This document shows positions 1-64,000 of a stretch of 64,000 bases of DNA, piece by piece. The position numbers were made by a program, and so were the translations under genes. The stretch covers positions 13,082,001 through 13,146,000 of the forward strand of contig CM114271.1 in NCBI GenBank assembly GCA_050084515.1, given 5' to 3'. How positions within the stretch are numbered: position 1 is the first letter of the stretch; every line of letters begins with the position of its first letter. This DNA comes from Blasia pusilla. Its lineage: Eukaryota. The notes under the pieces are model-generated. The model searched no databases, was not told the origin of the DNA, and saw nothing but the letters and a program-made list of their open reading frames with translations.

Positions 1-171
1 CTTTTTTCCCAATTATTTACAATTTCTAATTTTTGAGAAAATTAAAATAAATCTTCCCCCTTACTCTTCTTCCCTAAATTCTTTTCTTTCCCTAAATTTT
101 ATTTTATAAATTTCATTTTCTCTTTGTTTTTCTTTCAATTTCTAATTTTTATTAAAATAAATCTCCCCCCT

Positions 172-3100
172 TACAAAAGGCGTGTCCGTCGCAAGGAAAT
201 CTTAGTTCAACAAACACGTCGCAAAGATGAACTCCGACCTGAAACATCTCCAACGTAAGTTTACTACATCGACGTTCATTTAGCCTGTCCAATTTCCTGC
301 CAAATATTGACTTTTCATTTAATTTTGTAAGCTTTTAACATTCATAAGTTGTTGTAGACTTCCAATCCCATTGAATCCTGTCAATATACGTGACTTTCGG
401 AAGGTCCTACGTGGCGAAGCCCAAAAACGAAAGCGTGCTATTCGGGCTGATAGAATGGAAGCTCTCAAAGAAAAAAGGAGGAATTACTATCGAGAGTATA
501 GAAAAAGAAGGAAAGGGCTTAATGGTCGAGTTCAGCCTGAGAGTATTGCACCTATTCCATTAAATAGGTACCTATATCTAACTATTCACTTCATAACTAC
601 TTGATTTACTCCATATTTGATTTGTATTTATTCTTATCAATATTTTGACATATTTTCTCAGGCCTTCAAATGAAGATGGAATAATAGTAGAAGAAAATCA
701 AGAAGTGAGCGAACAATCGACGGATTATATTTATATATCGCCAAGACTCGTGTTAGTTGACAATGCATTTCATGAAGTTATCGAGAATACATCCACGATT
801 GGGCCACCACAAGTTGAGTTACCTACCACTCCTCCTATTCCAATTCAAGATGAAGTTGTCAAAAATTTGTCGACCGCTCTTCCTATTCAAGTTCAAGATG
901 AAGTTGTCGACAATTCGTCGACCACTCTTCCTATTCCTGTTCCAGATGAAGTTTTCAACAATTCGTCGACTTTTGCCCAACTCGGGGATGAATCAAGGTC
1001 AAGAGTAGATGCCATGTCTCCTAATGGAGTTTTGTTATCTCCACAACATGCCACTGTACCAAACACTTCTATAATTTGTGCATCGTCTGCCCTTGATAGA
1101 GTTGTAATATTAAATACAACTCTCAATCTTGCAAGGAGGCCAAATTTTCAAGAAAGTGATATTCGAAAGTTGCGATTACAAAGGAGTTTGAATCATACCA
1201 GCGGTCGTCATACATTAGGTTCTATGACATAGATATGTCCCTCATGCCGTGCTTTGCATTGGAAATTTGAAGTGGTCAAAGGTACTAAGTTTGGTGACTC
1301 ACCATATGGCATGTGTTGTGGCCATGGAAGAATATACTTACCTCTCTTGAGATCATCTCCTCCATTTCTGAAATCCTTGATTTTGGGTGTTGGTCCTAGA
1401 AGCGTTCATTTTCTTACACATGCTCGAGCTTATAATTCGGCACTTCAACTTGCATCTACCGGGGTACATGTAAACGAAAAAATTGGTGGCACTGGACACT
1501 TTAGGGTCCAAGGCGGGATCTATCATTCCATTGGACCTTTACATCCTGATATTGGGGGACATCCTCAATTTGCTCAACTATACATCCATGATACTGCAAA
1601 TGAATTGGAAAATCGTGCTAGAGTTATGTCTACATCTTCTATTCTTAATATGGATATTTTGAAAGGTCTCCAAGACATGTTACATGAATGCAATCCATAT
1701 GTGAAGATCTTTCGTCATATGGCATATGAAGCAAGTGATCTTATTGTGCGGATTATCCTCAAGGCAAGTAAGAGAGGACTCGATGCAAGGCGTTATAACT
1801 TACCAATTGCGTCTGAAGTTGCTGCTATTTTTCCGGGTGATGGAAGTGAACAAGTTGAGCATCATGATATAATTGTACGACTACATGGAGGAGGAGTCAA
1901 ACGTATATCCGACCTCAACGAAGCATATATTCCCTTACACTTTGTTTTGTTATTTATCTATGGTGAAGGAGGTTGGCATCCTGTAATACCCTTTGGGCCA
2001 ATTAAAGGTTGTAGGAAATCCCGACGATTGGGCCACATCATTCATGGAGAGGAGGGACATCTTGAACCTGCAGATGATTGCATGGATGAGGATATAGTTT
2101 ATGGTGATATTGTTGAGGAAAGAAGAACAAAATGTGTTACGGCCTTGCAATTTGCATGTTTTCGACTTCAAACTCGGGTTGGAGGAGAAGATGACAATCG
2201 CTTATTGCGGCTTCGTCGACTTACACAAGAATATATGTTTGACCTCTATGCCTCTGTGGAAATGCAACGATTATCATGGGTGCGCTTAAATTAGAAGGAG
2301 TTGATGGCTGAATTATATCAAGGTGTAAAGGATGCCATGCATCGACAAGATGCGGATAGCCGAAGGCTTGGGAAACGAATTATATTACCTTCTTCTTTTA
2401 CTCGAGGGCCACGTCATATGCATCAATTGTATTAGGATACAATGGAAATTGTACGATATTTTGGGAAGCCTGACTACTTCTTAACCATGACATGCAATCC
2501 AAAGTGGGAGGAGATTACTTCAGCCCTATTACCGGGACAATCAGCTGTAGACCGACCAGATTTGGTTGTGCGGGTTTTTGAGAAGAAAAAGAAGGAGTTG
2601 TTACGACTTATCATCAAGAAGCAGATATTAGGCCGAGTTGTAAGATGCATCCATGTGGTGGAATTCCAAAAAAGAGGATTACCGCATGTGCATGTCCTTA
2701 TTATTTTAGGTCGTGAGGATAAACCGCGTACCACAAGTGATTATGATCGTATCATTTCAGCTGAAATCCCTGATCAATCTACCCATCCAAGGTTGTATTC
2801 TACCGTTGCTAATTGCATGGTTCACAGTCCATGTGGACCATTAAATCCAAATGCTCCGTGTATGGATAAGGAAACAAAAAAATGTACAAAAGGCTATCCT
2901 AAAGCTTTTGCGGCCAACACTACCGAAACAGAAGATGGTTATCCGATATATCGTAGGTAAGGACCCTTTTATTTTTTAGGCATATGTATTCATGATTCCT
3001 TCTAATACATTCATTCATGATTAATTACGATTGTTATTGTATTTTTGTAGATTGGAGAATGGAAGGGCGATAATTAAGAGCGAACATTCATTGGATAATC

Positions 3101-6100
3101 GTTGGGTTGTACCTTACAATCCGATGTTATGCACCCTATTTGATTGTCACATTAATTTGGAGATTAAAAGTAGTGTTTCTGCTGTCAAGTACTTATACAA
3201 ATATGTTTATAAAGGATCTGATGACGGGTCATTTAAGTTGTCAAAGGATATGGATACATCCAATGTAATCGAAGTTATTGACGAGACAACGTCATATCTT
3301 GATGCGAGGTATGATTTTATGGATTGACTTCTCTGATGCATTATATTTTATTTCTCAACTTCATGTAATTATGGGAGAGTCCTTCTCATGTAATTTCTCA
3401 CTCAAATACTTGGAATTCTCATTATTCCAGATATATATCTTCTTCGGAAGCATGTTGGCGTCTCTTTAAGTTTAGTCTACATGCTGAACTTCCAAGTATC
3501 GTACGACTAGCAGTCCATCTTCCAGAACAACAATTAGTCTACTTCAATGATGTTGACGCTCCTGGAGATATTTTGCAACTAAAAAGAGAGACAACATTGA
3601 CCCAATGGTTTGTAACCAATCTATCTGACTCCAGTGCTCGAAAATATCTATACATAGATTTTCCTTCTTATTATCGTTGGAGTAACAAGAGATGGATTCG
3701 TAAGGTACAAAAACAAAATGGTTGTGGCCATCCCATTGGTCGCTTATACCTTACTCATCCAGGTAAATGCTCACAACTTCTTTGTACATAATTCCTTTTA
3801 TATTCCACCTCTAAAGCAGTGTATCTATATGTTGGGATAAACTCATTTAGTTTAATTCCTCATAGGTGAAGGAGAACGTCATTGGTTGAGATTACTTCTC
3901 CATCATGTTCGAGGAGCAACTACGTATGAATGTTTAAGAACTGTTAATGGGATATTATGTCCAACATTCAAGGAGGCTTCTATCCAATTGGGACTTCTTG
4001 AGGATGATAGGGAAGTGTTCTCTTGCTTTGAAGAAGCTTCTACAATTCGTACAGGTTCTTCACTTCGTCGCCTATTTGCAATTATTCTAGCGTACAACAC
4101 ACATGCTCAACTTGCAACACTTTGGAGTCAATTCTTGGTTCCAATGGTAGAAGATCTCTTATATGAACGGCGTCTGGTAAGAATTCATTAATACCCTTGC
4201 ATATTTTTTTTATTCTTAATAGTATCTTCTATTGAGCATTCAACAGTCTAAAAAATTTTGGGTTATCGTCCTATTTTGTAGAAAATTGGAATTCCTAATC
4301 TTCCCGTTGAAGATGCAATGGTTAATACTGCATTGTTGGAAGTCCATTATTATTTACAAGATCAAGGAAAAAGACTGTCAGACTTTCCAGACATGCCCCA
4401 ACCTGACTTCCAACGACTTCAATCAAATTCATATTTGGAGGAACAAGAGCTTTTGTATGATACGGAAGAACTATTTGAGCAAGTGCAATTAGGAGAAGCA
4501 TGTCTAAATGAAGGACATCGTATTATTTGGGATGCTATACATGATGAGCTTGATAAAATATGCTTGGATGCTCCACCTTCTCCAAAAGTATTTTTCATCG
4601 ATGGCCCAGGTGGAACGGGAAAAACATTTTTATATAATCTTCTTCTTGCAAGTGTAAGGAGTGCAAGAGGTATAGCTTTGGCTGTGGCGTCATCTGGAAT
4701 AGCTACTCTATTGTTAGACGGAGGACGTACTACACATTCGCGATTTAAAATCCCCATCAATCTTCATGAGAGCTCTACTTGCAAGTAAGTGTCAATTCTG
4801 ATGATGCAAAAATTTTAATTTCCTCCAATTCTGGTGGCACAAGTTCTAATTTACTCCCCTTTTCTTACTGTAGTTTGTCGGTTAATAGTGATGGAGCGCA
4901 CTTAATCCGTGATGCAATGCTTATTATATGGGATGAAGCTCCTATGGCTCATCGTCACGCATTTGAGGCTGTAAATCGGACTTTACAAGATATTATGGGA
5001 GTTGTTTCTGATGAACACCGAAAATTACCATTTGGTGGAAAACTTATGGTATTTGGTGGTGATTTTCGTCAAGTGTTGCCTGTTGTTCGTCATGGGGATC
5101 GGCCGCAAATCATCCAAGCCACCATAAAGAGGTCATCTCTTTGGTCTAATGTAAAGGTCATGAAGTTGACTACAAACATGCGAGTTCAGAGGTTGGAAGG
5201 TCACTTGCGTAGTGAACAACAAACTTTTGCTGATTGGTTATTAGAAGTGGGAGAGGGTCGTGTATCTTTGCATCCACATTTGGGAGAAAATTTTATACAA
5301 TTACCATCTGAAATTGTTATTAGAAGTAATAAGATATGTGATCTTATTGATTTGATATATCAAAATTTTCCATCCGAATTCAATGACATTGATTTCTTGA
5401 GAGATACGGCAATTTTGACTCTAAGAAATCAAGATGTAGATGACATAAATGCAAGCGTAATGTCGCGGTTTCCAGGAGAGGTAATCCCTTTAACTTTTAT
5501 AAAAGAGTTATTCAATTACAAGTTTGGATATTAATATTACATTTTCTTACAAACTCATTATATTTTTTGTACATGAGCAAATTTACCTCGGCGTCGACTC
5601 TATTCCAAACGAGGGGATGACTCATATATATCCAACTGAATTTTTGAACACATGCTTGCCTTCGGGACTTCCTCCGCACCGATTGTGTTTGAAGATTGGG
5701 GCCCCAATCATGCTGTTACGAAACATGAATGGAGCACATGGACAAGCAAACGAGACAAGATTGGTGATTCGTGGATTTATGCAACATTGCATAGATGCTG
5801 AAATTATCACAGGGAAGAATATTGGAGATCGAATTTTTGTTCCACATATCCCATTGATTGCATCAGATTCATGTTTGCCATTTGATTTGCGTAGGTTTCA
5901 ATTCCCTATTCGACCGGCTTGTGCTATGAATATCAATAAGTCCCAAAGTCAAACTTTGCAAAAGGTGGGCATTTACTTGCCTACTCCAATAATTTTTCAT
6001 GGCCAATTATATGTAGCATTACCTAGAATAGGGAAGCGATGAACATTAAAATAAAGAAAATGATTATACACTAAATATAATATATAAAATTTTTTTGAAA

Positions 6101-6110
6101 ATAAATATTT
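172..6110 (+). mobile_element. Helitron copy 1: intron-containing RepHel (HUH/Y2 Rep plus PIF1-type helicase), pseudogenised; termini not seen
   Basis: Zn-finger-like CPSC...CCGHG, TCNPKW, HUH motif EFQKRGLPHVH, NCMVHSPCG, NRWVVPYNP, Y2 motif KYLYKYVYKG, Walker A GPGGTGKT, DEAPM, GDFRQ, PSGLPPH..LKIGAPIMLLRN, HGQLYVAL. The ORF pieces join through about 8 GT-AG introns (donors near 254, 568, 2957, 3309, 3763, 4177, 4786, 5481). In-frame TAG stops at 1230, 2292 and 2433. Confidence 0.95.
849..972 (+). repeat. 48-bp (16-aa) tandem repeat, about 2.6 copies, in the Helitron N-terminal coding region
   Basis: Translates as DEVVKNLSTALPIQVQ / DEVVDNSSTTLPIPVP / DEVFNNSSTF. Confidence 0.8.
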
Positions 6111-6565
6111 AAAAATCAGATAAGAAATTTTTTATCCTATTTACATCTTTCATGGCAGGATAGTTTCTTGATTTGCAAGAGCACGACACGTACACCAAGA
6201 AAAAAATTTAATGCCAGGTTGCAGACGGTCACTCTGTTGAGTAAAATTCAACAACCGTCACGATTAATGATTCTTTCGTGGAAACTGCGGTCAGGTTGCA
6301 ACAGGTTCCAACGGATCGATCTAGCCGCGCCTCGTGCAAGTAGTCAACTCGTTGTCCATTAAGTATCTGAGCGTCTGCTCCGGCGCGCTGAACCAGATCT
6401 GAGTTTCCGCGGCCATCCGCGCAGAACAGACACTCAAGAAATCGGGTATTCATAGTTGGACTTGGTCAGGCTTGTTGTCTTACACTTGACCTTGTAGTTT
6501 TGTGAGTTGACCACCTCGAGCTTCGAAAATTCGACACTGCGTGTAGCTTCTCTGGGCAGGAAACA

Positions 6566-9500
6566 ATGTTCGGAAAGCGCAATCTGCGAGCCGTTGCTGC
6601 CATTGGCATCTCTTGCTCGTTTCTGTCACTGGCCATCCTTGTTGTACTTACTAGGCAATTTGCTGGTGAGAACTACGTCAACATACCTTCTCCATTCTCC
6701 ATAATTAGCTGGAGGGAGCAATTCGACAAGCGCATCCAATTTGCTGATGATCGATCCAAAGTGAGCGCCTGCACGTCAGCCTACGTGAACTGTATTTATC
6801 ATGAATAGCAATTCTCTTTCTTAGGATCTTACTTCGATCCGTATTTGGGATGGTCGGACAGGATTACAATTACGTGTACGGAAAAATATGGAATCATGTG
6901 GAGAGAGTTGAGAGGATGCGACCCTATGCGGCTCCAACAAGAAATCATTCTAGTACGATCCTCTCAAAGCTCAAGCTGGAAGACTGCGCGTCGCTTGATG
7001 CAATTAGAATGGAATCTTTGCAAATTAATCTTGATTAATATTGAGTAATCCACCGCTGACGATGAGTGCAGAACCTTGCTGCACCGTCCCTCCGCGCTAG
7101 ACATAAAAGAGTAATGACCCATTAGAGCCGTACCCTTTTAGTAAGGGCGTCGAGCCGAATATTTATGGCGATCCATCTCCATGTAGTGCCAGTTTCTTAC
7201 ACATGAGTGTCTTCCAGCTTCGATTTCCAGGCAAGCAAATGGTTATCTTACGGCGGAGATCTTGGGAGAATTCCATGACATTCGGTCGTCGGTAAGCTCT
7301 CGAAGCTTAACTCCTGTCTTTTATGATGCTGAAGGTGTACGCTCTAGGGCGAAACGCACCTTTTTAGTTTCCATTTCATGTTTGCTCCCCCTTTCGTGGT
7401 CTTAGCGGTGATAGTAAGCTGTACGTAAAAGATAGTGTGATCTTCCACTTCTCTGCTCCATTCTCACTATCTTTTCCTCATGCAGGTTTGTGACCTGGTA
7501 GTCATATGTAAACTTTTGAATACCACGCTTGTCATTCCCCGACTTCGAGAAGTATCTGAGTCCGAAGGCATCAGGTTTGATCCTTGCTTTCAGCGCGAAA
7601 CTTGCATGTGTAGTTCACTTACCTTTTGGCTGTCTTTGTGAGGTCGGAATCGCTTTGAACACAAAATGGACGTCATCCACTATGCCAAAACCGCCATCTC
7701 AAAACTTAAACAAAAGACAAGCATGAAAACTCGGGTATTTTATCCGAGAGAAAGGCGTAAGCTCAATCGACTACTACATCTCTTTTAACAATGCCTCTTG
7801 AAACTTTATGTTCACTCCTGGGAGAATCAATCTTACAAATCTTCTTAACAGATTTCTTTAGATTTCACATGTTTGGACGGGATTTGCTTGCAATAAAATT
7901 TCCAACATGATGAAGGGTCACTTTTTGAAGGAACTTCCAGCTAAATGCTGATCCTTTTAGCAGCTCTAAATACAAGGGTTTCGACTACATCTACGACACG
8001 GAGCACTTCATAGCAGCGCTTGCAAGTGATGTACATATTATCGAGACACTCCCGGGGACGCTGAAGGATTTTGTATCCAGACATCCCCCCAGATTAGCAA
8101 CAGTGGACTATTATCAGACAAAGATCCTTCCAAAGGTCCAAGAGGGCGGCACTGTCGAACTTATTATATCTGAAGGTGGTGCGTTGCAGGTACTTCAAAA
8201 TTTTCACTAAACCCGTGGTTGACTACGCTTCATTTCAATACAACAGTAAGGAAATTGTGTAGTCTGAACTTCTTGAACTTGACACTTCTATTCTCCAGTC
8301 CGACTTTCAGGAAATCCGAAGATCATGTTTCCAGTTGTAATCTTCCAGTCACTGCATGAAGAAGCCGATTTCATTGTCGGATAAACGAGAAAACTAAGTC
8401 GTTGCACATTGCGAAGGCTTTGGATGTTGATGCTGTTTAAAATATGGGATGTTCCACAGAATGTCTTTCCATCCGATATGCTAGAATATCAAAGACTACG
8501 CTGTCGTGTCGCGTTTCATGCACTTCGCTTTCGGCGCGATATTCAAGATCTCGGATTACGGATGGTCAAAAGGTATGATCTGCCTTTGCCGAGACGTGAC
8601 CGGCAACATATCCTTCTCATTTTCTCTGAATCAAGAAGTCAAGTGTTCCTCTGTTTCTTTAGCCAAATTCGCCACAAAGGGAAGATATCTGATTAATGGG
8701 GTTAACCCATAGCAGCTACTGCTACTCAACATCGTGGATTTAATGGTTCATTATGAGGCCTGACTACCTTCACAAGCTGAAGTATGAAACCGGAAGAAAT
8801 TATCTATCACAGATTACATGCCTTCGGACAGCCATACTTGGCTGTGCACTTGGGTCTCGACAGAGATACACTTGCTTACCACGGATGTGCCGACCTATTT
8901 CAGGTGACTTAGCAATTATCTCCGATAAAGTGCAGTACAAGAATTCAGGACGTAATATGAACACCGCGGATGTCCTTCTAAATCATATCTTTGTTATGGC
9001 AATAGATTGCACAATGGATATTTTTATGTAGAGTCCTCACGAGCGATTAAACGAAAAGTTCAAATCTACCAAAGGAATTTTCGACCAAGTAGACCAACAC
9101 AACCTTCACGAAGTGTTTACCTGGAGAACTTGTCGATCAAGATTTCTCAGATCCTAATGGAAAATTTATGTCATGCGCTGATCAGGATGTTCAGACCGAA
9201 AGCATTCAACGCCAACGAGAAGCCATGGTAGAAGAGGGCCGCGGAGTAGGGCTCGCTGTGGAATCCGAGAAGCAACTCCGACAGGGAAATTGCCCAGTCA
9301 TGCCTGCAGCTGTAAGAATCGGATGTTATCCTGAAGAGCATCGCACTAGTAATATTTTGTATTGCCTAGTACTGCTGTGTTTGAACCCTTCTTGCTGTGA
9401 GTTTCTGCAATTGCGGTTGCTACGCTTTGTAGCTTTATACGTTTATCTGTGTGGTTCTCCATTCAATAATCTTTCAGTCTTACACATGTGATCACCGGAG

Positions 9501-10806
9501 TAAGTAGGGAGACTACCCAAGGTATGACGGACTATTCAACAAGAGATGAGGATGCATAGGCGAAATTTTCCAGCAGATGTGGAGGTTTGGCGTTTTTCCC
9601 GCCATGCCGACACTGCCGAGAAATATTTGACAGAAATTAGGATGGTGCACTTACAATCTCATCAGTGGATTATTCAAGCGCTGACGGTGTGTTTAATTAA
9701 CTAGTTGGCACTTGGTAATTGCACTGAGTTTAGGTAGCCGTTCTTCTGGAAGCGCTTGGTTTCGAGAAGGACACTCGCATTTTCATCTCGGGAACTGAAC
9801 TTGTCGGGGGTCAACGTTTACTCCTACCTTTCCGCGCTATGTTCCAAAACATGGAGGATCGGACAACATTGAGCACGGTCCATGAACTTTCTGTTTTGTA
9901 TGGTCTTGAAGATCCCGTCCCTTTTTATCCGCGTCCAGCGATCAAAATAGAGGACGAGAAACGCAGACTACTCGAGTGGGAGAACGCAGGCCCACGGCCA
10001 CGGCCACAGCCGCCTCCACCAGCTCGAGCGAAGCTTGAGTATGAAGTCGAAGGATGGTGGGGATGGATTGGTGAGACAGAGAAGGAGACACCTCCAAGTT
10101 TCATGGCCAAAAGAGAACGTGGTCACAAATTGATTTGGGCCGCTTTAGACTACATCGTCAGTCTAAATGCGGATGCATTTTTCCCTGCTTTTGAGAGGGA
10201 CAAGCATGGTGGTCCTAATCTTGCAAGCCTTATCATGGGCCATCGAACGTATGCGTCGCCGACATTGAAGACATACCGTCCCGACAGGTAGCATTTTCAC
10301 ATCTTGCAATTTCTCCCTGCACGTTTAATTTCATTCTCTAGAAGACCGTGAGAATCAAGCGTTGATCTTCTTAGTGTGTACCGATCAGACTGTCTACTGC
10401 TGCATTGTTAAACTACATTCCGTGATTGTACCTGAAAGTATCCTCAGGTCATGGCAAAACTATATGATGCAGGTGGCAAGATTTATCTGCTTTCAAACTC
10501 ACTGGTTTCCTTCCGCTCTTTGACAGGCGATTACTGGGCAGATTTCTTAACATTCTTCCAGAAGATGAACTCTACCACCCAAACGAGGACTGGAAAACCT
10601 CTGTACCAAGAGATCTCAACGACACCCTTGGAGTGGAAGGACTTGAGACTGCATCCCGCATTATGAAGCCAACTTCCTTCATCTCCCATCCGATACCTGA
10701 GTGTGTGTGCGAAATTCACAAAGACGAGATCGTTACGGAGTTGCAGGGAGTGGTTGCACAGGAAGATGGCAGTAGAAGTTTCCTGGCAGATATTGAGAGT
10801 TCTTGA
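6566..10806 (+). CDS. EDA30: O-fucosyltransferase-family (DUF246-type) Golgi glycosyltransferase, EDA30/OFUT27-like; 10 exons: 6566-6760, 6862-6952, 7218-7291, 7486-7574, 7961/7964-8189, 8460-8572, 8813-8903, 9186-9311, 9734-10287, 10527-10806
   Basis: N-terminal transmembrane anchor. The spliced translation gives NGYLTAEILGEFHDIRSS-VCDLVVICKLLNTTLVIP, EYQRLRCRVAFHALRF, PYLAVHLGLDRDTLAYHGCADLFQ-DVQTE, AGPRPRPQPPPP, ALDYIVSLNADAFFP, TYRPDR and SFISHPIPECVC, which match remembered EDA30-clade motifs. GT-AG junctions are in phase. Confidence 0.88.
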
Positions 10807-12684
10807 GTTGATGAAACAGATCCCATCACTGCAGCAGCAGCCCGATGACTAGTGAAGGCAATCATCATTCTGGATCTGTGAACGAGTCAGATTAGTCGCA
10901 TGATCTTCACCGAAGGCGTCAGGCGAGATTCGGCTGAGTGAATCGATCGTTTTCACAAAGAACTTGAAATGCCAATTGGCGCGCTCGAACGTGGGGCAGA
11001 GGAGAGGGCAAAGGGACAATGAGCCATTTTCGTCGCAGGGTTCGATCGAGGGCTCGGCTGATTTGAAGCTACGTCTCTTCTCAGATTGGAGGCATGATTA
11101 GAGCCATGGGTGAAATGTTATTTCGGCTGAGTGGCCCAAAAGAGGAAAAAAAACATCTCCTCATGGCGCCAGCGTTATTAAGCGATAAATCAGACCTAAT
11201 GCTTAATGCCTAAGAAGATAAATTGGGAAACACCCCTCCAAGGAGCCCCTACTGATAGGTCATGTCCATTTAAAGTTTAGGCTAGAATTTGGACGTGAAG
11301 GTTGAAATGGGGGCCGAAAAGGAGTACTGGTTTTCCTAGATCCTTTTTTTCCATGATAATCTTTTTAATATTGAATGCATTTTTTGTTAATACTTGTTCC
11401 ATACCTATTCCAATCTTCTCTATCTAAGATTCAATTTGTTATGTCTTGAACTTGAAATTTGCCTCTTTCTTTTTGCCATATCTGTTGGGATTTGCTAGTA
11501 TGTGCCAAAGTGAGGGATCTTGGGCCTCCTCCTTTCTTGAATTTGGTCATAAATTCCTAAACGCAATTTCACATTTTTATTTTTTTTTATGATATAAATT
11601 TCGGTTACAATTGCATTAAGGGGTGTCTCTTTTGTTGCAGTTGGTTAGATGTTATGCCTAAAATTACGACCTCATCCCTTCATATCAATCATCAATGGCT
11701 TTCACTTACTTCTCACATCATTCGTTTTGGTTTTTCAAGTTTCCTTCACTACATTCTCCTTGAGCATCAATTTCATATGTGTTTGGTTTTGTTATGATCA
11801 CCTTGCCGAACTAGTTCTTTTCATAGGGAGTGGATTTTCTAGTTTCTCTTCCTTCTCAATTGGGTTTTTTTGAACCGGTTTAATTTTTGTGAATCCCTCC
11901 CTTACATTTTTCAATTTTATACCTTAGTACTTTGCCCTTGCCTACATTTGTCAACTCTTTAAAGAAATTCTAGATTTATTCTCAAGCTACATACTTTGAT
12001 GCCATGTAGATCGCTTCTTATTCTTTCCCAATTTTAACTTAGTTTTATTCTTCTTGAAGTGATTTCAATGAAAAATTCTCCTTTTTCTGATAGTAACTCT
12101 ATCCTTCTAAATCTTTGTGAATGGATGACATTCCTCTGATTGTGGTTCTTATCTTAGCGCTTTCATTATGTTCTTACTTGTTTTGAATGACATGTCTTTA
12201 TTTGGTTCAATGGACATGGAGTTGGGCAATCCATCTCGTCTCTTTTTTGGTTTTATACGCCCTCCTAGCTTCAACTGTAACCTCTCTGTCGTAGAGTTCA
12301 ACCTCTAATCCTCCGGACGTCCTGGCTTATCCGCAAAGATATCCCAACCTTGAGTGTTGCAAGCAAAAGGCTTAGCTTGAATGTGAAAGACCTAACCAAT
12401 CTTGCAATCCATCACCAAGTCGAGAAAGACATCCAATATTAAACAATTCCAAGTCATTCAAGGTGCATACTCTCCCCATAGGAAGCCTCTTCCCCAAACC
12501 TTCACAGATCTACCTAACTAAGTCACTCACCTAAACCGAGGCAGGGCAATTAATTCCTAAAGGTACATCTTAAACGGTTTCGGTCCTTGGCTCAAACCTC
12601 AGACACTAGAAGAAAACTATGGTTTTTATGCCTCTACTATTAATGACTTAAGCACGAAATAACTAAAAGTATGACATTATGTCA

Positions 12685-13077
12685 TCATAAGGTCCAAAAA
12701 AATTTGCTTAAAATAGCATCCATATCCTCATAAGTTTGGCGAGGGATAAGGAAAGCGAAATGAATCTCTTCAAATACCTCCCTGTGTACAAGAAGTGTCA
12801 AGTGAGCCCTTGTATAATTTTTTTGGTGACCTTTCCTTGAGTTCTCCATTTGCAAATTCAACATCTTCGATAAATACATTAGACCCTCCTCTTTAGACGC
12901 AAAAAGTCTATAAGCGGCATGGAGTAACCAATCCAGCTTTTCCCTTCCTTTCAAGAATCTATTTTTAGGCTTCTCCAAACTTTGGAACATGTTTGGTAAT
13001 TCCCTTGGTAACTGATCCAATAGTCCAATTGGAATCATTGGATCCTTGTTTGTACACTCCGATGTCAAATTGAGCAC
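12685..13077 (-). pseudogene. Decayed DNA-transposase-like fragment
   Basis: LQMENSRKGHQKN ... VFEEIHFAFLIPRQTYEDMDAILSKF resembles the LQLDNCxxENKN ... FLxxGHTHEDIDxxFS motif pair of a eukaryotic transposase-like family. The superfamily is not established. Confidence 0.45.
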
Positions 13078-14559
13078 GTTCCATGCTCGTGATTGAAGAT
13101 CCTTTCCCTTTGAAAACTATAAAATGAAAATCCAATTTAAGAGGTCAATGAAACTGGTTTACTATAGCTGTAATAATTCTCATGAACTTAAGTTCAAATT
13201 CCCCGTATAGTTGGATCGCATAGACTATGAACATATTTGTGGCAGCAAAAGCTTGTTGTATCTACGCTAGGTCACAAAGACTCCAAATGATCTCCAATTT
13301 TTCTCCGCTTAAAATTTTTGAGCACAGTGATGCCTGATGTTCTCGCAACGTTGGAGGTAGACTTAAGATCGGATCCCACGCAAAATATTCAGAATGTTAT
13401 GGATGAAAAACAACCATCCAAATAAGACATCACTGAGATTTGCGCCACATGAAAGTAGGGAGCATTTTTTTGCGACTCTATTGTGTGGCATTTGAGCTAC
13501 AAGGTAATTGAGTATCTACATAGACACAAAAATAGCTACCGATCAGGGAAGGGAGAAGACTTGCTCCTTAGTTGGAGATGAAAAGAAACTGTTAGAAAGA
13601 CTTTTGTAACTACACTAACTATAAGAAGGTTGTGTTGGCCTCGATGAACTTAAGTTCTAATTCAATTCCTCTTATAATCGGGTCACATAAGCAATGAATA
13701 TTTACATAGTGATGAAATCTTGTTGCATATGAAATATGTCCAATAATGTCCATCATTTCTGCATTTTTTTAGCACAGTAATGTCGAGTGTTCTTGCAAGG
13801 CAGAAGGTTGACTTAGTTGGAGAGGAAAAGTCATTGTTACAAAGACACTAAATTTGTGTGTATCCATCCCTGTTGGCTTCGGTGAACTCAAGTTCCAATT
13901 CAATCCTCGCGATGCTAGAGGTAGACTTAGTTGGAGAGGAGAACAAATTTTAGGGCATACGACAACGTCACGATCTCGTGAGCTTCCATCGATGGGATTG
14001 GCTTTAACTAGTACGTCATAAAATAGCAATTTGATCCAAATGGGAACTACAGTTGCAATTTTTGGGCTTACGCAATTTTGTGGAAATCAATTGCGTCAAA
14101 CTTGTTTAATACATGTAAAAGTAATAAGAAATTATTAGGCTTGCACCAAGTCCTTAGTTTTTTTCCATACTCACAAGAGCCCTATTATGAAACTACCCAT
14201 TTTGTCATAGATAATGCAGATATAAAACCTTGGATTAAGCATAGATTCAACATGCCAAGTATAATATTGGCTCCTCTAAGGCCTTTAAAGAGCAGCGTGT
14301 TCTTTTTCCCTTTCTCTCACTAGTGCCTTCTTATTTTTGCTTAACACATTATTTCCAAGGGATTTCAATATTTATTACTTTGTCTTTAAAACTCATTTTT
14401 CTAAGTCCTTGAATTTTCCTCCACCCTACCATACACACCACGCTACCTTCAAATTGCATTATTGTAGCTTCACCCATCTAAAATAAATGATGATTGAATC
14501 ATTGAGTAGAGAGTTTCTTCCCTAAAATGATCTAACCCAGTAATTCTCTCGAGCACAGA

Positions 14560-14935
14560 AAACACCTTCCCCTGGCATATGCTGGCAACAAAATTTGTGG
14601 CAAAAATTCTTCTTGGTTCAACACTCCCCCAATCGCAAAATTAGACGCATCGGTCCAAACTTTGAATGGGACCCAATTTATTGAAACTTGAATACAAGAG
14701 ATTAGCTAACCTAAAAATGTAGTTGCTCAAACACCATTGCTTTCTATGTCAAGTCATGGAGCACTCTAGAAATCTTGGGAAAATCGTAGATGTATCTTCT
14801 ATAGAAGGTTACAAACCCAACAAATGACCTTGTCTTGATCAAATTCCTCGATGTCGGCCACAACTTGATATCCTCAAGCGTGTTTTGGTTATTTGTCTTT
14901 TGTGATCAATGTGTGTCTTAAGAATTCCACTCCCC
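14560..14935 (-). pseudogene. Decayed Ty3/gypsy RT-RNase H fragment
   Basis: The minus strand reads GFVTFYRRYI..F and VWTDASNFAIG..LNQE, with stops and frameshifts. Confidence 0.7.
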
Positions 14936-16339
14936 TTCTCCTTTTAAAGATTCAACACTTTTTCAATTTTTTTCCTTCTAAATCTTTCCCTTATTGAATA
15001 GTTACTATTTTCTACCTCCCTCTCCCTTTAATATAATCTATCTTATCCTTCTCTTTCAAAAAAATCGAAAAAAATTAAACCCTTTCTTTCTTCATCATGA
15101 TAAATTTCTAGAAGCGGCATGAAAAAGAGAGTTGAACAATGAGAATTAATGCTAACGCCAAAAATAATATAAATTCATTTGTTTTCCTTCCTTGTTGTGA
15201 ACTCTTTTTTAATATGTTAAACTAGTAAGACTATTGATTGGTGCACCAAAGTAAAATCAACTTTACAAACATGTGGCATGGAAAGCGGGTTCCACACTTG
15301 ATCGAACTGAAAATGAAGTTATTTTCTATCTTCAATACTAATATAGATTAATGTCTCATGTTTCATTAGGAGGATAATTGTTTTAATAAATTAAAATAAT
15401 CAGAGTAAATATCTACCATCTAGGTTTTAAATAACCGTTAATTTGGTGCCCTTACTATGCATTGGGTTAGAGGGATGGAAAAAAAAAAGTAGCCAAGAGA
15501 CTTATAAATATAAAATGGAAAAATGGAAAAAAAAATGGTTGGCCATTTCCAATGAAATATTTACTATCACGAAAATATAATTTGATATTTTTTCCTAATT
15601 GGATATTTTTGGATAACTAAAAATAGAAATAAGACCTGAAAATTTTTATGGTTGGATATTTATGGCAAGTAAAATCATTGAAGAACTACCATTTGAACGC
15701 TTTGGGTACCTCTCGTAATTATTGAGAGTCGAAAATGATAACTGAAAGCTCCTTTCTTTGAAAAAAAAAACACTTCCCTATCCTTCCTTTGGAAATAAAT
15801 TTCCATGTCCTTACCCTTTAGATTTGGAGGAAAACTTTTTCCCTTTCCAACTCTTTTACTAAAAAATTCTCGTTATTCAAATAAAAATCATCCCACCATT
15901 ATCTTATTTCCCGTCCTCATCTATGATCCAATATTCCAAAAAAAATTGATAGCTTTTCCTTCCTTGCCACTTGAAAAGAAATTATAATCATAAGATGGGA
16001 AAATAATAAAGAGAGGCGAAAAAAAATTAAATCAAAAAATATGTCTTGTTAGTAGTAAAATTAAATGGAAGAACTGAATATCCTCAGGAAAAAATAATGT
16101 TAGAACCAAGCGTCGACCCATTTTTATGAATTCTCTCTTCAACTTCTCGGTCTAACATAAAAAAATGTTTTGCCGAAATTGCGTAAACGAGGTCTACTCA
16201 CACATAGAATTTTAGATTATTATTGGAGAACCCTACTTGACTTTAAAAAAATTCTTCATAAACACATGTCCCTTTCAACTCAAATTACTCGTTCTCTTAA
16301 CCAAGAGAAATTGATTTTAAAATATTTTTCAATTACATA

Positions 16340-16513
16340 CTAATGTAGAGCGTGTGTCATGCACGAGAGTGAAAGGACTAACCATGCTGCACACAAATTC
16401 AAATTTTCCTTATCGTTGCATGTAATATGGGAAATATTTTCCTGCTAATGAATTGCCACATGTCAAGCAGACATGTGTTTTCACATCAAGAAGGCTCTCT
16501 CGTTATTATAAAT
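16340..16513 (-). mobile_element. Degenerate non-autonomous mini-Helitron related to the 56.8-57.2 kb units
   Basis: Shares ttgccac(a/g)tgtcaagca...atcaagaag.c.ctctc..ta.tata with 57173-57236 and has cgtgtgtcatgcacg, a 3' hairpin-like motif, at the left end. Confidence 0.55.
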
Positions 16514-19500
16514 TAATCATTCATCATTAATAGAAACAAATGACAGATGATTCAAAATTAATCCCAAGTATCACATGTGACACCTATACAACTTTTTGAC
16601 ACCTTGTATGATTGAAATGACTATTCTTATGGATTTTATATGTTGCTATTAATCTTACTCTTAAACTCTTTTTTTCCACTCTTCATTCATGATCCGCTTT
16701 TCCATTTTGTAAAACGAAAAGAAAATTCCAATCTTTCTTGTTCAATCTATTTTTTTTTATGAAAAATATTATGCATTTTCCCATAGTAATGAAAAAGGAT
16801 ATTCAAAAAAAATCATAACAATGTAGATATTTAATGCAAATTAAATAAATAAATTCTCATCTTTGTGTATTTCCCTTATTTTTCAATTGCGCATTTCCCC
16901 ATGGGATGCCCCACTCCAACCATTTTATTATAAGAAATATTTTCACGGCTTCACCTTTTTCCCTAAATCCTCTTTTCATCCTTGAGATAATTTATACTTT
17001 TAGTGTAAGATGAGGACTTACTATGTGTGGAAAGAAAAAAAAGGTGATGTCTATGAGAAATGAAGTTCTCTTTTTAAAATAAATTGCATTCGTCTTTGCC
17101 GTATGCACATGGGAAAATTTTGCACCTCTTTTCAAATTTGCATTTTTTTAGCAAATGCATGTAGTGTCTTCATGGGCGGCTCAAAGACAACCACGTTCAT
17201 TCACATAAATGTTTGTGTCTTACATGTGTCATTCTTTGAATAATTTTGGTCTTGTTCACAGAGGTGTGTGATAGTCACTGCATTAACTTTGGTATAATTG
17301 AGGTGCCTCGGATTGCTAATTTGGGGCACAAGTTAGAGTCAAGGAAATTGCAACTGCGAGTGGAGCTGAACCGAGAGTCTGCCACCAGAGGGGACGCTGG
17401 AACAAAGGCAACAATACTGAGGGGACATTGGCGTCATGGCAATGACACTACGAGGTGATTCTTTTACCAAGAGCTTGCGTTACAATCTGCTTGCTTGGAT
17501 TTCATGGTGTTGCCCGAAAGGCATCTTCGAGCTTGAAGCCGAATGTTGGTTTCAGTAATGGGTAGAGATTTTGGATAATTTCTACCCATAATTCTCTTTT
17601 TGTTTGTGATGAGGTGAACTATTCGTTTCAATGCTATAGCGAAACGAATAGTTCATGAATAATGGATTGGATCATTATTTCGTTGTTGCGAGAGCTCTTC
17701 TTCCACTGCCATTCATTTTACTAAGTCTATACCGGACTTGGCCTCCCGCTCCCAACTTGTAAGAGTCTTTGAAAGTAGCCTTTTTCAAAATTTCACCCCA
17801 GATTTTGCTATTCTCAGAGAGAGGTTGAGTTGATTTGTAGCCCCCGTATTTTTTGGATCCCTTGCATGGCTGGCCTTCTCATCACGCGTTCACCTTTAAC
17901 TACTATAAACCATAATCCAAGGACCACTTTTTCATTTGCGACAAGCACATTTTCGTAGACGTAGTGTGCACGGTGATTATTCACTCTACAACCAATTTTC
18001 AATGGAGTCGTCCGATTTTTCTACAAAATCAATTCATATTTTATTCTCTCTCGGGTAGGGGTGAGTCATTTGTGCTCCGGGCAGGGACAACGACCACCCC
18101 AAACGTACTACCTCCTTGTGAGGATCTTATGAGAGAGATTGCATTCAGTAGGTAGTGTTTGGCGTAGTCTTGCAAGCATATCCCTGGCTGGAGAGTCGTA
18201 AACATTTGGGTGGATCTTAGGATGGAGAGAAATGGACTCACCCGCTGCTCGGATCCTCGGATCTTTGCCACCGATCTTCACTAAATGTCATTCCAATGCC
18301 ATCAAGCAGCATTGTGTTGCCTCCATTATGAAAGCAATTGTACCATTAATCAAGCAGAGACGAGAGGCGAGCAAGCCACTATCAACAACTTGCGCAGCAA
18401 AATCACAACCACACCAACGTTTTCCCTCTCGCTCCATGGCCTTCCTCTGATTGCGTTGCAAACTGTCATGCAATCTCACATCACTACAGCGTAAAGTTGC
18501 TGCATGTCACAATACTCGCCAAATTACGGATGGATTCTTGCATTTCTAGCAAGAGTTTCTCAAATGACTCTCTAGATCCAACATGAGTTGAGTTGGGGCA
18601 TACGTTGTCAGGGGCAGTTTCATTTGCGTTGAGCATTGCTTGCCATTTATGTTGGATGATATTTTCCAATCTTTGGCTCGTACATTCAACAGTGTGTCGG
18701 ATCTGCACACTACATGCCCAAATTTCTCTTCCAGATTTCAGGCCTCGACTTCCACACCCACCGGATTCGAATCACCAGATATATCGAAATCAACCAGAGA
18801 CTCTTTGTTTTATTTGAGGAATTTGGCACATAATTCATTCCCGGTACACATCGTACCAACGATAGAAAAAATGACTCATTTCCGAGGCAAATTATCGAAT
18901 TCCGATGTTGCAATCCTCATGTGATTTTTCATCCGGAACACACAACCTGACTAACCACACTCACTTACAAAGGTGATGAACTTGTTCATCCCTAACACTA
19001 ATTGACACTAGAATCAATCTTCATGAAATTCATCTCCCATTGCAAACGACTGAAAGATTCGGATAGATTTGGGCTTCAAATATGTCGAGAACTTTGCATT
19101 TCAAGGAACTTACGTTTGTCTTGTAAACCTTCGTAGTGACACTTGGCTGACACTCACCGTTCACTGCTTAGCACGATGAAATCACATTTTGCTTGGAACT
19201 TGAGCATTAATCTCCACTGTACAATCTACTTGCATTTGACAGCCACAATTGGAGATGGTTCTGAGCGAACGTCCAATAACACTTTTTTTGGAACAAGTCA
19301 CTCAAGAAGCTAGTCGCCAGATTCCACTAGGTGATATGCATATTCTGCGTTCCTTCCATCAATCCAGAGAGTGCACATGTAGGTGGGATCCAACTCTCAA
19401 TTTCTTCTTCCCGCCCTGTAGTCTTCCTTCTCACTTCGCATTCGTGTCCACTGCGCATTCCTATCTGCTTATGAAAGTGTGTGTCCACCCTTCATTACAT

Positions 19501-20970
19501 AACAGTAGCTCCAAAAATACCTCCAAAAATACGGAAACAAATTCCTGCCATCTGTCCCCAATGCGGATAGAATCAAGTTCTCAAGTCCCACACTTACATG
19601 TTTTCGCTTCACGCCCTAAAAAAAATACTGGACTAAAATTTATGCCTTAGCATAAATCGAGTAGTATTACTAGTTCCTATATAATTAAGTTTAAAACGTC
19701 CTTATTTTGAACCATCCCATGACCCATTATAGGAAAGGTCAATGGTCACATCACCCTGGTCCAATCCGATTAAAAATTTCAATTGAATACATGAAAAACT
19801 GAATATTCAGATGATAAGTTCAAAATTAATTTTGAAACCGATGAATTATGGTAATAGAGTCATTAGGTTGAAAGAGTAACCTGTCCATCCCTCTACCCTC
19901 AAGAATTACGGCGGCAGGACTTGATGAGGCAAGTTAGTTACTCATGATGTAAGATACGTCATAAGCTGCAATTTGGGCTGCCTTCCTCAGTTGAATGTCT
20001 TTTGAGTGTATTCCTTTATAACTAGACAGTGCCCGTGCTCCCGGGTGAAATATAGGAACTAAAATTAACCCAAATAGGACACTTTTTGGACTCTTATATT
20101 CGCCCTCTCTAATAATAATATAGATGTGTAAAAGGACTGGCACTTCAACCTCCATGAAAAGCATGTCATTCTACATTTTGTCTTTCTTTCCAACGGTGGT
20201 GCACTCCTTCTGCAATTTTACCCTACCCTCCACAACTAGGATTTGTAACAGTCTGAGGTCTGCACTCATAGCAGAGGGGGGCAAAGGTGAACTAAACTGG
20301 ACGGCACTCCATTTTCATGGGCATTCCGTTCAGTGCATTAGAGAACGAGTAAGGATAAGAAACTCCATCCCTAAACTCTCATGCACCAAGGCAAAGTCCC
20401 AAGTAGCATCAAATTCCTGCTGTGATGGATACTAAACTTCACCTATGGTTACACAAACTACAATTCAACATGTAATTTCTATCCTGGGTATGCAACTCCA
20501 TCCAAGGAGATATACTCTGTAGTGCCATGGTAAAACCCAATATTGCACTCACATTATTGCTGTTGGCAATCACGAGCATGGACAACTGTACCTGATTGAA
20601 AAATGCACCCTGGCTCATTACGGGTGAATGGAGTGAACAATCATGAATGACATTTCCACAATGCTCCCATGAATCTCTCCGTATCAACTACAAATTTACA
20701 TGCCCAGCTGGTCAACAAAGCAATCACCTCATTGCCATTGTTGAAAGTGCTTACTGCGCCTTACCTATAATTTATAAAACACAAACTTGGACAATACTAT
20801 GCAAGTGGATGCATGGTTTGTCACAAGTGGAAACACCCTATCAAAGAATCAAGTCATGGAGCTCCCTCGCGTGGGCAGAGGACCAGGGAAAAAGCCCGCA
20901 AGAAACAAACCCTAACCAATTCCAGTACTGTTTAGATTTAAGTATCTGCGTGACCGGATTTATGGCCATT

Positions 20971-23831
20971 CTATCTACTGTGACTGTTGAATTTTATGTA
21001 CGCAACTAAGAATATTGCGAAGATAAGCACAGCAATTATACCCCCCATGATCCACTTGTTCCGACTCATTCTGCGGCCCATTGAATTAAGGATTCGCCTG
21101 CTCTTCCCAATGTTGTCATCAACTCCATGCAACTGCATACGGCAGTATATGGTCAGCTCCAATACCAGAAAACAAAATTCACTGTTAAAGCAGCATGACA
21201 GACTTGATCCTAGAAGTTCCAAAACCCCCCTAAGCTCTTGAGGATCCGCTGGCCAATCCCAATGTTGTCATCAACTCCAAGCAACTGCATCAGACATACA
21301 CATCAGTTCTCACACACCAGTAGTACAGATGGGGTGAATACTCCATGCTTTCAAAATAAGGAACAATCAACACAATGTTCACACGATATGGGATGTGACT
21401 GGCTTCATGGCTGTCACAAGATAAAGATCAGTAAAAATAACAACTCAGATCTAAACGTCTTGAAAGATTGGCAGGCAGTAGTCTTCATGCCACCTAAGCC
21501 AACATGAAACTAAAGTGGCATGTATTGAATACTAAACTCAGACAGGGAAGTTGTATTTTCGACATGGTGCACAACTTGAGGGCATACCAAGAGGTCAATA
21601 CCTCAGCACCCAGGTTCATAAATTCTCATCAAATAATCCCGCAAAGCATTTTTTTTTTCAGTGGGGAGGTAGTCTGTGAGTGGTACATAAACAGACCACA
21701 TACTGTGCATAATGAAAAGAGTATACCCTGATGGGAGGAACCACCCCAACTCGACTAAAATTTAAGGGTAAACCTGCACCACCTCCATTGCATGAAGTCA
21801 TAGATGGTGAAAGAGTGCTATAACCAGAGTTTGATGACAGTACTGACATTTTTTCTAATCCCGATCAGGACTTGCAGTTTTGTTCGGAGAACACTATTTC
21901 TTAAGCTCAACCACCTATTTCACAGATGTCCCTGTTTTGAGATATCTACCGGAATGGAGGCTCCCATGCACTATTACCGCAGATTTGAAGTACAATCCAA
22001 GGTACTGTTAAAGAATACTCTCTCAATAATTTCTAAAATGAAGAAAACCACAAGTCATGCATTGTTTCAAAATTTCCAACCACCCACGCATGGCAGTAGC
22101 CTTGCCCTTCATTCCAAGAGGTAGAATATGATCTACCTCATGTCAGAAGAACACCACAGATGCAAGAAACTTTAGGAGGACCACTAGAGACATGTCACGC
22201 TTGCTGAAGAACCACAGTCCAGATAAAAAAAAAATTCGAGAAACTTCCTCTTTACCAGATCCACTGAAACATTGCATTGGCACTCCCCATCCGCAAGGCA
22301 AGAATTTCAACAAGAAGAACCCAAAAAAAACGGATGTCAGAATTACTCATACTTATACCCCTGATTTCAGCCAATGCCCATTTGCTAGTGTAAAGTACTA
22401 CGGTGCTCTAATTTGCATTAGGAACTCTGATAAATTGACATACCGTATCTCGTGCGTGCAGAAGAGTTTGTCGTTGCTGATGTAGATCCTGCAGAATAGA
22501 TACACCAAGCTCTTCTGTTTCTAGCAATGTCCTCTTGCTATCTTTCACTCTCTCTCCAGTCTGGCTCAACTTTTCAGTTGACATTATCAGTCTTGCTCTT
22601 TGATCTGCAGAAGTCTGCACAGTGATTACCAAGGAAATGCAACACCTGTGATTAGATATAGACACGAGACTGGGTCAAACTTTGAAAGTAATTGTCAATG
22701 CTGTCATCAGACTGGTGAAGACAACTCACTTCACTCCCCAGCTCCTCACATAATGAACTCTCCGACATATTCCTTATATGAGTTTAAGAACTGCACGCCC
22801 TGGATCAAGAAAGTAAGTCATTCATTACCAAACCAGATTCTGCCATTCCTCCCTCCATCAGCTCATCCCTAGCAGCAAGGGAATCATTTGTTGACGCTGA
22901 CTTCTTCACCTCCCGCTTCAGATTATTCAAGTCTGACTTGTATTCTCGCAACTTGGCGAGCAGTGTGGCTTTTTGAGTAGGAGGTAAACTTCGAGCCTCC
23001 AGATCCATCCTTCGTATCTGCGAATACACAGTTACAGCTGGAGGTGTCAGAAATAAGTTTCCAGTAATGGAAACATGCAAACTTAAGTTTCTAGGGTTGA
23101 AAAACTGGAAAAAATCGAACCGCACTGCAAAACTACCTCAGCAATGAACAGTCCCAGCAGGATATAGAGTCAGGGATCTCATTCGAACATAAGGAATAAA
23201 CAAGATGCCATCGACTCTGTGTTAGTACACATTGGACCATTCACTCTTCTAACGAATCTCCACCCTCGCTGACGGAGATCACCCTCGTGATTAAAAACAT
23301 CATGTCCGAATAGTGGTCTCAAGACATTTATGTACGAACATGTTTCCAAGAAATGAAATCATTTGAAAGACGGGGAAAGAAGAGAAGGTTCACAGCCTGT
23401 ACTAATCGTACCAAAGACTCCGCTTCATCCAGTCCGGTCTTGAGCTCTGCAAGCTTCTGCTTCTTCTCTTCTGTGGAATTTCACGAGGTATAGTTGGAAA
23501 AGAATCAAACTCGGCACTTGATCCGACATTCTTGAATTGAAAGGAATTCTTAACGATGTATCCAACTCATCTGGAACTACAAAATCAACGAAGCATGAAG
23601 CCTACATAACTTCGTCAAACCCTAAGCATACTGGGCATTCGAATGACGTACAGGTTCATAGCAGGCGTTTTGGACGACTCAAAGACAGTTATACAACAGT
23701 GAGAAAAATTTGCGAAAAGAAGAGAACAGTCGCATACCTCCATTAAGGAGCCCAATAGATGTACATTTGCGGGACAGATTCGACGAAAGCTCACAGTACT
23801 GCCGTTCATAGCCCTCAAATATATCACTCAT
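20971..23831 (-). CDS. VTI1: VTI1-family Qb-SNARE (VTI11/12/13-like), 224 aa; exons 23831-23738, 23470-23412, 23017-22829, 22614-22444, 21132-20971
   Basis: MSDIFEGYERQYCELS..., EEKKQKLAELKTGLDEAESL, IRRMDLEARSL, SNARE motif LLETEELGVSILQDLHQQRQTLLHA..LHGVDDNIGKSRRIL and C-terminal transmembrane segment KWIMGGIIAVLIFAIFLVAYIK. Exon lengths 94+59+189+171+162 = 675 nt keep frame, with GT-AG introns. Confidence 0.96.
21210..21284 (-). other. Diverged duplicate of the 5' part of the VTI1 last exon, with an intact acceptor (candidate alternative terminal exon)
   Basis: ctgatgcag|TTG CTT GGA GTT GAT GAC AAC ATT GGG ... TAG = LLGVDDNIGIGQRILKSLGGFWNF*, versus the canonical gtatgcag|LHGVDDNIGKSRRILNSMGRR. 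Confidence 0.8.
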
Positions 23832-24814
23832 GCTTGAAGGCTTAATGAGAAGAGACTGGAAAATACGGGACGAACAAAGACAATACGAGAGGAAGCGAGC
23901 ACGTCCTCCTTTTCAGCCTAAGCGTCGCGGTTGGATAAAACAAGACGATCGACGGCTTGTACGGGAAAAATCTCCTTTCCACCACACTCGTGTAAGATCT
24001 GTTGAACAATCAGAGCGAGGACAACAGGAAGCTTTGGGCGAAAGACTAAAGCTTCCCAAGTGCATCAACGAGGTCCGCGAAACTTTCTCTCAATGTGTGA
24101 CCAGAACACGAGAAGCAAATAGAAGGGATGAACGAACCGATCATTTACTCAATTCACAACTCAGCGTCGCATGCATGACCGGAGCCACTTCCCCGACAAG
24201 AAGAGCCCAATCCGAGGGTTTCGAACCTCTTCCACGACGCTGGACTGCTCGGGGAAGCTCGAATGATCGGGAAAGTCAGTTCTGGGCAGAAGCGACGTGA
24301 TAAGAGGTGGAATGATCTGTACAAAGATGAGAGCCCGCAGAGAAACTGGAAGACACAAGCCGGGGCTCTGGAGATAGCGTTGGCGCAAAGGAAAGAGCAA
24401 GTTCAACACCCCCGTGCGCTGCATGAAAGAAGAACAGAAGCTTTCCGAAAGGAGTATCGTGAACCCGCGGAATAATACTGGGCTGGGCTAATACACAATC
24501 CATCATATCTACAGAACCCGCGATCTTTCTAGTTCCTGTGAGAAAGAAAAATGTACTGCACAACAGCACCACAGAAAACGCTCTCGGGTTTGGGTGGAGA
24601 AGACGAAAGCAAACCAGCGGCAGGCCGAAAACAAATAGCGGGCCGGGCGTTTCACGATCAGGCGAGGCGAGCGACTGACCGCGAATTGGGTACAACAACG
24701 TGTCGGCGCCGATGATCCAAAACCCGCCACTGATTGTTCGCTTTTGCATACATTCTAGTTTTCACTCGGCTTTGAGAGGAAGAAAGCTATGCTAATACTG
24801 GAATTCATATTTTA

Positions 24815-26800
24815 TTAGTAAGGTGCCCGTGTAGTAAACAGTAAAGGGAAGATTTATTTTATCAAATTTATTTCATTTCAATATTTTTTTATGTCTTGTA
24901 TATTTTATATTTAATGTGTAGTCGCCTTTCTTATTTGAAAGGTCATCTTTTTCATTGTTATGTGGATGGAACTTTTGTCTCCTACTCTAGATAATGCTAT
25001 GTGGAAAAATATATGAGTAGGCAAGTAAATGCCAACCTTTTGCAAAGTTTGACCTTACGACTTATTAGTAGTCATAGCAGAAGCCGACCTAATAGGAAAT
25101 TGAAACCTACGTAAATCAAATGGGGAATCTCATGCAATCAATGGAATACGTGGAATAAAAATGCAATCTCCAATATTCTTTCCATTGATAATTTCACCAT
25201 CGATGCAATATCTCATAAATCCACGAATCACCATTCTTGTCTTGTTTGTTTGTCCATATGACCCATTCATATTTTGTTAGAGCATGATTGGTGCACCAAT
25301 CTTCAAACACAAACGATGCGGAGAAAGTCTAGAAGGCAAACATATGTTCAAGAATTCAGTTGGGTAGATATGAGTCATCCCCTCCTTCGGAATAGAGTCG
25401 ACGTTGAGGTAAATATGCTCATGTACATAATATGTAATGAATTAGTGAGAAAAGCTAATATTAGTATCCAAACTTCCAAGAAAGGTATAGATAGAAATAC
25501 AAAGGAGATAAGCCTAAAGGGTTACCTCTCCAGGGAACCGAGACATAACATCTGCATTTATGTCGTGAACATCTTTATTTCTTAGAGTCAAAATAGTTGT
25601 ATCTCTTAAGAAATCAATGTCATGGAATCGGCTAGGAAAATTGCCATAGATCAAATCAATAAGATCACATATCTTGTTACTATTAGTAATAATTTCATAT
25701 GGTAATCGTATAAAGTCTTCTCCCAAATGACAGTGTAAAGGTACACGATCCTCTCCCACTTCCAACAACCAATCAGCAAAAGATTGTTGTTCATCATGCA
25801 AATGACCATCCAACCTTTAAACTCTTATGCTTGTTTTCAACTTTATGACCCTTATATTGGACCAAAGAGATGATCCCTTTATGGTGGCTTGGATTATTTG
25901 GGGCCGATCCCCATGACAAACAACAGGCAATACTTGACGAAAATCACCACCAAATACCATAAGTTCTCCATCGAATGGTAATTTCCAAGATTATGTATTG
26001 TAAATTTGTAATGCTAACTGATTGTCAATGTAATGAACTTACGTTCGAGATGTTTCAAGGAGGAGTTCATCTTCAACTTGTGTTTGTTGTGCTAAGATTT
26101 CCTTGCGACAGGCACGCCTTTTTTGTTGTGCATTTGCACGCATCAATCTTCAGAAATTGCGCAAAACCGTAGGATTTTATGGAAGAGGAAGTATGAGCAA
26201 CAAATGGGGGCATTGCATCATAATTAAAATCTTCATTGTGGAAATAATTATGAATTTTTGGAAGTCACATAAATTTGTAGGCATCATCGTGGAATGTAAA
26301 TACATTGGTTCCATCCCTACTCTAAACAAAGATGCTTACATTGGAGAGGTGTTCTTCAAATGTTGGATTTGTCTCCCTGAAATTAGATTCGAAATCGGCA
26401 TATTCGTGATAACACCTAGAGGCTATCTCTCCACGTTCCATAAAAATCCATCGGTACTCGCCATCTAAATGACACATCACAAAACTAATTATTAAAGTTT
26501 TCACTTGAAATAAGAAGATAAAATAAATGAAGAATAGACAAATGATGAAATAAGAAGATAAACAATGATGTGATTTTTAGTAGGGAAAAGAAAAATGATG
26601 AAGAAATTTTAGAAGAGGTAGAGGGGAATTTTAATAAGAGGTAGAAGGGAATTTTAATTAGAAGCAGAGGGGAATTTTAATAAGAGGTAGAGGGGAATTT
26701 TAATTAGAAGTAGATGGGAATTTTAATTAGACCCTAAATTTCCAAATTCTGAAAAAAAAGGAAAATAGGGAAATATCCATTTTCCTTTTTCTTTAAAAAA
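24815..26800 (-). mobile_element. Helitron copy 2 (same family as copy 1), with a large internal deletion and a retained 3' end
   Basis: About 24870-25985 is the reverse complement of copy 1 ~5020-6110 (QQSFADWLLEVGE...RFPGE). 26020-26122 matches copy 1 172-275. The minus strand ends ...cacgggcaccttaCTAA|T at 24815. The 5' limit is uncertain. Confidence 0.88.
26614..26728. repeat. 23-bp minisatellite, 5 copies
   Basis: Unit aga(g/a)g(t/c)agaggggaattttaat(a/t) repeated five times. Confidence 0.9.
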
Positions 26801-27647
26801 GAAAAAGTGAATCTCTTGCACCTACGTTGCTGCCCTACAGATACTCTTATAGCCTCGTGTTTGCTTTTTGCTCGCCTCGCTTTGCTCTTTGGAAGTTTTT
26901 TTGTTGTAGGGCCGATTTCCCCCGTGAGGAGATTGCGCTCGTGGGGCTCGAGTGCACTCGAGCCTTTAGGCCGACCACTCAAAAGTGGCCTTACGCTGTA
27001 TCGGCCCAAGTTCGATCAAGGTTGGGGGGATTGCCTTGCTGATTGTTGCTGACTTGCGGATACCCAGCCGACTCCATCCGCGTTTGGAGCAAGCCGTAGT
27101 GTACCTACCTCGCGTCTTTGTTTACATTTTTGCTCAGCTTCTTTGCTCATCGTTTGGCATGCAATGTTCAACCCGACATTTTTGGCATATGCAGTGCTTA
27201 GGTCAGGTTACATGTTGTGCAGGTTCTCCACTTCGGCCGTGGCTTTAAGTGTCAATTCAAGTGTAGAGTTTAGAGGCTCCCTGCACCTCCGCAGCTACAT
27301 AGGACTTGTCCGGTTTATCGTTGGGGGGCATGGATTTCAACCAACTATCTCAAATGGCAGCCAGATGTGCCATAGCTGAGGGACCAAGGGTAGCAAGAAG
27401 TACTCGAGTTGAGTACCTAAACTGCTCCAGGGTAGTCCACAGTACTTGAGTTGAGTACTGTAAGACATGGAGAGGATGAACACACACAATCATCAGTATT
27501 TCAAGTAGCTTCCATTCATAAAATAGAGAATTACATGTGTGTTCGATTAGACAGCTTCTACTCATCTGCATGCTTGGGTCTTCCCAGCACCCGGGATCAG
27601 AAGACTATATTGATATTTACAACGACACCATTCCCCTCTTTTCCTTT

Positions 27648-28250
27648 CTAAGTGGACTTATTTGTAGCGTGTCCACCTCGCGTGGGTGTACACGGCACAT
27701 CAAGATCGACAGGGGACCTACTATCACATGGTGAGCATTTCTCGTGCACCACCGGATGTGGGGTTCCCTTCCGCTTCTTCGTAGAATCACCCTCAATGGT
27801 GTACCCCCTCTCATTCACGAGCCTCCTCAGCTGATATGGTGGAGTGTCTTCAACAGGATTTGGAATGTCCTCTTTCAGGCCTTCAACGGGATGTGGAACG
27901 TATCCCTTGTCTGATGATGCAAGAACTTCTCCAACGGACCGGGAATCCTTTTTTGCCTCTTCAAAGCCTAGGGCATGCTCTGGTGTAAGTCGCTCTCCCC
28001 AAGCTGGACTTGGCTGGAAGTGTGTCTTCTTCCATTTACTTAAATGCATACACTCTTCCTCAAAAGCCGGAGACCATTTGGAACTCTCTAGTGTCATGAG
28101 ATCAGTTGATTTGATCCCATAATGTTTTTTTGATGATGTCACCTTTGATGCACTCTTGTCATTGCCTTGCCTGGACTTCTTCGCTGTGATTCTGGTTGCC
28201 ATATTATGTCGTTCTCTTGGTACTGCTGTCAAGAATGGATGCAGGTGCAA
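27648..28250 (-). CDS. Unassigned 200-aa ORF (Met at about 28202), probably TE-associated or a pseudogene
   Basis: Long open frame of low-complexity K/S/P/E-rich sequence (MATRITAKKSR...) inside a TE island. I recognise no motif. Confidence 0.3.
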   Translation of the reverse strand: MHLHPFLTAVPRERHNMATRITAKKSRQGNDKSASKVTSSKKHYGIKSTDLMTLESSKWSPAFEEECMHLSKWKKTHFQPSPAWGERLTPEHALGFEEAKKDSRSVGEVLASSDKGYVPHPVEGLKEDIPNPVEDTPPYQLRRLVNERGYTIEGDSTKKRKGTPHPVVHEKCSPCDSRSPVDLDVPCTPTRGGHATNKST

Positions 28251-29865
28251 GAATGAGGAGCAAGCAGGAGCGGCGAAGATGGAGACAATGTTACTCGGAC
28301 CCAGAGGAGCAGTTCAATCAAGAATCCAAAGGGAATGCACCTTTATGTTAGCACGAGGAGATTGACTACAATGTAGGAGTACGATGTAGGAGCACGAGAA
28401 GATTGGTTGCAGTTGCTAAGTACGATGGTTGTTGGTGCTGAGTCTGATGTACAACTGCAAAAGCTGAGTTCGATGTTACCTGGAATGTTGAACATTAACA
28501 ATAAGTTGTCAAAGTAGACCTCAGATAGAGTAGAACTCGGGATGCACGTAAATACATCTGAGTTGCTTTGTATGAAAAGCATACGCGTATAAAATTGTAA
28601 TTGCTCATTATACACATGAATAAAACTGAAGTAATCTACTCTTTAGAGTGTAAATGCATGTGGAGTGTTCTCACCTGTGTATGGCGTCTAAATGCGCACA
28701 ATGGGGACAATAAATATGGAAGATTAACCTCGGCGAAGAGGCCCCTGACATCATGGATATATCCCCCTGCCTTCATCGACGGATCTCTTGGATCGTAAGA
28801 TTGTAACTGTCTGTAAGGACTGAAATTTGAAAATGGAAAAAGCATTAAGCCACTGAGGCTGCGGTGGATAATACAGAACCCTAAAAGGAATTTGAAAAAG
28901 AGGTTGCGGCTGGGCGGATTTCAGGGAGCCCTAAAATCCAACGGTTGGGAAAGGTCGTGCCAGACGGAGGTAACCCCTTATCGTATTAGTAAAAAATGCA
29001 AGGTTCTTCCATAATAGTATAGATTTTAAATTTTTATTTTGGTGTCTATGCCATAAATTTGATAAAATATTGCCAAAATATTTCAAATATATTCCAATTT
29101 CAAAATATTTCAAATAATCAAATATTCATATTTTGAGGGAAAATGAAATATTAAATATGATTAACACTAATTTTGGAAAATACTTCTAGCTTATGATTTC
29201 CTTATATTTTTTTTAGGGAGAATACTCAGCAAAAATTTTGGATCACATGTTTCCCATAAAACTTTGTACTCTTAATGCTGGTAGATAATTCCCACAACTA
29301 GTTCACATAAAAGCATATAGCATGTATTTATGATACTTGCCATATCCACCAACCTAGCAATTGCAGATTGCCACAAGCAGGGGAGGAGGGACGTATCTAG
29401 TATATGCTATGAGGGTACGTTTATCACTTCCTCAACAATTACCTCTAAACATGAGGTGGTAATCTCGTCACGATCAAGTAGCAAAGCCGCAAATTGGAAT
29501 ACCTTCATTGGTCCAACTCATACCATTACCAAGTCCATGGTAGAAAAACAAAATTGAGCCTCACACACCGTAGTGACCATCCCCATCAAATAACTCAATA
29601 TTGGTTCCACCTAATCGGAAATAGGAGTTACCTCTCCAACTCCTCGTGATGTCGATATATTCATCCCATTTATAGGTACCACTAGTTGTTTGTGCACTAT
29701 CGATCGTATGTGTAGTGCCTCTGACAATATGAATGACTAGGGAACCTTGGCTTCTTGCCCATTGATGTCCTCCTATGGGTCTATCTTAAGTCCAACTCCT
29801 TGTGTCTCGGTCACTCCCGTAGTGCCCAGAGTCACTACAACAACAACCTCTACATCACTTGCATT

Positions 29866-30503
29866 TGTCGTGCATATACACATCGCTACACAACATACAT
29901 CGCTATCACTGAACATACACATAAACACGCACGACCCCATGCTAACTCATGGCATCCAAACAAAGAGACGAGAAGTACAAAAATATCTCCAATTAAATCA
30001 ATGAAATCTCACATCAACATCTCACACCAAGTTCTCCATGGTGTGCACTCTCTCTCATGTCAAACCAAACGCACTCTCCTAATGAGAGGCTTGGATTACA
30101 CACACAAGACAAAGAAGTCCATAGCTCCGCCGCCTCATGCCAAGAGGTTCAACAAAGAGAGAATGAGCTCTCAAACTCTCTCTATTGGAGATATATCCCC
30201 TTCCCTCTCCCAACATCTCTCTTCGATGACCTATGCTTGCAGGTCACCTCCTTGGCACTTGACTTGCTGTAGCGGATGAAGGGCCACTTCCCAAAGTAGA
30301 AAGTCAACTATGCTCAAAATGAAAACTTACTTGAAATAGTAACTTTCTATATATGGCTCCTAATGAGCTACAGCGAAGGGGAAACCTGCTCTCTCAGGTT
30401 ACCCATGGCCTCAACAGGTCATCCTCAACCTCTTGAGGCTGTCCTCTAGTATCTTCGGAGGCGCTCTACTAGATCTCGCCAATGTATCCTAAAAGACGTG
30501 ACA
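29866..30503. mobile_element. LTR (solo-type), same family as 46191-46831 in the opposite orientation
   Basis: TGTCG...GTGACA termini, about 640 bp, colinear with the reverse complement of 46191-46831. No clean 4-5 bp target-site duplication. Confidence 0.8.
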
Positions 30504-30509
30504 ATTATC

Positions 30510-33500
30510 GTACGCATACACATCGTCCGTCACCTAATCGCCACCCTGGACGATAAGCAACGGTCTCCTCCCTAAAGTCAAGGATGAATCCTAGGGGATA
30601 TACAATGTACTCCCCACCAACATATCGTTCGACTCAACTGGTGTCGTAATCGCACATATGCGCACCATAGCACTATTTGTCGCATGCTCTAGCTGGACTC
30701 TAACATATATCTCTTGTCGAGTCATATACTCCGTGGGTGACACGTCCCCAATCAAGGTTTGTATCTAGAAGGCAGGCATAAACCCCATACTAGTGAGATC
30801 CTCGCCCGGGCCAGGGTAAGAGGTGGAAGCTGGAGCCACACTAGCAACTCTCGACTCACTAGTATGGGGTTTATGAGGATCTCACTGACTTGTAGGCACC
30901 ATTGGTCGTCAAGGCACCATGGATGGTGTGTGTTGTGCCTCTAACAACGTGATCAAACTGTGGAACCTTGGCTTGCCGCCCATCGGTCCCCTCCGATGGG
31001 TCAATCTCAACTCCACCTCTCGATGGCTCAGTGCCTCTTGCAACATCCTGAGTCACCACCGCAGCAGCCTCAACCTGAGCCGCACTACACATAAACCCCA
31101 TACTAGTGAGATCCTCGCCCGGGCCAGGGTAAGAGGTGGAAGCTGGAGCCACACTAGCAACTCTCGGCTCCGTACCTTCCCTGAGTTGCATCATCGTTAT
31201 GGCAGCAATCCTCTGCTCCAATTGATTGATGCGCGAGAGAAGCACCGTCTCTAGTGCTCTCGCTACATCTCCTCTGGCAGGTGGTGGTCTTCTACCACCA
31301 CGTCCAACAACAACTCCTTGATATCTTCCAAGACGACCGCCCAGGGGCCCTTGGCCTACCTCTGGATGTGCCTCTCGACGGAGGTCAAAACATCTATCCC
31401 TAGTGTGACCAAATCTGTGGCAATAGTCACACTAGTAATATAGTGGGGCCATCCTCTATGGCTCTTGAGCAATCGGAGGCGCTCGTGGTCCCCTCCCATG
31501 CTGTGGGCAGTCTCTCTATCTATGGGCCCCTCCACACATCTAGCAAGACAACATCAGTCCCTGTTGGGCAACATATGTAGGCACGGGTCGTTGCCTCATA
31601 GTCTTATGGTACCCGCCTTGCTCTCTGGGTGCACTCGCCCGCTCCCGTAGTACTGGTGCTCGTTGTGGCACTTGTGGGGTTGTTGTAACCCGTGAACCCG
31701 TTGACTCCCGAGAAAATCTGGTGGTCACCACTTGCTCCTCACTCTTGTTGAGCTCAATACGCTCAGACAACTCAAAGACCACCTTCAGTGTGGGCTTCAT
31801 GGTGTGAAGAAAAATCGCATCGCGGACTCTCCTCCGTAGTTCTCGATCCAGAACCCCTTACTAATACTAGACTGACTGCGCCTCAATCACTCCATAAGTA
31901 GCAATGATCAGCCTCCTCATGCGCATGAACGCCTCTCGTAGACTCTCACCCGATCGTCGTTGAAAATCCTATAGACTCTTCAACTTGTCGGTCCGCACGC
32001 CTTGGTAGCTCCTCCCCAATTGTCGGAAGAACTCCAATGTATGACTAAAAGTGGGTGTCCCTCTACCACGAGAGGTCTCTGCCACCTCACTTGACTCACT
32101 GCCCTCCTCTCCATCTAGTCTCCGGGCTGATGAGATGGGTCTCTCTCCTCTCACGATCCCATCATGTGCCTCGCAACCACTAGTGGATACATATCGTGGA
32201 GCCCAATACATCCTCCAAGCATCAATCTATACTAAATATAGCGATCGGAACTCCATATAATCATCCATCCGAGGACCCTCCAAGTGCTGGAACAACCCCT
32301 TCCATGCCATGAAAGGGTTGAAACGTTTCGGGGTCCGTGTCTCTTGGAAATCAAAGCACGTGTCAAACTCTTAGATGAAGTCATCTAAGTCGATGGTGCC
32401 CAGTGCACCCAAGAAACGACGCATGCCTCGGTGGCCCATGTCGTCCATCGATGTCCTGCCAAGTGACACTATCTCCGTCTGCAATCTTGTCACTAGACCC
32501 GCTGTCCAGTGATGACGATCCAACCACGGATGGAAGTCGAGGTAGCTCCTCACTCATAATCCCTTGGTATCTCACTCCACTCCATGTCACACCACTACTA
32601 CTGCTCGCACTACCCCGTTCTTCCGAACCCGGGAAGAACGTTGAGGACAACCCTGTCTCACCCGCTCAAGCACTCAGACTCACCAAAATTCTTCCACACT
32701 CCTCACTAGCTCACCCGGCCTCCCGCACACTTAATCCCGTGACGACACACCCGGCCTCGCGCACACTCAACACTCGGGCTCACCATGAGCCTCCCAACTA
32801 ACTCACCTAAACTACCAACACTCTCGAATCATACATGTGACCCCTACTCGGCAACCGCTGTATATCCATAAACAAGCTACACATGCATGGAGACTACACG
32901 CATCACCATTGCTACACCCATCTAGCCCCAACAACTACCCAATACCCAACGCTCTCAAGCACATAAGATAAGTGTGGGAAAAGGGACTCGAATGGGTAAC
33001 CTGATCACGCTCTCCAACCTACAGCATCGTCAACACACTCCTCCATGTGGTACGGCAACCTCCGCAATATGACACTCTCCTCGACACACGTCAAACCTCC
33101 CAGCAATGGATGCAGACTACCCGTCGGCATTGACACGTGTGTCTCCATCACAACCCTAGAAAATCCCACTCGGTGAAGAACTAATGAGTCGACCCCCAAC
33201 CGACTTGTAATAACTGCCAAGCTCTTGTCGCAAATCCCACCATGCTCGCGAAACACCAAGTTTCAAAATGCTCTCCTACTACGTAATTCAACGCAGTCAC
33301 ATCCGCCCCCTCAAGCTAGTAGCCTGAACCAACCACGTATGACTCCTTGCTAATACCACGTCTGCTCTTGCCTCTACCACGTCAGCCTTGCCCGACTACG
33401 TCCTTTTGATTGACCACGTCCGCCCTGCTTGACTATGTCAACCCTGACCACATCTGGCTTGCCTACCACGTCTACGCTGTCAGCTATGTCTGCCCCGCCA

Positions 33501-34500
33501 ACTACGTTGCTTGAGAGTACCACGTCGGCCCCCTAGTGTCTACCACGTCCATGGGGGGCTATGAGGATCCCACACCAAGAAGGGGAGGAGGGGAGGATCG
33601 CAGCTTGCCGCCCTATGCTCCTGACCCCGGCTCCCGGCTCCAACTCTTGCGACCTAACCCTAGCTAGGCGTTCGCGCCCTAGCCCTAGCCGCCTTTACTT
33701 GATAGCCCCCCGATGGCTACAAGCCCTCAACTTGCTTCTCTCTCGACACTCCTGCTATGCGTTGTTCTCTCGACCCTCCAACAATACTCTACGCAGCACC
33801 CAAGCGCTCCTGCCCAACCCCCATTGTGTTGTTGTCCCTCGTCACCGGCACTAGCAAGATATGAGAAGAAAAACCGACAGCGCTTTCTTGCACAACTTTT
33901 TGAACAGAAAAATGACAACAAAACGCCAATCAACGTATCCAAGGACTCCCCACCGAGGCAAATCGCCTACCTACTTGCAAACAACGAATTCCCATCCGCC
34001 CCTTGACATCTTTCTCGTGTAAAAATAAAGATTAATAAAAATAGCACACCCGGCCTAAAATTCCATTCCTCAATCTACATCGGCATATCGAGCCTCATCC
34101 ACCCTTTGCTATCAAGCAATCCAGACACTAGCACCCAATCCTAACTCACACACACGAGCAAGAATGGTACTCCAACGGCCCAACATGAGAAGATGACTTG
34201 CGAAAGCCATCTTCCTCCCTTATATAGGGTTGGAAAGAGCCAAAAGGCTCTTCTCCTAAAAAAAGCTATCCTCTTGGTAACCTGTGCGCAGAGGTTACTA
34301 AGGGTGGATGACATGCTCAGCAAGTCACCCGGTTGTGAAAGACCTCGACAAGAAAGTTGTGAGAAACGACGTTCCTCATACAACGGACCTATCCTCAACC
34401 TCTTCCGACACCTTGGGACAAAATTACACTCAAGACACTCCACTAGCTCCTATGCCCTATCCACGATAGATCTCGGCCTATCGGCTATTCAGATGTGACA
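30510..34500 (-). mobile_element. Old, decayed Ty3/gypsy-like LTR retrotransposon remnant (gag, zinc knuckle, protease-like piece, probable LTR edge at 34500)
   Basis: Gag-like FFRQLGRSYQGVRTDKLKSL*DFQRRSGESLREAFMRMRRLI, knuckle C*MCGGAHR*RDC near 31500-31550, and VYPLGFILDFREETVAYRPGWR near 30540-30610. tagatctcg...gatgtgaca at 34467-34500 resembles the end of the 29866-30503 LTR. Confidence 0.65.
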
Positions 34501-34530
34501 CCTTGACTTAAATATTCTGCAGATCAGAGG

Positions 34531-36360
34531 TTGTCCACTACATTGATTCTAGTCCATCCTCAAGAAGAACCTACATGTACAAGTCTGCTTCCATTCCATG
34601 TATTCATCCTACCACTCTATACGCCAAAAGATCACCTATCATTCTTCTCATATTGGTCTACACATGAACTATTGAAAGCCTATCCAAAAACTCCGAATGA
34701 GGAAGTTATTTACTTAGATAAGTTAGGCAACATTGTCAACAAGACTTCTAGATTAGTTAGATTTATTGAATTTCATCCACTTCATGAGTGGAGTGAGTTT
34801 TTATACTTCATTCTCCTTGAGAATATACCTTTCAAATCAGAAGACTCACATTTGTCTTTCCATGTCAAGCAATGGACCTATATCCATGGATATGTGCATT
34901 GAGGTACAATTTAGAACATGATTGATATTCACGAGCTTATAAGAATGCATGCGGCGAAAAAACTTGTGGAGTCGCATCCATGAAGTTGAGATCCTTGCCA
35001 CAGCTACCAACATCCTTCAACTTGAGCTCAAATTAGATATAAACTCCATGATTGCTCTAAACTCTTTACAAAGTGAAGTCCATGATGTATGTGAGAATGA
35101 ATAATTTCCTGAACCAAACATTAGCCTCTTGAATTCGGAACAGGCTAACCTTTTCATCCTGCTTACCATAATGGAATATGGTCTAGTGCTTCTTAAGGGA
35201 GCTCCTAGTTGTTGTATGTCTTTCTTTGTGTCATTTATGTATAACTATTGGAAGTAAAAAGAATGTCACCTTTGCTCACAGCCACCACAAGTATTGCCGT
35301 TGTACGTTTGCACCAAGATGCAAGTACAGTTCACTCAACCTTTAGCATTCTCATTCGTCGTGGCCTGCCATCTATGCATGCAGCTTCTTACTGTTATGTA
35401 AAGCTTAAGGTTGCTCAAGTAATTGTGGTTGACGAATGTTCCATGTTGACAACCAAACTCCTACAAATAGTAATAGTGCGCATAAATGAAATTACTAAAT
35501 GCACTAGCTAGAATATACTTTGCGGAAAACTGCTTATTCTTGTGGGAGATCTCTACCAATTGCCACGCGTTTGCAATCATAAAGTTTTGAGGATATTTCA
35601 TGACTTTTGTCATGATTGCCATATTAGTTCTTCTACATTCCGTGAGAATGTGCTCTCGTATGAGTCGGTCACACCTTTGCGCCACTTTGATAATCCTCTC
35701 TACCATGACTTCCTAACCTCTATGAGATCTAAGCTTCCCACTCAAAAGTAGACCGATGAGTGTCTGGGTGACTACTTTGTGACTGAAGATGAAGCAACAT
35801 ATTTCATCAACTCAGATACAAAAGTCATTTGTAATTACTGTGAGGACGTTGCACTATTTAATCTTCTAGCACTCAAAAGAATATTTGGGAATGATTTGAT
35901 TATTAAGATTAATGTTATTTCAGATGTATCTTCCAAGCCATAATTTAGTGCATGGTCAAATTATGACTCTTTCCATCAGTTACCATTTTTTGCACTTCAT
36001 TGTCGTGTCATGATTACGTTTAATGTCAATATGAAATGCTAGGCAGCCAACAGATCCTTGGCAACTATTTTGTGATCTTGTCTATCATAACGATGAACTA
36101 GTTCATATCGTTGTTACTCTTGACTCTAATGGAAAATCCATCAAAATTAGTAGAACAAATCTCTCTACTCTCAAGTATGATTCAGATCAAGAATTTACCA
36201 AGAGGTCATTTCCCCTAATGTTGGGGTATGCCATGACTGTCCATAAGAGCCAAGGCTGCACAGTGCATGGTCCTTGGCTGCTAGTTGTCAAGTCAATCTT
36301 TGCTACTAGCCTATGTCATGTTGTCTAGAGTTAGGAAAAGGGAACAACTTAGAATACTAT
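34531..36360 (+). pseudogene. Decayed PIF1-like helicase of a second type (possibly Helitron2/Helentron-like)
   Basis: RLVRF.EFHP...EFLYFILLENIPFKSE, LNSEQ, degenerate Walker A LKGAPSCCMSF, ATTSIA...TVHSTF, VVDECSM, GDLYQLP, FPLMLGYAMTVHKSQG and SRVRKREQL. Many stops and frameshifts; no obvious nucleotide similarity to Helitron copy 1. Confidence 0.75.
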
Positions 36361-37933
36361 GATCACTATCACCTGAAGACTTTGCTATTTTTGGATGACA
36401 AGGTACATCTTTTATACAATTGCTTCTTTCTCTCTGAATAACACTCCTCCTTCAAGTATGTCTTCATGTGGCAACTCAAGCAAAGACCGTACAATGAGAT
36501 CAACAGCTCAACCTTTGAAGAGTGACCAGCTGCCATTGTATGAGCATGCTACAAATCCTACCAATATGCGAGACGCTCAATCTATCCGCCAACAATAGCA
36601 TCAGACTCAACCAACCACATAGATTAATCTCCACACCTGCAACTCCTTAGGATTTCACTTCTATCACATTGACTTCACCTAATACCTCCTTCACATGCTC
36701 TCTCAAACTACTTGGACTTCGCTAGCATGATTTTGTCCAACATCCATGCACAACCTAAGGAATTCAAGCCCGGCTTCATATTCCCCATGGATAACCAGAT
36801 AAAATACATGGACAACTTAGGGATGGTTCATTCATTCTGGGAGCATGGTGTAACAAGCATGCATATAATCTTGATTATCCATGGCTAGCTTTGGGATGTT
36901 AACTTTCATTGCCTAAACAATGATGCACGAGCATCATGTACATTTTCCCATATCTTCTTGTCAAATTCATCCTCAATCATGACTTTCCACAATTGGTTAT
37001 ATCAACATTGTTACTGACATGCTCTTTTGATTTTTTCCAGGAATCGAGAAAGAGGTCCTCAAGTTCAAGAATGTTGATTTTAAAGAAACATCCTTGTCTA
37101 GGAAGGATGCAGCCAGGCTGTTCAATCTTGTGACTCATGGCATCAGAGTTCATCAAATGTGTATTTTGAGGCACTAGAAGCACTGGCCTCTAATTTTTTT
37201 GATAGACTTGAGTTTTGCTAAAGCCACTCATCTTATTGAGCATATGAAGACAACCCATGATAACGGGTAGTTACCAGACTTTGAGCCTATTCCTATTGAT
37301 ATAAAAAAATCCATCTCATTTTCCCGTGCTTCCAGAATTTGATGATGTAATTATATTATCTTTGATCCTATCCATCAATCATCCATTTCTTCTCAGTTGG
37401 ATGTCATTGAAGTCATTACCAATGCCACTACTCCCTAGAGCAATGACTTCAATAGTACATTGCAATCTCCAAGCGAAAAGGAATGCACCTAGGCATTCCC
37501 TTCTCCAAAAGTAAGTAATTGCAATGGTATATTCTTTTAGTACTTCTAGCCTTGACGTTTTGGTCCTTATGATGATTTCTACTATACTTGTTGTTATATG
37601 CCCTATCCATTGTTGTTTGCAGGTCATACTTTTGTGCTCAATAACCAACCTCTTTTGTTTTAGGAAGTCCTATCAGCTAGAATTTCTCTAGCATACTTGT
37701 AGAGACACCTTTTAGTATTTCTAGATTGTATACTCTTATCTACATTTTGTTGAAGTGCAACCACATCCTATGTACTTCCCTTTTCACACAATGGAGTTCC
37801 GAATTTTCTATCATACCATTCGAGCATATAATTACTATGTTTTTCATAATAAATGTTTAATTCTTAGACTTGTTGTTGCAACGTTTATGCCCATGGTATT
37901 GTCATCACACTCTCCATTCACTTTCAGAATATC

Positions 37934-38935
37934 TGTCGCGCCCCTACTCTCCTTGAACGTCAATCTTTAGTGTTGCGGAAGCGTGCGTTCAGTAGGTCTC
38001 GAACTCATCGCCGATCTACACCCAAACACATACTCTCGTTAGTCGGGTTTGGCCAACCGGCGTTCCAACCCACCGAGTCCTCAACTCGGCGTCTCATCAA
38101 GCTCAACCTTCCTTAGTTCCTAGCTTCCAACACATGGCAAGTCCTTCAAGACTTGGAACAGACTTTCTGGTTAGTCCAAGGATCTGAAACGGCACTTGCG
38201 CGCCTAGCGATCCCAACTGTTCAATGGTCCTCGGGTGAGTTCCAAACCGAGACCCAAGTAATTGAGTCGCGGGGTGGAATCCAAGAGGGATGTCTAAAAT
38301 CGCCTCACTAGACTTGGTGCAGGTTTTCCAACCCAACCCCCAAACTCGCGTTCCGTTCCATGCCCTTGAGCCGCCCCGCGGCACCCAAAGTGGGGTTTGG
38401 GTTCCAAGCACTCTCGGAGACCTTCCCCCTTACTAGTACTTTTTGGGTTCTTCAATAACCCCTCCCCTTTGGGAAAAGAGGGTCGGGCCCTTCATTGTGG
38501 CCCATTACCCGACTCCACTTACAGTCGTTTTCGGGTCGTATCTCGGCAGCTACTTATGCGTTTGCAAAGATCTTTGGTGCGTTTAGACCGGCTCTCCATA
38601 ATCTTTCCAACGCGCCCTTATTTGCTCCAAACGCATATCGGAAATAAAAGTTATGGCCATAAATACAGTCGGAAACTCTCAAACGCTAGTGGCGTTCCAA
38701 ATCCGGATCTTCCCTTTGGCAACCCACTTCCTAGACTCGACTTCCTTCAAGTCTCATTCCGCGTTTGGTCCAGGTTTCTTAGTCGCGACCATAACCCCTG
38801 AAACGCGACTCCTCGTTCGCGTCTCGTATCTTGTCTCCTCTTTGAGACAACTCCAACGCGCAAACCATCTTAGCTTGAGCCCGCTAATGTTCCGATGTTC
38901 CGCTTGGCACTTGTTTGGTCATGAGGGTCGCGACA
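37934..38935 (-). repeat. 3' LTR of the chromovirus
   Basis: Direct repeat of 44285-45280; the adjacent polypurine tract (minus strand aaaagaggggtgag) lies at about 38936-38950. Confidence 0.95.
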
Positions 38936-39627
38936 CTCACCCCTCTTTTAGAGGTTGATGCCCTCATCAACGCAAACTTTTATTATGTCAAGTCTCATGG
39001 GCAGCCTACCCCTTGACATTGAATTGCGTTCTGGTGGCTAACCCGCAATTCCTCTTAGTCTCTAGTTGTCGCTTTGCCCCACTTAGAATTATTAGCCTCT
39101 CATCTTCGATAAGCTTGGACTAGTTCCAAGGAACTAACCTATCAAATAAGCTAACTAAGTGTGCAATCTTAGACTCTTTTGACTCATTACTGTAAACATC
39201 ACACCTGTTTACCTGGTCCACAAATCGTACTGCTATTGGGTCGCTCTCGTATTCGACTTAGGCGCATCACTAAGTTTACTTATGTGGCCACAAGTAAGAT
39301 CACCCCAAGCCCCAAGACAGACTTCATCTGCCCCGCCGACGCTAGGGCGAGCCCGAGTGTAATCCAACACAAGGTCCTGTTCTAGGTGCTTATCCACATA
39401 CGAGCTCTCACCTCAAATACTCCTTGTCTGTCCTCTTGTCGTACATTCTAAGCCTATGATGAACGATTCATAGCCATGCACTACCACATACAAATTGCAA
39501 TCAACACTGGTATCGAATCTCCAAATCCATACACTCCTTTATTGCAACACTAGCATATTCTAGTTACAACGGCCTTCGGCCCCAAGATTCCACTGGTTAC
39601 AAGTCATGTCTCTAGCTTCTCCTCGTA

Positions 39628-42600
39628 CTAACGTATGTGCTTTGCTTGTGTTTGCTTGAAGTCACGCAACAACTCTTGCGCGTGTTCCAAATCCACCTCC
39701 GCAATCCAAGTCACCTCCTTCACATGGTAGCCCTTCCATTTTACCAAGTATTCATACTTGTTGGCCCGACGTCTTGAACGTAAGATGGTCTCCACCTCAA
39801 ACTCCGGCTCTTCATTTACGATGACCGGGTGCGGTCTCACCACCTGTCTCCGCTCGAAACGTCCATTATCTTGAAGATATTTCTTCAACAATGACACATG
39901 AAAGGTCGGGTGAATCTTGAACTCGTCCGGCAGCCTCAACGTATACACATCCTCAAACGGGTTTGCCACAATCACATACGGTCCAAAGATACTTGGCAGA
40001 CGACCATGACAACTCTTCGGAAGAGTGAGATTCTTTACACTCAACCACACTTGTTCTCCAACTTGGAATTGTTCTTGGCGCCGACTCTTGTTAGCATGCT
40101 TAACGTACCTCATTTGAGCCTTTGCAAGACTTCGCCTCGCGCGCTCTTCCTGTTCTCGCATCTCTACCAACAAACCTTCGCCGCCGTTGTCGTGTTCATG
40201 CCAATGTAGTATCCTTCGAAGGGCTAGATCAAGAGGCCCTTCGGCTCGTCCATTTGCCAGGAGAAACGGAGATTCTCCGATTTGCGAGAATGCTTGGTCG
40301 AGTTGTAGCGAGATTCCGCCATGCTCACCACGACCCAATCCCGTTGATCAAGACCGACATAATTCCTTAAGTCTTGATTCACGATAGAGTTTATCTTTTT
40401 CAGTCATCCATCCGTCGTGGGTGGAAAGCCGATCAAACTCAGCTTGGTCTTAAACCTTCGAACAAGTGCTTCGAAAGCTTGGTAAACTTTGGATCCCAAT
40501 CTGAAACAATGCTCCTCGGCAAACCATGAGCACGGCACCAGGTATCGAGGAATAGTTGCGCCGTTGTATACGCCGTTGCGAAATCCACCGTCGGCACGAA
40601 TCTCGCCAACTTGCTAAACCAATCAACAATCACAAGTATAGCGTTGTATCCCTGAGATTCCGGAAGACTCATGATGAAATCCATACTCACACTTTGCAAG
40701 GTTCCTTCTGGGATCGGCAAGGGATGCAGCAAGCCTTGTTTCTTATCATAAGAGACTCTATTCGCTTGGCAGGTCACATAGGTCTTCACATATTGAGCAA
40801 CATCCTCTTTCATGTTGGGCCAAAAGAACCGCTTCGACAGAACAACTAGTGTAGATTTCTCTCCTTTATGTCCTGCCAAGGGCCCGTCGTGACATTCCGC
40901 TAACACCTTGGTTCGCATCCTGCCTTGCCCTACATAGATCCTACTCTGTTTGAACCTTAGTAAACCGTGCCTCAAACTTATGTTGGCCACCTTCTCACCC
41001 TGCTTCAACTTCCTCAAGTATTCCCCTGCTTGAGCATCCTTCATATATCCTTCACGAATCCTTCTTTCTAGATCTGTTTCCTTAGGGAACATTGCTCTCA
41101 AGACCTGTGTCGTCGATGACATGTGTTCCTCCTTGCGACTTAACGCATCTGGAATCACATTATCTTTACCTGGCTTGTGAATCAACTCAACATCCATCAA
41201 CGCCAAGGTATCATGCCATCGCAATTGTTTCGGTGTTACTCGATCCTGGGTCTCAAAATACTTGAGTGATATATCATCGGTGAATACTCGAGTCCTGTGG
41301 AGCCCTAGATAATGCCGCCACTTCCTCAAGCAATGTACCACCGCGAACAACTATTTATCGTGAGTAGGCCATCTCTTTCAGTATCGCTAAGCTTCTTGCT
41401 CTCATATGCCACCGGTCTCCCTTCTTGCACCAACATTCCTGCAACCGCGAAATCACTAGCATCGGTATGCACTTGAACGGTTTGTCAAACTCCGCACTTT
41501 AACATGGTTCTGCGATAGAATCTGCTTCACTCGGTTGAATGCCTCATTAACTTCCTGGGTCCAAGTCGTGTTGGCAAACTTTTCTGTCCAATCCGTGAGA
41601 GGTCTCACAATTCCCGAAAAGTTTTTCACATAAGTACGATAAAATTGCACCGCACCGATGAACCTCCTCATCCCCTTTACAGTGGATGGGGGTTCCCACT
41701 CGGAAATCGCCTTTACCTTTTCCATGTCTGGACTGACGCCATCAACACTGACCACGTGCCCCAAGAATTTGATCTTTCTCAAACCGAATTCGCTCTTCTC
41801 TACATTCGCATACAGTTGATTTGCCCTTAGCTTAGACAAGACCGCTCTCACATGTCGAACGTGCTCCTCTAGTGACTTCGAATAGATAAGTATGTCATCA
41901 ATATAGATGATAACATACTCATCCATTTCCTTGTGAAAAATGGAGTTCATCAATGTGGTGAATGTTGGAGGCGCGTTACATAGACCGAAAGGCATCACTA
42001 CAAACTCAAAGGAATCGTTTCTCGTCCTGCACGTAGTCTTCTCCACATCTGCCTCGGCAATCCGAATCTGGTAATATCCTGACTTCAAGTCAATCCTACT
42101 GAAATATCTTGCGCCTGCCAGCCTATCAAAGAGATCATCTATCCTCGGAAGAGGATAATTGTTCAACCGTCACTTTGTTCAGGTGCACGGTAATCAACAC
42201 ATGACCTCATCTTTCCATCCTTCTTCTTTACAAAGAGAAAGGTGCTCCATATGGTGACTTGCTAGTCCTAATGTAACCCTTTTCCAAGAGCTCACTTAAC
42301 TGCTTTTTTCAATGAAGAAGTTCCTCCTGATTCAACCTATATGGTGCTTTTGAAGGTGGTTGGGAACCGGGTATGATCTCTATCTTATGATCTACGGCTC
42401 TATGCGGCGGCAATTCAGTCGAAAGCTCATTTGTCAAAACATCCTCAAACTCCTTGACCACTTCCTGGAGTGGTTCTGGGACTCCCCTTGAAGCAATGTC
42501 ATGATCTCTACGTATACTGCTTATAGCCTCCTCCACTTGTCTCATTAAGCAGAGGAATCCATCCTCCAACTCAGTCATGCTCCTCCTTGTGATCGAGTTC

Positions 42601-44141
42601 ACCAACTCCATTTTCGCTGGAACCTCACGGACCAACCGCACCTGTAACCGTTTGCCTTTTAGCAAGACGCTCAACCTCAATGGTCGGCATCTTAACTCCA
42701 CCTCATACGCATCTAGGAATGTATTCCCCAAAACTCCGTCAATGCCATCCATTTCGCACACAGTGAAATTCTCCTTCAACTCGAATACCCCGCATCCTAC
42801 TGTCAAACCCAAGACCAAATCAGAAGTCCGATGAGACTTGCCTCCTGCAAATCCCACTCGGATGGGCTCGTCCGCCTTAGAGGTAGACAGCCCCAGTTCC
42901 TTCACGATTCTCCGGCTTAGGAAGGAGTGCGAAGCACCTGTATCCACGAGCAACAACACATCGCGATCAGCAATCTTGGATCTCATGTACACCAAATTGT
43001 GCGTCCTCTTGGTGATTTGAAGGGACGCTCTGTGTCGCCCACAACGGATGCTTAGCAAAGAAACGCAATCATACTCCCATTACTAACCTTCGGTTTCGAA
43101 CACCCTTTCGACAGGTGCCCCGGTTCGCCACAGTTGTAACATACGACCTTACCGTTCCCTGACTTTGAGTGTTGTCGTCCTTTCGGTTTCGCATGAAGTT
43201 CCACTCGTTTTGCTACCGGGGCAGACGACTCTCCTGGTTCGTGTTGGCCCCCACTCCAGCCTCTTTTGAACGCCTCCTTATTTTTCGACTTCTTCGAAAA
43301 AACTTTTGACTCAAAGGGTTTCTGGGTTTGGACCTCATCGTCCCCAATCGCTCCGCTAGCTTCAGAAGGTCCGCGCACGTCTCTGGCAACGTCGGCATTC
43401 GGTAAAGGGCCTTTTCATCGCTCGGCTTGAGTCCACTAATGAAGATAGTCTTCTTTGCGTGTTCATCCATCTTTGGACTAGAAGTCAGCTACGCACTAAA
43501 CTCCCTCACATAGGCGCTTAAGGAACCACTCTGCCGCATCCGCACGCATTCCACCGTGTCACGCAACCCTTGGTACTCCGGAGTGAACCGATCCCCAATC
43601 AACTCCTTGAACTCCTCCCAACTCAGAGGTGACTCGCCGCCCAGATATTCCTCTCATTGAGCTGTCCACCATTGTAGAGCATGATCCTTCAGGAAAGTAA
43701 CGACTACCGTCACCTTGTCTCCGCCAAAGAACCTTTCGCGCTCTCATACAGCCTGATTCGATTCCGTAAGGAAATCCTTCACTTTCCGCGAGCACCCCAC
43801 TTCCGTGAATGGCGTGGGCAGGTTCGTCTTGCAGAGCTTTTTGCCCGCACCCGGGTTTCGAGTGGCCTCTAACTCTGCAATCCGCTTGCTTTGCTGGGAC
43901 ATCTGCTCCACCAACACCTTCAACAAGTCCAACGTCTGGCTCGACTCCGCCCTTTCCTCGAGTTTGGGCCCACCGCCCCGCTGGAAGGAGTCGCCTCTAG
44001 AACGTCCTCACGACTGGCGTTCAGCTCTTCGGGAGTCTCCGTCTCTTCCATAGCTTCACGGTCCGGCATTGGTTCCTCTCTTGGTTCACGTCGCTTGATT
44101 CGGCGCTTCTTGGGTTGTTCTCCCTTGATCGCCATTTCCAA
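39628..44141 (-). pseudogene. Frameshifted gag-pol polyprotein with a C-terminal chromodomain
   Basis: CYNCGEPGHLSKGC knuckle, protease LLVDTGASHSF, RT YPLPRIDDL / FGLCNAP / YIDD, RNase H, integrase HDGPLAGH...CQ / SMDFI, GPY..HPTFHVSLLK and chromodomain FEVETIL...YLVKWKGY...TW. The frame is split over several ORFs and the start is uncertain. Confidence 0.93.
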
Positions 44142-44270
44142 GCCAACTCACTCAGATCTCCTCCTCGTTTCTTGCGTCCCTCCTCGAGCGTCCGAGTCTA
44201 GCCGCTACCTTGAAATTTCCCAAGCGTCCGGCTGATCCCACTACCTCAAGTTCTCGCTCACCAAGGATTA

Positions 44271-44282
44271 GCTCTGATACCA
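44271..44282 (-). other. Primer-binding site complementary to initiator tRNA-Met
   Basis: Minus strand TGGTATCAGAGC, 2 nt inside the 5' LTR boundary. Confidence 0.92.
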
Positions 44283-44284
44283 CT

Positions 44285-45280
44285 TGTCGCGCCCCTACTC
44301 TCCTTGAACTTCAATCTTTAGTGTTGCGGAAGCGTGCGTTCAGTAGGTCTCGAACTCATCGCCGATCTACACCCAAACACATACTCTCGTTAGTCGGGTT
44401 TGGCCAACCGGCGTTCCAACCCACCGAGTCCTCAACTCGGCGTCTCATCAAGCTCAACCTTCCTTAGTTCCTAGCTTCCAACACATGGCAAGTCCTTCAA
44501 GACTTGGAACAGACTTTCTGGTTAGTCCAAGGATCTGAAACGGCACTTGCGCGCCTAGCGATCCCAATCGCTCAACGGTCCTCGGTGAGTTCAACCGAGA
44601 CCCAAGTAATTGAGTCGCGGGTGGAATCCAAGAGGGATGTCTAAAATCGCCTCACTAGACTTGGTGCAGGTTTTCCAACCCAACCCCCAAACTCGCGTTC
44701 CGTTCCATGCCCTTGAGCCGCCCCGCGGCGCCCAAAGTGGGGTTTGGGTTCCAAGCACTCTCGGAGACCTTCCCCCTTACTAGTACTTTTTGGGTTCTTC
44801 AATAACCCCTCCCCTTTGGGAAAAGAGGGTCGGGCCCTTCATTGTGGCCCATTACCCGACTCCACTTACTGATCGTTTTGGTCGATCTCGGCATTTTGCT
44901 TATGCGTTTGCAGAGATCTTTGGTGCGTTTAGACCGGCTCTCCATAAGCTTTCCAACGCGCCCTTATTTGCTCAAACGCATCTCGGCAATAAAAGTTATG
45001 GCCATAAATACAGTCAGAAACTCTCAAACGCTAGTGGCGTTCCAAATCCGGATCTTCCCTTTGGCAACCCACTTCCTAGACTCGACTTCCTTCAAGTCTC
45101 ATTCCGCGTTTGGTCCAGGTTTCTCAGTCGCGACCATAACACCTGAAACGCGACTCCTCGTTCGCGTCTCGTATCTTGTCTCCTCTTTGAGACAACTCCA
45201 ACGCGCAAACCATCTTAGCGTGAGCCCGCTAATGTTCCGATGTTCCGTTTGGCACTTGTTTGGTCATGAGGGTCGCGACA
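44285..45280 (-). repeat. 5' LTR of the chromovirus
   Basis: Direct repeat of 37934-38935, adjacent to the primer-binding site. Confidence 0.95.
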
Positions 45281-46190
45281 ATATCTCACTTTGCTTACAT
45301 GATTTTTGCTATTAACATGGGTCTAATATTTGCACTCCATTTACATGTTTTTTGATTTGAGCATGAGTCTTCCTCCAAGATCGATGGGTGTAATTTCCAA
45401 TCTTATGATCTGCTTGAAAACTATCCTCATGCCTTTTTGATTTTTATGAATATTTGCCTTTCATCACCACATTTTCTATTTATCTCCAAGCATTCCTTCA
45501 TGTACTGATTATCATTTTACCATAATCTAGTCTTTCAATATTCATATACCTAATTCTACTTGTGTCAATCCTATTTCTATCAGTTCATGTTTTCAATCTC
45601 TACTATTTGTCCCAAGTAGCCTTTGTTACTAGGCTAATGCTTATGTCCGCCACTTCATGTACATAAATTCTTATGTTCATTGGTGACGAGTTCTATCATC
45701 TGTCCCCAATTTCATTTCCTTCTTGTTCTTATGCTTTAGAAATTTCCGTAAGTTTAGAGTTTATTCATTATATGGCTAACCCACTATACTATGGTTGGAT
45801 TATGATCGTGTAAACATATCTAGAGTGATCTTGATGAGTGCTACGAATTCTAGCGAGGTTACACTCACAATTTTGCAAATTGGGATGATCACCCCTAAAA
45901 AATTCCAGTTGGAGTCTATAATTCTATCCATTCATCTTTAGATGAAGGTGAGGAGCGTTCAATAAAACTTACAACTAAGATAATAGCTCTCACTTATGTG
46001 CTATCACTTGAATAGGAGGCCCGTTTAGATATCTCAACTAAATTGAATGATGCAAAGCATAAGCTAAGAGATGTAAAAGATCACTTCAAAGATTTTTTGA
46101 AGGGTATTGAGAGTTATATTCAGATTGACCCTAAGCTTGCTTTGCATGCTTCCATAATAAAGTCACTCTTACATTAATATTGGTTCCCAT

Positions 46191-46831
46191 TGCCACGTCT
46201 TTTAGGATAGATCGGTGAGATCTAGTAGAGCACCTTCATGAGTAGTGGAGCACACGCCCAATAGGTCAAGGGTGACCTGTTGAGGCCCCGGGAAACCTGA
46301 GAGAGCAGGTTTCCCCTTCGTTTCGACTCATTTGGAGCCATATTGAGGAACTTGCTATTTTAGGTAAGTACCATTTTGAGTATATGATCGAATTACTATT
46401 TTTGGTAATTGGCTTCTGACCTCCTACATGAGGTCAAGAGCCAAAGAGGTGACTTGGGAGAATAGGTTACTATGGAGAGAGCTTGGGAGAGGGGAGGGGT
46501 ATACCTCAAGGAGAGAGAGCTTGAGAGCTCATTCTCTCTTTGTTGAACATCTTGGCATGAGGCTGCGGAGCTATGGTCCTTTGCCTTGTGAGTGTAACCC
46601 AAGCCTCTCCTTAGGAGACTGGGTTTGGTTTGACATGAGAGAGAGTGCACACTTTTGAGAGCTATGGTGTGAGATGGTGTAGAGAGAGATTGGATCTTAC
46701 TTTATTGGCGATATTTTAGTACTTCTTGTCTCGTTGTTTGGATGCCATGAGTTAGCATGGGATCGTGCATGTTTGTGTGTGTGTTCGGTGCCAACGATGT
46801 ATGTTGTGTAGCGATGTGTATGCGCACGACA
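46191..46831. mobile_element. Solo LTR with a 4-bp target-site duplication CCAT
   Basis: TGCCACG...CGACA termini flanked by ccat at 46187-46190 and 46832-46835; homologous to 29866-30503. Confidence 0.85.
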
Positions 46832-47779
46832 CCATCATTACATGTATTTCAATTTCTATTATTTTCTCATATTTTTAATCGTAAGTGATTTTGAGGCTTC
46901 TACTCCCTGACACTCAAAGGTGACTTTATGAACTCCTTGTTTAATATGCAATTCATGCCTAAGTTCGTTTATTTCTAGCTCCATCTCTTCATGATGCATC
47001 CGATTTCATGATCATCTGCACTTCTCTACAACACCCTCTTTTCTTTCCATATAAGAGTTGCCCAACATATATTCAACACCTTTCATCAATATCAACTCAA
47101 CCTGATGAAGTTTGCACCACATTCATTATTGTGTATCTCCAACCATCACTTGATGCAACTGCCACTTGGGAGCTTTGTTATTCTTTATGTTTATTATACG
47201 TAATATCTGGCTACATTTGCTATTCCAATCCGTACAAGCTATCACAATTGCAAGATTACTCATTCTATCCCATCATAACTTAGACTCTGCTTACATACCA
47301 GAAAATGAATCTTCTACTTCAAAGCCTCCTCAACTAAGCATTCAGAATCGAGATCGCCTCTTATCACTAGTACCAGTTAAAGCAATATATCTAAAATGAT
47401 CACCTTCATTACATAAGCATCATTATGGTAAATTGAAACTATTATTTCTACCATCTGATCTCTCAGTCTCAGAATTCGATTCCACTTCCTTCCGCTAAGA
47501 TTAAATTCTCAATTTTCCCATTGGAGATTTAAAAATCAGATGAACCTACTTGAAGTCTTTTACACACCTCATCAATTCTGCAATATTTCAACTACTCTTG
47601 CTATGCATGTACTTTCAATCATGCCTCTCATCCAGCCTCAATCCAATACCTGGTTTGAAGAGCACAACTTCGATCTATTCTATAGCTTAGTGGCTACACC
47701 ATGCATTGCATAGATCTAGGAATCTTTAATCCTACCCTATAACTTGTTGTAAACTTTTCTTCATAAATCTATTCTTGGC

Positions 47780-48392
47780 TGCGCACTTGTTAAGGAGAAT
47801 GTTATGTAATTGGGACTTGAGGATGATATCGAAATGTTCTCTTGCTTTAAACAGGCTTCCAAGATTTACACAAGATCATCGCTTTGTCAATTCTTTATAA
47901 TTTTGTACCTAACAAAAACCTTTCTTAACTCGAAACAATATAAAAATAGTATTGGTTCTTCTCGTAGAGGATCTCTTAGATGAATTATGTAAGATAATCA
48001 TATTATTTTCCAACTTCTTCATTAAGTTTATCTTCTTTCACCTAAATATGTTTGGACTCATTTGTTCATTCTAAAGTTCTGTCACATAAAAAAATCCCTT
48101 GTAATTTTTTTCTTGAAGCGTGCATTAATTATTAATATGACATTGTTGGAAGTTCATTATTATTTGCAAGATTAAGGGAAAAAAATTTACATTTTCCTAG
48201 ACATGTCCCTATCTAACTTCTAAACTTTTTATTTCCATTCATATATGCAAGAAGAAATATATTATGTAATTGTGAGGAATGAAATGAACAAGTTATATTG
48301 GGAAAGACAATTTTGGACCAAGGCTCATGGGCTATTTGGGATGTTATACATAATGAATTTAAGAAGACCTTCGACGATGCTCCACCATCTAC
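47780..48392 (+). mobile_element. Helitron copy 3: decayed internal RepHel fragment of the copy 1 family
   Basis: aattgggacttgaggatgat...tgttctcttgcttt matches ~3987-4030, cattgttggaagttcattattatttgcaagat matches ~4331-4362, and tatttgggatgttatacat...gatgctccacc matches ~4524-4580. Confidence 0.85.
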
Positions 48393-50152
48393 CGTCATAG
48401 TTTCCTTAAATTGGCTAAATGACGATTGTGTAGGTGGATATTTTGTAGGGATCTTGAATCTACTTAAGCTACTAGTAGTATGCAAAAAAATTTCACGAGA
48501 AACAATTTAATGATGTCCACAAGTATAATGTCCCTGATCTTTTCCTTTTGACATGTCTCCATTCATATTAAATCCATTATTCAAGGTAAAGTAGAAAGGA
48601 CCATAATAAACAATTGCAGTGACCCCATGGCGGGATGGAAGGAAGAATTAAAAAAACAATGGAAATCTTTATGTATGTATTTTTTAGAGTTATGTATCAA
48701 AAGGTGGATATGCACCCATATGGATTATAATCATAAGTGGATGCACAAGAATTTCTCTTGAAATACATGTGTTTTATAATAGCCCCTTTTAGTTAGCATG
48801 CTCGTTTGCACGCGATGCTCACTAGTAGGGGCTATTAGGAGCCACTCCTCAAGTAAAATTTAAATAATACCCTAATTCCCTAAATAATTATACCCTTCCG
48901 TAAAGTTTAAACAATACATAATCCTCTTCCATTCCTCATCAAAATAACACTCATTAATAAAAGTATCAATTAATAATTAATCTTAAGTTATAAAATTATT
49001 TTCCCTTCCCTTCAAATACATATGTGAATTAAGTGAAAACATTGCCAATTTGTTGCTATTTTGTCTTATCATTCCACTATTTTGTCTTATTATATACATA
49101 GGATGACCAATTAGAATATATATTAAATAAAAAAATAAAAAGTTATTTTGATTAATAATCTAAATATCCTTTTCCATTCAAATTCATTTTTTTACCTATC
49201 AAGTATTAATCAAGAAATCATATCTTGTCTTATTTTACATCTATATTATTAATGTAGAATGCCTCTTCATTTTGAGATATTTCTCTTTTTCACACATGTT
49301 TTTTTAGTAAATAGAATCATTCTCTTTACAAGTTAATAAAATTTTTTTAAATTCAATGATATATTTTAGATGGATAAATTCAGAATTATAATATATTCCC
49401 TGCATGTGATTTTTTCCCACCCTCAAGAATTGAAATATAATACTATGTTGGCCATAATAAATATTAGAATATAAACATATTTTCTTAAAACCTGTGGTTA
49501 ACCCAATATAGATTATCTTATAATGATGTCCCACGACGATTTAACAAACGCCACCGTAAAAGAAATCTTATAAGATAAATGGATATTTTTTCCACCTACC
49601 ATTAACTGTCGGCCTTACTGACTCTACTGTAGCTAGAGGAACCTATGATGTCAACCCTAATACCCCTTCAAAGTACCTTTTCCCTCCATGCATCTAGAGC
49701 TTCTTTCGATCATGCTTTGTCTGCTCTCCCATCAGTGGCCAGACTGAATTTGGAAAATCTCATCCCTCATCGGGTTTCTTCTAGACTTCGTAGCGATCTT
49801 CTGTGAATTTATATCATATGTGCCGTGTTGGCCGGTGCAATGGGTCAGTGTGGATGGGAGGTGATAATGTGCATTCTTTGATGGTGACTGTTGCAATTGT
49901 TCCAAAACCCTAAACCCTGCAAAATATGATCTGGTCCTGTCAGAAGGAACTCTCCGATGTGAGGGGGAGCTCAGAATGAGCGTGTGATTTGAGTTGAAGT
50001 GATCGGTGGATGAATTCGGATTGTGTCTGTGTGTAAGAGAGCGAGAGGGCATGAAGCCCTTACGTGAACACGGAGGTCTGGAATGGTGAGGATTATCGCG
50101 TTTGGTGCATGGTGGGGGAAGTGCAGTGAGTGGCGAATTGCCGCTATCTGCC

Positions 50153-53100
50153 ATGAGTTTTACGTGGTGGAAGGAGTTTCTATGGGGGGGAATGGCGGGT
50201 GTCATTGGAGAGACTATTATGCATCCGGTGGATACCCTCAAGACTCGGATTCAGACTGGAAGTCAGAGTGGAATTTCAACCCTCAAGGTAAGTGTTCGTC
50301 TGGCCATCCCTCTTTGTAGCATAAACTCGCTCGTTTGTTGACAGGTCTGGGAATTTGGTATCCTAGATTCACCTGAGGTTTGTGACCTACTCGAGTGCAA
50401 AGAGAAAGGTCAGGAGAATCAGGCATCATTCCAACATTGGGAGGATTCTCAAGCTTTGTGACCCAGTTGGTAGCCGTGGTTCCTCATACAATTCGTTGTC
50501 TCATGGGTGTTCCTACTGTGTAGGAGTATCTCTCTCCTGGTGGTTCCCCCGTGGTTTCCATGTGTCATAACTGTGTGTAGGAGCTTGTGTCTATTTTTGT
50601 GCCGTAGAGTATTTGGAGTACATGGGCTACTCTCAAGTTGGGTACTTTCTCCAGCGGCAGAGTGAAAGTTAAGAGAGGCTGGTCCATCGGGTGCTTTTGG
50701 TAATGCCAATTCTCGGCGGACTGAAAATTGTGTGGCAGGAACCACCAGCGCTGTTAGCATTCCTTTGTTTAACAGTGAGTTCCGTTTAGAATGGGCTGGT
50801 TCATTGTCCACTGTCTGGCAAGACCATCCGTTCCAGGGTTAGAGTTCGATGAGCGGGGGAATCGAGAAGGGAGGTCTTGAGGAAACTGACATGTCTCGGC
50901 ATAGGCATGCACAGAGCTCATACGAGGAACATGACAAATTTAATAATAAATGATTAATTTTACATTCGTTTTGATTCCCGATTAAAGTTTTAAGGGCGTT
51001 TGGAATTATATCCGACTGGAATTTTCATGGAAGAATGTCTCGATTGTGAATCTACAGAGACACAATGCCATACGAGGTGCCTTTGGAGCGATTTGGAAGC
51101 GTGATGGTTTTCAAGGTGCGGAGATCAAATGCTTTCAATGAACCTATGAAGTGGATGTTTTCTGTATATGCGGAACAATTTTAAACAAACTTACCTCAAA
51201 TGTCACTTTTAGAAATGCCTGGAATCCTGAAATCTGATCGCCAGAAATGGTCAGATTTACTCTCTTGGAATTTAAATAGAATCTGTGTAATTTTCATGTG
51301 GTCCTTGCGATTGCCTGGGTCCTATAATGACAAATGTTTTGTTTTGTGGGCTGATACAGGTTTTTATCGCGGGGTTGTTCCTGGAATGACGGGTTCTTTA
51401 GCAACCGGGGCTACATATTTTGGATTTATAGAGACCACAAAAGATTGGCTAAACGTGAGTCACCCCAGCTTAGCCGGCCCTTGGGCGCACTTCCTAGCTG
51501 GTGCTACTGGTGAGGTTCAAGCCATGCATGGCTCTAGTGCTCATCGAGAAATGAGATTGTGAGTGTCACTCATAATGTGGAGCCATCAGTTTCAACTGGT
51601 TGCTGAAGGGATGGGTCAGTGTTTTTTCTGTTGAAAACAGCTAGTAGGCTGGATTTGTGCACCAAAAAAGTCTGGGACTGGGGATAATTCATGCCTTGTT
51701 TTGCTTTGCTTTGCTTTGTGAAGTGGCAGGAAATTGCTTGCACATGAATAGGTAGGAGGCTCAAAATATGTTATTGTAAGCCAGAGATTTTTTGCATTAT
51801 TTTGCTAGTGTAGACCATGTCGCTTGGGTGCAAAACTGATGAGCTGTTCACTAGCAGAATACTTACCAGTATTTTGTGGACGTTCAGGTGATACTTTAGG
51901 GTCAGTGATATACGTACCCTGTGAGGTGATCAAGCAACGAATGCAGATACAGGGCAGTAAAAAAGCATGGCAAGCAAGTATGACTAAGTTGAATTCTGCA
52001 CCTGGAGGTTCATATTACTACACTGGTGTATTCAGTGCTGTGAAGTCTATACTACGACAAGAAGGTGTACACGGTCTATATGCTGGGTAAATTGTAGGCA
52101 TAGTCATGACCTTCTCTACTGGGCTGTGTCTTCTCTTCGTTTCTCACATATTGGCCATCCACCTCAGATTCGATTTTCAGAGGCTTACCTGTTGTATTGG
52201 TTGACTGCTAGGTGGTTGTTCTTCTTCTGTGTGTTGGGTGAACTCTGGGCATGTTTCTGACCTTCTCTACTGGGCTGGGTCTTCTCTTTTTTTCTTCACA
52301 TACTTGTAATCCAATGCACATTTCATTTTTAGAGGCTTCCATGCTGTGTTGGTTGACTGTTGGGTGGATGTTCTTCTTGAAGTCTACAGATTTAATCCTA
52401 GGTTGTAGTGCCATTTTGATTTTTGGGGTTCGTTTGGTCACTGTGTAAAGTACTATATTATGTTACTTTGGTGAATTGCCGGCATTAAGATTGAATCATT
52501 AAAACAGTGTGGTGCATGTGATAAATGGTTTCTTGCCCTACTTATTGAACTATAAGCCTTTTCTGCCTTGTAGTGTGTAACACATGGTACTCTATGCTGT
52601 TCAGGTACTTATCCACATTGGCACGAGATGTTCCTTTCGCGGGTTTCCAGGTGAACAATTTTCTAGTAGTTTTCTACGTCTTTTGCTGTCTATTCCAATG
52701 GTGGATGTTCTTCTGACTGGACGTCGTTTTGTGTCCCAGATAATGTTTTATGAAGCACTGAGGGAGTCTGTGGAGTGGAGACATGCAAGCCTTTCTATCA
52801 AGGGTTCAACACCGCAAAAGTATGAATTTGGTTCGGTCGAGGAGCTATGTCTAGGTGGTGCTGCTGGTGGTAAGATTAATGGCTCATCGTTCTTTGTCGG
52901 TTTTGTGTTTCAGCATCCGGGTGGGGGTTATGGCATGGGAAACTGAAGATTAGAATGTACTTTCTTGGGGATTGCTATTCATCTGCTTGTTTAATCCACT
53001 TTGCGGAGCCAAGGATGGTCATCACCTTTAATATTTTCTGTGCTTGTCTGAAATTGGTATGTGAAGTTACATTGTGTTCTTGAATACCCTGAAGTTTCTA

Positions 53101-54749
53101 CTTAGATTTATTGGTTGTCTCCTTTGATGCTTTCTGTGCAGTTGAATGCAACGAGAAAAATATTGGTTCTAAATTTCAGTGGATAGACATGAACTACGAA
53201 ATATGCTGAATCTCTTGGGGACTATGACGGCTATAGGAAGTCAATTAGGAGACTGATTGTTGCAGGATATTAATTAGCAGTAGCCCTGGTTCTGTAAGTT
53301 GTGTCTGATGGACCTCCTTGTCCGGTTGATATGTGTCAGTCAACTTTGTAGAATATCCCGGATTTCTTGAAGAGGTTTCTCATGAAAGATGTTAGACTTT
53401 ATTAATCTATATGGAGATTTTTCTGATACATCAATGGATCACTATCACTCAGGAGACCATGATGGTTGTAGGAAATCAATTAGCAGTAGCCCTGGTTCCT
53501 TAAGTTGGTGTTGGATTTACGTACTTGTTTTGTTGATTTGTGTCATTCAACTTTGAAGAAGATCCCAGATTTCTTGAAGAGGCTTCTCATGAAAGATGTT
53601 AAACTTAATTAACCCACATGGAATTTTTTCTGACAAACATGGATCACTATCATAGAGGATGAGGGTGTCGAAATTCTCACACAGAAACTGTTATCACGCC
53701 AAGGGGGTCAAGTGCGATGACTGTGAAATTATACAGCTTGTGGAGAGTAGTAGTAGATTTAGAATTTTGACTGCTAATGACTATACACTGTGAGCAAGTA
53801 TGCAGCTCAATCATGCCTTGAGGTTAGAACTGAAATGATTTTTGACAGTACTTTTTCTCTCAGAACTGCATGGAAGAGGAAACCTTGGAATTTGTGGTGT
53901 TGGTGTGATGACTGCGAAATCATACAGCTTGTAGAGTGTAGTGGTAGCTTTAGAATTTTGACTGCTTATGACTTTACACTGTGATCATGTATGCAGCTCA
54001 ATCATGCCTTGAGTTTGGAACCGAAATGATTTTTGACAGTACTTTTCTCTTAGAACTCCATGGAAGGGGAAACCTTGGAATTGGTGGTGTTGATATCTGG
54101 TTGTAGATTGGACCTCCCAACTAGCAATCAGAACTCTGGGATAGACATGCATGCCATCTTTGGATCTGAATTTATTGGGAGGATTTTCTTATGTGTTACC
54201 CATCTTGGCTGCAACTGCTCCTCATCAGGCATTAGTGCATTTCTGACTACACCAATGGATGTTATCAAGACTCGACTTCAAGTTCAAGGATCAAATATTC
54301 GGTGAGAATTAATACTCTTCCTTTTTGGGATGCTGAGGCCTATCTATTGTACTAGAGTGAGTGGATTGTTAGATATGCATGGCATTGGGGATATTATGTA
54401 AAGCGCTAAACACACCCATACTGAAAATTTTGTTTGCAGTTACAATGGCTGGGTGGATGCACTTCAAACAATTTGGAGAGAAGAACATGTGGCAGGACTT
54501 TTCAAAGGAGCTGTTCCACGGGTCATGTGGTTTGTGCCAGCAGCTGGTCTGACTTTCATGGCTGTTGAACTGTTGCGAAAAACCTTCAATGATGGTCCTG
54601 TACACCAGATTGAGACTTTCTCAAGTCCACTACCAACAAGAACCTGTGGTTTAGTTGATGACTCCATGGAATCTCATCCTGCATATGAGGAGCAAATCAG
54701 GGGAGTAGTGAATCCGGTGCAGCAAAGTCAGAAAATACTAGAACCGTAG
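50153..54749 (+). CDS. Mitochondrial carrier family (SLC25) protein, At1g74240-like; exons 50153-50287, 51058-51115, 51360-51509, 51888-52086, 52605-52650, 52740-52869, 54229-54301, 54440-54749
   Basis: Three carrier signatures Px[DE]xx[KR]xR (HPVDTLKTR, VPCEVIKQR, TPMDVIKTR), plus GFYRG, GSLATGATYFGFIE, TLARDVPFAG and GLFKGAVPRV. GT-AG introns are in phase. The start codon is uncertain. Confidence 0.93.
52106..52375. repeat. Intronic tandem duplication, period about 150 bp
   Basis: tgaccttctctactgggctg...gaggctt...ggttgactg occurs twice (from about 52108 and 52258). Confidence 0.8.
53272..53652. repeat. Intronic tandem duplication, period about 205 bp
   Basis: aattagcagtagccctggttc...gatttcttgaagagg...atggatcactatca occurs twice. 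Confidence 0.85.
53712..54092. repeat. Intronic tandem duplication, period about 190 bp
   Basis: gatgactg...tagaattttgactgct...gcagctcaatcatgccttgag...aaaccttggaatt.gtggtgttg occurs twice. Confidence 0.9.
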
Positions 54750-56808
54750 AAGTCCATGTCCTCATTAGTAGAGGTGGAGAGCTTAGATTCCTGGTTTTGT
54801 AATTATAATATCCTGGTGTTTGAGACAACATAAACCGTATTTTACCACATCGGCAATCATGACTTTTCCCTGAACCTTAGAATGAGAAAGCTTTGGTAGT
54901 ATGCAGCTCTTCAATTTTTTGGGCTGGGAGGGTTGGATCAAATCCTCTATTATTATTAGTATACAGCTGAAGCTTGCGACAGCTGTGTAATCTCTTTAAG
55001 GAGCTGCAGCCTAGGGTCTAGGAATATGTGGAAATACATACATTATTCATTTGTTTCAATAAGAAACAAGAACACCACCGAACGGGCCTTGATGTAGGAG
55101 GTGTTTGCCCTGATTGGTCTATATCATCATCATCATCATGGAATTCAGTAAAAGAGTCTCATCATTAAATTTGTGGCCTGGGCATTGACATTGGAGATCT
55201 GTTATCCATTCCCTCTACTGTGGATTCAAATACCTCGGGTTTGGATTCAAATGCCTCTCATGGATGCTGCCCATATAATTTTCTACCAAAGCCTTAGTAT
55301 TTATTGATTAGTGAAAGGTGGTGGAAGCGGAGGCGATCCGTCCATAGCAATTGTAGGCCCATGGGCGGTTTCTCTCCTTCCCTCCATCTTCAGGTACTTC
55401 TTCCTTGCTACCTTCCATTATACCTTTCACATAATTCAATACCACGAACTTTCCAATTTCTGATTGCATTTGATTCTCCAATTTACGGTCTAGGGAGTCC
55501 AATCTATGCTGATACTGCCCGACAAACTTGTGGGCTAATTTACGGGTGGATAGCAAAGTTCCAGCTAATAATTCAGATAATATGATGTTATGTTGTTTGG
55601 TGTGCTGAAATATCTTGGTAGGATTCGGTTTGGGATGAGAGAAAACCCTCACATGGGTTTTCTCGCATGGGTTTTTGATCGTATCTGAAATCGTTATGCT
55701 TTCATCAACTCTTCAGAACATCCCTCCACACATTATGGTGAAACATATCCACTATTCCCTGGGAATGCCAGCTGGTAAAATCTAAGAATTTCGGATCTGC
55801 TCGGGCAGAAGTTTGGAAAAATAGGACCCGGACAGTGCAGATTCTTTTGTAAAAAAAATTAAAAACTGGCAAGTATTTGGATATTCCCTATAAGACCTTA
55901 TTTGAGTGTAAGAAAACGGTCGACCCTAGAACCTGGCGGCATTTTTGTTATATGAAAGAAAAAAGTTTTCATGGATTGTTGACCGCGGTCGCCTTCATTG
56001 TCGCCGTCTCGGGCATTCGTAAGCCGTAATGATGAGTAGTGCGGAATGAAGTGTTGGATGGAATTGATGGAGACTAGCAACATTGCAAAGAATTCCGATC
56101 GACGGAACGCTGCCAGCTGGCTGACTTGGTTATGGAGCTCGTCCACGAAATGGCAGCTAAGGAAGCTTCGCAGCGAGATTTCTCGGCGACTGCGACGACG
56201 CCAGGTGGCCAGGTCAGGAGTGCATATCCACTCGTGGCTGCGATAGTGTCACATTGTCATAAGCTTACTTATTTTTCTGTCGGAAAACCCATATTTCCGT
56301 CTTTGAGATCATCAGAGCCCACTCTTAATCGAGCACACCGCCGATTGAAAACGGTCTAGTCATGAGGGGCGTTTTTTAATCGGTCGCCCCATCGGCCCTC
56401 GTGAAATTGTGAGACCGAATGTACTCCATCCTTGTTCCTCTCGTGTTTGCATTATAATCTTCATCTCCATTATAATCTTCGCATTTGTAGTAACGTATGA
56501 ATATTTAAAATGCATTAAATAATAGGAAACATTAGATAATAGGAATAATAATGCAAATATATAAATTTATATATTATACGGGAAGTTAAAAAATTATTTG
56601 AAAAATTAGTGTTTAATCTGAAGGAAAGAAATTAATGATATTACAAGTAAATTTAAATTTGATGTCTATAACATGTGAAATATTTTCACATGTTATAGAC
56701 ATCAACAAAAACTTTCGTACCAATCATTCGAGATTCGAGAATTTTGTTACTTCATTTCCTTGGTAAATATTTTCTTACAAATAAGAACTTCTTCTTTTTA
56801 TTATGCAA

Positions 56809-57236
56809 TTAGTAAGGTGTTCGTGCGATGCACGGGAAATAAAAAAGTGTTTGAACAGCTAGCGTATAGCCCGTGAAGGGAAGAGATTAATGATGCAAGA
56901 CATAAATTCAATTTTTTTTCTTACTTCATGTATTATGTGAAATATTTTCTTGTTGCCTAGTTGCCACGTGTCAAGGAGAGAGGCGTTTCCAAATCAGGAA
57001 GACACTCTCCCACAATATAGATAGATGAGGTGCTCGTGCGATGCACTTGAAATAAAAAAGTGTTTGAAGAGTTAGTGTATAGCCCGTGAAGGGAAGAGAT
57101 TATTGATGCTACATATAAACTCATTTTTTTTTTTACTGTCCGTAACCTGTGAAACATTTTTTTACTGTCCAGTTGCCACGTGTCAAGCATAGAGGTGTTT
57201 GCAAATCAAGAAGACACTCTCCCATAATAATATAGA
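56809..57236 (-). mobile_element. Two head-to-tail ~210-bp non-autonomous mini-Helitrons
   Basis: Each minus-strand unit starts TCTAT. The terminal unit carries the hairpin cgtgcatcgcacg and ends ccttaCTAA|T, the same terminal sequence as Helitron copy 2. Confidence 0.8.
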
Positions 57237-59329
57237 TTAACAATCTTATGCTAATTTTTAAATTAAAAAATTAACCATAAGGTAATGTATCAATATGCTG
57301 CGTATTAGTATCAAACTAATATGTGGCCTAAAATCCAAAATATACTAATACTGCATGGAGAGCATTTATATAAGAGAGTAGTAAATTTTTGTTCGTATTC
57401 ATAAAAATACTAATGTAAATTTTTTCTGATTAATACTACCATTGTGTAATTAATACACCACGAGAGAGAATAGTAATAGTAGGGGCCGACGAGAACGAAG
57501 AAAACTTTAAAAAATTAACGTATCGAAAATTACCCGGACCAGTTTCAAACGGGTAATTTTTCGAAAAGACCAATACATTTCCGATCCATATAAAGACGGT
57601 ATATTTTGGTCAAAAAAATGCCGACCTATTTTGATAGCTAATACAAAGGAGACCTTGTATACTTCGTCAGGAAAATCATCCGGCTAGGTTCTCCCGTTCA
57701 TTGGTTTCAAGTACAATCAAACGTAACGCCGGTTCTCCAGTTCATTGGTTCCAAGCAGAATCATCGCCTGTATGATCGTGTATCCAATGAGGGGTTGACC
57801 ACCGACGGATTATTATAAGCTGTCCCAACAAAGTCCCGTCGCGCCTCTACGACGAATCTACGTATGTAATGCCAGCTGCAAAGCGCGAGACTCCGTCTTC
57901 TGGGGTAGGAAGGACTCACCCTACACCGCTGGCTATTGTACAATTCCACCTGTCCCTCCCTCTACGTGTACGACGCTGCGCGGACGAGGCTGAAACCCCC
58001 CATACGCAATTGTGCCAGCGAGTCCGCTGAAGCTCAGCGCAGATGTTCAAATCTGTTAGAGCCCGCAAATTCTCCTCCGTGACCGATTTGCAATTCTGCC
58101 ACGAATTGAACAGAAACGAATGTGATTCCAAAAGTGCGGATCCGTTCCGCTTGCGGGTGCGCGAAGGCTGTGCGTGGCACCCCATGGACCACCCCGAACG
58201 CGAGTTGCGATTCTGCTCACGAGTAGATGGAAATGGCACGGCAAGTCTGCCGAATCATAAGTGCGCAGGTGTGCCTCCCCAACGTTTCGCGACTCTCCTC
58301 GTGAGCTTTCCTGCTTCACATCTCCGCATTCATCTTCTTTCGGAAACTATAATCCCGATCGAATTGAGACTAGAGGTTTCCATTTCAACATCTTTGAATA
58401 TAGTATGTTTATTTGATGTGTGAATTTGGACTAATCCTTCAATTTGTAGAATGGATACGAGTGTGTTTGAGCTTTCCATCGCTCCTTACACAACACGAGA
58501 TCTCATGATGCACAAAATTTCACTCAATACTATACAAAATGACGAATAAAACCATAACCTCGTGTCAGCACGATTTGGGCTAATGGAAATCCATGGACAA
58601 TCAGAGGAGCCTACGAACATCCGTATTCTACTGACTCTCTCAAACGCCATTGATACTGACATCCAGCTTCCAGATCTTCTATTAATTAGCACACGATCTC
58701 ATCTGGCTAGCCAACTTAGCCCGCAAGAGCATCTGCAATGACAAGCAGTAGAACGGCCGAGCGCCAGGGTAGGACACTGACTGTACCGTCGGACGGACGT
58801 GTATAATTTCTGTACTCGACGTAGTTGATGGGCGATTATTGGCGTCATTTACTTGACTTTTTCTAGAGAACCGTCCACCTCAGCTTTACCTTATAGGATG
58901 GATTTTAGAGTTTCAAATTGTTTCCCTCCGGATTCTAGTCCCTAGTTTTTGTCCCTGCATGAATGAGGGATTTAGGGATCTTAAAAGGCACCGATGCATA
59001 TGCAATGCTCATATGGAAAAAGATAGCCTCCAGATTTATTCCAAAGATATTTCTATCCATTTGAATAGAATGGAGAAAAGGTAATAGAGAGTATAACTAT
59101 TTCATTTATTCATTTGGAGGACCATAATCAAGATTAAATGAAAGAATCTCAACATTCCTATCCACACTCTTATGGACTTAATCTTGTTTAGGGTTGAAAC
59201 CAAAGAAGATGTACTCAAATTATGTACAAACTTGAATTGAAATATTTTGGTTAACTTAGAACAATTTCAACTTTTAGAATAGAGAAGTTGCCATGCCATT
59301 ATCCTCTTGAGGATCTACACTCTCAAATA

Positions 59330-60300
59330 AAACAAAGAAAAACTCCAAACTATCATATAAACAAGTAACATCATGCCATAAGCTTAGCCATCTCACCTTT
59401 TAGTATAGTCTCATACTTTTATGAGAGTCTTTCAACTCCATTTGTAAACAAAAGAACTTGCCTTTCTCTTGGCACTCTACGTAAACTAAAAGGCAATGGA
59501 ATTCAATAAGTGGTCAAATTCATTACTAATGGCCTCGCAAGAAAGATTGCCTCATGATTGCCAAATTAGTTTGATATGCAAATCAGTGTGATACAATGGA
59601 CATTACTTATGAAAGGATTAACATTTCTTTTCAATCAAGCAACACATTGTTCCATTTCCCAATCATACAACTAGCACCATCCAAGCCAAACCCTACAAAC
59701 TTGTTGAAATCTAAGCTCCACTCTTTGAGTAAGGATGTATCAAGATAATAAAATAACCTCAAAATCCTTGATCTCGATTCTTACATTTCTTCAAACGACA
59801 TCCTCACGAAGCCTTACAAATATGACTTGACGGGTTTTCATAGAAATGTTAGTAGACTCATCTATCACGAGTCCAATGAATGGGCTAGCCTTTACTCTAC
59901 TTAACACCTCTTTGGGTAATATGGTATTAATAAATGTGATTCTATCAATGCTTGCCTTCTCATCTTGATATAGAAATTTTTCAAAGTTGGTGGAGATACA
60001 CTCTAGCAAATGACAAAGGCTTGGAAAACCCTCGGCAAAAAATTCTCTTTGACTATGAAGTAGACAACACAAAATACACTTATCAAATTTTCATTGTTTG
60101 TTGATTAGTCTAAGGAATGGATTTATCCATTTAATTTGTCTTCTTATCCATACTTTGGATCCCAAAAAAACTTACAATGTTGTAAATATTTATAGCTTCT
60201 AAGGTAATTGTTGCAAATAGTGATTTCCCCTTAGATACTTGACATATTTCACAAAAAAATTCCAATGTGAGGTTCAAAATGACTCTAATCAAATGTTTTA
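59330..60300 (-). pseudogene. Decayed hAT transposase fragment (ZNF862/DUF4371-like)
   Basis: VKASPFIGLVIDESTNIS...FVRL and KFVGFGLDGASCMIG resemble hAT catalytic-region motifs; many stops. Confidence 0.75.
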
Positions 60301-60914
60301 TATGAAGTATCGTTCCATAGTTTTTGATTCTTCTTACTCTTGAACTCTCTAGGGTTTTCATTTTTTTCCTAGGCTTTTTGTATTTCTTTGGTTGTGTTTG
60401 GCTTCATATTAAAACCAAATTCAATAAGGCTTCTTTTCATTTTGGATTATTTTGGTTGAGGGCTATTTGTTTGAGACTTTACTAGGTAACGTAAACTACC
60501 ATACCAAAAATTAATTGCTAAGTCTAAGAGGACTTATGTTTGTCATCTTGAAATTCCCCAAGACCTAAGACACTAATCAGCATGCACAATGCTGAAAAAA
60601 TTGTCAGCAAAAGGAAATTACGGGGTTGAAATAATTATTTCCAATGTAATATGGAACTAACATTTGGCAATGCCTAAACAAACTTAAAATTATATGTGAA
60701 TTTGGTAAAGAAGTCTTATGAAGATCATGGTTGCACGGAAACAGACATGTCCAACGGATCCTCCATCCGGGCCCAGTGGTCTGCGCCGCCACCGCCAAGG
60801 TCGCACGGAAACGGACATGGAACACCGGGCGCGAGGATGGGTTTTTGTGGCGCCCAGATCAACTACGCGGGCTCCACTTGCGGGCCACCGGTGCGGGCTC
60901 CGATGAAGGGTGCC

Positions 60915-61490
60915 GGCCTAGGTCGCGGGCCTTGGAGCCTGCATGTGGGCTAGGATGCAGACCTTGAAGCCTATGTTCGGGTTGCGGGACGCCGAGCCGG
61001 TGCACGGGCTAGTTCGTGGGCCCTGGAGCCCGTGCGCAAGCTCGTTATAGGCCTTGGAGCCCACCTATAGGCTAGGTCGCGGGCTCATTTCTGGCTCGGG
61101 CTAGAGCTCGCATGCGGGCCACCAAGCTCGCGCACGGGCTTGTTGCGAGCCTTGGAGCTCGCTTGTGGGCTATGTCATGGGCCGCCGAGCCCTCGCACGG
61201 GCTAGGGTGCGGGCATGGGAGCCCGCATGCGGGCTATGGCACGGGCTCGTATGCAGGCCTCCGAGCCCGCAAGCGCAGGCTAGTTGTGGGCCATGGAGCC
61301 CGTGCAGAGCCTGCGCACGGACTCCAAAGCCCGTAGTGCGGGCGTAGCGCGGGCCCTAGAGCCCGCATGCGGACCGTTGAGCCTGCCTTCCGGCCCGAGG
61401 ATGGCCCGCAGTGAGGGCTGCTTGTGGGCCTTGGAGCTCGCATGCGGACTAGGGCACGAGACCGCGCACGGGCTCCTTGCGGGCCGTGCG
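60915..61490. repeat. GC-rich degenerate tandem repeat, about 32-bp unit
   Basis: Recurrent gggcc(t/a)tggagcccg(c/t)(a/g)(t/c)gcgggctag... units; this accounts for the spurious ORFs on both strands. Confidence 0.85.
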
Positions 61491-61894
61491 GACCAGGGTT
61501 TGTGGAGGGGCTCTGTGATTTTAGTGAGGTATTAAATAAATTCTGTCACTATTATGGTTTGGGTGATTGACGGTTTGAGAGGTTGGAATAGGGTTGATGT
61601 AGGAGAATATAGGTTAGTTAGAAATGAGAGTAATTGATGAATTTGGGATCCTAGTAGTGGAGAAAGGAATGACAATATTAAAATAGATTTGAATAAGGTG
61701 GTTGTATTGCAAAATAGGTCCGTTGGAAATTTAATTTAGGTCAAGAAGTTAGGATAGGTCAAGAAGGAATCTAATAGGAGAATAAAAAAATAGGTTTATT
61801 AAAGAAAATTAATGGAGATGGTTTAGTAATCAATTGTAAGTGGGGGTAGATGATTTGGGGAGTTAGAAGGGTTCATTCTCTCTCTCTCTCTCTC

Positions 61895-62159
61895 GGTAGA
61901 TGACCAAGAGGTTAGCTGAACAAACATAAGGTCCTCTTGAAGAGGTCTTGGGTTCAACTCTCCCCTTGGACAGTGGGGGGCGGTCTCAACCCCAGGGCAG
62001 TGGCGTCCCCTACCTAGGAGATAGATGGTCCATGTTCGAGAGAGAGAACTCCTTAGTGCCTTTCATGTGTGTGCCTTGACTATGCTCCAAGGTTAAAAAT
62101 TTGGATAAAATTCCAAGCCTTCACAAAAGAAAAACAAAAAAGAAAAAACAAAAACCAAA
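61895..62159 (+). mobile_element. Probable tRNA-derived SINE
   Basis: A-box-like tgaccaagagg (61901), B-box-like ggttcaactc (61951), a non-tRNA body and an A-rich tail (62125-62159), preceded by (TC)n. No clear target-site duplication. Confidence 0.55.
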
Positions 62160-62776
62160 TCTCCTGAGTGAGAACCCCAAATCTAGATGTGAAGGTGCCA
62201 TGTTGGATGGGATGTCAATTTCACATATGTGGAAGGGGTCCCATAAGCCAGATCGGCTTCCTGTGAACTAAAAATCTACTCTACTCTACTCTCTCTCTCT
62301 GTGAAGTTTTTTTTTCTCGATAGATAGCTGAACTTGATAAGTGAAAATATGTTTTGCCACTAGATAACCCTGATACTAAAGGTATTTCAGTTATCTAGGT
62401 TAGCATATTGATCTTTCTTGTTCATAGCAAGTATTCCAAGTTTTGTTATTGGAGCATTCACGGACAATATCTGGTGTAATTTGTATATATTTTATTGATC
62501 AATATATACTAATATTGACATAGTAAATTATTTCAAATTTTCCAAATATTTTTGGGTGGGGTTAGTGAGTGCCTATAGTCATGACTAAAGCCAGAGAACT
62601 CCAACAGATTGTGAAGGAACATTGGCAAGAAGTACAGATGGAAGGTGGAACATCAAGCATATGGCAGTGCAAGAATTATTCATATTCTATAAAAACCTAT
62701 CATAGCACGCAGATGATAGAGCATTTTACACGAGAGAGACGAAAGAAAAAGGATGGAAATCAGGACATCCATCATG

Positions 62777-64000
62777 CACAACTCCATTTTTTGTAAAACT
62801 TGGCAAGAGTGCTAGATGCATCTTGAAGACCGTGGTGGCCAAATTTCAGCTCAAGATGACAAAGTTGGACAAGATGAAAAATGAAAAAACCTCATTTTGG
62901 TAGAAGGTCTAATGATTCGAGTCCAAAAATGAGTTAGAAATTTTTGAGCTTTTGCTCACAACTTCATTTTGCCTGAAACTTGGCAAGAGTGCTAGATGAA
63001 CCTTGGGGATCATGTTGGCCAAATTGCAGCTCAAGATGATGTGAGAAAAGAGAAAGTGACAAAAGTCACTGAAATCTTTACAAAACTTAGAGATACAAAG
63101 TGGCCTAGTCCGTCAATGCGCTCACAAAAGAGCTTCGATGGAACCTGAACATGGAGATAACTCGACATACAAGAATACGCTACTGCTGCGGCTTCCAACT
63201 ATTTCACTAAACGGGAAATTGGGATTTTTTACCTATTTTTCTTCTTTTCTATTAATAGAATTTTTTTTCTGAGGGCTGTGCCCTTAGATCCCCGCACCCT
63301 GATGCAATAAAGGGTGAGATAATCCTAGCAACGCCACTCTATAAACCACCTACGTCATAATACTATGACTCCTTCGACGTCTAAGTCGGAACCATCAATC
63401 TAGGCTTCTCTTCATACAAGGGGGCTGATCAGATTAATGGTGCTAAGAGAAGTGGATATTGAGAATCCGACAGATGAAAAGTTGGACAAGATGAAAAATG
63501 GAAAAACCTTATTTTGATAGAAGGTCGGGTCCAAAAAGGAGTTAGTAATTTTTGAGCTTTTTCTCATAAGCTTATTTTGCCTAAAACTTCGCAAGAGTGC
63601 TAGATGCACCTTGGTGAACATGTTGGCCAAATGACAAAGTTGGACAAGATGAAAAATAAAAAAGTCTTATTTTGGTAGAAGGTCTGATGGTTCGAGTCCA
63701 AAAAGGAGTTAGAAATTTTTGAGCTTTTGCTCACAACTTAAATTTTCCTGAAACTTGGCAAGAGTTCTAGATGCACCTTGGGGACCATGTTGGCCTAATT
63801 GCAGCTCAAGAGGAAAAATTTAGACAAGATGAAAAATGGAAAAACCTTATTTTGGTAGAAGGTCTGATGGTTCAGGTCCAAAAACGAATTAGAAATTTTT
63901 GAGCTTTTTCTCACAACTTCATTTGGCTGAAACTTGGCAAGAGTGGTAGATGCACTATGGAGACCATGTTGGCCAAATTGCAGCTAAAGATGACAAAGTT
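62777..64000. repeat. ~179-180-bp tandem repeat, interrupted at about 63040-63470 and running off the window
   Basis: aaactt(g/c)gcaagagt..tagatg recurs at 62796, 62976, 63584, 63751 and 63930 (spacings 180, 167, 179 within blocks). Confidence 0.92.

Follow-up and report, generated by a model that had tools for sequence, protein, structure and literature searches.

The last intron of the VTI1 gene of the liverwort Blasia pusilla raises the question of whether a plant Qb-SNARE gene can produce, beside its tail-anchored protein, a soluble form without an anchor and, if so, whether that form is selected or tolerated as a by-product of splicing. A first-pass annotation of the window analysed here (64 kb of contig CM114271.1) had noticed in this intron a diverged copy of the acceptor and first codons of the last exon, and had proposed that splicing to it would yield a cytosolic regulator or an NMD-coupled dosage switch. 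The form spliced at position 21284 is real, transcribed and spliced as predicted there, but minor: the two acceptors compete at about 93:7, and the minor open reading frame comprises the N-terminal domain and the full SNARE motif without an anchor.

VTI1 lies on the minus strand and consists of five coding exons specifying a product of 224 aa (Table 1). Three raw-read RNA libraries (X8–X10, all from one study, 6–12% of each run read) and a contig set, X1, were mapped to 20300–24800, and all four introns were confirmed by 63–107 junction reads per library. In the main isoform, PF05008 is recognized in exon 3 (48.6 bits, above the cut-off) and PF12352 in exon 4 (48.3 bits), with residues 1–22 of the last exon corresponding to positions 45–66 of the latter profile, albeit below the cut-off on their own. 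The transmembrane anchor in the true last exon reaches a maximum 19-residue Kyte-Doolittle score of 2.83. The homologue P0004 aligns to the Vti1a and Vti1b chains 2nps_C and 1gl2_C, and exon 4 has its best homologues, with 89% identity, in Marchantia paleacea and Riccia fluitans. The gene is single-copy, as genome searches with exon 4 and PF05008 (best two candidates scored in each) matched this locus only; for mosses and seed plants, 2–5 VTI1 genes have been described (PMC7573729). A minor intron of 282 nt in the VTI1 5′ UTR (23856–24137, minus strand), seen in four spliced reads from X10 only, is mostly retained. Upstream of the gene, at about 24800–26000, lies a decayed stretch that by eye resembles a remnant of a Helitron/PIF1-type helicase, followed by a 23-nt tandem array at 26580–26754.

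Table 1. Features of the VTI1 locus, in gene order (positions refer to the window).
Feature	Positions	Strand	Evidence and remarks
VTI1 5′ UTR	upper end ~24400–24450	minus	read depth; X1 contig 23738–24451
CDS exon 1	23738–23831	minus	ATG at 23831; joint 23470–23738, read depth
CDS exon 2	23412–23470	minus	RNA joints on both sides
CDS exon 3, C-terminal part of the N-terminal helical domain (PF05008)	22829–23017	minus	RNA joints; Pfam profile
CDS exon 4, SNARE motif up to layer +2, including the zero-layer Gln	22444–22614	minus	RNA joints; Pfam profile
Exon 4 donor, common to both acceptors	22443	minus	RNA joints
Last intron	21133–22443	minus	1311 nt in the major form, 1159 nt with the copy acceptor; RNA joints
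Duplicated intron 3′ end	21285–21326	minus	branch-point-like CTGAT (read from the sequence) and minor acceptor AG; shuffle p = 0.002
Putatively homogenized core of the copy	21257–21290	minus	1 mismatch in 34 nt; 0 with the RNA-strain allele
Alternative terminal coding segment	21210–21284	minus	codons 1–19, covering layers +3 to +8, homologous to the true exon; GFWNF and stop follow; 21/311 junction reads
True last CDS exon, layers +3 to +8, basic linker and transmembrane anchor	20971–21132	minus	stop 20973–20971; 290/311 junction reads
VTI1 3′ UTR	20610–20970	minus	main read-end cluster about 20612–20677

Exon 4 is joined to 21132 by 99, 107 and 84 reads in the three libraries and to 21284 by 7, 9 and 5 reads, the latter beginning at 4, 3 and 5 start places, respectively. 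The silence of the upstream acceptor, which had been named in advance as the outcome that would count against its use, is not what the reads show, as all three raw-read libraries contain the predicted joint from 22444 (7/106, 9/116 and 5/89). The pooled usage of 6.8% (Wilson CI 4.5–10.1%, which treats reads as independent though some have the same start) is, if anything, slightly low, because reads with short overhangs would tend to be placed at 21132. Usage is even across the libraries (chi-square p = 0.83), which is weak evidence given that all three come from one study. Mis-mapping was ruled out: no read fits two places, and the longest short sides of the spliced reads (55, 72 and 70 nt) exceed the 28 near-identical exon nucleotides. 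Among the 35 non-canonical YAG sites of the last intron, 21284 alone has a joint at a threshold of three reads. Background depth within the intron is 0.3–8 per bin, versus about 90–130 in bins filled by exons 3 and 4, and intron retention or pre-mRNA is thus similar in scale to the use of 21284. Among the X1 contigs, which drop rare forms, no 21284 joint is present; the copy occurs there only in an unspliced contig (21104–21657) with a depth of 8, compared to 421 for the main joint.

The RNA also corrects one detail of the copy. Its codon 2 had been read as Leu, which holds for the window and X1, but is a strain variant: all 39 RNA reads over 21280 carry the allele that makes this codon His, matching the true exon. 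X8–X10 and the window differ by fixed or nearly fixed letters at 21280, 22973, 23766, 23839, 20310, 21393 and 21670, and an X1 contig has a 19-nt deletion within an intron at 23261; these are strain or allele variation, and the fixed differences at 22973, 23766 and 23839 indicate that the RNA libraries derive from another strain.

The existence of a diverged copy 152 nt upstream of the true last exon is borne out by a two-copy direct repeat of 53 nt with 85% identity (21238–21290 and 21086–21138), with a local alignment score of 74 against a maximum of 35 in 1000 shuffles of the intron. On the intron side, homology covers about 42 nt (21285–21326 versus 21133–21174), and it is not significant upstream of 21326 (shuffle p = 0.94) or past codon 19 (shuffle p = 0.17); the roughly 18 copied codons originally reported are real, although the similarity actually reaches codon 19. 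The upstream coding exons total 513 nt, hence the copy acceptor is in the correct phase 0, as had been stated, and its frame continues for 24 codons to a TAG at 21212–21210. A paralogue or a dispersed repeat as the source of the copy was ruled out, given that the genome (top candidates scored) matches this locus only, and the copy alone has no Pfam match.

Identity between the two copies is patchy, with 1 mismatch in 34 nt followed by 14 in 29 (Fisher p = 4e-5; max-chi permutation 0/5000). Across codons 1–9, none of the 6 synonymous sites has changed, whereas the same codons vary freely among other plant VTI1 genes (pS 0.57, versus 0.68 for codons 10–19). Because these codons are not synonymously frozen in other plants, conversion fits better than a general constraint on the RNA, and we infer that the duplication is old and that the acceptor region was overwritten by conversion recently. 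The RNA around the two acceptors does not fold into an unusually stable local structure, with 196 of 200 shuffles folding equally well or better.

The window is rich in local duplications, with 17 direct-repeat families of at least 30 nt found within 1.5 kb. In one of these, within a neighbouring gene recognized by eye and taken to be a mitochondrial carrier look-alike, an exon end and its 5′ splice site are duplicated 151 nt downstream (52075–52144 and 52226–52295, plus strand; 80% identity, GT kept), which, judging from the sequence, is a donor-side analogue of the VTI1 copy. Three two-copy tandem units of about 206, 191 and 213 nt are located at 53254–53659, 53712–54092 and 56815–57229 (plus strand), the first two within one intron of the same carrier-like gene; copy 1 of the first unit has a micro-exon-like segment of 28 nt between AG and GTAAGT, and this GT has been lost from copy 2. 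A direct repeat of 81 nt with 99% identity (30777–30857 and 31090–31170, 313 nt apart) lies in a GC-rich skewed region.

Beyond the core of the copy, in codons 10–19, changes affect 4.8 of the 7 synonymous sites and 9.2 of the 23 non-synonymous ones, yielding a JC dN/dS of about 0.31. In a neutral simulation, in which the same number of substitutions was placed at random, the observed protein similarity had P = 0.007 (BLOSUM62) or 0.04 (plant profile) for codons 10–19, and P = 0.024 or 0.039 for codons 10–24, that is, to the stop. Given their synonymous divergence, codons 10–19 look old, and they appear suggestively more protein-like than neutral, for a stretch of ten codons with a boundary set partly post hoc and by eye. 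This synonymous bias, together with the use of the acceptor, the single-copy state of VTI1 and the end of homology at layer +8, close to the end of PF12352 at exon residue 22, would fit a selected minor isoform, namely, a soluble Qb-SNARE with the N-terminal domain and all layers but without the basic linker and the anchor. We consider such an isoform possible, if doubtful. The counts behind the bias are tiny, and the substitutions K10I, S11G, R12Q and M18L are each absent from all 119 homologue segments (65 distinct), one of them replacing the otherwise invariant Ser of layer +6; against the plant profile, codons 10–19 score −2.4 in the copy and 29.5 in the true exon. Old, synonymous-biased divergence would also be left in the remnant of a once-complete alternative terminal exon that had its own anchor and was later truncated, in which case the coding signal would be historical. 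Some faint resemblance past codon 19 can be made out by eye, but it falls short of significance, and the approximately 110 nt from the copy acceptor to the next unit are too short for a 53-codon exon unless part has been deleted, which makes this origin improbable.

The copy was also looked for in other plants. Of 72 metagenome VTI1 loci, 45 contain the whole last intron (21 distinct last exons), and none is recognizably liverwort. No internal copy was found in the last intron of any of the 45 (best score 28, within the shuffle range); by sequence, these loci resemble mosses and seed plants and so show only that the copy is not general. Three of the metagenome last exons (L058, L059 and L065) belong to a moss-like VTI1 copy, probably a pseudogene, that carries an in-frame stop together with a short deletion in the transmembrane segment. 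Among 209 fetched homologues with a recognizable zero layer, none has the tail of the copy. Twelve of these have short or altered tails, of which 11 diverge at the same junction, before layer +3, losing layers +3 to +8, and the remaining one is a normal exon cut short, a pattern that sets the Blasia form apart and counts in favour of a selected isoform. Against it, the alternative tail is absent from the Marchantia cluster (3 members) and from the two Riccia clusters (1 member each), although annotation easily misses a form at 7%. All of the 120 matches listed, out of 1510, in a profile search with alignment A1 are at least 219 aa long. Among 1.84 billion representatives, none matched the open frame of 30 residues that ends in the copy at E ≤ 0.001, a search without power, as ordinary VTI1 was not returned either. 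The intron-derived start of P0125, a member of the Marchantia cluster, is at least 4 edits from the true acceptor and at least 6 from the copy (shuffle mean 9.8, minimum 6), lower bounds from which no date for the duplication can be drawn. In the last intron, the 3′-terminal stretch 21133–21163, which includes the CTGAC, seems conserved with P0125 (at least 4 edits over 30 nt, against the same shuffle mean of 9.8).

The minor open reading frame is predicted to encode 195 aa, comprising the N-terminal domain and the SNARE motif to layer +8 without a transmembrane segment. Loss of the anchor, as originally proposed, is evident from the stop after 24 codons and from the maximum 19-residue Kyte-Doolittle score of the tail, 0.43 versus 2.83 in the true exon. 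The proposal that the copy completes most of the SNARE helix was right in that the motif is restored and too modest in its extent, the helix being complete to layer +8. If heptads are counted from the Gln of the zero layer and layers are numbered by the usual convention, the residues at +3 to +8 are L V I G L L for the copy, compared with L V I S L M for the true exon; the layer residues had been described as conserved, and each indeed retains a hydrophobic or small residue, but Ser is replaced by Gly at layer +6 and Met by Leu at layer +8. A protein of this kind could still zipper with its cognate SNAREs, but it would have no anchor of its own by which to pull on a membrane. At 7% of the transcripts and with layers +6 and +8 altered, the minor form should be a weak competitor. 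It is speculation that the aromatic tail confers weak peripheral membrane binding.

What becomes of the minor mRNA bears on the second proposal, an NMD-coupled dosage switch, in which use of the upstream acceptor would lead to mRNA decay and true usage would exceed the steady-state 7%. If the transcript runs through the true exon, the 3′ UTR would grow from about 290–360 nt in the major form to about 530–600 nt, which counts in favour of such a switch. However, no splice joint with at least three reads lies downstream of the new stop, so that a junction at least 50 nt beyond it is lacking, and in moss, 3′ UTR junctions rather than long 3′ UTRs are described as predicting NMD targeting (PMC6009662). 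NMD of the minor mRNA is therefore unlikely, and a poison acceptor needs no copied reading frame; the dosage switch is not supported and appears very improbable, and it is plausible that some protein is made. Between 21133 and 21209, where depth is only about 10, no read-end cluster was listed, and the unspliced X1 contig extends from the copy into the true exon.

Taken together, these observations incline us to regard 21284 as a tolerated minor acceptor, refreshed by gene conversion and under weak or relaxed selection, an account we hold to be somewhat more probable than not. An old local tandem duplication would have placed a second version of the last 3′ splice site, together with no fewer than 19 codons of the last VTI1 exon, 152 nt upstream. 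Short-tract gene conversion, as the simplest mechanism, would later have re-homogenized the central 34 nt with the true exon, keeping the acceptor in working order, and the spliceosome takes this AG in about 7% of events. The minor mRNA most likely continues into the true last exon, which would then serve as 3′ UTR, and, having no later junction, probably escapes junction-triggered NMD. If translated, it would yield a predicted cytosolic VTI1 of 195 aa, in which the N-terminal domain is retained and the SNARE motif, though altered, is complete; in VTI1 SNARE complexes, this protein would compete weakly at most. A tolerated acceptor is consistent with the low, even usage on the scale of the intron background, the patchy identity, the four substitutions unseen among homologues, the strain difference at codon 2, the repeat families of the window, and the absence of the copy from the 45 loci and of its tail from the 209 homologues. 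Less easily accommodated are the dN/dS and the simulation P values, the end of similarity just after layer +8 with every layer hydrophobic or small, and the restriction of joints to 1 of 35 YAG sites. The main rival, a selected form, is accordingly given a lesser though real chance. Such an isoform might join VTI1 SNARE complexes, damping or buffering fusion or contributing unanchored in a lineage with a single VTI1, but the even usage across the three libraries of one study speaks, if weakly, against this.

At the mRNA level, the minor form has what marks a soluble SNARE splice isoform, namely, a spliced mRNA and a predicted non-membrane tail. In the soluble syntaxin isoforms (Stx3S, Stx1AS/Stx1C and Stx1B-deltaTMD), splicing likewise swaps the anchor for a short tail, in Stx1AS through an alternative 3′ acceptor (10.1101/162958), and Stx3S is stated to make up from 4% of Stx3 mRNA in lung to >50% in testis and brain (10.1101/162958; review PMC13740333). 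By contrast, these are animal Qa-SNAREs with mutually unrelated tails described as hydrophilic, whereas the VTI1 minor form, known here from mRNA, is a plant Qb-SNARE that rebuilds the C-terminal half of the SNARE motif from a duplicated exon start; the available text of the review mentions neither Vti1 nor plants. Arabidopsis SYP23 is described as a cytoplasmic plant SNARE without a transmembrane domain (PMC8508612), but has a Qa-SNARE gene of its own instead of arising by minor splicing from a single-copy Qb gene. Together with the anchor-less syntaxins, including Stx1AS, it offers precedent for a selected form. The locus also shares with substitutions derived from tandem exon duplication, human cases of which include STX3 and SNAP25, the alternative use of adjacent homologous coding segments to give an alternative C-terminus; C-terminal cases are tied to alternative poly(A), and most events are reported as conserved, with 100/111 internal events found in fish (PMC8373072). 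The VTI1 copy differs in being partial and in using an alternative 3′ splice site, with no separate poly(A) site seen at a depth of about 10. Annotated anchor-less plant VTI1 isoforms (e.g., P0017, Populus isoform X2; P0080; P0093) diverge at the same junction and also lack the anchor, but they lose layers +3 to +8, which the Blasia minor form keeps. No plant Qb-SNARE form in which a duplicated exon start restores the whole SNARE motif was found in the literature searched, mostly outside subscription journals.

Anchor-less SNARE splice forms have been described mostly for animal syntaxins. If the Blasia form is not selected, it would be a clean example of local duplication and gene conversion creating and maintaining a minor splice site. 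A more tentative possibility still is that in complex thalloid liverworts, with one VTI1, a duplicated exon start came under selection and provided the lineage with a soluble Qb-SNARE of its own, reaching to layer +8 without linker or anchor and tuning vacuolar or TGN fusion, with conversion matching the 5′ half and the 3′ half retuned; equally tentatively, it might represent an alternative to the VTI1 family expansion of mosses and seed plants. If the form is selected, the question of whether plants tune membrane fusion with soluble SNAREs of their own could be put to the test in this haploid, single-copy system by editing one AG.
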